NCBI GenBank assembly: GCA_964016885.1
Contig: OZ024758.1
Location: forward strand, 10,788,001 to 10,852,000
Direction: 5' to 3'
Source of the DNA: Eledone cirrhosa
Lineage: Eukaryota
DNA: 64,000 bases
Notes under the pieces: model-generated
What the model was told of the DNA's origin: nothing
Database searches by the model: none
The model's input: the letters and a program-made list of their open reading frames with translations, nothing else
Position numbers and translations under genes: made by a program
Part shown: positions 1 through 64,000 of the stretch, in pieces
How positions within the stretch are numbered: the stretch's first letter is position 1
Layout of the letters: every line of letters begins with the position of its first letter

Positions 1-301
1 TATTAAGTTTTGTATGAGGTGCAGAAAGAGAAAACTGTTTCTTGAAAGAATACATATAAAATTTACACGAGAAAGTTACCGTTAACCAATCCTAGAAGCA
101 TATTTACTTGAAGGCAATAAATTTAAATTGTCATCTAAGCAAGTAATAAATTCAAACACATTTTAATATTTACTTTGGAGTTTATTCCTGTCACAAAATC
201 AGCGAATTCTCCACAATCAATACAAAATCTAATACTTCCTAACAACATTAATCTAAATGTTAGTATAGTTTATAATTTAGGGTTGAAAATCTCCTTCTAC
301 T

Positions 302-496
302 TATTCCTGAGAGGGTCGTCTGGGCAGAGTCCTCCAACACTCCTTCTAGTGAGTGCCGTCAGAAGCAACCGTTTCCAACTGATTCGACTGGATCTCCAAG
401 CAAGACCAGCCAAGTTCATGGATGTTATCCAACCATGTTTCTCGGGGTTTGCCCCCAGTAGGTTACCTGCCGGTTGGTTTTGCCCGTAAAATCGCA
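302..496 (-). mobile_element. Decayed 3' end of an RTE-type LINE (RT C-terminal region)
   Basis: Minus-strand translation AILRAKPTGR*PTGGKPRETWLDNIHELGWSCLEIQSNQLETVASDGTH*KECWRTLPRRPSQE* matches the RTE C-terminal pattern (G.RPRGRP..RW.D.I....DR..W); two in-frame stops. Confidence 0.65.
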
Positions 497-1290
497 CTGT
501 CACTGCCTCCGCCTCTCCCGCTCTCCTCCCTATTGTGAGCAAATGGGGGGCCCAGGCTCTGGCCACCCCGCACCCTCGGTGGATGGTGACGAGATGCGCT
601 GGATGAGTCATTCCAGCTTGCGAGGCTCACGCCTGTGGGTAGCTGATGCTGGTCAGTAGGGATCTGAAATATAGTTTAGAAGGAAAAGGGTTAATTCTAA
701 CAATTAGTTATATATAAACAAATTTCATTTTTTTCATCACCCCAGGGGACAGAAAAATAGCAATTAGATGTACCCCTGTTTCAACTCTGTGTGTCTTCAT
801 CAGAGACCACGCATGCGCTTAATCTGGTCACAGACAGAGCTATTATTATATATGGTGATAACATCAAGAATTCAATTAATCAATGTGTCTAATTTGCATA
901 ATAGTAGTTGCGGCGGCGGCTAGGAAGACACTTACTAATTAAATTATGATAATTATATACACTAAAAGTAAACAATACAAATATTTGAGATATCGATGTG
1001 ATATGTAATCTGATACACGTGAAAAAATGTAAGCTAATGTTGCCCTCATCGTGTGGACAGAGATAAAGCGCGCGCGTGTGTGTGTGTGTGTATGTATAAT
1101 TTGTGTGGATGTATATATATATATATGTGTGTGTTTGCATAGGAATCGATATGTATATGTATGGTATTAACTATAATGTATTCCAGACTTAAGCTCTGCA
1201 CATCTTTCGATTGCAGTTGAGGTTAATATTTTATCATAAGAACATTTAATAAGTACGTAAGCGTCCCGGTTTTAATATTTAAATTAATAT

Positions 1291-1621
1291 AATAATTGTT
1301 TCTACTTTAGGCACAAGGCCAGCAATTACCCAGTACATTACTGGTACTTTATTTTATCGACCCCGTAAGGATGAAAAGCAAAGTCAACCTCGACGGGATT
1401 TGAACTCAGACCACAAAGGGACCTAACTATGCTACTGCCAATTCACCGCCCTTAAATTAATATAATTGTTTCTACTATTGGCACAAGGCCAGAAATTACC
1501 CAGTACATTACTGGTACTTTATTTTATCGACCCCGTAAGGATGAAAAGCAAAGTCAACCTCGACGGGATTTGAACTCAGACCACAAAGGGACCTAACTAT
1601 GCTACTGCCAATTCACCGCCC
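1291..1621 (-). mobile_element. Two tandem internally deleted tRNA-SINE copies (1291-1451, 1462-1621)
   Basis: Both match the window's main SINE and share the same ~30-bp deletion; flank ttaaattaatataat at 1279, 1452 and 1622. Confidence 0.9.
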
Positions 1622-2401
1622 TTAAATTAATATAATAATAACTATTTTACTATCATCGTGTGTTGCTCACTCTAAGAAATTACGTACGATGGAGCTTTAC
1701 TGGAGATTTTGTGGGACGGTTTTTGAAATTAGAACATGAAGAGTCGGAATATATTGTATGACATGAAGATCGATGGAACAAGCCATCGCCCGGAAGTGGA
1801 CTTATTGACCCTAAAACTGAGGAAATGAAATGTTAAGTTGACTCTGCAGATTTAAAACTCTGAGCACAGAGGGCCGAAACAAATACTGCAAGGTATTTAA
1901 TTAGACGCTAAAATTATCAATTCAATTTGCCGGAATTTGGTAGAATAGATCCTTCATCAAGTAAAAACCACTACATGAACTCTAGGTCTACGGCGTGAGG
2001 GTAACTTCCAGCTTCTTCATTTCACCGATCACTCTCGACAGCCCTAAGAAAGGGTCACTAGCAACGTCTCTTGTTCCTTGACGAAAAAGTTAAAATAGTA
2101 TCTACCAACAAAATTAAATAGATGCAGTTTCACTACATCAATTTCTTGGCAGAAGACTAATCGTTTAGAAAGATAAGAATATAAACAAATTTCAAACATG
2201 ACTAGTATAACCAACACAACTCTATTATTTTATTTTACTCTGGTAATCTAACCAAATAGATAAGCAGGTTTATAAAAGGTTTTATGAACTCTGTTATCGT
2301 AGGAGTGGATATTTCTACTTTTATCCCATATTATCTCAGTTTGCTCACTTAGCGGCGTAAAACCTATAATCCAATATAATCTCATATACATCTTTTCCGA
2401 T

Positions 2402-2444
<43 letters not shown>

Positions 2445-2622
2445 ATCGCTTTACTTGTCTCTCAATTGGTTCCCTCTCTCAATAAGGTTTCATGCATAGA
2501 TTCTTCTGTGCGACTTTTAAGTTAATATCTGTGACTATCTACAAGATACACGCCTGCACATATGAAAATAAAAGAGGATACATACACACACAGATGCATA
2601 CATACATATAAATCTCTCTCTC

Positions 2623-2688
<66 letters not shown>

Positions 2689-4507
2689 TCCCTATATATA
2701 TATTTATATATATATATATATATATACACACGTGTATATATAACATCCCATCTAAATATACAAATGCACATACGTATGTATATATAAATATAGGTGTGTC
2801 TGTCTGTTTGTATTTATATAAATATAGGTGTCAGTATGTATGTATGTGCATAATTATAGATGTGAATATTAGAGTGGAAGTGACACTGAATGAGAAATAC
2901 AAAGGATTAGTCTAAGATGTGTATCTTTAGAGATAATTGGTACGAAGCAGTGTTGTATTTCATTAACTTATATTTAGATATTCTGTGTCAAACAAGTTTT
3001 TTTTTTTACAGCTCCAGCCTGAATTTTGCTGCTTTCTTTCATAAGCAACGGGGTCGATTTAATGACATCTAAGCTGTCTCAGATAACTGTGCTTGATACG
3101 CGATTAGAAAATAATTAAATCTAAATACATAAATTATAACTTAATTGCATTGTTGGAAACATTCTGCTATAAATAAGCCAATTAGTGAGACAACTAAAGG
3201 AATAATTTAGCTCTTGTGATATATACAGAAATATGTGAATGGTTTGACCAATGTCCATATTTCACTTCAAGTGAGATTCGTTTCCTTCCCAAATTACATG
3301 GTGTTTTAACAGTGAGATAATAAATGGTGATAAAGGCAGGGAGAGGGGGAGAAATGGAGACAGTGGGAGTTTGATTCTTTTGTGTTCGGACCTTAGTGTG
3401 TATATATGTGTATATATAAAGAACGAGTATTCCATATAATGAGGACTGTATCATTATGCTCATTAGAGACTCATACATATAATATATACACATACATATA
3501 TAAATATATATATATATACATATATATAAAGTTAAAATTGACTAAACTCCAGTTTAAATTAGTCAATATTGCTTTCTAATTTTGGTATAGAGAGGGGAGG
3601 AGTATTTTATACCCAAGTACTTTACTGGTATTTTATTTCATCAATCCAAGGAGGAAAAAAAGAAATTGCCCTCGGCGGGATTTGAAATCAGAACAAAAAG
3701 AGCCGTAATTAAATGCTGCAAAGCATGTTTTCCTGTTATTTACAATAGGATATTGTTGTATTACTATAGTTTAACAGTTGTAAATAATAAGTTAGCCCCA
3801 GTACAACTCATTTATTTCATAAATCCAATAGCTAGGAAATAAAACTGTATAAATATATGCTGATCCAATTTCTACATATTTCCTTATAAATGAATGTTTT
3901 ACCAGCAGCCAAACCATTCTTTTTAATCATATTAATATTTCAAGATAAAAATTTCCTGCCAATAAGTAACGATTATAGTAAAGGATTGAAAGCCAATTAC
4001 AGCCCTAATATACGTAGGAAAAGATGGGTCGGTGGCTATTATGTAAATCTCGACCCAATTCTCACTTCAAAACAGCAACAAACTTAAAAAACATGATTGC
4101 TGCTGAAAATATTTACCCTTAAATGACCATAAATTATCTTACTGCTTGTTTATTAGAAGATGAACAGTACACATATGTTAATATAGGCCCGTATGCCAGA
4201 GTAATACTGCATTGTATTTAATCATAGTCTGGTCTACATCATCAACATCATCATCACTTTTATTGTCTTTGTTGATGTTGTCATCACATGTGATTTTCTA
4301 AATCTATTCATGGTTCACGCGTACCCCCCCCCCCGCCAAAAAAACACCTTATTAGTTCCCGAAGAGAAAAGAAAGAAAAGAACATCATAAACAAGTCGGA
4401 TGTTCCTAACTATTACAAGGTTGTATATAGTTTAACGATGGAAACATCTGATTGTGTCTGCTCACAACCCCATTAAAAACCCTTGGTGAAACACTGCCAC
4501 ATGTAGT

Positions 4508-4639
<132 letters not shown>

Positions 4640-5326
4640 TGTAATGATAATTCTAAAGACCAAGATCCGAAGAGGGCTCGATAAGGATTGTAAATATATA
4701 TAAAATTATATATAAACCCATAAAGCAAATATTTATTATTTGAAATGCTTTGCTTACACTTTAATCTGTTATATATATGAGAGAGAGGGAGAGAAAGACA
4801 GAAACAGCCGCAGACAACTGCACAAGACTTTTGACAGGGAACGCTCATTTCTAGTATGAATGAAATAAATTTATGTAAACAAGCATTCTCTTATTTTTGT
4901 CTTACATTGTACATTGACGTTCCATGGATTTTACATACAATCTAAGAAAGTTTTTCGACTGATCCAGAAAAAGGTTGTACAGTTATTATGATATAGATTT
5001 CTAGTAACGTTATAAATTTTGAGGATGAATCATTCTAAAAAGAAATAAATGCCAACTTAATATGACCAGGGATTCCATTATAAGCTGGTGCTTAAAATAT
5101 CGAAATATTTACAATATCAAGAATTCATGTTATGTTTTTCAGAAAATTTTGTGATATATTCGTTGAGCGTGCGTCTCTGTTGTAATAGAGTATCATGCTC
5201 TGTTAGCTTTCTGGAGAAAACACTTTGAAATCAAGAATGCATTATTAAGTTTAAAGGAGATGCATTACCTAGCAATACGATTTTAGAGGATAACCATTCT
5301 CTCTCTCTCTATACATATAATTTATG

Positions 5327-5364
<38 letters not shown>

Positions 5365-5798
5365 TGTGTGTGTTTGTCTGTCTGTGCATTTATAACCAGG
5401 CACTTACGTATAAACTCTCTCTCTCTTTCTCTCACGCACACACACTCAAATATACATATAGGTGTATGTATGTATGTATGTATGTATGTATATATGTATG
5501 CATGTATGTATGTATGTATATATTTGCTCAAATATTGAAAAGAAAACATAAGCAGAACAATAATGGAATCGTGTAACTAGCTACAATTTAAATGTTACGT
5601 GAATGGCGTCTTAATGAATTATTACAGCCCGGATGTGACTGTATGTTTTCTTTGATTTTTACAAATGCCTTAATGCGCGTCGTTTAGATATAAATTAGGG
5701 AACTATTTTAAATATAATGTCCGAATATCTTTTTTTATGGATGATTAATTATTCAATGATGCACGTTATTAAAATTTTGTTTCTAGCATTTCGTTATC

Positions 5799-5910
5799 AT
5801 GCTGCTGTTGTTGCTGCTACTGTTGTTGTTGCTGCTACTGTTGTTGTTGCTGCTGCTGTTGTTGTTGTTGCTGCTGCTGTTGTTGCTGTTGTTGCTGCTA
5901 CTGTTGGTGT
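5799..5910 (+). repeat. Compound (GCT/GTT)n trinucleotide repeat
   Basis: Directly visible; explains the poly-L and poly-V/A ORFs. Confidence 0.9.
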
Positions 5911-6242
5911 TATTACTTTCCCAGAATCATCAGATCGTCGGAGAAAATATATTGCGGTATTTGTTCCAGCTTTGTACGTTTTGAGTTCAATTCCTGTCGA
6001 GCTCAGCTTTGTCGTTCTTCCTTACGGTGTCGATAAGATATAGTTCTCAAATATTCCAGTTTTTTTCCCCCTAAATTGCCTGCTTAGTAAAACTATTATT
6101 ATTATTATAGTTGCATTTATCTTGCTTTATGTTCATACGAGTTATCACCAAGTCACAACCAGTGACCTCAAGAGACAACAAGGTCCGCCATGTTCAAGAA
6201 AGAACATACATTATTATTATTATTATTATTATTATTTTGTTC

Positions 6243-6574
6243 GTGGATTTGCAATATCGCTAGAGGGTCTGACGTCATGCTTTGCAGCAAAGAGTTACTG
6301 TCCTTTATGGTCCGAGTTCAAATCCCGCCGAGGTTAACTTTGCCTTTCATCCTTACGGGGTCGATAAAATAAAGTACCAGAAAAAAGGGCGGTGAATTGG
6401 CAGTATCGATAGAGAGTCGCACATGCTTTCTAGCATAGAGTTACATCCCTTTACAATCAGAGTTCAAATCCCGCCGAGGTTAACTTTGCCTTTCATCTAC
6501 ACAGGGTTGATAAAATAAAGTCCCAGTAATGTACTGGGTAATTGCTGGCCTTGTGACAAAAGTAGAAACAATTA
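6243..6574 (+). mobile_element. Head-to-tail SINE dimer (6243-6380, A6 linker, 6387-6574)
   Basis: A-box TGGCAGTATCG and B-box GAGTTCAAATC; one TSD attattttgttcgt at 6231-6244 and 6571-6584. Confidence 0.85.
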
Positions 6575-6872
6575 TTTTGTTCGTCCTCGTGTCGGAAATT
6601 GTTGCATGCACATCGCACTTGTACCAGAAGTCTTCATACTTAAAACATATATAAAGACTTCAAAATATGTTAAAACAAACAAGTTCAGAAATAAAAGCAA
6701 TGAAAAAAATGTTGTTTCAAAACCATTGATAGCTTTAAGATTCTATTATTTATCCTGAAGTGTCGTAAAAATAAATTTAATTTTAACGAAGTAAGGTTTT
6801 AACATGGTGGAGGATTACCAGCTCACCAATGCATGTGATATTCCTTTCAAAATTCTCAATAGTTTTCTAATG

Positions 6873-6938
<66 letters not shown>

Positions 6939-8329
6939 ATGTGTGCGTGTGTGTGTATCTATGTGTGTGTATATCTATGTGTATTGATCATTAGTCAATA
7001 TATTTCCATTTCATAAACACTTCCTATTCATGTAGGACTCATCATATATTAAAACAAAATAATATCATGTGAAGTGAGAGATGGCAAATATTGAACTGGA
7101 AATGTCGAGATTGCTTAAAATGTTGGTATCAGGACAGATAACGAAATTTAGATAGATTAAAAAACAAAAGGGATGGTGGATCAAAGTTGAAACACTTCCA
7201 ATGGAACACCTCATGCACATCATTGTTGACTAGAATATTACATTATCATGTTATCAACCACCAATCTTTAAATATTTCGATAGTGAATTATACAGTTTTA
7301 GGAACTTAAACAGTTCAGTAACTACTTAAGAAAAAAAAACGCTTTGAAGAGAAATAATTGGAATTGAATAAAAGCCGAGAACAATATTTGCTATCAAAAG
7401 TTTCAATAGCCTTTAGATCGTATTATATATTCTCAAGTGTTGAGAAATGAAATTTACTTTTAACGAAGTAATATTTTAACATAGTGGATGATTAAATTCT
7501 CACTCATGCGTGCATTATTCGCTTCTTCATTTTCATTATATTTGTTTTTGTATATCGTTTACTTTTTCCGGTTTTTAATTGAACAACAGATTTTCAGTGG
7601 CAGGACCCATACTTGCAACAGAATGTAAATTCAAATTATTTCATTATGGCTGATAAATGATTTTATACTTCATTATCAACATCAACATTATTATCATTTA
7701 TCACCAGCTGCATAAGCGGCTCACCACCCTCAACAGCCACATTACATAATTTTCACACTCACTTTACATCTTAAACAACCAACACCAATATATACACATA
7801 AATACTTGTGTAATATATCTACCACACAACAGCTACAATGAAAGATCATCAAATACAAACAAAGCCATCCATCAGACTGAATTAAATTCCGTACATCACA
7901 GCAACACCACAGTAAACAGATACTGCAGTAGATACATTAAACAAAACGATTATAGTCGTTTCCACATAAAAAACAAACACACATCAATTATATTACTGTA
8001 ATACCCCGATAAAATCCAAAGATAACTTAGACATAATTTACCAGCACCAAACACAACATAAAGTAAAATTACCATTAAAACAAACAAGGAAATTATAAAG
8101 AAAATAAATCTCGGGATAGTAGACGAAAATTGTAAATATTTGTCTCCATCATAAACGACAAAATAAGTAGTAAAACTCCATACAAAATAATTATCAGAAT
8201 TAACATGGCCACAGAACCACACATTATAACTTCAGATAATATACGTACACTCCATTATCAATAAGCAATGGCTCTTATGGAAGTTTAGTTTGTCGACAAA
8301 CTTCATACAAGTTAAACTAGTTGTATGAG

Positions 8330-8540
8330 GTATAATAACTCTATATTCCGTATATATTTTTGTAAGTCCCAGGATTTTGTTTAATAATTCCCAAAGGCAG
8401 CTATTATAATAGGATTTATTTCGGGTTTTCCATCCTCACAATGTGTTTATCTTTATTTGGGGAGTTTTATATTTGCAGATATTTATATTTACAGATCTTT
8501 ATATTTATGCCTAAGCTTTCCTGGTGTTCATATCAATATG
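8330..8540 (-). mobile_element. Highly decayed R4/Dong-like non-LTR element, restriction-like endonuclease C-terminus
   Basis: Frameshifted minus-strand fragments NIKICKYKYLQI / IVRM / EINPIIIAA / LGIIK resemble the K..KY.DL..EI.RMW...PIIIGALGI motif. Confidence 0.5.
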
Positions 8541-9319
8541 AAAGCTTCTCAGCCATTTCCAAGGCCTCTATTATATTTAGCCTTAAATTAACCCTCACCA
8601 TAAAAAGGATTCTAACTGCAACCAAACCATTGGGTCTATTGCTTTTTGTTTAATGTGTCCTTCCTTTCTAAACCTCATAGAGTGATGTTTGAGAAATATA
8701 TGGCTCCAGTTTCGAGCAGATTGAGTGACCATATAGAAACTCTCAGGTATTTTCATGATCATATACAAAACTAAAGGAAAAATGATTGCTTCCCCATTAC
8801 TTTTATATATTCCTTGTTAGTATTTTATCTCCCATTGTAGATTGTGTTACCTTGTTAAAACTCTGCCTTACCACAATTACAAGATGTTGTATTTTACTAG
8901 TTACGTTATTATTTTGATAAATTATTGACATTTTCAATTGGCAACACAATCTATTGAATCTATCTCTTCGAATAAATCATCCACATACAAATGACATTTA
9001 AATTTCCTTCTTCGGTATTTATAATCCCATTCAACTTTAAATCAGCAGTTTTGTTAACGTCAACGAGACGTTGAAGAATATCTTATTAATATCATCATTA
9101 TTATTAATAGTAGTAGTAGTAGTAATGAGTGCACTGTTTAGGTTGTCCTATGTAATGGAGATGTTTCTAATATACATTTTGATTTAGAAAATATATTGCA
9201 TTCTTTTATTCTCACTTCTTGCCACGTACATTATGATGACCGGACGCTAAGTATCCCAAAGTAGTTATGACAGTGTATATATATAATATATATATATAAT
9301 ATATATATATATGTGTGTG

Positions 9320-9405
<86 letters not shown>

Positions 9406-9784
9406 CTAGGGCGGGTAAAATTCCCGAGATCCATGGACGAGTTCTCTCCAGCGGTCTCTGTCCCTCATTATCACTGCCATGTCCTGCGTCTCCAACAGAC
9501 CAGTGTCTGTCCTTAGGGCATCAACATACGTTAACCTTGGTCTTCCTCTTCCAGTGTGTCCATGTAGGGGATCCCACAGGAGCACTGAGTGCAATGTCAA
9601 CTCTGGATGTCGGTGAGCATGTGCAGCTAACCCCAGTCTCCTCTGTGTCACTTTTGAGCTGACTTTTGGGAGGCTCCCATACAGCTCTGAGTTTTTCATC
9701 CTCAGTGTATACTGATTAATGTTCAAAGCCATCCTCAGCATTCTCGTGTAGCACCCATCCACCATCTGAGTGAGTTTCTTGGTG
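9406..9784 (-). mobile_element. 5'-truncated RTE/RTEX-clade LINE 3' end with (TG)n tail
   Basis: Open frame DGCYTRMLRMALN...ELYGSLPKVS...RHPEL...LLWDPLHG..GRGRPRLTYVD.LR.DTG...RDRDRW; stop is followed directly by (TG)n. Confidence 0.85.
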
Positions 9785-10649
9785 ATATATATGGTGATAT
9801 TGGGGTATTTCAATACAGATCCTGGTAAAGATGAGACAAGCTAGTGATGCTATCCACTTTTCTTGTTACAGCACCATTTCGAAATAGGCTAAGGACTTTC
9901 TCAGCTGTTGGAGATCATGTTGTAGACTGTTAGGCTACGGGCTGCATAGCTAATCAATTATTAATAGAAAAAAGAACCAAGTTATACATTAAAACACATC
10001 TTTGTTCTACACATGTTTCAATATAGAGAAGTGGGCCATTCCACGATACATACAAGGTATTTGTTCATCGCTCCACATATCCTCTTTGGCGTAGAAGGTA
10101 GATAAGGTACGATAAAGGGAGTTGCTTGCTATATATCCCGTATTATCGATAGCCAGACAAGTTATTTCGCCCTGTTTATAAGGATTTATCATCAACGATA
10201 TAAGTAAACATTGAAAACAGGGATAACATTGTGTGTTTCAATATTGTTCCAAGATTTATGTGCGCCAACGTAGAATAAGACACAAGAGGTTTATATCTTG
10301 CAACTAACGGTTTGGAGTCCAGAGAATAGCAAGGTAGTAGAATCGTTGGTGTGTATGACACAATGCCTTGTGTTCTGAGTTCCAATCCAACTGACATTAA
10401 CTATACATTTCATCTTTTAGACTAAAGTACCAGTCAATAAGATCTGAATTCAAATCTCAGTGTGGCCTATTTGAGTGGTTGATATAATCAGTTTCCCACA
10501 AATTGATAATTTCATGATTTTATCAAATAATTAAAGTACATCTCCTGTTTGACGATACCTTCATCTACAATTGTCTCAGAGGTCCAAAAAGGGATCGTAT
10601 CACCACCCTTTCCTTCCCTAAACGACACAAACGCATCGATATTAAAAAT

Positions 10650-10836
10650 GGCGGTGGATTGGCAGTATTGTTAGAGGGTCGGACGCCATGCTTTGACGCA
10701 TAGTTACGGCCCTTGCCATTCTGAGTTGAAATCTCGCCGAGGTTAACTTTGCCTTTCATCCTTACGGTGTCGATAAAATAAAGTACCAGTAATGTAATGG
10801 GTAATTCTGGCCTTGTACCAAAAGAAGAAACAATTA
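10650..10836 (+). mobile_element. Full-length tRNA-derived SINE
   Basis: ggcggtggattggcagt...gtcgataaaataaagtaccag...gaaacaatta consensus match. Confidence 0.9.
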
Positions 10837-11107
10837 TGTTTATAAAATATAGGTTATGTTCCAGTCTGACGCTTTTATGACTTCCCTCCCTTTATCTTAG
10901 CAAATATCTCATGGAATAAGTTTTGGATAATTTAAAATTATCATTTTAATAATAATAATAATGATTCTGATGATAATTGCATAGGTGTCTCTTTTTAATG
11001 AGACGTGATGTACAGACATACATTTTTGACGCTGCGTGGGTGTGTACTGAACACACACATACATACATATATATATATATATGTACATTCACGTATGTGT
11101 GTATATT

Positions 11108-11154
<47 letters not shown>

Positions 11155-11173
11155 TCACGTATGTGTGTATATT

Positions 11174-11236
<63 letters not shown>

Positions 11237-11240
<4 letters not shown>

Positions 11241-11425
11241 ATGTTTAACCCCGACGGTAGAGCTCAAGCCGTCTCGACGGCTATTTCTGCGTCCAGAAAT
11301 AGCCGTCGAAACGGCTTGAGCTCTGCCGTCGGGGTTAAACATTTTCCTATTACCCACTCTACTACCCTAAGTATTGAGTACTCTGATGCGTTATGGTCCA
11401 CCTGGTTCCTTACCACACTTCCTTC

Positions 11426-11428
<3 letters not shown>
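11237..11428 (+). mobile_element. TA-embedded fold-back element (family A; putative PLE pLTR end with hammerhead 3' half)
   Basis: Hairpin 11237-11346 (loop cgtc) followed by tail tacccactctactaccctaagtattgagtac...ccttcgtt; (TA)n on both sides. Confidence 0.8.
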
Positions 11429-11469
<41 letters not shown>

Positions 11470-12239
11470 ATACTTTGGGAGGGTCATGTTGCCAAAAATT
11501 CAGAAACGAAATATATATATATATATATATATGCATGTATATATATTTGTGTGTGGGCAAGTATGTGTGGGCGTAAATGTATTTATGGTTCACACAATTA
11601 AATACATTTATCCATATACACACATATTTCCACATGCATACATATATTTGTTTGTGTGTATATATATATATGTGTGTGTGTGTATGAGTGTATTTATGTA
11701 TTTGTAAATGTGTGTATTTGTATGTTTATAGATACACGTATTTAAGATAGAATCCTATCAACAGCTCTAACTAACTAACGAGCTGGCAACGAAGGCAAAA
11801 TACTAAAAAGCTGTGATGGAAGCTACACAACTGTTCGTTTCGTTCTTAGATAGTTGTTAACTAATGAGATTAAAATTGATAACAGTTTGCTCATGAAATA
11901 TCATTTACCAGCATCACTAAAGCGTTTCTAAACAGATGTTTCTGCTAATCTAGTTGCTATGTTTTTCCATAAGTGTCTCGTGAACTTAGACTTTTTATTA
12001 TCTATAAAAGTATTAACAAAGGAACTGCTCTGTCCCTTTGTATATACTGTATCACATATTATAATAGATATTCGATATCACAAAGAAAAATATCTTCAGC
12101 TATTTTTAAGTTATTACAAATGGATTCCTGGCAAAGATTACAGACAATTACGCTAGACAATGCACTCTGACATTTCATTTCTACTGCTCAGTGGTTAGAG
12201 AACCAACAGTTGAGGGAGGGCGGTCCTCCATATGATAAA

Positions 12240-12288
12240 TTATCGTGCTAGAAATAGCAGCCAAATCTCTATCAAATGACACCTCAGC

Positions 12289-12322
<34 letters not shown>

Positions 12323-12435
12323 CATTGTCTAATGTTTTAGAAACATATTCTGTAAAACTTAAGATGAGTTAGTTATGGCTGGAATGGCTTTGGTTATACG
12401 TCCTCTCCATCAGGACTGGCCTGGAGTTAATAACT
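12240..12435 (+). mobile_element. Second, older SINE-like family fragment (also ~12860-12900 and ~23190-23345)
   Basis: Shared motif gaaatagcagccaaatctc in three places. Confidence 0.55.
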
Positions 12436-12921
12436 GTTTAATACTTCTACGAGACTATATTTACCTGACTTGGAGAGTTAACACGTTAAAATCAAGTCCA
12501 ATTTGGCTGATGTTGTTTATTGTGTTATTATTCATGACTGAAATATTATATATTCATAACATAATTTTTATGTTCCCTTTTACATATACAAAACTAAATA
12601 GGATGTCTCCAAAGAGAAAAACCCATAAAGAAGAGATAAGAAAGAAATAAGTATACTGTTATTCTGTTCTATCTGGAATATTGCCTTTCTAGTGATGTAA
12701 AATATGTTGGAGAAACTCCATGTAAAATAAGTACAAATCCCAAGAGGCATTTCAGTCTCTAATATAATTCAGCTTCACCGAGTTTCTAACTTATCTAATT
12801 ATTGCTTGAACCTAAGTCTTTACTACCAATGGTCTATCAATGATTGAACCTCTGTGGTCGCGCAATATGCTAGAAATTGCAGCTAAATCTGCCTCATACC
12901 AAGCTATAATGAATTTAAACG

Positions 12922-13032
12922 TATGATCTGAGTTCAAATCCCGCCGAGGTTAACTTTGCCTTTCATCTTCACGGGGTCGATAAAATAAAGTACCAGTAAT
13001 TGCTGGCCTTGTGCCAAAAGTAGAAACAATTA
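12922..13032 (+). mobile_element. 5'-truncated main SINE
   Basis: B-box through 3' tail. Confidence 0.85.
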
Positions 13033-13074
13033 TATATAGGATATAGCATAGCTTACATTATATCAGGAAAAACA

Positions 13075-13242
13075 CCAGACCTGTCAACTCACCCTGTTCC
13101 TGTGAAAGAGGGTTTCTCTTGTGAAAATGGGTATAGGTTTCATTATGTAAAATCTCCCCATTTCGCCTCATTTCTCCCCGTTTGGGGGCACTTTCTTTCA
13201 TGGTACTCCCCGTTTGGGCTTTTAGAGTTTGGCAGGTCTGCC
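13075..13242 (+). repeat. Unclassified dispersed repeat; second copy ~14218-14575 is interrupted by a SINE
   Basis: tctcttgtgaa..gggtatag.tttcat|tatgtaaaa..cccattt...catggtactcc..gtttggcaggtctg present in both. Confidence 0.7.
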
Positions 13243-14310
13243 TAAGTATTGGATCAACCTGATCGATAACACAAACTTGCGTAGCATACATACTCTTCAA
13301 TTGTAAGACTGTACCATTTTTTAAAGTTTTGCTTATGTTTTGCCTGAGGCATCAGATATCACAACCCACCTTCTCCAATTATCTATTACCCTCCTCTTTC
13401 TTCTCCCCCTTTAAATCCTCCATCATTTAGACCTTCTTACATTACATCTCTCTATAACGTTCCTCTATATTCTCTCTAAACTGATATTTATTTTATTAAA
13501 CTCCTGGTTATACAAAATGAATGAAAGTTACCGTTAAGAGTGGAACTCAGATATAAAAAGACAAATAACAAACACAAAGCACTTTTTTCGGGGGAGGGGG
13601 ATTATTTACCAATTTTGCTCTCTAGCACCGCTAGTTTTGTAATGGAAACTTCTTAAAAGGTAATAGTTAAATATGATGTACCCAATAGGTTAATCTAGAT
13701 TAGGGTATATTCAAGTGTATAGTCGATTATTTTTACTGTCAACATTTGACTGAAAGACAGTCAACATCGGATAGATTTGAATTCAGAACATTAAAGTAAC
13801 AACAAAATAAAAAAAAAATGTATTTTTTGTTTGACATTATAGCAAGTCTACCATCCAACGTTCTATCTCTGATAGTTCTCAAAATTATTTTTTATCATCA
13901 TCCATGTTGTTGGGCGTCTTTATTGAGCAGTCCACTTTGTGATGAAAAAAACATTCCACGTGTGTTCACCCTTGCTTTATGTATAGCAGAGAGTACTTTG
14001 CCCCCCAAAGATAAAGTGAGAGACTCTTATAGTTCATATGTTTGTATTTATTGTCAATACTGACAATATGACCCTCCCCAAATATAACAATATTGTTTAA
14101 TTTCTTTTCTTAAAAACCTAGGATGTGATTTAACTTTTGAAACTTCGCTCAACCACGGGCTACTTCACTGTTGACTCGAAGACATTAAATGTTATAAAAT
14201 AGTTTATAATATCAGACGTGTCAACTCTCTCCATCCGACGTGGAGATCTCCCACCCACTTTGGGGTGAGTGAGAGATCTCTTCTCTTGTGAACACGGGTA
14301 TAGCTTTCAT

Positions 14311-14496
14311 CGGTAGATTGGCAGTATCGGTAGAGGGTCGGACGCCATGCTTTCCAGCATAGTTACGTCCCTTTACGGTCTGAGTTCAAATCTCGTCGAG
14401 GTTGACTTTGCCTTTCATCTTTACGGGGTCTATAAAATAAAGTACCAGTAATGCACTGGGTAATTGCTGGCCTTGTGCCTAAAGTAGAAACAATTA
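14311..14496 (+). mobile_element. Main SINE
   Basis: Consensus match with A and B boxes. Confidence 0.92.
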
Positions 14497-14706
14497 TGTA
14501 AAAATCCCATTTTGCTTCATTTCTCCCCATTTCGACGCCCTATTTTTCATGGTACTCCTCGTTTGGCAGGTCTGTAATACTGGCCGGCAAACACAACTTT
14601 CGGAGATATGGTGACACCTTAACAGCCCTGACTTTACATACTTTATATAAATAAATCATTAACAACTCGTAAATAAAATATAACTAACAGCATAGTTTAA
14701 ATATGT

Positions 14707-14897
14707 AATAATTGTTTCTACTTTAGGCACAAGGCCAGCAATTACTCAGTGCATTACTGGTACTTTATTTTATCGACCCCGTAAGGATGAAAGGCAAAGT
14801 AAACCTCGGCAGGATTTGAACTCAGACCGTAAAGGGACGTAACTATGCTGGAAAGCATGGCGTCCGACCCTCTACCGATACTGCCAATCCACCACCC
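14707..14897 (-). mobile_element. Main SINE, inverted relative to 14311-14496
   Basis: Consensus match; imperfect TSD tttaaatatgt(tt)aataat. Confidence 0.92.
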
Positions 14898-15032
14898 TTT
14901 TAAATATGTTTAATAATGTTATCTCTAGAGTTCTGGGACTTCTCTCGATATAATTCAAAGTTTTGGAAAGAATAGTTCCGTGGTAGCTTACAACGAAGCT
15001 ATCCACTGGCAGAATTAGAAGAGAAATAGAAA

Positions 15033-15093
<61 letters not shown>

Positions 15094-16311
15094 ACAACTG
15101 ATACGGGCCAACCAAAAACCACTGGCTGCAATAAAAGCTGTCACAGAGTTTTTTAATCAATAAAACCGATTCACATTTATTTATGCTGTTGTTAGTGCTG
15201 CTGTTAAGTTACCGCTACTATTGTTGTTTGTAGTATTTCATGATTATTACTAGCAGGCTGCTTGCTTTACTCAAACGTTATTTAGCTGGAATCTGTTTGC
15301 GACGTATGATTCGGATAGACAGACGGTGGTAGTGTGAATTCGAAGAAAAACACTTTGTAACACAGCTTGTGAAAACTAAGTTCTTTTTAGCCTCTCATTT
15401 TATCTTTCTTTATTTCTTCTCCACTTTTTCCGTTCAGTTTAATTTTTTTTTTTAAGTGTATATCTACTTTGTGATACACAATTAAGTTAAGTTGCAATGT
15501 TCCCATATACACTCATAGAAATATACTCTTGTATTTAAAATCAAAATTGGCGTAGAATTTATTTTACAAGGTAAATACATTAATATTTATTTTTGCTATT
15601 CATTTCATCATTATTATAGAAACCTTTATCACTATCACCATAATTAATATTATTATTATTACTATCATTATTATAGAGTTGCCCAACAATAAGTTTCGAA
15701 AGATTTTTGTTAACTAAATAGCAAAAAAAAAAATATAATACAACAATGTCCACTGATTAACAATATAATAAATTAGGAAAATTGATTAAAATTTATCAGT
15801 GTTATTTTCAACATCATATATTTTATTTTATGTATGACTGTTTTAAATAATTGTATATCATATTTAGATACATATACCCTAATTTAATATTATATATACC
15901 TACATATATAACACAACTGCAACAGCTTAAGTATAATGAAACAATGACAAGTTACTGAGGAAGGAGAAAGAGATACAACTGCAGGAAGAGAAACTTGAAA
16001 CTTTTTACAGTCCCATAAATGAGATGAGACTACTCTACATTCTAGTGGATTATTTAACTTGAAGTATATAAGAAAATATTTTAAACTGTTGATTATTAAA
16101 ATGTGATTGTTTCGTTTCGAACAACAACGGTTGCTTTATCAGGACAAAAATGATAAAAAAAACAATGATAAAAATCTAAAATATCAACTGATGCAATTTC
16201 CGTAAAATATTAAGTTGGGACATTTTAAGGAATTCCGCGATTAATGCTAGTAATTACTTTTAGTGTGAGAGGCTTTCCTTCACTTAAATCTTATTGAATC
16301 TGTGAGCAACT

Positions 16312-16368
<57 letters not shown>

Positions 16369-16590
16369 CACACACACACAATATCTTCGATAATAACCAA
16401 TATTGTAAAAAAGACGCACAAATCACGGATAAACACGAAAAAGAAATAAGGAAAAACAAACACATTATAGGTAGTGAAACCCTAGGCCGAAAAGTGGAGC
16501 TTGGATGGATAAGTACGTGTTTCGGCCGAGAGATGGGGTCGACCCCGAGTTCGCCGAGTTCAAGCGAAGAACCAGAGGGAGATAAATTTT

Positions 16591-17180
16591 GGGTACCACC
16601 AAATGTTGCTCAAAGGAAAAGGGCCCAGAGTTTGGTGCCGTTTACTCTGCACAGGAGCAGCATTGACGGTAAGTAATACATTCCCTTATTATACTTTTGG
16701 AAATACCTTTTATTTATTTAAAGGCAGCCACAAGGCAGATGACAATAAATAACTATTGAATAGGTCGGGTAACTTATCTTTGTTAACGGGGGAAAAAGTA
16801 GAACAGAATCGTCTGCTGGAATCAAACCAAACATCTATCATATACTAGATGACACGAAGGGTATTTTACTATTCCATTTACTCAGAATATATTTCGTTTC
16901 ATGTAGAGAGTAGCTTAAAGTTTCCAGTTGTTGTCTTCCTGTTTCTTCTACAACAACTACAACGGTACGCGATGGGGCCCACCCACAGCCCCAGCGGACA
17001 GAATGGAGAAGTCGTTTCCCCAGTGGACCGCAAGGGAGACGTACCTGGAAAAGCCACACCAACTCGCGGGGCTCACACCTGCGGCTCGCCAGTTCAGCGC
17101 CTAAGGTGGTGAGTAAGGAGGTAGCCCTGGGGCCGAGACTTTAACGAAGTAGAATTATTCGTCAGTCAGGACTTAAAACA
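16591..17180 (-). mobile_element. Candidate LTR with PBS-like sequence
   Basis: GC-elevated island; minus strand TGTT(17180)...AATAAA(~16710)...AACA(16604) then TT and TGGTGGTACCC, followed by a pyrimidine-rich leader. Confidence 0.3.
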
Positions 17181-17347
17181 TACAGTCTATATTGTATTAT
17201 ACGAGGGATTCTCTGAAGCTGAAGAACTATACACACTGTTGTATGACAAAAATATTCCGTATCTACCACGTATATATATAAACTGTTTCAAGCATTGCGT
17301 TAGAACAACGGGAATGTTGAAAGTTTTCAGTATTGTTGTACTTTATA

Positions 17348-17410
<63 letters not shown>

Positions 17411-17561
17411 CAATAACAGAGAAAGCTTTAAGCTAAACTCTGACTGGTAACCATCTCACTCAACAAACATTAGGATATACGTTAGTATAATCCCAATTTT
17501 GTGTTTGGGGTGCTAACTATATGTATTTTGTGGAAAGCCAGTTGTATTTTATATGAGATAT

Positions 17562-17592
<31 letters not shown>

Positions 17593-17695
17593 TATATATA
17601 TATATATATTATAGATATACATATGTACGGACATGTACACATATATTATGTACATACTGCCAGCATGCACTATATATATATATATATATATATAT

Positions 17696-17889
17696 AAGTT
17701 TTAATATAGATGAGATTCTACAGGACTAGAACTGTTTCATTCTTTAGAAATCATCAGGATTCCTGATGATTTCTAAAGAATGAAACAGTTCTAGTCCTGT
17801 AGAATCTCATCTATATTAAAACTTTTATACTCTGCAATGTATTGAGTACCTTACTTACTGCGGTTACCTCCGATTCAACCCGGAATAAC

Positions 17890-17890
<1 letters not shown>
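17696..17890 (+). mobile_element. TA-embedded fold-back element (family B): 129-bp palindrome plus tail
   Basis: Perfect 64-bp arms 17696-17759 / 17761-17824; tail contains gtattgagtac also found in family A; (TA)n both sides. Confidence 0.8.
17758..17806 (+). ncRNA. Minimal type-I hammerhead ribozyme
   Basis: GATTC-CTGATGA-TTTCTAAAGAAT-GAAA-CAG(TTCTAGTC)CTG-T-A-GAATC: stem I GATTC/GAATC, short stem II with a U.U closing mismatch, stem III ACAG/CTGT, GUA cleavage triplet. Confidence 0.75.
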
Positions 17891-17951
<61 letters not shown>

Positions 17952-17992
17952 AGTATGTATACGTAGAAATGAAATTTCGTTTTATTTTTTTC

Positions 17993-18048
<56 letters not shown>

Positions 18049-18458
18049 ATACCCTTTATTGTGATACTACGTCACATGCCACATCTAACAGCTATAGAGC
18101 GATGATATAAAAGTATTTATTTACATGAACATTTCGTATATAATTCAATATACAACCCCAGTCATATATATACATATATACACACCAGTTTATCGTAATA
18201 CTACAGTCGAGTCAAGCTTCCTTACCCCTCCCAGTGAGTTGCCGCTATGGTAAACACCACGGAGCCGTGCGCCGGCTATACAACACATTAGTTTCTCAGA
18301 AGCAGGACTACAATAACATATGTACAAAGACATAATTTGGTCGTCCATGCGTAGGTTGTTTGTGTATACTGGAGGTGGGGAAAAGAGACGACACTGAATA
18401 AAGATAGACATTTACATACAATAAAAGAAACAATTGCATACAAAAAGAAACTCGTTTC

Positions 18459-18492
<34 letters not shown>

Positions 18493-18595
18493 TATACACA
18501 CACACATACGTACTTCTAACTCCCACGCTTACACAAACATGCCAATAATATGTTGAAAAATGTATTCATAATACATATTTACTCTCTCTCACTCA

Positions 18596-18658
<63 letters not shown>

Positions 18659-18666
18659 TATATATA

Positions 18667-18750
18667 CAGGGTGTCCCCTAAAATGTATACACAATATTAT
18701 TTGAATGCTGTTGAAGTGTGTATGTGTATATCTTTTTTGTGGACACCCTA
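18667..18750. mobile_element. Tc1/mariner-type MITE
   Basis: TA-CAGGGTGTCC ... GGACACCCT termini; related copy at 37922-38018. Confidence 0.6.
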
Positions 18751-19237
18751 AAATATATTTTCCGTGCTATTTCCAACTTCACCTTTTCTCTATAACCCCT
18801 GTTTTGTATAGAACCTTACTCCCCATTTCTAATATATCTATATATTAGAGAGAGAGAGATGCGTGAAATGATAATCCCAATCCTTTATTGTAGAACACAA
18901 GATACAAATATATTGATCAAGTAGAAGTTTTTAAAGTTATCTTTCTTTTGTTATAAATTATAACCATTCTGAGATTGGGCGGCAGTTTTTGCTGATTTGT
19001 CATGTCGAGTTGTTTTATTCTTTAAATATTTTACTGGTTTCAATCCTTGGACTGAGGTTATTCTAAGGCGATGTCTGGTACAAATCCGACCCCGGATTTG
19101 TGGGACTGCTAAGTTACGGGACATAAGTGCATACCCACAAACGTAAACATATACGCACGCACGTATGTATGTATGTATGTATGTATGTATGTATGTATGT
19201 ATGTATGTATGTATGTATGTATGTATGTATGTATGTC

Positions 19238-20380
19238 AGGTCACCAGTTGGTGCTACTGGTAACATGTATCCCAGTACAACCTATCTCATGGTCGGGTCG
19301 TTGGCGACTAAACTGGCAACCCCACCAAGGTTTCTTGGTGAGGAGGGTGACTTTGGACATCCTGCAGGACTAAAAACAAAACCTGTCAAAGGGCAAGGGA
19401 GCTCTTAAGAGTCAATGGCCATCCAAAATCACCGGGAGAGATGACCCCTTAGCCTTTGTCAAGGCAGAATTCTAGGAGAAGGAAAACTCTGATATAACAC
19501 CTGCAACCCTGATGGTATCTAATGATGTTGACTTGTTCTTCTTTTTGGTAAATATCATCTTGGTTAAGAGAGTGGGACTGGCTTTGTGCAGTGTCTTTGC
19601 TCACTATAAAAGCTTCACGGCACAGGCATTGCTTTATATCTGGAGATCTCTCTGCACTTGTCATCACATGGTGCCATGGGCCCTGCACTATGTGTCAATA
19701 ATGGTCACAAGTGTAGTCTTTGTACTAGAGTTTTCAAGTCGCTGGCTGGACTAAAAAGTCACACTCGTTCAGCGCATCGGTAGGGGTTCTCCTACATGGG
19801 TATAAAGTAGTGGCCGTACTCGAAAACGAGTTGGCAGCCACCATATATGTATGTATGTATGAGAGTACACAAGAACAGGAAAGCAGGCACCTGTGGAGCT
19901 ATAAGTGTTCATCAGACGACGACATGTGATGTTTGTGGAAGGGTATGCAGGTCGAGTAGTGATCTCACACGACACCTTGGGTCACATGGTACCATGGGCC
20001 CAGCACTATATGTCAGTGGTTGTCACAAGTGTAGTGTTTGTACCAGAGTTTTCAAGTCACTGGCTGGACTAAAAAGTCACACTCGTTCAGCGTATCGGTA
20101 GGGGTTCTCCTACATGGATATAAAGTAGTGGCCGTACTCGAAAATGAGTTGGCAGCCACCATGTATGTATGTATGTATGTATGTATGTATGTATGTATGT
20201 ATGTATGGTACCAAAGGCAAAGCACTATGTGTCAATAATTGTCACAAGTGTAGTGTTTGTACCAGAGTTTTCAAGTCGCTGGCTGGACTAAAAAGTCACA
20301 CTCGTTCAGCGCATCGGTAGGGGTTCTCCTACATGGATATAAAGTAGTGGCCGTACTCGAAAACGAGTTGGCAGCCACCA
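19238..20380 (+). mobile_element. Internally deleted RTE-like element: 5' UTR plus three tandem 3' ends with C2H2 zinc-finger coding and (TATG)n tails
   Basis: 5' UTR motif ctaggagaaggaaaactctga; CDVCGRVC...LTRH...CSVCTRVFKSLAGLKSH; the tail ttggcagccacca-(tatg)n ends at ~19843, ~20160 and ~20380. Confidence 0.7.
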
Positions 20381-20659
20381 TGTGTGTATGTATATGTGTG
20401 CGCGCGTGTGTATATGCGAAGGGTCTCTTTCAGTATTTGTATGTATGTATGTATGTATGAAACCAAGCGTAAACCTAATATAACTGTGTAAATTTGCCTC
20501 CTGTGTTTTGTTAGTTTCATTTATTAACTATGTATATATATACATATATATATATATTTATATATAAGAGATGATGATGATCGCGCTTAGGGTTAAAGCA
20601 GAAATCTTTTGTTTAAACTAATAATAAATAGATTAAATATATGCATATCATATATATAT

Positions 20660-20815
20660 ACGGTTTCTGCAATTTCCGTCTATCAAACTCCACTCAAGAA
20701 ACATTATTGACACAGACATAAAGTATAAGTCACTTGCTCTAACTTCCTTACTACAAGACTGGAGCCAGAAACATGAAATTCTGAAATAAACTACTTAACT
20801 ACACGACCATGCCTG
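20660..20815 (-). mobile_element. Decayed older tRNA-SINE
   Basis: tttccgtctatcaaactccactca...cacttgc...ctacttaactacacgaccatgcctg resembles a recalled cephalopod SINE consensus. Confidence 0.45.
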
Positions 20816-21298
20816 AACATATAATGGAAATAATAAGCTATAAGAGAACAATATAACATATAGAAGCATTTAATATGCAACATCATGCGAAAGTATAATA
20901 CTTAGTGACTAAACACGTGTCTCTTAAGATAAGGGTATGAATCGGCATTATAATGAAATCCAACTGAATTGTGTCGGGCACTCAAGATTAACATTTAGGG
21001 TTTGTAAACTAACATAAATATTGCTATATCGATTGTGTAAATGGCACTCACATACAGAGAGAGAAAAACCCACGTACACAAGGATATATATATATATATG
21101 GATGTATATATAATGTATTTTGCAATACACTTTATGCTTAATTAAAAGCATTTTGAAGACCGTAAGCTATTGTTTTAAAGTAGTGACAAATTCACTCACT
21201 TTGATCTCAGCATATATATTGCTATTTCAGAGCTCCAATTCTAATTTTTAATATATATATATATTATAAGATCAAAAGATGGTTAAATGAGTTCCATG

Positions 21299-21369
21299 TA
21301 TTTTATTATGCGCATTTCAAAAACAAATATCATCATGCAATAACATTTGTGTTTTCATCAGATAAAATA
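21299..21369 (-). ncRNA. Minimal type-I hammerhead ribozyme
   Basis: Minus strand TATTTTAT-CTGATGA-[AAACACAAATGTTATT GCAT GATGATATTTGTTTTT]-GAAA-TGCGCA-T-A-ATAAAATA: 8-bp stem I, long stem II, palindromic loop III. Confidence 0.8.
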
Positions 21370-21564
21370 GGAGGACATGATATGAAGGTTAAAAACACTT
21401 GTGGATAGTGCAGTTTTAAATCAACATATGAAAAGTATTTATTAAAATAAGATTAACAATATTTATTAAAATAACAGATTAAAGTTTAAGCAAAGAATCG
21501 CTGCTTTCACCCTTAACGGGATCTTCTGAAACTAACAAAGTCAATCTGTCAAATTTATTATTAT

Positions 21565-21613
<49 letters not shown>

Positions 21614-22501
21614 TTACTTCATAATACGTATATTTCCAAATTTCTGGTCAGATTTTTTGCGCTATAAATGTAGGTGGTAGGTAACTGTTAGAGTACAATC
21701 TAAGATTGGGTTGGATGGTCATGGCTGGAGACCAAAATCCAAGATATGGAAAATCGAAAAGTGGCTTCGATAGAGTGGAAGAGACAAAGAGCTAGAATGA
21801 AATGATAGACAAAGAATGAGAGAGGTGAAACTAAGTAATGGTAATATTATCGGACAGTGACGTTAAAGATTTGACAATGTAATAATACAGTGGTGTCAAA
21901 AAGATGGCGTGTGATTACTTATAAATGGAAGACATGGAATAGTTTTGTGTGAGACTTTCTCTTATTCTTGTCAGTTTATTTGAAACAAGACGCTTCTAAA
22001 TGGTTCTCTAATATTAAAAATTGTATTAGACATATACCAACATGTTCAGGGAGGCGTGATTGGACGCAAAATGATTAACAGCTTATACAAGATCCCAGTT
22101 AGATGGACAATTCAATACACGATTTCCAGAAACTGTAACAAAACGCTGGCTGACTCATCGCCTATTGAATATATTTTTCTCTCATAGATGGTCGTCAGGG
22201 GAAGGCTTAGAATTATGATGGAGCCAAAATATAAATGAATACCTAATGTTCTATAATGTCGAAAATCCTGGAGAAAGCTAGTTTTGTCAAATTATCTCGA
22301 TGATGTGGCTAAATAAGTGTATTTTATTTAACTACTTGTACGTTTTAATAATTTAATAAAACGTTTGCATCAAAACCTATTATTTTCTTTTTGTGCATAA
22401 ATACACATATAAATAAAATGGATACATACACACAAGTATCCTATCTTATCCTTTCCCCGATCGTCCAGTGGGATGCCCTAATATATATATATATATAAAT
22501 A

Positions 22502-22610
22502 TATTGTTATATTTGGGGAGGGTCATATTTGCGTAATATTGCCAGAATTAATAACAGAACACACTCACTGTTTGGTTGGTTTTCGCTTCTCGCTGTCTTT
22601 TATATATCTG
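22502..22610 (+). mobile_element. Solo end of the TTGTTATA MITE family (also 11464-11510 + and 14064-14093 -)
   Basis: tattgttata(c/t)ttgg(g)gagggtcat motif; complete two-ended copy at 60940-61085. Confidence 0.6.
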
Positions 22611-23373
22611 TATTATGTGTATATATCGATTATCATACATAAAATACGTTTCGTCAGTTCATAAAGTATAGTGAGATATTTATCGGTATATTATATTTAG
22701 TGAATATAGTGTAATTGAAATATATCCAGAAAATCACTGGATCAGACGATAAAACATCATCTTTCAATGAGAATGTCCTTAACGATTTGTTATGAAATTC
22801 TGTTTTTTCTGGCGATATCATATCTTTTGATCATCCGATCATACATGATTATAGTGAGGGAACATAATTCATTACATATTAATATTGATTCTTAAGGGTG
22901 TGTAATATATATATAAATATATATACATATATTACACACACACACACATATATATATATATATGCACACGCACACATATTATAAGGATAGTTGACATTAT
23001 ACACACACACACACACCACACACACAAAGAAAAAACGAAGTTTCACTGAATTATATACTTTATTCTCAAAAACAAGATGGTGTAGGACAGCAAAGGAGAG
23101 GCAGAAAATAAAAGCCATTTGATTCAACAACAAAATCCTAACACACAGATCGCCAAATGTTAACCAGGAAAAACTCCTGTGACTGTTTGACCTGTGAGAA
23201 ATAGCAGCCAAATCTCCCTCAAGCTTAAAAAAAGGGGGAAATTCTTCAATGTTCGTAAAAAAATAAATATATATACGATGATAGATTTATAACTGGATCG
23301 CTCTTGATAATATTACTTGTGTTCGATCAGTTGTTGACCAGAAGCCGGATAATAATATACATCCACATATATG

Positions 23374-23426
<53 letters not shown>

Positions 23427-23491
23427 GATTATTTAATATATTTTATTTATTATTATGTATATATAATATATATATATATATATATTATATG

Positions 23492-23626
23492 ATTATTTCT
23501 GAAGACAGCATATATGTGATGGTATATATATTCTCCTTGATAGTTTGTATAATTTTGTACATAGATCTTTTGAATATGCATGCCAATTCTAACACATATA
23601 TGTCCTAGAAACGATCGTAAAATAAT
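23492..23626 (+). ncRNA. Minimal type-I hammerhead ribozyme with extended stem II
   Basis: ATTATTT-CTGAAGA-CAGCATATATGTG...CACATATATGTCCTA-GAAA-CGATCG-T-A-AAATAAT: 7-bp stem I, palindromic CGATCG, GUA triplet; base of stem II imperfect. Confidence 0.7.
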
Positions 23627-23691
23627 GAACTTTTTTTGTTTAATATAAGGAACTGTTTCTTTGTTTTATTCATTATTTTTTTAATATTTTA

Positions 23692-23732
<41 letters not shown>

Positions 23733-24189
23733 TGCATCATTTATCACTTACAATAATTGGATCTATTACATATTCTATCCATATCGATTATTGTATAATA
23801 ATAATAATGACTTAGGGGAATTATATAGGTAGACATATGTTTACACTCTGTAATATTAATAGTAATAGATATCCCGTGATAATGAATAAAAAATATTTTC
23901 ATTTTTCATATTGTTACAAATCACTAAGTATGTTAAGAAGTGATATATTCCATGAAACCGACCGACTGGAAAATTATTACTAACGACTCTACAAGACATT
24001 CGATATCAAAATATCAGGGGAAAAGATCGATAGAATTTTCATATATATAAATGAATAAAACGTCTGGATATTTTCTTTAAATTAAGATTCAAAATATTTC
24101 ATACTTCTTTTGAAAATATCTTCTCTGATTCAACATTCCACGTATATATAAACGAAGCGAAAGGAGAAAGAAGTATTAAGCCTAACTAT

Positions 24190-24900
24190 TTCGAGTATTA
24201 GGTTTTTGTATGTGAAATTCTGACCGCAGTTGTTCTCTTGGCATGTGTGGATTTGTGGTTGGATTTCAGAATTGTTTATGTTAATAGAAGTCATCATGGT
24301 ATTTTTATATCTCCATTGAGAACTTACAGGTACAGATGGATACAATACTCCCGATAGCCGAATATATATTGTACATTCATGTTTAAGTTTGGTGCTTCTC
24401 TCTCCTGACATTTTTGATTCTATCACATTCTGAATGATATTACCATTGAAGGTTTCTACTTTTGGTATAGTACAATGAAAAACATTCTCCTTTCCTCTAG
24501 TCTAGCCACGCTAAAACCTAATTAAACCCCATTTTCTCACTTCAGACTTTCCACCAGAATTTGTCTCTATCATCCCGTCAAGGCGCCTCATTGATTTTCA
24601 TCGGCTGTCCTTTCCTATCTCTGTAGATCACTGATTGATTTTAACAGTATTTTCTGCTATTTCTTTTTCAGTTAATCTTTTCTGATGGAGTGTCTTGTTG
24701 ATAGCTTCTAACTCCTGTCTGAGTGTGATAAATCTATTTTCGTGTCTTTTTGTTACACCTCCAGGTTCATGTTGGTGTGAGGTGTAGCTATTTGTTTATA
24801 TTTGATAAATTTCGCTACATATCCCATAGTTGTTTTAGATCAACGGTTTTACCAGTTTTCCAAATCGTTGCTGGTATTATCTAAGTGAATTTCTTTAGAA
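24190..24900 (-). mobile_element. Decayed non-LTR (R4/Dong-like) coding relic upstream of and into the RT
   Basis: Broken-frame fragments KFWWKV*SEKMGFN*VLAWLD and CGQNFTYKN; multiple stops. Confidence 0.4.
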
Positions 24901-25213
24901 TCCTCAAGACACACCATTAACAAATGCGATGCAGAAAAAATTTATAAACTTGGGACTATTTGCCAAATGATGATTCATTATTCTATTGCAAATATTCACT
25001 CCTATATTGTTAATCACCAGTGGGTCTCCTATCAATTCTAATCAAGTATGGTTTGTCTTCCTTATAAAAGAAATATTTTTTTTCTCGAACATGTTTACTA
25101 AGAGTACATTCCTCTCCGATTATAGTACATTTTCCTATCGTATAAGCTGCTATAAGCTCTTGTATCTTGATGTGGATGGTCAGCGTTATCAGGAACTATT
25201 ATGGTAGCAGTCG

Positions 25214-25310
25214 TACCGAGGTTGACTTTGCCTTTCATCCTTACGGGGTCGATAAAATAAAGTACCAGTAATGCACTGGGTAATTGCTGGCCTTGTGCCT
25301 AAAGTAGAAA
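25214..25310 (+). mobile_element. 5'-truncated main SINE with 20-bp TSD
   Basis: TSD aactattatggtagcagtcg at 25194-25213 and 25309-25328. Confidence 0.9.
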
Positions 25311-25509
25311 CTATTATGGTAGCAGTCGGATTCTGACCTGACCACAGGTCTCGTGTCAGTGTGTCTTCTACGGATATCATCATTTACTGTCATCAATTTT
25401 GTGAGCATTGCAAATATCAAACCTTCGCCCTGTTATTTCTTAGTGGAGTCGTATTTTTGTGAAATAATATAACTCTTAGAGCAACCCCTCCCAGTATATT
25501 TCCATTCTA

Positions 25510-25700
25510 ATAATTGTTTCTACTTTTGGCACAAGGCCAGCAATTATCCAGTACATTACTGGTACTTTATTTTATCGACCCCGTAAGGATGAAAGGCAAA
25601 GTTAACCTCGGCGGGATTTGAACTCAGACCGTAAAGGGACGTAACTATGTTAGAAAGCATGGCGTCCAACACTCTACCGATACTGCCAATTCACCTGCCC
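25510..25700 (-). mobile_element. Full main SINE with 20-bp TSD
   Basis: TSD tatatttccattctaataat at 25495-25514 and 25701-25720. Confidence 0.92.
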
Positions 25701-26735
25701 TATATTTCCATTCTAATAATACAGCTAATAGAGGGATGACATCTTTCTTATTTTAAAACAACTACATGAGTTACTGTTGAGTTCATAACGAGAAAAATTT
25801 AGTACAGCATAAATTTGATTTCTTCTATAAAAACAAGCAAAGGAAAAATAAGGAGTTTTAGTTAGGAGTAACGAAACTGTCCCTGAATTTTGTCGCTCCA
25901 GTGTATGTCGTTTTGTATCTAAACTAGACATGGGAACAAAATACTAAAAGTTTCTGGTTTAGAATTGTTTTGGAGTACTTAGAAGACATGGTCCTGTTGG
26001 ATGGAGATCTCACATTACCCTTCTTTTATTAGGGGGCAGATGTACTAATACTGAGATATTGTAAATATGAACTTAAATGAAGTAACGAAGGCAAGACTTA
26101 TGAATGAATGAATTGGTGAATATGGGAATAAGAATACGAATGAAAGAATTAATTTTATTGGTGAACAGTTGAGCAAATAAATGTATGATAAAATATAGTG
26201 AAATGTGTGTGTGATTGGACAAACTTGTGAATGAAATTATGAGTGACTGAATAACAGATATGTAGATGAAACGGTGAGTATATGAACATTTGATAAATTT
26301 ATGAATGAATTGTACAACATAGAGAAACCTATATGTAGTTAATCACCTGCATTAAAATATGACAAGGTTACAATCAATTTATAGTCCTTCAGCTTATATC
26401 AACTTAACGAATCTCAACTATTAACATTAGTCGTCTCTTACCAATTCTTCATAACATATATAGAAATAAAAGCGTCCGCATACACGCATACATATATACG
26501 CTAATGGAAACAAACCAATAAATGTTTCTTAAGAATTTGTTTCAATAATAATCTAGCTACGTGTGAGTGTGTATTTGTATGTGGATCTATATGTATATAT
26601 ATGTACGTGTGACCGCAGGCGTGATTATAGATATTTTTCCTATATAGCATGCGAGAGTATGTTTACAAGTTTGTGCATGCTTTTGAATTTTGCCAATCGC
26701 ATGTTCTACATATTTATCAGTTAACGTATATGTGG

Positions 26736-26766
<31 letters not shown>

Positions 26767-27136
26767 TAGTTTGTTACTTTTCTACATTCGATATATATGT
26801 TTCATACACTGACTTCTCTAAACTTTCCTCTTGCTTTATCTTCATAAACTGCCAATGTTTCATTTTTATTTTTATTTTTATTTTTATTTTTATTTTTATC
26901 CTTTAACCTTTATATGTAAATTGCCATGCTATATCATTATGATGAATGTCATCCTACTGTGGGTAAATATATGCATATGTTTTTATATGTCTCTTGTGTT
27001 GAAAAAGAGGTCAAGTATGTTATAGATCACTAAATAGTTGCTCCGAAGAATCCAAACCTCGGTTTGGAGGAAACAATTGTAAGCAAATAAATGATTTAAA
27101 CTGAACTTTGATTATTGTAATCTCTCTCTCTCTCTC

Positions 27137-27171
<35 letters not shown>

Positions 27172-27174
27172 GAC

Positions 27175-27360
27175 CATATGTGTGTGAGTGTTGGTACATT
27201 TGTTTGTCTGTGCACAGCTGTGAATAAATATGCGTTAGAGCGTAACACACACCCATTATATATATATATATATATATAATGGGTGTTTGTTACGGTCTAA
27301 CGCATAATTATTCACAGCTGTGCACAGACAAACAAATGTACCAACACTCACACACATATG
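27175..27360. repeat. 186-bp near-perfect palindrome centred on (TA)n
   Basis: catatgtgtgtgagtgttggtac...cccatta(ta)n taatggg...gtaccaacactcacacacatatg, about 3 mismatches. Confidence 0.9.
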
Positions 27361-27672
27361 TTCACTCAAAATATACAAGGATCATTTCCCTTTCAAAACC
27401 TATCTAAGATGTCCACTGACCACCATTTTCACCAAAATGGTTGACTGGAAACGTGTTTCTTCCTCTTCACACTTCTTATCTTTCTATTTCTTTTATTTCT
27501 CGTTCTGATAAGGGGACAATGTCCAAAATGTTAAGAGACTCTTTTGCTACTATATCAAGCGTTAAACTATTATATTTTTTCATTGTAATGTTTGCTTTGT
27601 TTCCGTTTACTTTTCGCGCACACAGGCTCACACATACACACACATATATATATATATATATTTATATACATA

Positions 27673-27689
27673 TATGTGCATGTGTACAT

Positions 27690-27720
<31 letters not shown>

Positions 27721-27835
27721 GTGCATGTGTACATTATGTATATATATATATATAAATGTGCATGTGTACATTATGTATATATATATATATAAATGTGCAT
27801 GTGTACATTATATGTATATATATATATATATATAT
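27673..27835 (+). repeat. About 4 tandem units of tgtgcatgtgtacattat(at)n
   Basis: Directly visible. Confidence 0.85.
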
Positions 27836-28500
27836 ATGTATGTCCTTACTCTCTACAGAAACTAAGTGAAATGGAAGGTAATCACCTGAAACGTTTTCGT
27901 GAATCAGACCCACGAGATATAAGTAGTTTCACACCGATAGTTCACTAAGATGGCGACAGATAACGAACTTTCAACGTTTAACTTATTGTTCGGCAAACCA
28001 ACATTACCACACCCTTAATATTAACAAACATACGTTATTAATGTATAGATAGATAAACGCATCAACGCGTACGTAATCGATGTGCCTATGTATTTTATTC
28101 TACACATGTCCCTTCCACTCTCTCACTCGTTCTTTTATTTACGAACATATATAGAAGCAATCGAGCAACAGGTCGAGCAACAGGTCGAGGATTCAATATG
28201 TGACAGCAGTCAATAATTTTTTCTATTACTCTATGACAAATGTGACATAAAAGTATTCAACATTAGATCGCCATTTCAGACAGGCAGACTGACGAGGTGA
28301 TATACGGCTGAAACATGAATCCCTACCAACAAGTTTAGTCGCTCTGAAATTAAGTACGTCGCTTAGCCATAAATACAAATATCAGGAAATTTCTAAATAT
28401 ATTAAACTTTATAATATGCGTGTCGGTTTGTGTGTAGTTGTGTGTGCCTGTGTGTATATTTGTGAGTGGAGAGTACATTTTTATATACGTCTCCTTCCAT

Positions 28501-28610
28501 ATAATTGTTTCTACGTTTGGCACAAGGCCAGCAATTACCCAGTTACATTACTGGTACTTTATTTTATCAACCACGTAAGGATGAAAGGCAAAGTTAACCT
28601 CGGCGGGATT
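28501..28610 (-). mobile_element. 5'-truncated main SINE
   Basis: Consensus 3' half. Confidence 0.85.
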
Positions 28611-28873
28611 ATAATGTTTTCATGTACATATTTTTACCTCTTCTATTCTCTATTTACTGACTGCCAAATTCCGACTGAAACCTATTTCATCTTTTCAAAT
28701 AATAGTTACATTGTCCAACAATAATATTCTTTTGTTCAACTCTCTTCAAACAAGCCTTTGTTATCATATTTTAAATTCTATTTTTTCTTCCAATTTAATT
28801 AATCATCTGGAGATCAAAAGCAAGAAACCCGAAGTCATGATTAGTGAGAATTCGGCTTCCAATGTGCGCGCGC

Positions 28874-28940
<67 letters not shown>

Positions 28941-28950
28941 ATGTATAGAG

Positions 28951-29062
28951 GAGCTCTGGCGTCGGGGTTATACTTTTTCCTATTTCCCACTCTACTACCC
29001 TAAGTATTGAGTACTCTGGTGCGTTATGATCCATCTGGTTCCTTACCACAATTCCTTTGTTA
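28951..29062 (+). mobile_element. Family A element, truncated (no inverted arm)
   Basis: gagctctggcgtcggggttatactttttcc plus conserved tail, ending in (TA)n. Confidence 0.8.
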
Positions 29063-29158
29063 TATATATATATATACACACGTACACATATATACATAAA
29101 TACAAATACATACATAAATACAAATACATACATAAAGATACATATATACACACACACG

Positions 29159-29234
<76 letters not shown>

Positions 29235-29800
29235 AGAGGCAAGTAATATTAATATTCAACTGACTACTCTAATATACAAACGATGTACTACAGTGATATT
29301 AAAATATTAATATTTTATATATACACAGTTGTGTTAACTCGTAGAAATATTTTAATCTTTATTTTGTCCATAAGCTTTCAGAAACTATTACTTTCTATCC
29401 ATTCTTACTAAGTTAGAACCCCTGATGATGATGATGAGAAAACCCATGAAAATCTTTCTATGAGTTCTCGAAACGATTTAAGCTTGAACGTCACATTTAC
29501 AAATATCAGACTACATTTGGTTTCTTAATCATATAAATTCAACATTCCAGTAATTCTTGATTTGTTGAAATTGTTTCCCATTCTCTAACAGCAGCCGATA
29601 AGTTTTTATTTCTCTCCTCTGGCTGTGAACGCAGTTTCAATAACTTTGAAATCATTTGTTTACGGCATTCAATACACATGCCTACAATATATAAATGAAA
29701 TACCTATGATAGTTGGAAGATCACTGACGAAGGACAAACTTTTTTCATATGTAACCCATTTGCAACTCCGCAGCGCCCTTATTATCATATTTACACATAT

Positions 29801-29989
29801 ATAATTGTTTCTACTTTAGGCACAAGGCCAGCAATTACCAGTGCATTACTGGTACTTTATTTTATCGACCCCGTAAGGATGAAAGGCAAAGTCAACCTCG
29901 GCGGGATTTGAACTCAGATGGTAAAGGGACGTAACTATGCTGGAAAGCATGGCGTCCGACCCTCTACCGATACTGCCAATCCACCGCCC
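29801..29989 (-). mobile_element. Full main SINE with ~23-bp TSD
   Basis: TSD ttatcatatttacacatatataa at 29782-29804 and 29990-30012. Confidence 0.92.
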
Positions 29990-30106
29990 TTATCATATTT
30001 ACACATATATAAATATATATATATACATATTATATATATAAATATAAATATATAATATATATATATATCATATATATATATATAATATTTATATATATAT
30101 ATATAA

Positions 30107-30151
<45 letters not shown>

Positions 30152-30258
30152 TATATATATATAATATATATATATATATAAATATATATATATAATATAT
30201 ATATATATAATATATATATATAATATATATATATATAATATATATATATATAATATAT

Positions 30259-30573
30259 ATTAATCAGTATACACTGAGGATGAAACACTCAGAGCTGTAT
30301 GGGAGCCTCCCAAAAGTCAGCTCAAAAGTGACACAGAGGAGACGGAGGTTGGCTGGACATGCTCACCGACATCCAGAGTTGACATTGCATTCAGTGCTCC
30401 TGTGGGAGCCCCTACGTGGACACACTGGAAGATGTAGACCAAGGTTAACGTATGTTGATGCCCTAAGGACAGACACTGGTCTCTTGGTGACGCAGGACAT
30501 GGCAGCGATAATGAGAGACAGAGACCCGCTGGAGAGAATCGTCCATGGATCTCGGGAATTTTACCCGCACTAG
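30259..30573 (+). mobile_element. 5'-truncated RTE/RTEX LINE 3' end, same family as 9406-9784
   Basis: MKHSELYGSLPKVSSKVTQRR..LAGHAHRHPEL...GSREFYPH; lies inside a TA tract. Confidence 0.85.
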
Positions 30574-30598
30574 AAAAAAAAATATATATATATATATA

Positions 30599-30791
30599 TA
30601 ACGAAGGAAATGTGGTAAGGAACCAGGTGGACCATAACGCACCAAAGTACTCAATACTTAGGGTAGTAGAGTGGGTAATAGGAACGAGTAGGACCCCGAC
30701 GTCTGAGCTCAAGCCGCTTCGACGGCTAATTCTGGACTCCAGAATTAGCCGTCGAAACGGCTTGAGCTCAGCCGTCGGGGTCCTACTCGTT

Positions 30792-30796
<5 letters not shown>
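30599..30796 (-). mobile_element. Family A fold-back element
   Basis: Tail 30599-30677; hairpin 30678-30796 centred at 30737; (TA)n both sides. Confidence 0.85.
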
Positions 30797-30837
<41 letters not shown>

Positions 30838-31120
30838 GACAGACAGTAATCCATTTCGTGTATGTATATATATATATATCGTCTATCTTCGTTATTTACG
30901 CTCTTGTTAATCCTCGACTTGGTTACTATGAGGAATGAAGACATATTTATTGTTTACACGAAATATTTATCATTTACAGAAATTAGCCTCAACGTCGTTT
31001 TTCTTGTATTTTGTCCTCATTTAATTTTTTCCCTTCATTTAATCTGCCATAAGGACACTTCTGATTTGCAGAATTTCCTTGTATAATGTCTAATGACTCT
31101 GAATCGATTAATAGCTAACA

Positions 31121-31505
31121 TTTGGCACTATCGGAAGAGGGTCGGACGTCATGCTTTGACTCATAGTTACGGCCCTTTCCATTCTGAGTTCAAATCCCGC
31201 CGAGCTCAACTTTGCTTTTCATCCTTACGGGGTCGATAAAATAAAGTACCAGTAATACACTGGGTGTTTTGCTGGCCTTGTGCCAAAAGTAGAAACAATT
31301 ATCTACTTATATAAGGGTGGTGGATGTGGCAGTATCGGTAGAGGGTCTGACGCCATGCTTTGCAGCAAAGAATTACGGCCCTTTATGATCTGAGTTCAAA
31401 TCCCGCCGAGGTTAACTTTGCCTTTCACCCTTATGGGGTCGATAAAATAAAGTACCAGTAGTACACTGAGATAATTGCTGGCCTTGTGCCAAAAGTAGAA
31501 ACAAA
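31121..31505 (+). mobile_element. Two main SINEs (31121-31301, 31315-31505); the second is inserted at the tail of the first
   Basis: TSD tatctacttatat at 31300-31312 and 31506-31518. Confidence 0.88.
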
Positions 31506-32425
31506 TATCTACTTATATTTATGAATTTAAAAACAAAATTAAGGGGAAATACATCACACACATTATATACGCACACGGATATACTGTATTATGTATGTTT
31601 ATGCCCCCCCCCCCCCCCCCCGCGCCCATATATATAAATTTCTATCAACTGATTAAAAATATCGGCAATTGATACTGAATAGGAAATCCAAATAAGGTCA
31701 TGTGACTTCAAAGGAGAACACTAAACAAATATTTGTTCATTTTGCTGAAGAAAATATCTAGTTGTAGTATAATCTCCAGGTTTATTAATTATAGTAGAAA
31801 GTATACTAGGTCCCTTAACTATTGATGGAGTCGTAGACACGCCGTATGGATGTTTTTGAATATTTAAACCTGGTGAAGCTCATCCCTCTCTTGGTCTGAA
31901 CTAAACTGAGTTTTCCAGAGAGAGAGAGGATGCGAGAAAGATATTTAGAGGAAAGATCTACCCCAGTGCAGGACTAGTACTTAATTTATCGAACTCTAAA
32001 GAATGGAAAAGCAAAGTTGACTTCGCCAAGATTTGAACTAAATACTGCAAAGCAAAGCATTGTATCCAACGTTTTAATGAATCTGCCAATCCGCCGAGTT
32101 GATACTCGTGTTATTTTGTCGAGTCTAAATGAAGTTCTACAACGATCAATGCAAGTAGGAAAATGATATCTAAAGGAGATTTAAGGAGACATAAGAATAC
32201 TTCAATACATTTATCCGCCAATCTATTGATTCAACCGAGTTTTATAGTGAATAAAAGTTGGATTTCTGATATAGTGAAACACCACCACAAATCCTGAGAA
32301 GTTTTAATCAATTATATTTATTCCCAGGGACACCTTCGCTGGTTCGAAACTGTCAAAGCCTACTCGATGAACTGAGCCTGAAATTAAAAGATCCATCTTT
32401 TGACCAACATGTATTCACTCATATT

Positions 32426-32576
32426 CAAATTATGGTGCGCTTTCATCAGATAAAATACAGATTTGTTTTATAAATAAATAAGCTCCAACCGTTAAGGTTG
32501 TTTTTTTTCCGGGTATGTCAATATTTATTTATAAAACAAATCTGTATTTTATCTGATGAAAGGGCACCATAATTTG
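32426..32576. repeat. 55-bp inverted repeat (32426-32480 / 32522-32576, 1 mismatch) overlapping a hammerhead
   Basis: Directly visible. Confidence 0.85.
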
Positions 32577-32610
32577 CCTTGGTTGCCCTTGAAATATATA
32601 TAATAAAATA
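32545..32610 (+). ncRNA. Minimal type-I hammerhead ribozyme
   Basis: TATTTTAT-CTGATGA-AAGGGCA(...)TGCCCTT-GAAA-TATATA-T-A-ATAAAATA: 8-bp stem I, 7-bp stem II, palindromic loop III. Confidence 0.82.
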
Positions 32611-32648
32611 AATATGGTTTTATAAATATAGTTTCCATTTATTAATAT

Positions 32649-32707
<59 letters not shown>

Positions 32708-32924
32708 AAAGTATGTGTGTAGAATTGTGTATACTGTGTATGTATATAACTAAATAATGTAGTGATTGATGTTGCTGTCACAAATAGCTCATAAATAAAC
32801 AAATATTGGCGAAAAGAAACGATTCTCACGGGGAGGGGGTGGGGGAGTGGGGGTAAATCTGGCTTATGGCTTTTCCTTTTAGATTCGATGATTTATGCTT
32901 CATATCTGCATGTATAGCTATGAT

Positions 32925-33244
32925 ACATATATACATTTTACACACACACACAATTACACACACACAATTACACACACACACATATATATATATACACACA
33001 CATGTATATATATATATATATACACACACATGTATATATATATATATATATTTACACACACACACACTTACATATATATATACATATATATATATACACA
33101 CACACATGCACACACACATATATACACACATGTATATATATATGTGTATATATATGTGTGTGTGTGTGTATGTGTATATATGTGTGTGTATATATGTGTG
33201 TGGATATGTGTGTGCGTGTATATGTGTGTGCGTGTATATATATA

Positions 33245-33277
<33 letters not shown>

Positions 33278-33402
33278 GTGTGTGTGTATACATATATATA
33301 TGTGTATGTGTGTGTGTGTATATATATATATATGTGTATGTGTGTGTGTGTATATATATATATATGTGTATGTGTGTGTGTGTATATATATATATATGTG
33401 TA

Positions 33403-33433
<31 letters not shown>

Positions 33434-33518
33434 GTGTATGTGTGTGTGTATATATATATATATATGTGTGTATACGTATATATATATATATATATGTGTG
33501 TATATATATATAAATATA

Positions 33519-33567
<49 letters not shown>

Positions 33568-33648
33568 AATTTTGTATATGTGAATTGAGTAAAGAGAAGA
33601 GAAACATATCGTATACAGAAAGGAATCAATCTTCATAGCAGATTTACA

Positions 33649-33715
<67 letters not shown>
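32925..33715. repeat. Long compound (CA)/(TA)/(TG) microsatellite
   Basis: Directly visible; source of the long spurious ORFs. Confidence 0.95.
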
Positions 33716-33956
33716 AGAGGACCATGTCTGCTGCGCGTGAATGTGTGTGTATGCATGCTTGCGTGTGGGCTGTAAAGAGAATTTTATTCCAGTACACTTA
33801 TAAATTAATATGTTACGTTTAATGTTGTCTCTATATAAACTTATTTAGATATATTGAGGGATAAATATTACATTTTATTGCTATACATTCTCGTTATCAC
33901 GTGAATAATCTTGTATTTAAAACACCTTAATTTATAATATAATAGCAACATACCGC

Positions 33957-33993
33957 CTCTCTCTCACTTTCTCTTTATCTCTCAATTTCTCTG

Positions 33994-34024
<31 letters not shown>

Positions 34025-35039
34025 TTCTCTTTCTTTTATCTCTTTCTCTGTCTCTTTATCTCTTTCTCTGTCTCTTTATCTCTTTCTCTGTCTCTTTATC
34101 TCTTTCTGTCTCTTTCTCTCTTTCTCTCTTTCTCTCTTTCTCTCTCTCTTTATCTCTTTCTCTGTCTCTTTCTCTTTATCTCTTTCGCTCTCCTGTCTCT
34201 CTCTTTCCCTCTCCTGTCTCTCTCTTTCTCTCTCCTGTCTCTCTCTTTCCCTCTCCTGTCTCTCTCTTTCTCTCTCCTGTCTCTCTCTTTCTCTCTCCTG
34301 TCTCTCTCCTGTCTCTCTCTTTCTCTCTCCTGTCTCTCTCTTTCCCTCTCCTGTCTCTCTCCTGTCTCTCTCTTTCTCTCTCCTGTCTCTCTCCTGTCTC
34401 TCTCTTTCCCTCTCCTGTCTCTCTCCTGTCTCTCTCTTTCTCTCTCCTGTCTCTCTCTTTCTCTCTCCTGTCTCTCTCCTGTCTCTCTCTTTCTCTCTCC
34501 TGTCTCTCTCTTTCCCTCTCCTGTCTCTCTCCTGTCTCTCTCTTTCTTTCTCCTGTCTCTCTCTTTCTCTCTCCTGTCTCTCTCCTGTCTCTCTCTTTCT
34601 CTCTCTTTCTCTCTCCTGTCTCTCTCTTTCCCTCTCCTGTCTCTCTCCTGTCTCTCTCTTTCTCTCTCCTGTCTCTCTCTTTCTCTCTCCTGTCTCTCTC
34701 TTTCTCTCTCCTGTCTCTCTCTTTCTCTCTCCTGTCTCTCTCTTTCTCTCTCCTGTCTCTCTCTTTCCCTCTCCTGTCTCTCCCTTTCCCTCTCCTGTCT
34801 TTCTCCTGTCTCTCTCTTTCTCTCTCCTGTCTCTCTCTTTCTTTCTCCTGTCTCTCTCTTTCTTTCTCCTGTCTCTCTCTTTCTCTCTCCTGTCTCTCTC
34901 CTGTCTCTCACTTTCTCTCTCCTGTCTCTCTCTTTCTCTCTCCTGTCTCTTTCGCTCTCGTGTCTCTCTCTTGCGCTCTCTCTTTCGCTCTCCTGTCTCT
35001 CTCCTGTCTCTCTCCTGTCTCTCTCCTGTCTCTCTCTTT
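33957..35039 (+). repeat. ~1.1-kb polypyrimidine minisatellite built from 12- and 21-bp units (ctctcctgtctc / tctctcctgtctctctctttc)
   Basis: Directly visible; almost no A on the + strand after ~34180. Confidence 0.92.
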
Positions 35040-35091
35040 ATTCCTCGACTTCTTTACTGCCTGCTACAGCAGCAAAGTGCACTCTAACTAT

Positions 35092-35130
<39 letters not shown>

Positions 35131-35436
35131 TATACATATATATATATATATAAAATGTACTTTCAGTTATTTGTATGAACTCTGAAATGTGTATTTGTTG
35201 TTTGTATATGTCCTCTTATAACGTGTTTCTTTCATTTAAAACATGAATAATAATAATTTCCAGGATATTGATCTATATTTTTAATGTGATTAGTGTAGGA
35301 TTTGTATGTTTTTATTCCCGTTTTTGTTTTTATATACTTTTATTTTTATTTTCACTTCGTTTTGCTGATTGAAATTACAAAAGTAACATCACAGAGGGAA
35401 ACATATGAAAGTTCATTTCATCAACGATGTAAAATG

Positions 35437-36014
35437 TAATTGTTTCTACTTTAGGCACAAGGCCAGCAATTACCCAATGCATTACTGGTACTTTATTTTA
35501 TCGACCCCGTAAGGATGAAAGGAAAAGTCAACCTCAGCGGGATTTGAACTCAGATCGTAAAGGGACGTAACTATGCTGGAAAGCATGGCGTCCGACCCTC
35601 TACCGATACTGCCAATCCACCGCCCTATATAATAATTGTTTCTACTTTAGGCACAAGGCCAGCAATTATCCAGTGCATTACTGGTACTTTATTTTATCGA
35701 CCCCGTAAGGATGAAAGGCAAAGTCAACCTCAGCGGGATTTGAACTCAGATCGTAAAGGGACGTAACTATGCTGGAAAGCATGGCGTCCGACCCTCTACC
35801 GATACTGCCAATCCACCGCCCTATATAATAATTGTTTCTACTTTAGGCACAAGGCCAGCAATTATCCAGTGCATTACTGGTACTTTATTTTATCGACCCC
35901 GTAAGGATGAAAGGCAAAGTCAACCTCAGCGGGATTTGAACTCAGATCGTAAAGGGACGTAACTATGCTGGAAAGCATGGCGTCCGACCCTCTACCGATA
36001 CTGCCAATCCACCG
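35437..36014 (-). mobile_element. Three head-to-tail near-identical main SINEs (period ~196 bp)
   Basis: 35437-35625, 35631-35821, 35827-36014; tatataa spacers; shared variants ctcagcggg and gatcgtaaag. Confidence 0.93.
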
Positions 36015-36267
36015 GTAATAAATGTCCTTAAGCAGTTTTATTTTTTTTCCTTTTTTTTTTCTTTCTACCAAAAATTTATTTCTATGATTTAACAACTGAT
36101 ACTGTGTGTGTGTGTGTGGGGGGGGGAGGGGGGGGGGGGGGGGGGTTAATCACTTAATTATATCCTTTAATAATTTTGGTAGAGAACCCAACAACGTTAT
36201 CATTCCCCCAGAGTCTACGTTATTCTATTTTCATACTTATTTCAACATTATTTTTTTTCTATTTCAA

Positions 36268-36457
36268 GGGCGGTGGATTGGCAGTATCGGTAGAGGGTCG
36301 GACGCCATGCTTTGCAGCACAGTTACGTCCCTTTACGGACTGAGTTCAAATCCCGCCGAGGTTAACTTTGCCTTTCATCCTTACGGGGTAGATAAAATAA
36401 AGTACCAGTAATACGCTGGGATAATTGCTGGCCTTGTGCCAAAAAGTAGAAACAGTT
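36268..36457 (+). mobile_element. Full main SINE
   Basis: TSD tta(t)n ctatttca at 36248-36266 and 36456-36472. Confidence 0.92.
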
Positions 36458-36796
36458 ATTTTTTCTATTTCATATATGTAGATAATCGTTAATTAAAAAT
36501 TTAATTTATCAATTCATTTATTAGAGAGAAAATATATGATTAATTTTCAATAGTATTAAGTGTATTGACTTTAAAATTATTATGGTTCTTTCGAAATGTA
36601 ATTACAAAATATATAATTCTATAATAAGAAACTTATTTCCTTTAATATTGTTAGTATTCGGAATCATACATAATTTCTATACAACTAAATACTAGGATTG
36701 ACTGATCTTTTCTTTCTTTGTACTGGTCACCATTGAGACTACCGGTGTCCTTGGTCCCTGGCTTGCCGTTTTATTTCGCCAAATTGGGCGTTTTGG

Positions 36797-37274
36797 AATT
36801 TTAAGGTCCTGAGTTCGATTCTTTTGCGGGGATCTTGGGCAAGTCTTATTTACTATAGCCTGGAGTTCACACCTGAATTATGGAGTTTCCATACAGCACC
36901 AGAATCACGGAGCTATATCTAGCAGGTAGCATCTGACCTCCTTTATTAGTTCCTTCTCTCTACCTGTAAGGGATATAACGTCCTATCACGATGTAACTTC
37001 CTAAGAAATTCGTTAATGGTGTGAATTAATGTGGAATGCTCTGCCACTTGCACACTACTTTGAAGATCAAGCTGTTCCGTTGTTCGAACACCTGAAACAC
37101 TCGGCGTTAGAAGCGACGGAGATCCAACACAGTCCATCTGACGAACTTCAAAACTGTTTTCGTTGACCCCAAATTTCACTCACAATGACAATGTTGGCGT
37201 GAAATCCCGGCTATGGTAACTGACATTTGCCCAAGAATCCCCACAGAAGAATCGAACCGAGGATCTTAAAATTC
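36797..37274. mobile_element. Decayed SINE heads in inverted orientation (36797-36865 +, 37207-37274 -) around another decayed SINE body
   Basis: gaattttaaggtcctgagttcgattctt..ggggatcttgggcaa...tatagcc versus ggctatggt...ttgcccaagaatcccc..gaagaatcgaacc.aggatcttaaaattc. Confidence 0.5.
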
Positions 37275-37921
37275 TCCCAAAACGAATTTCTTAGCCATTC
37301 AGCTCTATTTCGTCCAATTTATAATTAACGAATGACTAAATCAATCATGTTCAATTACGTTTCTTTGTTTGATTCCCAAAGAAAAACTGGATAAAAAAAT
37401 ATGAAAAGCAAGGAATTATAAATTTAAAAAAGATATTAATTAAAAATCAAGAACAAATAAAATACCCCTTCATTCATCAGAAACGAAACGTTTTTAAAAA
37501 TTATCTTTCGTGAGTAAATTGTTATATACACACATGCAGAACAAATTTCACCGAAAATAGATTTCTCACTTACGCCGACTGACATTAATAAAAACATATT
37601 TAAAAATGAATATAATGCTTCAGTAATTTGTGAATGTTGACTTCTGCAAAGATAAATATGTACTTATAATCAATACTACGATGTTTGATAAAGATAATAA
37701 TATTGACTGTATGGATAATTAATATACTTAGCACTAGAGCACTTTAATCACCATGTACAAGCAAAGCATATATACAGAGAAATATATATATATATAATTA
37801 TATATATATGAAGGTAAACAGAAAAGCAAACGTCACAGTACAATGAATAAATATATATATATAAAAAAAAAAATATATATATATACATACATATATATAT
37901 TTATGTGTGTGTGTGTGTACA

Positions 37922-38018
37922 CAGGGTGTCCCAAAATGTCTACACACTCCAACAGCATTCTAATAAACATTGCCTGTACAGGTAATCAGGGTATGTATAC
38001 ATGTTTGGGGGCAACCTA
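37922..38018. mobile_element. Tc1/mariner-type MITE, relative of 18667-18750
   Basis: CAGGGTGTCCCAAAATG start; internal caacagcattc.aataa is the reverse complement of the 18667 copy's interior. Confidence 0.55.
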
Positions 38019-38044
38019 TATATATATATTTATATATATATATA

Positions 38045-38184
38045 TAATGAAGGAATTGTGGTAAGGAACCAGATGGACCATAACGCACCAGAGTACTGAA
38101 TACTTAGAGTAGTAGAGTGGGTAATAGGAAAAAGTATGACCCCGACGGCTTGAGCTCTGTCGTCGGGGTCATACTTTTTCCTAT
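38045..38184 (-). mobile_element. Family A element with shortened hairpin (38124-38184)
   Basis: ataggaaaaagtatgaccccgacggc...gtcgtcggggtcatactttttcctat plus tail. Confidence 0.8.
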
Positions 38185-40777
38185 ATATATATTATATATA
38201 AGGCAAGTGGCTTAGGTGTTAGTGTTTGGTTGACGGTCGTCAGTTCCTAAGTTCGGTTACCGCTGGTGTGTTGTATCCTCACGGAATACAATTAATTTCT
38301 TGTTGAAAACTAGAATAAAGTAAAGTAATAAAAACAATATAAAACAACAGCTTACATTTTTACTGTATATTTTATTATATTTCAAGTTAAGAACTCGTTT
38401 TCCGGGGCTGTGTGTATGTGTAAATGAAGGAAATAGTGTGATGGTGATGACGAATGGTTAGTAAATAACGCAGTTCAGGTTATTATGATATTAATGGATG
38501 CATATATACAGCTTATGTTCTTCTGGTACAAGAAGATACCTGTTTCACCTGTGGTGGTTGCTTGATTATATTTTCTTTGTTTTTTTTTTTCTACTGAAGA
38601 TATAACTAAATTGTTTTACGGTGTGCCCGCTGGAGTTAATCATTTTTGCAAGTGTTGATTACTGTCTGACACGGCGGCGAAATGAAGCAATGATGGATGA
38701 TTGTTTTTCAAACCATGAAAAACATAGATCGATATTTGTAGGTGTAGTTTCCGATTAATCGATCACAAAAAAAAGAAAAGATATGTTTTTCACACTAAAG
38801 TAACCTGAGGTTGATAGAGAAATGAAAAGGTTGTTTGAAATTCATGCTTTTTTCTGAGCACGTCTGCGATGTAAATAAGTGAAATGCAAAACGACTCTAT
38901 TTAACCTTGTTTTTCTTACACAAGGAATACAGTTATCTATTCATGGAATATTTAATCATTTTAAGCAACAAGTCGAAATAAATACTCTTTAATTGGAAAC
39001 GCTACCACTTTTGTCTATTTCTTCTCTCTATACGCTTCTTTTTCTTTTATCATTTGAACCCAGCATTTATATATTAGCTTCTTTATTTTGCTTTCAGTCT
39101 GAAAGCTTAAGGACGTGAAAAGATGAAGTAGAATTAGGACACAGAAATAGGCAAACGTGTCAATATTTGTTCAGTAGATTCTCTGCTAGCATCCATTGCA
39201 ATCGTATTGTTTAGTGGCACGTCTGTAAAAGTCAGAATGCTCTTGAAGCATCGCTTCCTAACACTTGAAAAGCCACAATCTACTCAATAAAACTTAACTT
39301 TCTTTCAGCCATTCCTTTCCTTTAACAGTGTTTATTCTTTGCATTATCATGTAACTTTATAATTAACAGTCTTTATTTTCCAATATTGAGGTGTATTTTG
39401 AAATGTCAATTCAATAAATGAAAGCATCAAAACATTAACAAAAAGAAGACATTGGTTTCTTATCGTAGTTAATATATAATAGATTTGAAAGTCTAAACTT
39501 ATAAGTTAGCATATGATACCCTTTCAACCACCATGGCTCCGCTGTGTCGGGAAAATAAGAAGCAGTTTCTGTAAACAGTGACGCTCTTTAATTTTGGCGG
39601 CGCCAACTTAAAGAAATCTCTCAATTAATTTTCCTTAAACATGTATCTCTCTCTCTCTCCCTCTTTCTCTTTCTCTCTCTCTCTCTCTCTCTCTAAATAA
39701 ATAAATAAATAAACACTTGGTAAACACAGATCTGTGCTGAGGGTACTCTCGAACTCCGTCTATGAATGCAGGAGCTGAGGGCTCATCAGGTGGTGAACTA
39801 ACGTTGTAGATGTTTCCGCCCCTTCCAACGCAACACCAGAGTTTTATGGGGCCACCCACCCATGTAGGCGACAAAACTTCTCCACGACAACAGCACAATC
39901 TTAGGTGTGTAACATGTTTGGAATCCGTCCACCTCAACGCTCCAGAACAGCATGAAATGTGATGGGTCTGGTGTTATAACTGAACGAGATATCTTCATCT
40001 AGTTCAATGTGTCAGTTGAACCATTCATCTCCTCGTTACTCTGTTGGAAGCAATTCGGATAAAACCTCGGGTTTAACTTCGCTCAATCACCTTACCCGAC
40101 ATGGGCCTGAAAAAACAAAAAAGGCATTTGTCACTTCTCCCTCACTTCTGATGAAAGCTTTGAAACCATGAGCACTACATTTAAGAAATATGCCAATAAA
40201 TGATATTTCTATAATGAAAACCTTACAAATAAATTACCTTGAGATGAACAAATAGAATATTCCCTTGGATGTCGTCCGTTACGATCACCACTCACACCGA
40301 CCCATAATCGATTGTATAACATATTCAGCAGTAAATAATTCTATAACGTTAATATTCTTATTAACGCCTTAAGACTTTCTTAATGCTGAAACCTGAGTCA
40401 TATGCTTGGTAAATGAATTCCATTATTTCTCTTCCAGCATTCATTTAACTCCAATCAAGCTCTGCTTAGTAGTGTAAAGAAAAAAAATCATTTTTTTTTT
40501 CTCGATCAGAACTTGAAAAGGAAATTGCGAATAAGAGGTGTCAGGGACTCCAACTTATCAAAGATGGAGGTAATTAAATAAAGCGGAGGAAAGGAGACAG
40601 AATGAGAGTGCGTGAAAGAGAAGGGGAAACGTCCAATTAATCTTGCGTAATGACTTTATAAAGTTCTAATTAGAAATTAGTGTTAGAATTTGCAGAGAAG
40701 TATATATTGATTTCTAAAGACAAAGTCAGAGTAATTACTTATGGTAAATCTAAGTGTCTTGACCATAGATACCGCAA

Positions 40778-40848
<71 letters not shown>

Positions 40849-41568
40849 CTACACACACTCACCTATTATACACTTACAATATAACCGTCTGCAGCTCTTT
40901 TTATTAATTCGTTCAGAAACAAACACACTCTGCGACCCCCCCCCCCCGCCATCTCTTTTTCTCAATATAATTCTTACCACTTAACTGATCCTGTCACTGT
41001 GGAACACTCTCCCCGCCATCTCTTCTTCCCTTTCTCCTTTTTCATTACTTGCTCCATTTTTCTCCTTCTCTTCTTTAGCTCTGACAAACTTTCACTCGTC
41101 GTCTTTTCCTGTCATCCTCACTTCCTGTTTCTGCTACTCCTATTCTCTTTACTTCCGGGTTCTCTTTACTTTCTTTTCCCATTGATCATGAATGAAACAA
41201 GACGGGTCCTCTCCCTTATTACACATAAACCATTATTTCCCTACATGTTATCGTTCACCTCTTGTTACACTCTTCTTTGAAGTCTAATTGCTTTTGTTTT
41301 AGTTAACCTCAGTTGAAAGATGTTATTGTCAATGTCACTTTTTATTCCTTTTCTCCTGACGTATGACATGTTCTATTTTCTTCCTTGTATTACGTTTATC
41401 TGTCTTTCCCTGTTTATCGTATTTCTACTTTGTCATTATATAATGGTCATTGGTTCTGAGCCAAGCAGGGCCATTATTCACAGAACCGAAATTATGTTTG
41501 AGACTCGAGAGTAGCTGATGACAGGAATGTACTTGTCTGTCCCCTTTGTTTATATTCACTGCGGGTGC

Positions 41569-41640
<72 letters not shown>

Positions 41641-41773
41641 AGAGAGAGAGAGAGGGTATGCGTGTGTGGTTATGCATTTATATATCTCTAATTCAACGGA
41701 AGTTTATATAGCTATATATTAATATTCATAACTGTAAACGTGCTTTTGAATCGTTTAGATTTAAAGGCAATCT

Positions 41774-41838
<65 letters not shown>

Positions 41839-42416
41839 GTATGTGTTTAGGAGTGTGTGCCACATACTGATTTCTTGATGAAAATGATAATACAACATTT
41901 AGTTGGAATAAACTTTTATGTAATCTATAAAATATTCGTAAAGATTTCGAAAAGAATTATACATTACAATAGAAAAAACACAAATATTGTACGTGATTAA
42001 AAAATACATTCTAAGCTCTTCCCTCAGGCAGAACCGCCATTTTTCAGGTCTATTAGAGACGTGTGATAGGTTAAACTTTAGATAGCAATACAAGGGAGGT
42101 AAGTGGGGCATACTTCAATTTTTTTTCTTTTCCTCTCTAGAAACCATTGTGGATTCCAATTGGAAATTGATAACCGTCACCATTCCATAAATTAATAGAT
42201 TTATCTACATTTATATATTCTCTGTTGCTGCCGTGACATTTATTAAATGGCAAAGTAACACATTTTTTTGTAAAGATGTTCCATTGTATCTCATTTGGCG
42301 AGATATTATCAGCAATTCACAGTGTAATGGATTTTAAAAGCGTATTATATTTTTATTCTTCTCTGTTTATATACATATGTACATATACATATATACATAC
42401 ATAAATAAAATATACA

Positions 42417-42462
<46 letters not shown>

Positions 42463-42523
42463 CGGCAGGAAGAGGAGAAATGACTTGTATACATTTATGT
42501 ATGTATGTATAGATATACATGTT

Positions 42524-42562
<39 letters not shown>

Positions 42563-44484
42563 GTGTGTGTATGTGGGGGGGGGGGGGTATGCAAGTAAAC
42601 ATAAGCAACAAAGCAAAGAACACAGTACAATAAAGAAATTTGTTAGTTTAACGCTTGATAAATTAGGAAAAGAGTATTTACGTTTCGAAAATAAGTCCTT
42701 CATTAGAATATAGAAAGGATATAAGGAATGAACGCATGAACTACTGTTTAATACGAGGCAAATAACTCGTGGAATGTTGATATTCCAACTAAATAAATGA
42801 GGGGACATTGACAGTTATCACATAACTATACAATTATATCAGAAACTTCAGTTGATTTCTTTTCGCTACAAATCTGCAATAATTGATTTAGTGACGAAAG
42901 AGCGATCGCGTTTTCTCGTTAAGTCTGTTACTATAACATAAATAATATAAAGATTAAAATGTATTTTATATTATATATTTTAAGATCATATAATATTAAC
43001 ATTATATATTCATTACCAGATTAAAATGTGTTTTTTAATTCACGTTGTCAAAATTATTTATCATCAGATTAAAATATGGTTTATTTATTTCCTACTTTGT
43101 TACAAAACTTCTTTATCAATTATCACAATGTGAAGACGTATCCTGTTGTTTATGTCTATTTTTTCGTTCGTTCTGCATTTAAAAATAACATTTCAAATGA
43201 AAGACTAAATTAATATTTTTGTGTTATAGTTGTTCAGGTTTTGATATTCTTGATGTTGATATTTACTGTTATTTTTATAGTTTAAGATGGGAAAGTGAAA
43301 TCACATTATATTCTTTAGTAGGTTGTATTGTTTAATGTAAGGATGGGTTGATAAAAGAAACATTTGGCAATGGTTTCCAGCAGGTTGGATGACAGCATCA
43401 AGGTTCTATCGTGAAATAAAATAATAGAAATGATACAATTATTGAATAAAAACAACAACAATAATTGCTTCTGGCATTTTCATAATAATTGTTTTAATAC
43501 AAAACTATTAATGATTTAACTATAATGGTTTTAAACAAATAAAGGCGATGTTTTTATAGAATATTTTTTATCAGATGGACATTTTTGGTCAACTTTCATA
43601 ACCGTCATTTACAGCAAATCATGGTAATTTTTAGAATGAAGTTTTAAAACCTTTTTAACGTTTTATTAAATTGTGGTTTTCGAAGTTTTATATTTTCAAC
43701 ATCACTAATTAAGAATTTGCTCAACCCACAAAAAAAATCATTAATTACAATGATTCTTTAAAATTTTTAAATGATTTTTATTTTTCAGAATTGATTAAAG
43801 TAAAGGGATTTACACTTGCAATGCATTTATTTGACTACGAATATTTTGTATTCCAAGTTTTTATTTACTGTTGAAAACATTATTTATTTTCACAGTGAAA
43901 ACAATTTACTGTTTAACTTTCACTTATAGTCACAAATATAATTATAAATGCAAATATAACATTAATACACACCAAATAAAGATATATTTATATTTTTAAA
44001 AAGTATATCTGTATATCCCCTAACCATTATCAGTTACTGGCTAAAATGTTTACATTTCATTGATTCTATTATCTAGAATATTCTTTGCTGATTCTGTATA
44101 CCTTGTATGTGTTTCTGGTTATAAATAAATCTAAAACAAACCATAAATTGTTGAATAAAGTCGGTCAATGTCACCCTCCTGTTACAACTTCTGCATATAA
44201 ATAAAACTTTCAGCTGCCTCCATTTATACGCTGCAAATCTACCACTTTAGTACTGACACATTATCACGGCTTGCCATTTTATAATTTAACACCAGCACAC
44301 ACTTAACTTGTGTAGGTTTGATTTATTTTCTCGCTTGTTAATTACCAAATGAATGTATTTTGAATTTATCCAGGAAATGAATGTTTCCAATGTAATGAGA
44401 AAATGTTCTGATCAGACGATTAATTGGTGTACTGATATCATTGATAGAGAGAATGAAAGAAACAAACAATGGAATCATATTGTT

Positions 44485-44539
<55 letters not shown>

Positions 44540-45032
44540 TACTCCAGCGTATCTGAATTGCTCATTAAAGAGATAAATCAGATGTCACACAGCCATTTAG
44601 TATTCTTAATAACAGCTCCTCCTATAATTTTGTACTGGATACATTATATATATATATATATTCACACAAAAAAACACACAAACATCCTGTAGATAAAGTA
44701 AATTGTTTTGGACTGTGGCTCCCTTACCATAAAAGAAGTCCGATGAGTCAGGTCCGATCGATACACATCGAACTTTGAGCTGATCAATCGCGCGAAACGC
44801 AGAGACAATGAACAAATAGCACAAGGAATTTTGTATTGCGCTCTAACAACACTTCCAATTTACCACCTAGGCTGTGATATGCATTAGTGTAACTGTGTAT
44901 AATACTCTGAAATGTGTAAAGCTTTAGGATGTATCATTACTTGTAATTTGTTAGACAATCAACATGTTAGTAAAAGTTCCTGGACAATTGTTCTCAATGA
45001 AGTATCTATGGTCCTGTCACTCCTGATATAAT

Positions 45033-45106
45033 CGTAGGGTCACCGTATTGACATACGGTGTTTCTTACACATTTTAAGCCCGCCGAAGCCCACCCCTCTC
45101 CAGGCC
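45033..45106 (+). repeat. Short GC-rich dispersed repeat; second copy 47946-48022
   Basis: cgtaggg..cgtattgacata..gg.gtttctt...cattttaagcc.g.cg.ag.cca.ccct...caggcc in both. Confidence 0.7.
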
Positions 45107-45169
45107 TGAGTACAGCAGATTTCTTCCGGAGAAAGATAGAAAGTGAGAGAGAGGAAATGAGAGAGATTT

Positions 45170-45330
45170 AGAGGAGGAATCGACCATAGTACGAGACTGG
45201 GACTTTTTTTCATCGACCTCGAAAGCATGAAAGGCAAAGTTGACCTCGGTGGGATTTGAACTCGGAGAGCAGACAGCCGGAACGAATAGCATAAAGCATT
45301 CTATCCGACGTGTTAACGACTCTTCTAATT
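45170..45330 (-). mobile_element. Older diverged SINE of the main superfamily (similar relics ~1800-1915, 3575-3730, 5930-6045, 13715-13860, 31960-32095, 46480-46537, 54365-54960)
   Basis: atcgacc..gaaag.atgaaaggcaaagttgacctcgg.gggatttgaactc motif. Confidence 0.7.
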
Positions 45331-46173
45331 GGCCACGTATTCTCAGCGAAGAGAGACAGCTAAATGTGGAGACACAAATTAAAGTGTGGTTCAAATAATG
45401 GTCTGAGAATCAACACAGTTGTTTGAAAATCTAAAGAGCTGATCTTATATGTAGCAGCTATTTAAACACCCACATTCGATTAGATCGATAATGTTTTCAC
45501 TCACTCCATTCGTAATTGTTTTGATCAAAGTAAACTAACCTATCAAGAGACATGAATACATTTCACTGGACGATTACATTGCAGCGATAGGGATGTCAAC
45601 TTATTACAACCCATCACCTCCACCACCCACGCAAAAGCATACATTTTCAACATTTATTATCTGTTCCGTAAAAAAAAAAAGACACATCTTAACTAGACTA
45701 CTAATTTTCCATTTATTCATGACAAAGGAATTCGTTTAATGTTCATATAACGCGACATGTCAGTCTAAGTGATATGCTAGCTACACCCTCTACAAACAAT
45801 GCTAGCAAAGTCCACATTAACTACAGTTCTTCAAACATGACATTTATCTGAACAATTCTAAGCCCGAAACTAATTATACGGAAAACAAATGTTTGATTCT
45901 GCTCAAGCTACCTGCCCATCATCATTGAAATGCACTCATATTAAGAAATGAAATGCGTCAAAATAATATATATTCATTAAGTAGGAATAATTTATTCTTC
46001 AGTATAATACAGTCATCAATATAAAGTAATTATAGATCATATTCAGAAAAATAACATGAAATAATATAATCACAACTATACAACAAAATAGATAAGCTTG
46101 TTACAAAGTAAAGATTGCACATACTAAAAAATCCTAAGGATACATAATTACACCTCATAAATATAAACGAATA

Positions 46174-46238
<65 letters not shown>

Positions 46239-47793
46239 AAGCAGAAACAAAAGTATAGACCCTATGTATATACAGTTTAAATTATAAACCAAACTATAAA
46301 TTCCTATATATAAAATACCTCGATACAATTTCCTCGCGGCAACGACAGAAAGCAAACAAAATTAACCATATGAAAACATAAAAGGAAGGAAACAATAAAA
46401 TACCACATACGTAATTTCTATCTACCATCATCAAATACACTTTGAATTAAACCCTTCATTATTTAATCCAATTCCCTGTGATATGAGTTCAAATCCCACC
46501 AAGGTCAACTTTCGGGGTCGATAAATACAATACCAGTTTATAGAAATTAGACGACTAGACAGTAGTAATGTCACTAGGCAATTGTTACATTTTTAGGTAC
46601 CTGTTATACCTTATATTCCTGTATAGAAAATGTGAATCGTATACTATCAGCTTTTAATGTAAAGAAATTCTCAATCTTTCCATATGGTTCTCTTGATTGA
46701 CTATTTATCGTTTGGTAAATACCTTCAGAAATACAAGTAGATAAATTAGTGAACACGACAGGTTTGTAATTTTCATTTGTTGTTAATGTGATATAGTATA
46801 ATGTTCTATATTAGCGTAGGTGTGGAGCTTAGTAACACAATTCTATAGTATTGTAATGTACTGTTTGAAGTGGTTTTACTCGGATATTGTCATGTATCAT
46901 TTCTGCTGATAATCTATGCTGCATTGCTACATACAGTGTTGCTTCAAATTAACTATTTCATTTGTTAACATTGAAAGCAATTACGTGATTTCATCTGACA
47001 ATGTATGGACGTAGGATCACTAATAATAAAATGTTGCTGGTTTTATGTTAGCTGTTGTTGTTGTTTTTACATGTTGAACAGTTAACTCTATTGCTACAGC
47101 TCTCTAAATCCAGTGTGGTTTATCTGATGTGTAAATAACTAAATTGGTGTTCAGATGAAAATTCAACAATGTTAACATATTTAATGCATGTGGTGTTAAT
47201 TAAAAACCACAAAATTTATGCAAAGTCATTAAATATTATTTTAATTATTTTAACAAACGCCGGACAAGTTTTGTTCTTCGTATGATCTCATTACATCACA
47301 AAGCGTGAAATTTATTGCCGTTTTCATTGGTATAATGATTGGAGAATGACTAGAATCCTGAATTAATTATTCAAGAAGGTACTCTACTTGGTGTAGGCAG
47401 TGGAAATAGTTTGGTCATTGATGGATCATCTACGTCCACAGGATTTCAATAATTACGATTCAGTTTGGTAAATGAATCATGTTCCGATATTTCTCAGTTT
47501 TTCTTTACATAAAGTATTGAAGCCTTTGAATCACATGGAAAGTTTATATTTACATTTTGTCTAAATTTAAAATATTTGTCTTCGCTAACCTTTAGTGCGG
47601 GCTATTGATTAAACCGGTATAGCTTCGGATTAAATGAGATTTGGTATATGTTCCTGCTCTGTCCGAGGTCAACTTTGTCTTTCAACCTTCAGGAAACTTT
47701 GTCTTTCAACCTTCAGGAAACTATAAACTAAAATACTATTCAACCACTAGTATCGATTTAACCGCCTTTCCCTTCTCCAAACGTGCACACCAC

Positions 47794-47845
47794 TTTCTTG
47801 GTACAAAATACTAACCCGTATGGGTTAGTATTTTGTACCAAGAAA
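47794..47845. repeat. Perfect 24-bp-arm hairpin
   Basis: tttcttggtacaaaatactaaccc-gtat-gggttagtattttgtaccaagaaa. Confidence 0.9.
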
Positions 47846-48890
47846 CTGCTATATCGTCTGTATTTTCATTGTTTTATCTCCTCAGATTTACATCACTGAT
47901 AACTAGATCTGCTACGGATGCTATGTTGTATGGTCTCGATTGAGACGTAGGGGCGTCGTATTGACATATGGCGGCGTTTCTTGGGCATTTTAAGCCTGGC
48001 GGAGTCCATCCCTCGTCAGGCCACGGATGCTATATACTAAAGTAATAACTATCCACTAATCGTTCAATATAAATCGGGTATTCTTTCATTAACTACAAGC
48101 TACTAGTCTTCAAATACGAAGTTTTCTGTTTAAATATGTCTGAAATCGTATCGTAGATGAAAGCTATCCAAGTCTTGATGCTCTTTGAAGTCTCCCAACT
48201 TTAACATATCTAGTTACGCTTTGTTCCCAATTAACGATCGCTCTACTTTACTATGGAACCCAGCGACAGCTGCACCGTTATTAAATACATGCAATTATGT
48301 TGCTAGAATAGTGTTTATCGTGTAAGTAGTCAAAGAACATCCAAAGAGGTCAGACTGATACACTTGATATTCACGAAACGGCGCTCAAATTAAAAATCGG
48401 ATGACCAAACACATCTGTCTTCTGTGAATTTGTTTGACACTTTTTATCGATTTTATTATTATATATAGATATCTGTACATATGTTCATATGTATATAAGT
48501 ATGTATATATATATTCTCATTTATGTACGTCTCTCGTTTTCTCTCCCTTTCCCTCATTACACACACACACAACTTATTTTCATTCTGCGATTTGACATGT
48601 TGATATGAAAGAACCTTGAATATTTTGAATGCACGGACGTAGCAGAGAACTAAAAAAAAACATTCTATGCTTTTGCAAATGCTTTATCTTCGATGGAGGG
48701 ATGGCTGAAGAAGTTTGTGTGTATTAGGGTATGTATATGTGTGTGCATGATTGCAGAAAAATAGGCTTTAGTTAACTATTTGAAATTTTTCGAATTTAGA
48801 CTTAAAAACTCTTGACTGGAATATTGCTGTTGTAAGCTTAAATATAAACCCATAGAAGCAGACAAACTCACACAAACGAAACACATACAA

Positions 48891-49077
48891 AATAATTATT
48901 TCTACTTTTGGCACAAGGCCAGTGATTATCCCAGTGCATTACTGGTACTTTATTTCATCGACCCCGTAAGGATGAAAGGCAAAGTAAACCTCGGCGGGAT
49001 TTGAACTCAGACCATAAAGGGCCGTAACTCTTTGCTGCAAAGCATGGCGTCCGACCCTCTACTGATACTGCCAATCC
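48891..49077 (-). mobile_element. Main SINE with 15-bp TSD
   Basis: TSD cacatacaaaataat at 48882-48896 and 49082-49096. Confidence 0.9.
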
Positions 49078-49819
49078 AAATCACATACAAAATAATATAC
49101 AAGAATACGCTCTTATTTTTCGATAGGTGTGTCCGTCAGTTTTCAAATCAACTTAATCTGTTAAGCTATTATTTCATTGAAAATCAATCAGCAAATTTTA
49201 TCAATCCTAAAACAAAAAACACACGAATTAAATAAATTCTAAGTTATACAAATACATCAACTATTTTCTATTGGGTGGTACTTATAAAGTTAATTCAGCT
49301 AGCCCAAACTTATCTAATTTTCTGTGAGTTTACTTTGATGACGTATGTTTATAATTTGGTTAGGAAGTAGTCTGTATATTGAGGTTATTTTCTGTTTTGG
49401 TGTGTGATTACACATAAAATTGCTGTGAGTAGATACATACATACAATATATTTAGCAGATTGAAGATAGACAATAGAAATTCGGAAATATATATGTTAAT
49501 TTTACATACAGAGAATTTGTCGTCTAAATTATTCGGACGTTCTCCACTGTACCTATATTTATCTATTTGCATTATGCATCTGTAGGTATTTCAAACTACA
49601 TTATATATATATATATATATATGTTTTTTAACCTGTCAGTTCTTTCGTTACTTTCGTATTGTATGGTTGGGTTTTGCCTACCGCAATTTTCAATTTGTCA
49701 AGCTATTTAAACGTATGTTATTACTCTAAGGACCTACCCTTATTGAGTGCTTTGCTACTCATTCCTTATTGTAGGTCGACTTTGCTTGGCCAAAGCTTCG
49801 ATTTTACTAAGCTTCCATT

Positions 49820-49856
<37 letters not shown>

Positions 49857-49860
<4 letters not shown>

Positions 49861-49983
49861 ATGGATTCAGTTTGAGACTGGTTAAATAATTACCGACCAG
49901 TATACTCGATACTCAGGGTAGTAGCATATGGTTATATTATAAAGAGTTGGAACTAGCTGTTGAAACGGCAAGAGGTCAGCCGT
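49857..49983 (-). mobile_element. Diverged family A-like element
   Basis: tactcgatactcagggtagtag resembles the tail and ggaactagctgttgaaacggcaagaggtcagccgt resembles the hammerhead half; (TA)n both sides. Confidence 0.55.
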
Positions 49984-52900
49984 ATATATATACTGTATAA
50001 TATATTCATTATCGAGACGAAGGTATGGCATATATGGATCGAATCTAATCGTTCGATTCCCTACCTGTTATCTGTTCAATGGGTGATTGACCTGCAAGAG
50101 AAACCTTCTCTAGATTTAACATCCCGCACAAATCTCACTGCTCCTATTTATCATTTTATCCTTCAGATAAAATTGCAATCGATGTTTTCCTTTTTCCATT
50201 AACACAAAATTTGTTTTAATGAATCTAACGTGGAAGTATGCAACTCAATAAAATTTAATTGCGATATTTTGGGGGCCTTATAATGAATGTTCTATGTTGA
50301 AGTAAAATTATAGAATTACGATCGTTGCTGAGAAAACTGTCTTCTTTGATTTCACGTCCTCTATTACATAATTTATTTAAAAATTGTTTCGTATTCAAAG
50401 TGAAATTGAAAATTACTTGAGATCAACATCTTTTTTTATTATCCAACCCAACCATTAGCAGATACTGCAAAGTAGAAGATTATTATTTGTGTATCTTTAT
50501 ATTTAAATATGGTAGATCGTGAAATTCATCGTTTGCGTCATTATTAATGAACAAACTTAAGAAATCCGCATCACTAATGCTTTCATCTTCAATAACCTAA
50601 TATTTTTAGTTGATTTAATTCAACGAAATTTTTTAATGTAACATTTTCTAATTCTAATTAAACTTTCAGCATGATCTTATATTATTATTTTAATTTTATG
50701 TCAGATTGAGTTTGATGTTTCTCTATTAAAGTTAGCGTGCAATAAATCAACCAACACTAAGAAGGGATAATGGGTCGATATTAACTATCCCAATTATGTT
50801 TGTTTACTGTGTAAATATATATTTATCATTGGGTATAAATGTGTTTACACGAATGGGACAGGCACCTGAACATCCCTTGGATGAATGTAGATATGAAAGT
50901 CATTGTAAAGGCAAAAACGAAGATATAGACGAAAAGTGGGAACCTAACCGTTCGTTAACTTATTTTTCAAATGAACCCTATATTTCTTAAAATATCCTTA
51001 GATTCTTCTGTATCCTGCGTTCAATTTATCGTAGTAAGCTAAAAGGCTTTGAAGGACTGAGCTAGAGCAAGGGTCCTTCTAGATGAGAAGAAAACATCAA
51101 TAATGAGAGATGTCCAACAGCCACATGATGTTAACATGAAACCCAGTGAAGGGGAACAAAGAAGAATAATTCCTGATAATGTCAGCTAGTTATATACAGA
51201 ATCTCTCTTTAAATTCTAATAGAATTTGCCCCTCCTAATTTCAGGATTATTCAAATAGATTACAGAATATTCATACAGTGATCGATCAAAATGATTGTTT
51301 CGATAGGAAATATTGACTTTTTTTTAACCTCATACCATATTGTGTCATATAACCTAATATTTTCTAAGTGTTTAAATAGGCCAACAGTGAATGAGGTCAC
51401 ACCATTTTACTGAAGATGGAATACGATTTCTCGGCTCTTTAACCCGGAGTCTGAACTCCTCTTCAATCTAGCAACCTGAGCATGCCCTCCAACATAATGA
51501 TACCATTGAAAACTTATTCTCCAGAAACTTATTTTCAAAATCACAGTCCAGTGTACTTCTGTCTATTTAGCTATTATACACATGAGGAAAAGTTCAATAA
51601 CATTACAACAAGTTAATGGAACAGTTAATGGAACAGTCTTATACTGTTTATACTGATATGAGGTGGGGACTTGGTCAGCTCTTTAGAAAGTCTGGTAGAA
51701 TGTTTTACCGTATTCGTTCAGATATTTTGCTTCCTAGATTCAAATCTTGTTGAGGTCGGTAAAGTAAGAAGCTAGTACTGAGGATTGATTCTCTCTCGCT
51801 TTTCCGCACATACCCAGGCAGGACAAACATGCTGTGTTCAAACGTGGAGATTTCTTTAACTGATACACTACACAGGTCTCTATTTCAATACTGGAGTAGG
51901 GTAATGTATAACAATTGTGCGTCAAAGTCCACTACTCTGCTATAAACCTTGGAAGATACACATTAAATTAACATCAGACAATACCATTTATAATCTCTCA
52001 AAAAGATATGGCCTTGTCTCTAACTACAAGAAGCCAATATATATTTATTTTTAAAGAATTTAATTATAAAGTGAAATTTTGAGTCATTAAAAACAGATTG
52101 AACAAATTTTTCAGGAAAAATTTGAAACAAAAATAACGATTTGTACTATATAATCTTGTTAGATTAATATAGATAAATCATTTTTATTACATTTTTACAT
52201 TCGTTCTACCTTTCGTTCTAAATTTCTGTCTCTCATCTTAGAAAACATAACTAATATTTGAAATTATATTATTGTTTTCTCATTTTCTCTATTATTTCGT
52301 ATTTTACCTTTTCCCTCTCTTTTTCTTTGTTGTCTTCTAGTTCTTCTTTCTCCTTTTCGTCTCTCCACTCTCTCAGTAATATATATATATAAGGGGGTAT
52401 TTACATATCTATGTGTGTGTGAGTATGCCCAAGTTGTAACCAAAACACATTCTTTAACGAAATATGACAGCTGATGACCATACAGCGTTTTCAGGAATTT
52501 TAATCGTCAATAGACATTATTACAGTAATAATATAAGAGTGAATGAACAGAAATAACGAAACACTTGAATATTAAATATAATAAAATATACATAAAAAAT
52601 AAACTGTCGGACAGTTAGAACGCATTTCTACAAAAAATAATTGTCTTTCGAAGCTGTTGACAAAACTAATTTGTGCATAAATGAAGTTAGTTAAGTTAAA
52701 TTTAAATATATTTCAATTTTTATTTCGTTAATTACAATGCGAAACTTAAATAAATTCTGTCAGAGATAATTGAACAAGATCCCACGAATGTTGTGAAAAG
52801 AATTTATCGATGTTTCTCAATTAATATTTCTTTTGTTATTTTTATCTCCCATTGTTCTTGAATTCTTTTATTGGTTTCAGTCTGTAGATTCTGGCCATGC

Positions 52901-53531
52901 CGGAACATCACCTTGAAATAATTAAGTTGATCTATCGACACCCCACCCCACCCTCCCAACATCTCTATTCGGTAATTACGACAGGTAACAAGTCTTTAAT
53001 TTACCATGAAAGGTGATTAGATTATTTCATTAAAATTATAAAAACTACAAAAAAATAATAATTAAAAAAAAAATAGCCAGAATACTCGAGAGATTATTTT
53101 AAGAAATATCTTGATGCAGAATTTTTCTTTGGGGTACTATTTTCTCTGATAGTTAATTAAATTAAAATCCCTGCATAATGGATGTTTGCATTAGTGTTAT
53201 TTTTAAATGGAAGCAATCAAACTTGTGTAGATAGTTTTCATTCAATCTTTTTTATATTTTATCTACCTGTCACCCACAACATGGATTGTCTCTTTGTCCC
53301 CCGCTGACCACTGGTCTCTGCCCTCTGAGGCAACTTTGCCCATCGCTGTCTTTGTCATCATTTAGCCGTTTTAACGACTGTTCTTGCGATGTAATTTCTC
53401 ATTTTTATATGAATTTAAATACTCTAGCTTCGTCTCGATCAGAGACAACATTTTTTATTTAGTTAAGTTTAATTTTCGGTGGTAAGCTGTGTCGCCCGGT
53501 TTAACTATAAAAATATTGTCACAATCGACAA

Positions 53532-53710
53532 CAGTACTTACAGAAGGTCGGACACCATGCTTTGACGCATAGAGTTACGGCCCTTGCCATTCTGAGTTCA
53601 AATCCCGCCGAGGTTAACTTTGCCTTTCATCCTTACAGGGTCGATAAAATAAAGTACCAGTAATGCACTGGGTAATTTGCTGGCCTTGTGCCAAAAGTAG
53701 AAACAATTAT
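53532..53710 (+). mobile_element. Main SINE, slightly 5'-degraded
   Basis: Consensus match. Confidence 0.88.
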
Positions 53711-54050
53711 TATTAACTTGTAAATATGTAAGGTAGTATATGTGATCATTAATATAAAACTTCGTGGATAATCAAACATAAACGTTTCACAAAGCTGAAC
53801 ATACACACGTTCATGTACAACTATATCCAGCCCAAAGGATTATTTCTGAATTTCTCCACTTGTTAGGCTACTTTAATAGGTTTTAAGCATGGAGTTTGAT
53901 CCAAGCTTCCAGCAATGCATAATTTTCTATTTGCCATCGATGTTTCAATGTGTATCATTTTCTTAAATATCGTCTTAAGATTTGTTAAAGTGCCCCATAC
54001 ATACGGACATATTTATATTTTTACGCACGCGCACGCACACACACACACGC

Positions 54051-54155
<105 letters not shown>

Positions 54156-55012
54156 TATATATGCTTGTTTATATTTCAGAAAGTTACATTTCTGTATTAT
54201 ATATCTCTTTTTTTTTGGGGGGGGGGTGGGGTGGAGGGGATGTATCCTCTAATCAATTTTCTTTCTAACCTGTTACTGGATATTCAGGATTAGCAATAAT
54301 AGTAGAGCATCGAAGAAAACATTTTCACTCAGAACGCACGAGTTGGACCAGAAACCGTAAAGCATCACTGGTTTTACTGCTACGTTTCTATCGTCCCCGA
54401 AGAGAAAAACGGTAAAGTTGACCAAAGCAGGATTTGAACTTAGAACATAGAAAGTCGTAACTAAATATTGCAAGCAAGGCATTTTTTTCCGATGTTCTAG
54501 CGGTACTGCCAAATCATGCGCCCTTAAAGTCGGATCAGATATTCCAAAACATTCCAAACAAATCCAGAAAAACTTCCGCCAATCTCCTTCACCCCTCAAC
54601 TGGTATTTTATCAACGGCGAAAGGACGAAAAGTAAAGTTGACGTCGGTGGGATTCGATCTTGGAACTCAGAATGACCAGAACCAGCGCAGATGATGCAAA
54701 ATATTCCGTACAACTCTTTAACAATTACACCACCAACCGAAATGTTGAAAGACAAATTTGACTTCGTTGGAATTAGAAGACATGGAGTAGAGAGACAGAA
54801 CAAACGGAACACTTTTAACCCTACTCTCTAAGGACTCAACCCTCTTTAACAGTTCCCCTCTGCAGAAATAATTACCTTATATTACCTTATCGCCCTTCCC
54901 CAAATCATTCAATGCTATTCGTGACAGGATTTCAAGACGGGTGTAGAGAGACAACAAATACCAAGACATGTTATCACACGAAGCTCTACCGACTCAGTCA
55001 ATTAGGTAAAGA

Positions 55013-55074
55013 AGAAGTCGAAGGAGGTAGAAGTCGAAGGAGGTAGAAGTCGAAGGAGGTAGAAGTCGAAGGAG
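55013..55074 (+). repeat. 16-bp tandem repeat agaagtcgaaggaggt, ~3.9 copies
   Basis: Directly visible. Confidence 0.9.
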
Positions 55075-55663
55075 AATATAATTCTAAAACGTTTCATTAA
55101 AATTTAACAATTGCTCTTTAAGCTATTATTATTATTAACACATTTGCACATTTCTCTGACAGTTTTGCATCATTTTCGATTATGAAAGCAATCGTATTCC
55201 ACCTAATGAGACCAAATCATTACAGACTTCTGGAAATAATATTTTCAGAATGTTTCAAATACGTCAGTAAATGATTTCCAATAATGTAATTGCAAGTAAT
55301 ATTCATATAACATATTTTCTTCGTCTAATCAAATGTTGCAGTTGTGAAAACCAACAAAATCTTGTTTAACGATACAAATATACTTGAATACAGAAATGAG
55401 TGTGTGTGTGTGTAATTATATATATATATATATATATATATTGTTCTGTGTTATTTGCTTTGTTGATTGTTTTTTTTTTTTTTTTTTTTTTTTTGGCATA
55501 GAGAGAGAGAGAGAGAGGGAGAGGGGGAGTATATATACACACACCGAAAGAGATAGATAGATTTGATTAGGCTGCAACATTTCCAGTGACCGGTTTAATG
55601 TTGATATTTCACGAAATTATGCACTACACTCAACATTAAACACAGACGTACACACACACGAAC

Positions 55664-55703
<40 letters not shown>

Positions 55704-55803
55704 TTATATATATTTATTATGTATTGGAAAAGTAAAAATACAAACAAATGCAGTTACGAATAGTGTTGCTATTAGGTTCACGCTAATATATATATACATA
55801 TAT

Positions 55804-56073
<270 letters not shown>

Positions 56074-56404
56074 CACAACTTAATGTTACGATTTGCACTC
56101 CCTTATTTTAATGCGATATGAGAAGTTGTGAATTGATCCGTACGAGTGGTTTTGTAACAACACTCGGGCCAACCGATGGACCAAAGCCTTAACTCCACAA
56201 TTCCTCTAATTATAGGTATAAAATATTCATAATGTTGATTTTATTTTGAAAACCTCAGCATTAAACTGCTCAACCGCAACCATTATAGTCTTTTCAATTT
56301 CCTTCCATCATTATACTGATATCAAAATACACACACATATATACATATATATCCATAAAATATATATACATATGTATCCATAATATATATACAAGTATAT
56401 CCAT

Positions 56405-56488
<84 letters not shown>

Positions 56489-56948
56489 GTGTGTAAGTGC
56501 ACGCATCTATTTGTTTTTTGAAAGTTATGGTAGTTATTTTTATGGAAATTTTTTTGTGTGGATGGGTGGCGATGTGCGTGGGGGTTGGTTGTTTGGGGGG
56601 ATGATGGGGTGATTTTTGTTTATGATGCATTATTGATGATTCTGCTCTATTTAGCAGCTAATGTCTGACGTTATCTCGTCAATACCCTATAGAATCTAGT
56701 TTGTGTGCTTTAATAAACATTTGATGGGTTTTCCCTGCAAGACCTAGTTAATTGTTGACGATAGAGATGTAGTTTATGACCTGCGTATATACATTAAAAT
56801 GATTGTTTATACATAGTGGTGACGCCTAAGGCTCAGAGCTTTACATGACATTGTAATTGGAAATGTGTGGTGGGGTTTGATGGCGGTTTTGTGGAGTTTC
56901 TTCATGCAAGAGGATGGTTAACCATTTAGAATAGAATTTAGCTTATAA

Positions 56949-56997
<49 letters not shown>

Positions 56998-57248
56998 AAA
57001 AAGAGCATTAACACAGATAAGTGACACAGTAGGGTTTACTTCTAGCATTTACATATGTTTTACATGTGTTGTTGTTATTGATTTCGTCTTAAAAACGATA
57101 TTCTCAATAATAAATTGAAAGAGTTCTAGTCTTGTGGAATCCATTTCTATATTATACATGATGTTTACACTTTACTTATGTATTGAATATCTTACTAAAC
57201 TGTAGTTACCCCAATTGAATCCGAGACACACTCTCCCTCTCTCACGCT

Positions 57249-57314
<66 letters not shown>

Positions 57315-57567
57315 CAACCCAGGCATATTTGAAGTAACTTTATGAGCATTTAATTAGATTTGCTATTGATAGATCTTGCTTTCTACATCTTCCCGTGATG
57401 CCTAGTTACACAGAATATGTAATTTATTAATTTTGCGACAGTCAGGAACTCCATAACAGAAACGTTGTGCCAACAACTTTATAGCTCTGACTGTCATTCA
57501 TTACACAGCAACGATATACAAATTGAAGACGTAAATATAATTTTTACGACGTAACCAACATATATAT

Positions 57568-57639
<72 letters not shown>

Positions 57640-58466
57640 TATGCACTCGTGTGACTGTGTAAATGTGTGTTTGTATACATGTATGTGTGTCAGTATATAC
57701 CCATGTGTGTGTATCTCAATATATACCTGTGTGTGCGTGTGTATATATATGTGTGTGTGTGTGTGTGTGATGCTGAACTTATTTTCGTCGCTACGCACAC
57801 TTTTGCAAAGATCAATTTATCAAACGAATCTACCTTATAGATTCAGTTATTTTCCTTTGTAATTTTTCTCTCTCTCTCTCTCTCTCTCTCACATTCACAA
57901 AACATACATATTTATACACAGGAACATGCAAATATATATATATACACACGTATATATAATTCATTAAAAATGATATATATATATATATATATGGGGGAGG
58001 GGGGAGTGTACATACATTATTTAGGGTAAATATATAGTGTTCGTGCAGCAAAATTTACGATATATGTCATGGTTAATCGCTGGTCATAAAACAATATAGA
58101 CGAATTAAATGTGTGGAAGAGGAAGGGAGACAATTCGCTGGCTTCGTTAGACAGTAACAAACGGTTTTTTAATAGACATATATATTCTATTTTTATTGAA
58201 TTATAGGTCTATTTTACAGAATCTAACCTTTTATTTGACCACGATACAAAATAAAGTAATAAAGATATATCATGTAGCGAGAAAGGTTTAGTTATCTAAA
58301 AGATGCGAGAATATTTTATGAAGTGGTGCATGTAAAAATAGTCATATATATTTCAGTTTTACTACTGTGTGTGTGTTTGAATGCGTGTGTATGTATGTAT
58401 ATATATGTATATGTATTATATATAATGTATTATATGTATATATATGTATATGTATTATATATAATG

Positions 58467-58519
<53 letters not shown>

Positions 58520-58523
58520 GTAT

Positions 58524-58555
<32 letters not shown>

Positions 58556-60036
58556 TATATATATTGTATTATATATATATATATGTGTGTGTGTGTGTAT
58601 GTATGTCTCTTTATTTATATGTATGTGTGTGTGTGTGTGTGTGTGTACATATGTCTTTGTTTGTCATTTTGAGCTATAACATTACAAAACGAACATCCAC
58701 AAGATCATATATATAATAAATGTGCAAATGTCTTTTTTATTTCGCTGCCATATTGACCTAAAATTTGAGAGAAAGTACATCCACAAAACCTCATACATTA
58801 TTAATCAACATCTCACATTAAAGAATGTATGGTATTGTATTTATTTTGACCAATAATAATTAACCAGTAATAATTTTGAATTACTTCGAATACTATCGTA
58901 AATAGCTACTAAAATAGAAGCAATAGCTTCTATGAATTATCTCCCCTAGCAATCGGTCATCTGCTCGCTTTGTGCTGTTTCCGGATGAGGCTTGTTATAT
59001 GTGTGCATGCGCGTGTCTGTGTGTATGTTGAATTGTTCGTTACATTGCGTAAGTGTTTTCTTGTAAATGATTGAGCTAATTTTAAGAGAAGAAAATATTA
59101 AAAATATATATCGAATATATATTTTATATTATTATAGTGATCATTTATATACATGCGAACATACAACTCTCGATCTCCCTCTCTCTCTAGCATTTTATTG
59201 AACAAGAGGGGGGTAAAGGAGCTCTATGGATAGGTTTTAACGATATCACATATTTGGTCGAGTTGCCATTTGCTTCTCCTATTGATAATGATGTTAAAAT
59301 CACAGCATAGCTAAAAACACAGTTTATTCTACTCGGTACGGTTTCAATCTGGCTGTTCGGCTACATACCTTGAATAATGAGACCTGCTCCCTGTCTGCGA
59401 GAAAATATAAAATTCAAAGTAGGCGACAACGCTGTCATTCCACAATGGCGAGTTGTCTCCAGCCCCAACAATAGATATAGGTGGTATTTGATTGAGTGTG
59501 TAGTTAGTGAAGTTTGAATACTCATAGATAGTTAAAGATAAAGCTAGTGGGTAATGGATGACATTCCATGTAAATGAGGGCAATTTGTGAATATTTCACT
59601 TCAGTTGTTCTGGAGTTTCTGTTATGTGACAAACCATCATGACGTTATGCACTTATCAACATACACTGATATTCTACTATGTGACCAGCGTCTCACACTC
59701 ATAATGAAACTAATTATTCAAAAATCAACAAGATAAAAAAAAAATTGATTCATTATTCAATCCAATTTCTTCCAGGCCTACCGCAATTGTTAAACTTCAT
59801 AATATTGATGACTCACCTTCTGATTGATTCACCCTCCACCGATCAGTCATGAATAGGAGTCTACTCTAATTCCATATTTATCATATGAAGCTCATCTGTT
59901 TTGTTATATACAACTGGGAATTGAAACCGTTTAATTCTTATATACTACAATGATTTTATATATATATATATTATAAAGATTCGGGGCGTGACGGCTGAGC
60001 GTTTCAACAGCTAGTTCCAGATTGTTTCATATATAT

Positions 60037-60224
60037 ATAGGAACGAGTAGGACCCCGACAGCTGAGCTCAAGCCGTTTCGACGGCTAATTCAATTAGCCG
60101 TCGAAACGGCTTGAGCTCAGCCGTCGGGGTCCTACTCGTTCCTATTACCCACTCTACTACCCTAAGTATTGAGTACTTTGGTGCGTTATGGTCCACCTGG
60201 TTCCTTACCACATTACCTTCGTTA
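60037..60224 (+). mobile_element. Family A fold-back element (hairpin 60037-60145), preceded by a diverged half-copy at 59975-60028
   Basis: 54-bp arms around 60091 with 1 mismatch, conserved tail, TA flanks. Confidence 0.85.
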
Positions 60225-60939
60225 TATATATATATATAATGAGAGAGAGATTATATTAACAGCAATCTCTGTAATTTTCTTATTACTGTTTAGTTGTGTG
60301 TCTACATATACAACGTATACGTAGTATGCAACAATAACTCTTACCATCAGATAACTGAAACAATTGTCTGAGACACTCTTCAATGCTTGTCAGCAGAGCC
60401 CGATTTGGTATTTAGCACCCTAGGGTAGCTCTGCAATGTGTATTCCCCGTTTACCCAGTTAAAGGTTGGTTTACTCTACGTATTACCATCATTGTTTAGT
60501 TTAATAAAAAAAATTATAGAAATAAATTTCCTGTCACTTACATTCGTTGAAATACACACAGAGAATCAATAGCTACATATTCATTATAACATTGCAGAAT
60601 GACTGACAATTTGCTTGGGGCGTCGGTATTCTATCAAAATCTTTTGTTTCCATTATAGTTAGCAATATAACATTGGTTTTCTTGAAGCATCGATCAAAGA
60701 ATTTTATATATTTTGCTATCAGGTATTTCTATTCAGACAGTTTATTCGATAAGGGGAAACATATTAATGATATTTTCCACTATGGGCTATGTTAGATTTA
60801 AATTTACATCTAAAGTTGTACTGGGAATAAAAGTTTATAAGCTGTTAGAAAATTACTGTTTTTATATGAACTATGGAATATACCCATTTTCTATTTTTTC
60901 TTATAGTCATACTCTCTCTCTCTCTTACACATGTATATA

Positions 60940-61085
60940 TTGTTATACTTTGGGTGGGTCATGATGCCAATAAAAATACACGCACCTGCTGGTTTTCACT
61001 TCAAATTTGTAATAAATTGAAGTAAAAATCAACAGATGCGTGTGTTTTTATTGGCATCATGACCCCGCCCCCCAAAGTATAACAA
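60940..61085. mobile_element. Complete MITE with ~50-bp TIRs and TA flanks
   Basis: ta-ttgttatactttgggtgggtcatgatgccaataaaaatacacgcacctg ... cagatgcgtgtgtttttattggcatcatgacccc..ccaaagtataacaa-ta. Confidence 0.75.
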
Positions 61086-61161
61086 TATCTGTTTCAACAC
61101 ACGTTTCCAGATAACACATCTTGCAAAACAAATAAAAAAACGAAGTGTGTATGTATGTATG

Positions 61162-61198
<37 letters not shown>

Positions 61199-62865
61199 GC
61201 ACACGCTCACACTCACACACACATTACATACATACATGTATGTGTATGTATGTAACGTAAGCTCTACAACAAGAATAAAAAACACCAGCTTTCAATGCCA
61301 GTAAAACCAAACGCAACACAGTGCGGCTAATGTTATTAGTTTAACGCTCAAATGAAAATAGGAAATAAATGTCTTATTTGGAAGTGTTGCAATATTTTGG
61401 CAAGTCACGTGGTCTGAGACTCTTTGTTGTAACTGAAGCAATTATATTATGGAAGAGCCAGTTTAACTATTTAAGAACACACAACAAAAAACTGTTATAT
61501 TCACTTTTCATTTATTATTGAAGTGTCTAATTTTTCACCGTCACTGACAATTCCTCTGTTAAAATTAGTTACTGGTGAGTTTTATTGACGTCAGTTTCTT
61601 TTTATCTTCATTATTATTCTTTATTTTTTAACCTTTCACTGTATCTATTTTTACTGTACGTTTGGATTATAGGTTTTCTTTTATAGCTGTTATTTGCTCT
61701 TTTAACATAGGTCACCATTAATCTCTTTTAGGGAGAATTCTTCCTATTGTTTATATTGATACTTCTTCGGGTTGTTTTTTTTTTTTATTTAAGTTGTCAT
61801 AATGGTTGGTCTGTTTTTGAATATAGACGTCAGCCGTTATGTCTATTTATAGTAATTTTGAAATATTGTCAAAGTTTACAAATTATTGTTAACTCGATTC
61901 CATCATGTTTGACTAAGCCATAAAACATTTATCGTTGTTAGAGTAATTTGGTTTACTGTTATTGGAATTTTCACTTATTTAGTAAATTGTTTGCCTTTTG
62001 GTGTAAAAGTTTTAAAAAATTGTGTAGAGATTCTATTTTGGTTATGATGTGTGTATGTCTGTTTAATTGGTTGGAATGTATAATTCTAATGAAAATTTAT
62101 TCACAATAAAAAAAAAAGGAATTTAAGTATAATGTTTATATCATGAAGTGAGTCGGGATTCGAAACGGCCGACTTGGTGTTCACAAGTCCCCACGACTCG
62201 ACTACTATCAAAGAAGTGCGTTGATATAAACTGAAAGACTGACATAGATATAACTAACAATTTCTACCGAATTGCATAAAATCATGTTGAGAGTAGCAGA
62301 TTTCATGGTAACCTCCTCAATGTATTAAGGAAAAAAATATTTCTTTGGTAGTGTAGGTGTTTTTATTTATCTTAATCGGATAAAATCTTGATATTCAGAT
62401 ATTTTTTTCTGTTTACTTTTCTGGTCTACATTTCAGTTTAGAAGGAAGTTTAGCATTAAATCTTGGATCGATTCATGAATTGTGGTTAAGCTGTTAATAC
62501 CAACGATCCATTAATGTTTCTCTGTGTGTTTTTTTTGTTTCTTTTTGTTCACGAGATTAAGCGTTTACTTGCTATTGTATTAGCCTTATTGTCTTTGTTC
62601 AGAAATATATACATTTGCTTTCTTCTTCACAAATAAGTCATTCATGTAGTTGTATGTATTAACTATTTTAATAACTAATTGGTTCGTGAAGCTAAGCACC
62701 CATCATATAACACTCGCTAGTATTATAGAAGAGGACGTTTTAACCCAAAATAGAAGTGAACACATCGGATGGCCACGACTGGAATGAATTTGAAGACTGG
62801 TTTACTCGACCAGGAATAGCCTGGGGCCAAATGACAGGAAGAACCACTACTGTTCGCTCACATTC

Positions 62866-62908
<43 letters not shown>

Positions 62909-63778
62909 ATCTTTTTAGTTGGCAAAGTGGCGTCTAGGGACATGTTTCGGTCGTAGTAAACTTCATTCGCTCTAGGTCTCTAATCTATCTGGCCACTAAA
63001 TATCGCATCTAAGAAAGTTTGTTTGCATCATGCTTCGTATAAAATTAAGAGGTGTGGCAAATGAGAACGGTTGATTAACAAAAGCTAAATATATTTGGCC
63101 ATTTTTGCCTTCAATTGATTCCTGTCACAACTGGATTGATTCCTTCCAGTAATTCCGATTCAAAAGGCTTCTCCGTTGCTCTGATCACACACTCATCCAC
63201 CCATGAAGCAAATTAATTCGCGGTGAAGATAAAGTATCAAATACCCATGTGAGATAGCGTAAACGACGAGATGGACAGATGGAAATGTAGATCAGTACGT
63301 TCAAGTGGGATCTTGGGTTAACAACTAGTTCTCGCACGTATTGTGGCCAACCCTGGAATCGCAACTGATTATCAATCTCTTTGTCAGACATCTGTACATG
63401 TAGTACATAGTCGGCTCAGTTCATTCTAGACGAATACCGATACAAGTACAAAAATTAGGTCCTTTTTCTGTAGTATGATTTATACTTTCTTTGGCGTGAA
63501 TGAGAGAACGATAAATGGAAGGTTTAGTATGTATTTAATTTTGGACTTGAGACATGTTTGCTGTGCTTCCCACAGACATTTCTGCCTACTTTCGTTTTCT
63601 GCAACAGATTATTTACATTACTTTCTATACTATTGGCATTTTCTTTCCGAATATAGCTACACAATACACTATAGGTATTGTATCAATCTGGTATTGATTT
63701 TTACATCAGGATTTTCAGACAAAAAAATCAATCTTGTAAATATATTTTCCCCAATGGGTGTTAAAGTTAACGTTAAAA

Positions 63779-64000
63779 TGTATTCCGATCTATAAGAATG
63801 CAAAGGTATCTTGTATTCCGATCTATAAGAATGCAAAGGTATCTTGTATTCCGATCTATAAGAATGCAAAGGTATCTTGTATTCCGATCTATAAGAATGC
63901 AAAGGTATCTTGTATTCCGATCTATAAGAATGCAAAGGTATCTTGTATTCCGATCTATAAGAATGCAAAGGTATCTTGTATTCCGATCTATAAGAATGCA
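63779..64000 (+). repeat. Perfect 33-bp minisatellite tgtattccgatctataagaatgcaaaggtatct, at least 6.7 copies, running off the window
   Basis: Directly visible. Confidence 0.95.

Follow-up and report, generated by a model that had tools for sequence, protein, structure and literature searches.

Fold-back stubs in TA repeats of Eledone cirrhosa appear to be 5' ends of a Hydra-clade Penelope-like retrotransposon copied from two internal sites of one RNA

Penelope-like elements of the Hydra clade are defined by the protein motifs RW[K/R], DKT, CxCx5C, CxxC, and CxH and by the lack of a CCHH pair, and they target (TA)n (PMC8557442). Copies that are inverted and 5'-truncated are standard for the class, as are tails (PMC8557442, PMC3846280); the inverted ends, tails, and TA targeting of such elements have already been published. 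The origin of the tandem and inverted structures and the role of the hammerhead ribozyme are stated as open in the sections of PMC8557442 and PMC11167929 cited here. The Poseidon protein of Anolis carolinensis cuts and extends both strands in vitro, starting at two internal RNA sites by which the tail is defined; this Penelope-like protein is a predicted dimer, and ribozyme activity is dispensable for insertion (PMC11167929). In Penelope itself, an initiator within the pLTR is part of an internal promoter (PMC2377424). Hammerheads with a U3-A8 core occur in Schistosoma Penelope-like elements and are reported to be active in vitro, and opposed ribozyme pairs have been noted (PMC4209133, PMC3088659).

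We analyzed 64,000 nucleotides of the Eledone cirrhosa genome (assembly GCA_964016885.1, contig OZ024758.1, positions 10,788,001 to 10,852,000), called the window below. The host genome is 3.0 Gb and AT-rich. A sequence-only reading had described six clear and two diverged copies of a fold-back mini-element with half a hammerhead ribozyme. Element positions are counted from the conserved AGT of hammerhead loop II, whose A is +1, and the copies in the window are as follows.

11237 to 11289, minus strand: inverted arm of a fold-back copy, covering the element 5' region from about +5 to +58 and ending near priming site 1
11291 to 11428, plus strand: sense arm of the same copy, from +2 to priming site 2, with the stem II 3' strand, GAAA (11308), stem III, site 1 (11349-11350), and the 77-nt tail
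28951 to 29062, plus strand: single-arm stub without a hairpin, +29 to site 2
30599 to 30796, minus strand: fold-back stub, minus-strand arm +1 to site 2 and plus-strand arm +3 to site 1
38045 to 38184, minus strand: shorter fold-back stub whose apex is the loop III palindrome
49857 to 49983, strand not assigned: decayed stub like an older sister family (weak BLAST matches; a motif common to the sister-family rows)
55832 to 55975, plus strand: inverted arm (+5 to site 1) fused straight to the tail (+60 to site 2)
59975 to 60020, minus strand: decayed single arm like the older sister family (compared by eye; without a BLAST match)
60037 to 60224, plus strand: fold-back stub, inverted arm 60037-60091, sense arm 60092-60224, predicted cut after 60125

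All six clear copies lie where that reading had placed them, with sequence-search E values of 1e-14 to 1e-68, and the 3' half of the hammerhead reads as it had been described: stem II 3' strand, GAAA, stem III with a GAGCTC loop, GUC, and GGGG. Transfer of the parent coordinates places the predicted ribozyme cut of the 11237 copy after 11330. The hairpin shape is right for four of the six (11237, 30599, 38045, and 60037) but not for 28951, a single arm, or 55832, an inverted arm plus tail. The tail, put at about 85 bp, measures about 77 nt between its two end points. Neither diverged copy was upheld as a member of the family: 49857 gave E values of 0.001 to 0.006 only and 59975 gave no sequence match to the family, and both resemble the older sister family, whose long copies have a canonical C3-G8 core. 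An Rfam search of the 64-kb window returned no match.

Targeting of TA repeats was borne out. Five of the six clear copies have pure TA runs on both sides, while 28951 has TA on its right only; as background, (TA)3+ runs and the 6 bp adjoining them make up only 11% of the window. A census of the surrounding 264 kb found 20 clusters of the repeat, flanked by TA runs on both sides in 12 and on at least one side in 18. Just left of the 11237 copy, at 11082-11180, is a short tandem duplication of a TA-rich unit. Elsewhere in the window, an array of a 21-nt (10+11) unit at 34013-35050 gives rise to low-complexity open frames on the minus strand, and the minus strand at 54276-54827 holds a nonrepetitive open frame of 184 codons.

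A 20-nt word from the tail matches the genome exactly 27,987 times. The copies match the pLTR of an autonomous element, which supports the Penelope-like origin first proposed, and long copies run through a complete hammerhead into a frame encoding a reverse transcriptase (RT) and GIY-YIG, the linked frame that had been suggested as a check. On the parent map, the ribozyme core lies at -44, GAAA at +19, the predicted cut after +41, site 1 at +61, site 2 at +137, the ATG at +232, and the stop at +2385. A protein search of the genome recovered many intact 784-codon frames, and one locus holds four tandem 3,531-bp units that differ at 0 to 1 bases, each with a 717-amino-acid open reading frame. 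Partial tandems, an inverted 5'-truncated copy, and a one-sided tail, the insertion structure of EN+ Penelope-like elements, are present, and both end sites of the element read TAT/UAU, matching the TA target. From these sequence comparisons we are fairly confident that the stubs are the 5' end of a young, intact, autonomous Hydra-clade Penelope-like retrotransposon and not a separate family of mini-elements. At one locus (L039), the flanks of a long insertion, about 90 bases on each side, are inverted repeats around a TA run; that insertion apparently lies in the apex of a different fold-back repeat.

The 717-amino-acid parent protein is encoded in a single frame, RT first and then a C-terminal GIY-YIG, with YRDD at 348 and a GIY-YIG-type motif at 592. 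It has RWR at 37 (one conservative change from RWK), DKT at 117, and the CxCx5C linker, CxxC, and CxH at 572, 670, and 698; GxKF/Y and the CCHH pair are absent, and the GIY-YIG core contains one Cys only. One of the protein atlas clusters for the parent has GIY-YIG in 48% of its members. Pfam and NCBIfam searches with two protein fragments from older copies returned no RT or GIY-YIG match, and a PDB sequence search gave nothing useful. Scoring of 7,996 candidates yielded 2,049 relatives, and most of the best of these had an identity of about 40%. The unit length of 3,531 bp misses the size below 3 kb typical of the Hydra clade, which the published description gives as "generally" short. The putative Hydra-clade assignment is made from the motifs, the (TA)n targeting, and by-eye comparison with a published alignment. 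To the eye the element is similar to Hydra-1_Obim, though distinct from it.

The arms were examined in 43 fold-backs that had been picked for their position: 38 lie at the beginning of contig 1, and 5 came from the census. In 41 of the 43, the arms divide the end sites between them, one stopping at site 1 and its partner at site 2, 77 nt further. Among the 82 arms of those 41, 73 stop at +1 to +8, 7 at 0 to -3, and 2 at +13, and none extends upstream of -3; for the arms at 0 to -3, untemplated A runs would mimic the T's of the parent. The joints are blunt, overlap by 1 to 4 nt, or contain inserted bases. Each priming site is followed within a few bases by a motif, and the two motifs are similar in sequence (L149:2786-2830 and 2862-2900, the first being window 60143-60185). 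Both are predicted to fold weakly (z of -1.2 and -1.8), the first of them in a different register.

These junctions bear on how the stubs arise. One explanation, which we regard as highly improbable, is that the fold-back unit is itself nonautonomous (retrozyme- or MITE-like) and is transcribed and recopied by a Penelope-like enzyme. Exact stub joints (13,999 genome-wide with a 28-letter joint pattern) do outnumber exact complete cores (about 5,200), the arms within a copy are more alike than shuffled pairs (2.5 versus 5.2 mismatches), and a few joints recur in the sample, so that some stubs may have been recopied. Against this, the 43 fold-backs carry 37 distinct joint sequences, their arms bear the diagnostic bases of each successive parent subfamily, and long insertions share the head-to-head layout of the stubs. 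Terminal inverted repeats, named in the sequence-only reading as the outcome that would point to a DNA transposon, are absent from all six window copies, as are tandem ribozyme units, and the joints are variable rather than fixed as for a MITE. The stubs are likewise not non-LTR retrozymes, being inverted pairs without the 5' core half and not tandem units of the complete hammerhead. The proposed independent nonautonomous family is not supported: its copies match the autonomous pLTR, joints differ between copies, and arms vary in length.

A second explanation needs only one cDNA, primed at site 2, which would snap back or use an antisense template for self-priming and then copy itself as far as site 1. 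The near identity of the arms and their shared boundary agree with it, and self-priming has been proposed for the palindromic inverted junctions of rotifer elements (PMC3846280). Snap-back, however, needs a site-2 arm that reaches at least about 4 nt further 5', and the site-2 arm leads by at least 4 nt in only 7 of the 41. The site-1 arm is longer in 14, equal in 11, and shorter in 16, several joints are loopless, and untemplated bases lie between arms. We consider this route quite unlikely and favor two cDNAs, each primed at its own site.

The +1 boundary is probably the transcription start of the parent RNA. All 17 of 17 aligned relatives keep the AGT at +1, although they differ elsewhere in loop II, and the AGT fits an initiator consensus from Drosophila work. 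Single-arm copies without a hairpin also stop at +1; the first 100 listed matches represent 59 distinct loci, at which the preceding base is T in 34, G in 13, C in 7, and A in 5. With +1 as the start, transcripts of the element's own promoter would never have the CUGA half, and no self-disabling step, as had been suggested for these insertions, would be needed. The missing CUGA half was likely never part of the copied RNA. Nor is the fold itself stem II turned back; its boundary lies 44 nt downstream of the core. The half-ribozyme had also been proposed as a trans substrate, a role that is unlikely because the stub transcript is predicted to lock it in a near-perfect duplex (-109 to -128 kcal/mol). 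A motif like a splice acceptor precedes +3, but splicing was rejected as the source of the boundary: the arms keep +1 and +2, and there is no constant upstream exon.

An untemplated 5' G is a published sign of a cap (PMC9341517, PMC2831318). In one TA phase, where the parent base is T, the extra base before +1 was G in 66 and C in 5 among the first 100 of 241 listed matches (66/71 versus a local background of 877:252, P = 0.0009). The other phase gave 24 G to 43 C (n = 67; background 299:870, P = 0.07), the sister family 51 G to 11 C among 100 of 101 listed matches (P = 0.45), and a pooled test of the cap signal at +1 versus +2 gave P = 0.09. As a cap trace, the extra G is thus suggestive and not settled, being uneven between TA phases and families. 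The base at +1 after an extra G is often C and not A (10 and 11 of 100 listed matches; compare window 11289-11291), possibly through misreading of a modified first nucleotide. No RNA run contained the sequence, so that the proposed start site, cap, and cleavage are read from DNA junctions.

A minority of fold-backs, 389 genome-wide, have an apex near the predicted cut. Tallies of joints were made by hand from search listings and cover the first matches listed. Among the first 50 of the 389, both arms stop exactly at +42 in 32, of which 24 contain inserted bases and 8 do not; 3 are ambiguous, one arm runs 3 nt longer in 9, and 6 extend beyond that. All 20 copies of this class that were fetched have one arm per site. 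The youngest type has 229 short joints versus 5,430 start-site joints, and 40 of the first 50 short joints listed fall at +42, 21 of them with inserted bases. The cut-site joints that lack an inserted base (8/32 overall and 19/40 in the youngest type) might be explained by longer arms that joined at a 2-nt microhomology. In the older tail type, 15 of 34 short joints lie at the cut versus 2,836 start-site joints, so that cut-site stubs are about sixfold rarer there, relative to start-site stubs, than in the youngest. This rarity was considered as an activity test of the C3.A8 core and dropped, most stubs of that tail type coming from a U3-A8 subfamily.

Mixed joints, with one arm at +42 and the other near +1, accounted for 22 to 32 of the first 100 of 125 listed matches, whereas independent arm stops would predict about 1,300 to 1,700 by our own arithmetic. 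The two arms of one copy therefore share a boundary. This points to a single RNA as the template of both arms, with a 5' end set by either the transcription start or the ribozyme cut, and the stubs that fold at +42 point to ribozyme cleavage in vivo. The stops might instead reflect RT stalling at RNA structure or later deletions at hairpin centers, with no need for the ribozyme to cut in vivo. Long palindromes are unstable, +42 adjoins stem III, some joints fit microhomologies of 2 to 3 nt, and the cap signal is uneven. However, copies free of a hairpin end at +1 as well, +1 is beyond the main helix, where A-U pairing is weak, and by our arithmetic mixed joints fall at least 30-fold short of the number expected from independent stalls. 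Stalling at stem III would, moreover, be expected at +41 and not at +42. We judge stalling or deletion unlikely, and a shared RNA 5' end remains the preferred reading.

The absence of a CUGANGA core 5' of stem II had been offered as the refutation test. It is misleading, since the canonical core has only 7 exact matches genome-wide. In a search for such a core 5' of the hairpin, 4 matches were rejected as mutated inverted arms. Complete hammerheads do exist in long copies, mostly as the U3-A8 variant: complete U3-A8 ribozymes have 2,645 exact matches in the main pattern, a further subfamily of 1,336 complete cores is U3-A8 in 97 among the first 100 listed matches, and complete C3.A8 ribozymes have 1,215 exact matches. 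The hammerhead of the parent pLTR is complete, with a U3-A8 or C3.A8 core, and canonical cores occur only in older relatives. Among 86 older-relative matches (the first 100 of 223 listed, with 14 main-family rows dropped), 67 cores are U3-A8, 11 C3-G8, 7 U3.G8, and 1 C3.A8. Screens based on CUGANGA, and Rfam, which returned no hammerhead match on the intact parent element, miss a very abundant U3-A8 ribozyme.

Modeling supports a type I hammerhead in the parent pLTR, three stems around a conserved core with a 3-8 pair. The youngest form is predicted to fold into a three-way junction with stem probabilities of 0.5 to 1.0, and its folding energy is not better than that of shuffles (z of -0.15). 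Pair 3-8 covaries (UA 8, CG 7, other 2), in a score of a kind that shared ancestry inflates, and it is mismatched in two subfamilies. In a unit-length parent RNA, the halves at opposite ends are predicted to pair into the ribozyme fold (-27.7 kcal/mol). A reading of the parent ribozyme as dead (C3.A8) was dropped, as U3-A8 cores occur in intact and other subfamilies. The first tree, which ran from C3-G8 through C3.A8 to U3-A8, was overturned after 20 copies of a missed subfamily were added; the revised rough tree runs from U3-A8 to C3.A8 and back to U3-A8, with 56 of 107 rows used and bootstrap unsettled. The tree puts the spread of the two subfamilies with the C3.A8 mismatch (at least 1,215 copies) after the older and before the younger U3-A8 ones. 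On this tree, the catalytic base pair 3-8 was apparently lost and then regained.

The anatomy of the copies, the rule of one arm per site, the match of UAU at both sites to the TA target, and the stops at +1 to +8 and at +42 are direct observations. As a whole explanation we think it likely that stubs are made afresh at each insertion, by copying of one RNA from two sites to its 5' end. The enzyme would nick both strands of a TA repeat, and synthesis would begin at two internal sites of the RNA, each copy being extended until it runs off the RNA 5' end. With +1 as the capped start, own-promoter RNA without the CUGA half would yield the common stub. Read-through RNA would carry the whole U3-A8 hammerhead; uncut, it would give long or tandem copies, and the 3' product of cutting would give the rarer stub with its fold at +42. 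End-joining with trimming, microhomology, and untemplated bases would likely unite the ends of the two cDNAs.

Only tentatively, and at slightly less than an even chance, do we propose the combination of a promoter that starts inside its own hammerhead, germ line cutting by the U3-A8 ribozyme with retrotransposition of the 3' product, and a pair of enzymes copying one RNA from two sites at once. If the promoter starts inside the hammerhead, the ribozyme would assemble only on read-through RNA or by end pairing of the unit-length transcript. If an enzyme pair copies one RNA from two sites, this would explain the tail and the inverted pLTR of the class. The element is of a known kind with a published structure, to which the junctions add a map of the probable start, the predicted cut, and the two priming events. 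In one young family, thousands of them place the start at +1, the cut at +41/+42, and both priming sites to the exact position, and, as we read them, they imply one RNA per insertion. Our literature search, which most subscription papers lay outside, found no Penelope-like start or cut mapped from stub junctions. The intact, near-identical copies in the genome are suited to an in vitro assay.

Among described systems, the Hydra clade, with Hydra-1_Obim, is alike in its single RT-then-GIY-YIG frame, its motifs, its insertion into (TA)n, its pLTR hammerhead, its inverted 5'-truncated copy, and its one-sided tail, in the sections of PMC8557442 cited here. Hydra-1_Obim is a different family with a different ribozyme sequence, and the clade differs in unit length (<3 kb versus 3.5 kb here), tail length (30 to 40 versus about 77 nt), and core, which is canonical there but mostly U3-A8 here, with long stems II and III (PMC8557442). 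Poseidon shares two internal RT start sites, extension of both strands, and an AT-rich target, but it primes without target homology, whereas UAU is common to both sites and the target here; its reported RNA sequencing had no reads at the cut, while genomic stubs here end at the predicted cut (PMC11167929). Compared with the U3-A8 variants described in the cited parts of PMC4209133 and PMC3088659, stem III here is stable and the fold is predicted to be monomeric, and on the rough tree two subfamilies spread with C3.A8 before U3-A8 returned. Animal non-LTR retrozymes are similarly noncoding, of Penelope-like pLTR origin, and equipped with a type I hammerhead, but they form tandem units of the complete ribozyme, unlike the inverted half-ribozyme pairs seen here (bioRxiv 10.64898/2026.07.22.740005). 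The Drosophila virilis Penelope is alike in its internal pLTR promoter with an initiator (PMC2377424), and the inverted pLTRs of Adineta vaga are alike in their head-to-head junctions with palindromes (PMC3846280). Antisense self-priming is inferred in the cited parts of those two papers, while the junctions here favor two primed cDNAs from one sense RNA, with a putative start that, unlike in those descriptions, lies inside the ribozyme (PMC2377424, PMC3846280).

Follow-up and report, generated by a model that had tools for sequence, protein, structure and literature searches.

A hammerhead-bearing insertion with an inverted partial copy of itself, likely derived from a Penelope-like element

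The locus at 32426 to about 32650 of the window, by which we mean the whole analysed stretch of 64,000 nt, is probably a short insertion, likely dead, of a pseudo-LTR, the hammerhead-bearing 3′ end of what is likely a Penelope-like retroelement (PLE). A 5′-truncated forward copy (32481 to ~32650, ending in (TA)n) meets there, head-to-head, an inverted 55-bp duplicate of its middle part that likely arose in the course of insertion. The locus combines an inverted repeat, a hammerhead motif, a junction specific to the locus and a (TA)n end, and its sequence is present in high copy number. It measures 225 bases and is the stump of a high-copy animal repeat, likely from the 3′ end of a PLE, set in AT-rich animal DNA of cephalopod-like appearance with many microsatellites and one abundant short repeat. 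The right limit of 32610 given in the sequence-only reading is too short, the insertion reaching about 32648-32657. The features are collected in Table 1.

Table 1. Features of the insertion, its flanks and comparable insertions in the window (positions are those of the window).
Feature	Position	Strand	Remarks
Left flank, outside the element	32100-32419		single-copy: X1 depth 4.15; contig record 1 (32060-32452) with 0 differences
ATATT, possible 5-bp target-site duplication	32421-32425, also 32647-32651	+	chance ~4.5%
Inverted arm, copy of 32522-32576	32426-32480	-	5′ strand of stem I, CTGATGA, 5′ strand of stem II; ends in loop II
Head-to-head junction, 1 nt fits both sides	32480-32481		locus-specific by X1 depth
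41-bp "spacer", the 5′-truncated start of the forward copy	32481-32521	+	family records from organisms A, B and C start at 32480
Extended stem I: distal 12-bp helix 32526-37/32617-28 and 7x6 internal loop around the hammerhead	32526-32628	+	prediction
Type I hammerhead motif, palindromic stem III ATATATAT	32545-32610	+	descriptor searches; cut after A32602 predicted
One-sided extension past the arm end, 76 nt to (TA)n, candidate "tail"	32577-32652	+	carries the 3′ half of the ribozyme
(TA)n microsatellite closing the insertion on its 3′ side, then (TATG)n	32653-32682		sequence
Six other short head-to-head insertions	11237-11346, 17691-17829, 30678-30796, 38124-38184, ~55830-55900, 60037-60145

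The inverted arm and the repeat family

The 55-bp inverted copy is present as first described from the letters: 32426-32480 matches 32522-32576 as its reverse complement (54 of 55 positions), and 41 bp separate the arms. The sole mismatch is 32439/32563, pairing ends on both sides of the arms, and the whole arm-spacer-arm hairpin folds at z -12.3. Within the spacer a small hairpin is predicted at 32486-32500.

Four of nine listed public sequencing runs were mapped to 32060-32650, namely X1 and X7 (two samples of organism A), X4 (organism B) and X6 (organism C). Matches comprised 5,922 contigs of X1, 52 of X4, 5 of X6 and 27,928 raw reads of X7. In X1 the depth is 4.15 over 32100-32399 vs a summed 6e4-3e6 over 32420-32650, a sum that is not to be read as copy number. 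The segment 32420-32650 is plainly a large high-copy repeat family with sister subfamilies, and it appears in at least three organisms. The X1 depth peaks near the 3′ end, a pattern expected of 5′-truncated retrocopies but confounded here by the sister families. Many family records diverge from the window sequence between 32640 and 32648 and extend at least 65 nt further; the window itself turns to (TA)n at 32653.

The junction of the two copies behaves quite differently from the family in X1, where the depth with 32479-32482 internal is 13.8 vs 43,254 at 32488. Among the 21 records listed, three start at 32480, one from each of the three organisms, and the X1 and X4 pieces that do so continue 22 and 31 letters past it. 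Because family records start at 32480 and the junction is almost never internal to them, the 41-bp spacer is simply part of the element, with the forward copy 5′-truncated at 32480 and the junction private to this locus. Another X1 contig (record 2, 32433-32562; 24 differences and 6 gaps) may represent a second locus with a similar inversion.

Several apparent boundaries in the read data were discarded. Opposite-strand joints at 32426/32578, 32433/32574, 32454/32552 and 32457/32549 were rejected as inversions, since a colinear copy placed on an inverted-repeat reference gives the same picture. Read ends piled at 32574 and 32428 were likewise rejected as element ends, both coinciding with AATT sites, and the piles are likely RAD enzyme cuts. 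The excess of X7 over 32590-32640 likely reflects a GCATGC site in the loose-end consensus of a sister family. For the RAD enzymes behind the AATT and GCATGC sites in the read data we assume the identities. On the left of the insertion, the six flank bases next to the arm match loop II of a sister family (one X4 contig, loose end 32420), so the boundary there may be a microhomology. The ATATT pair is a possible target-site duplication, not an established one; its right copy overlaps element-like sequence.

The architecture of the insertion is already published. Among the publications found on hammerheads in cephalopods or Octopus and on Penelope in octopus no description of the family itself turned up, though Repbase, Dfam or supplements may include it, and the word "hammerhead" has 0 occurrences in the main text of PMC13282606.

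The hammerhead motif and its variation

The coordinates of the sequence-only reading are right. The hammerhead has stem I at 32545-52/32603-10 (8 bp), CTGATGA at 32553-59, stem II at 32560-66/32584-90 (7 bp), GAAA at 32591-94 and the palindrome ATATATAT at 32594-32601, with the predicted cut following A32602, ~50 nt before (TA)n. Stem II continues for a further 3 bp. The core CUGANGA, GAAA and NUH are present, and helices I-III stand in the type I order. A strict hammerhead descriptor matched once in the window and in 0 of 100 locally shuffled windows. The relaxed descriptor gave three matches (17763 +, 21361 - and 32553 +) vs a null mean of 0.035 (max 1, 200 shuffles). On its own the hammerhead folds weakly (z -1.67), 9 of 200 shuffles being equally good.

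In Rfam searches no hammerhead family reached the gathering score anywhere in the window, and locally none appeared at E<=5; its hammerhead models may miss PLE variants with a long stem II. A miRNA reading was rejected, the local Rfam matches being generic hairpin or miRNA models that all fall below threshold.

The motif had also been called a clean minimal hammerhead. It is present, but with its predicted extension of stem I it is not strictly minimal, and its clean stem II rests on G32563. The rest of the family has C at this position: ~98% of the depth in X1 (176,628 of 179,552), all of X4 and X6, and 2,433 of 2,669 reads in X7. The inverted arm also retains this majority C opposite 32563. 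Since both the family and the arm have C, the perfect 7-bp stem II is likely due to a private C-to-G mutation here. No change at the partner C32587 was seen among the 40 variant rows listed, and pair 4 of stem II is therefore likely a C-C mismatch in the family.

Two other pairs of stem II appear to change together. In X4, 32564G>A occurs with 32586C>T (depth 86.6 each), and 32565C>T (11.8 = 9.06 + 2.74) with 32585G>A (9.06); both pairs are matched by contig depth and are unphased. The X7 read counts agree for the 32565/32585 pair (948 and 730) and disagree for the 32564/32586 pair (624 vs 67), where many reads stop at 32574. Stem III is self-complementary in three versions, i.e., in this copy, in the copy at 21.3 kb and, via G-U, in a 32598A>G variant. 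The candidate covariation of stem II and the self-complementarity of stem III suggest that, as far as the comparison of sequences can tell, the fold would have been under selection in the parent lineage and not in this copy.

As a monomer, helix III would have 2 bp only, with a predicted pair probability of 0.0. The active dimer finds no support in nearest-neighbour energies (-24.2 vs -36.5 kcal/mol; palindrome duplex -3.2). PLE hammerheads of this kind are reported, in the available part of the source, to have no activity as monomers and low activity as dimers (PMC4209133). A lone PLE-type motif with a 2-bp stem III is not expected to cleave as a monomer (PMC4209133). Pairing of the palindromic stem III likely lets the hammerhead act as a dimer in the parent lineage.

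Origin of the insertion

The placement of the 32420-32650 family among the PLEs is inferred from its architecture; the parent RT/endonuclease gene was not found. None of the six frames of 31650-32650, read through stops, and none of the 98 ORFs scanned in the window had RT/GIY-YIG homology. A missing ORF is expected at the locus, which is a 170-bp stump. A pattern scan of viral contigs (0 matches) and a motif search of the part of the PMC8557442 supplement at hand did not yield the parent sequence either. Four pattern loci in metagenome contigs were rejected as homologues, two lacking the helices and two lacking wider similarity or an RT-sized ORF. These last two, in contigs L002 (6001-6041) and L004 (5490-5530) that look like animal DNA, share one small hammerhead-like motif, the stem III of which is palindromic.

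The sequence-only reading had called the locus a partial inverted pLTR arrangement of a PLE insertion. High copy number, 5′ truncation, the head-to-head junction, the (TA)n end and the palindromic stem III agree with it, while the missing parent RT/GIY-YIG ORF leaves it incomplete. According to the accessible parts of the PLE literature, such insertions have an inverted 5′-truncated copy at the 5′ end, optional tails and a (TA)n bias, the one-sided tail being 30-40 bp (PMC8557442, Craig et al., 2021). The inverted pLTR is described as shorter than the direct one, and palindromes at the junction are read as self-priming (PMC3846280, Arkhipova et al., 2013). Metazoan PLEs are described with a palindromic helix III, a helix II of 7-8 bp and opposite-strand pairs 100-700 bp apart (PMC4209133).

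Like EN+ PLE insertions as these sources present them (PMC8557442, PMC3846280), the locus has an inverted partial copy abutting a 5′-truncated forward copy, unequal sides, a (TA)n end and a hammerhead near the 3′ end. Unlike them, it is without an ORF, its extension is 76 nt vs 30-40 bp, the arm stops within loop II, the junction is a 41-nt loop and not a perfect palindrome, and the target-site duplication is only a candidate. The motif resembles the metazoan PLE hammerheads described (Cervera and de la Peña, 2014, PMC4209133; PMC6765202) in its type I form, intact core, long helix II and palindromic helix III that needs a partner, and single truncated copies of those are widespread. It differs from the descriptions available in the 8-bp stem I with a predicted distal 12-bp helix, in having no unpaired base between core and stem II, and in the C-pyrimidine mismatch at stem II pair 4 that the family seems to carry. 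With Hydra-clade PLEs, including Hydra-1_Obim (PMC8557442 File S1-S2), the locus shares the (TA)n preference and a hammerhead within ~100-200 nt of the 3′ end, and one Hydra magnipapillata entry of that supplement has an inverted 5′-truncated copy. The Hydra-clade motifs seen in the supplement mostly have a non-palindromic stem III of 3-4 bp, unlike this locus, and do not match it in sequence (PMC8557442).

Judging by the architecture and the PLE literature (PMC8557442, PMC3846280, PMC11167929), the insertion most likely arose as follows. RT/GIY-YIG protein from an autonomous copy elsewhere, acting in trans, would have nicked AT-rich DNA, and ~170 nt would have been reverse transcribed, beginning at the RNA's 3′ terminus. 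The other side might then have been completed by fold-back of the cDNA at 32522 or by a second priming at the loop II site, 32576. Whether by fold-back or by internal priming, the arm would stop 76 nt before the 3′ end. No private allele is common to the arm and the forward copy among the rows listed, and the sole differing site can be a later mutation.

We hold it unlikely, though worth stating, that PLE insertions in this genome use two fixed start sites of reverse transcription separated by 60-80 nt, double the published tail, with loop II of the hammerhead as the inner site in this family. The long stem II hairpin with its conserved C-pyrimidine mismatch would then be an RT start or protein-binding signal, and, if true, this would be a role of a PLE hammerhead without cleavage. 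For an anole PLE, the ribozyme is reported in the part of the study available to require protein and to be dispensable for insertion in vitro (PMC11167929). If arm ends cluster at loop II genome-wide, this would bear on why PLEs keep hammerheads that can be dispensed with in such an assay (PMC11167929).

With a similarly small chance, the family could be a non-autonomous hammerhead repeat mobilised by PLE proteins, either a non-LTR retrozyme or a satellite with a monomer of >~240 bp, of which the locus would be a solitary truncated monomer. Animal non-LTR retrozymes are likewise non-coding, high-copy and AT-rich with a type I hammerhead (Cervera and de la Peña, 2020, PMC7229834). The very high depth over 32580-32640 and the family sequence reaching at least 65 nt past 32640 agree with such a repeat, as do the lack of any ORF found in 31650-32650 and the extended stem I, which is like that of canonical type I motifs. 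From the sources as available, retrozymes occur in molluscs (PMC7229834) and have been proposed as PLE derivatives (10.64898/2026.07.22.740005). They are however described as tandem repeats of 150-450 bp with circular RNAs (PMC7229834), and this copy is solitary and truncated. Both window copies that share stem I are solitary, lying 11 kb apart on opposite strands with no tandem unit at either, and among the loose ends listed behind 32640 none returns to 32480-32520. In addition, the long stem II and the extended palindrome bring the motif closer to those of PLEs than to the canonical form with its 4-bp helix II in the descriptions available (PMC4209133).

It is improbable that the forward copy was inserted first and the arm added afterwards through a template switch in replication or repair that had nothing to do with retrotransposition. 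Microhomology at the junction is only 1 nt, the end of the arm coincides with no known element end and the context is AT-rich and self-complementary, all of which would suit such an event. Against it stand the inverted arms in six other repeat insertions of the window. Moreover, at the one site of difference the arm shows the base that most of the family has, so its copying either preceded the change in the forward copy or used another template.

The sequence-only reading had proposed that the arm masks the ribozyme as an antisense. As a folding prediction this stands. With the arm left out, pair probabilities in stems I and II are 0.5-1.0 and the hammerhead fold costs 3.3 kcal/mol; with the arm included, they are all 0.0 and the cost is 39.6 kcal/mol, i.e., the hammerhead fold is predicted to be abolished. 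A plus-strand read-through RNA of this copy would, on this model, form the 55-bp hairpin and not cleave, as a side effect only. As a function, masking is not supported, since five of the six other palindromic insertions lack CTGANGA on either strand and the hammerhead at 21.3 kb is armless. With five of six other head-to-head insertions devoid of a hammerhead core, arms arise with or without a ribozyme to mask, and the arm is likely a by-product of insertion, not a ribozyme switch.

That selection keeps the arm as an antisense lock against self-cleavage of a host transcript crossing the locus is thus very improbable, in spite of the predicted rise in folding cost and of the arms carried by two of the three complete hammerheads in the window. 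A lone 2-bp stem III motif is not expected to cut as a monomer (stem III probability 0.0; PMC4209133, as available), and the ribozyme of one PLE, from the text at hand, depends on protein and is unnecessary for insertion in vitro (PMC11167929). Nor was a host exon found nearby in homology searches of the frame 32270-32473, which are weak tests. This frame (AG at 32326-27, running through the arm to its stop) was considered as a host exon and is not supported by homology. It has no homologue among longer proteins (a weak test) or among 1.84 billion representatives (33 aa, a short query); a NUDIX_4 match stayed below threshold (E 0.01).

That the inverted junction is an artefact of assembly or of fold-back in the library is scarcely credible: none of the contigs listed spans the whole stretch, but short-read contig record 1 crosses the flank-arm junction with 0 differences (X1 may be the source sample, and this evidence may then not be independent), contigs of depth ~6.7 include 32481 internally with the letter of the window, and the arms differ at one site.

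On the preferred reading, that of a PLE-type insertion, the locus is one more dead stump in a genome full of them, useful as a marker. Its family carries a hammerhead variant that Rfam misses, with an extended stem I and a long stem II in which an internal mismatch is inferred.

Other insertions and repeats in the window

Five of the six other head-to-head insertions belong to one family with differing centres, and a complete hammerhead is present only in the sixth (17691-17829). The one-sided tails to (TA)n in five of the six measure 82, 61, 77, 77 and 77 nt, vs 76 nt at this locus; the copy at 55.8 kb is omitted from these lengths for its internal deletion. The palindrome counts leave out 47794-47845 (24-bp inverted repeat), which has no hammerhead-like part and no (TA)n. 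The other arms in the window end 3′ of their predicted cut sites, whereas the arm at this locus ends in loop II.

Mini-insertions of the one family are found in (TA)n at 11229-11433, 28951-29065, 30596-30796, 38042-38184, 55828-55978 and 60033-60227. They have an apparent 3′ half of a hammerhead, no CTGANGA and a fixed tail of 77-82 nt. Five are head-to-head palindromes, the centres of which vary by copy and sit in predicted hairpin loops, consistent with a fold-back made anew at each insertion.

The insertion at 17691-17890 is a near-perfect palindrome with 69-bp arms, centred 3 nt before the CTGATGA of a complete hammerhead. This hammerhead, at 17763, has a 6-bp stem I, a U-U at the base of stem II and a 3-bp stem III, with (TA)n on both sides and a 61-nt one-sided tail; it fits the Hydra-clade pattern in the available part of PMC8557442 File S2 better than does the hammerhead at 32545-32610. 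A diverged relative of the 3′ part of the 17691-17890 insertion lies at 57116-57223.

A sister hammerhead on the minus strand, at 21369-21300, shares the 8-bp stem I of the locus; its palindrome is ATGCGCAT, and pair 4 of its long stem II is a C-U mismatch. It lies without an arm in a ~310-bp segment between two (TA)n runs, and (TA)n follows ~42 nt past the cut. Aligned over their whole length, the elements at 21.3 kb and 32.5 kb score no better than shuffles (108 vs shuffle maximum 114), and the two share only the 17-nt stem I plus core.

Close inverted pairs of the abundant short repeat, 93-96% identical, occur at 14312-14893, 25216-25611 and 35827-36460. Further inverted repeats without hammerhead motifs are the imperfect palindrome of ~150 bp at 60937-61088 and the 24-bp arms at 47794-47845. 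As to coding remnants, two frames of 19610-20098 contain fragments of C2H2 zinc fingers (Pfam zf-C2H2, E 3e-10), possibly from a broken or spliced zinc-finger gene. Two similar ORF fragments at 9406-9840 (-) and 30211-30573 (+) have no Pfam match, and we take them to resemble the C-terminal end of a LINE protein. Finally, 33921-35185 is a CT-rich tandem array of ~1.2 kb with 10-11/21-nt periodicity and several open frames, a simple repeat.
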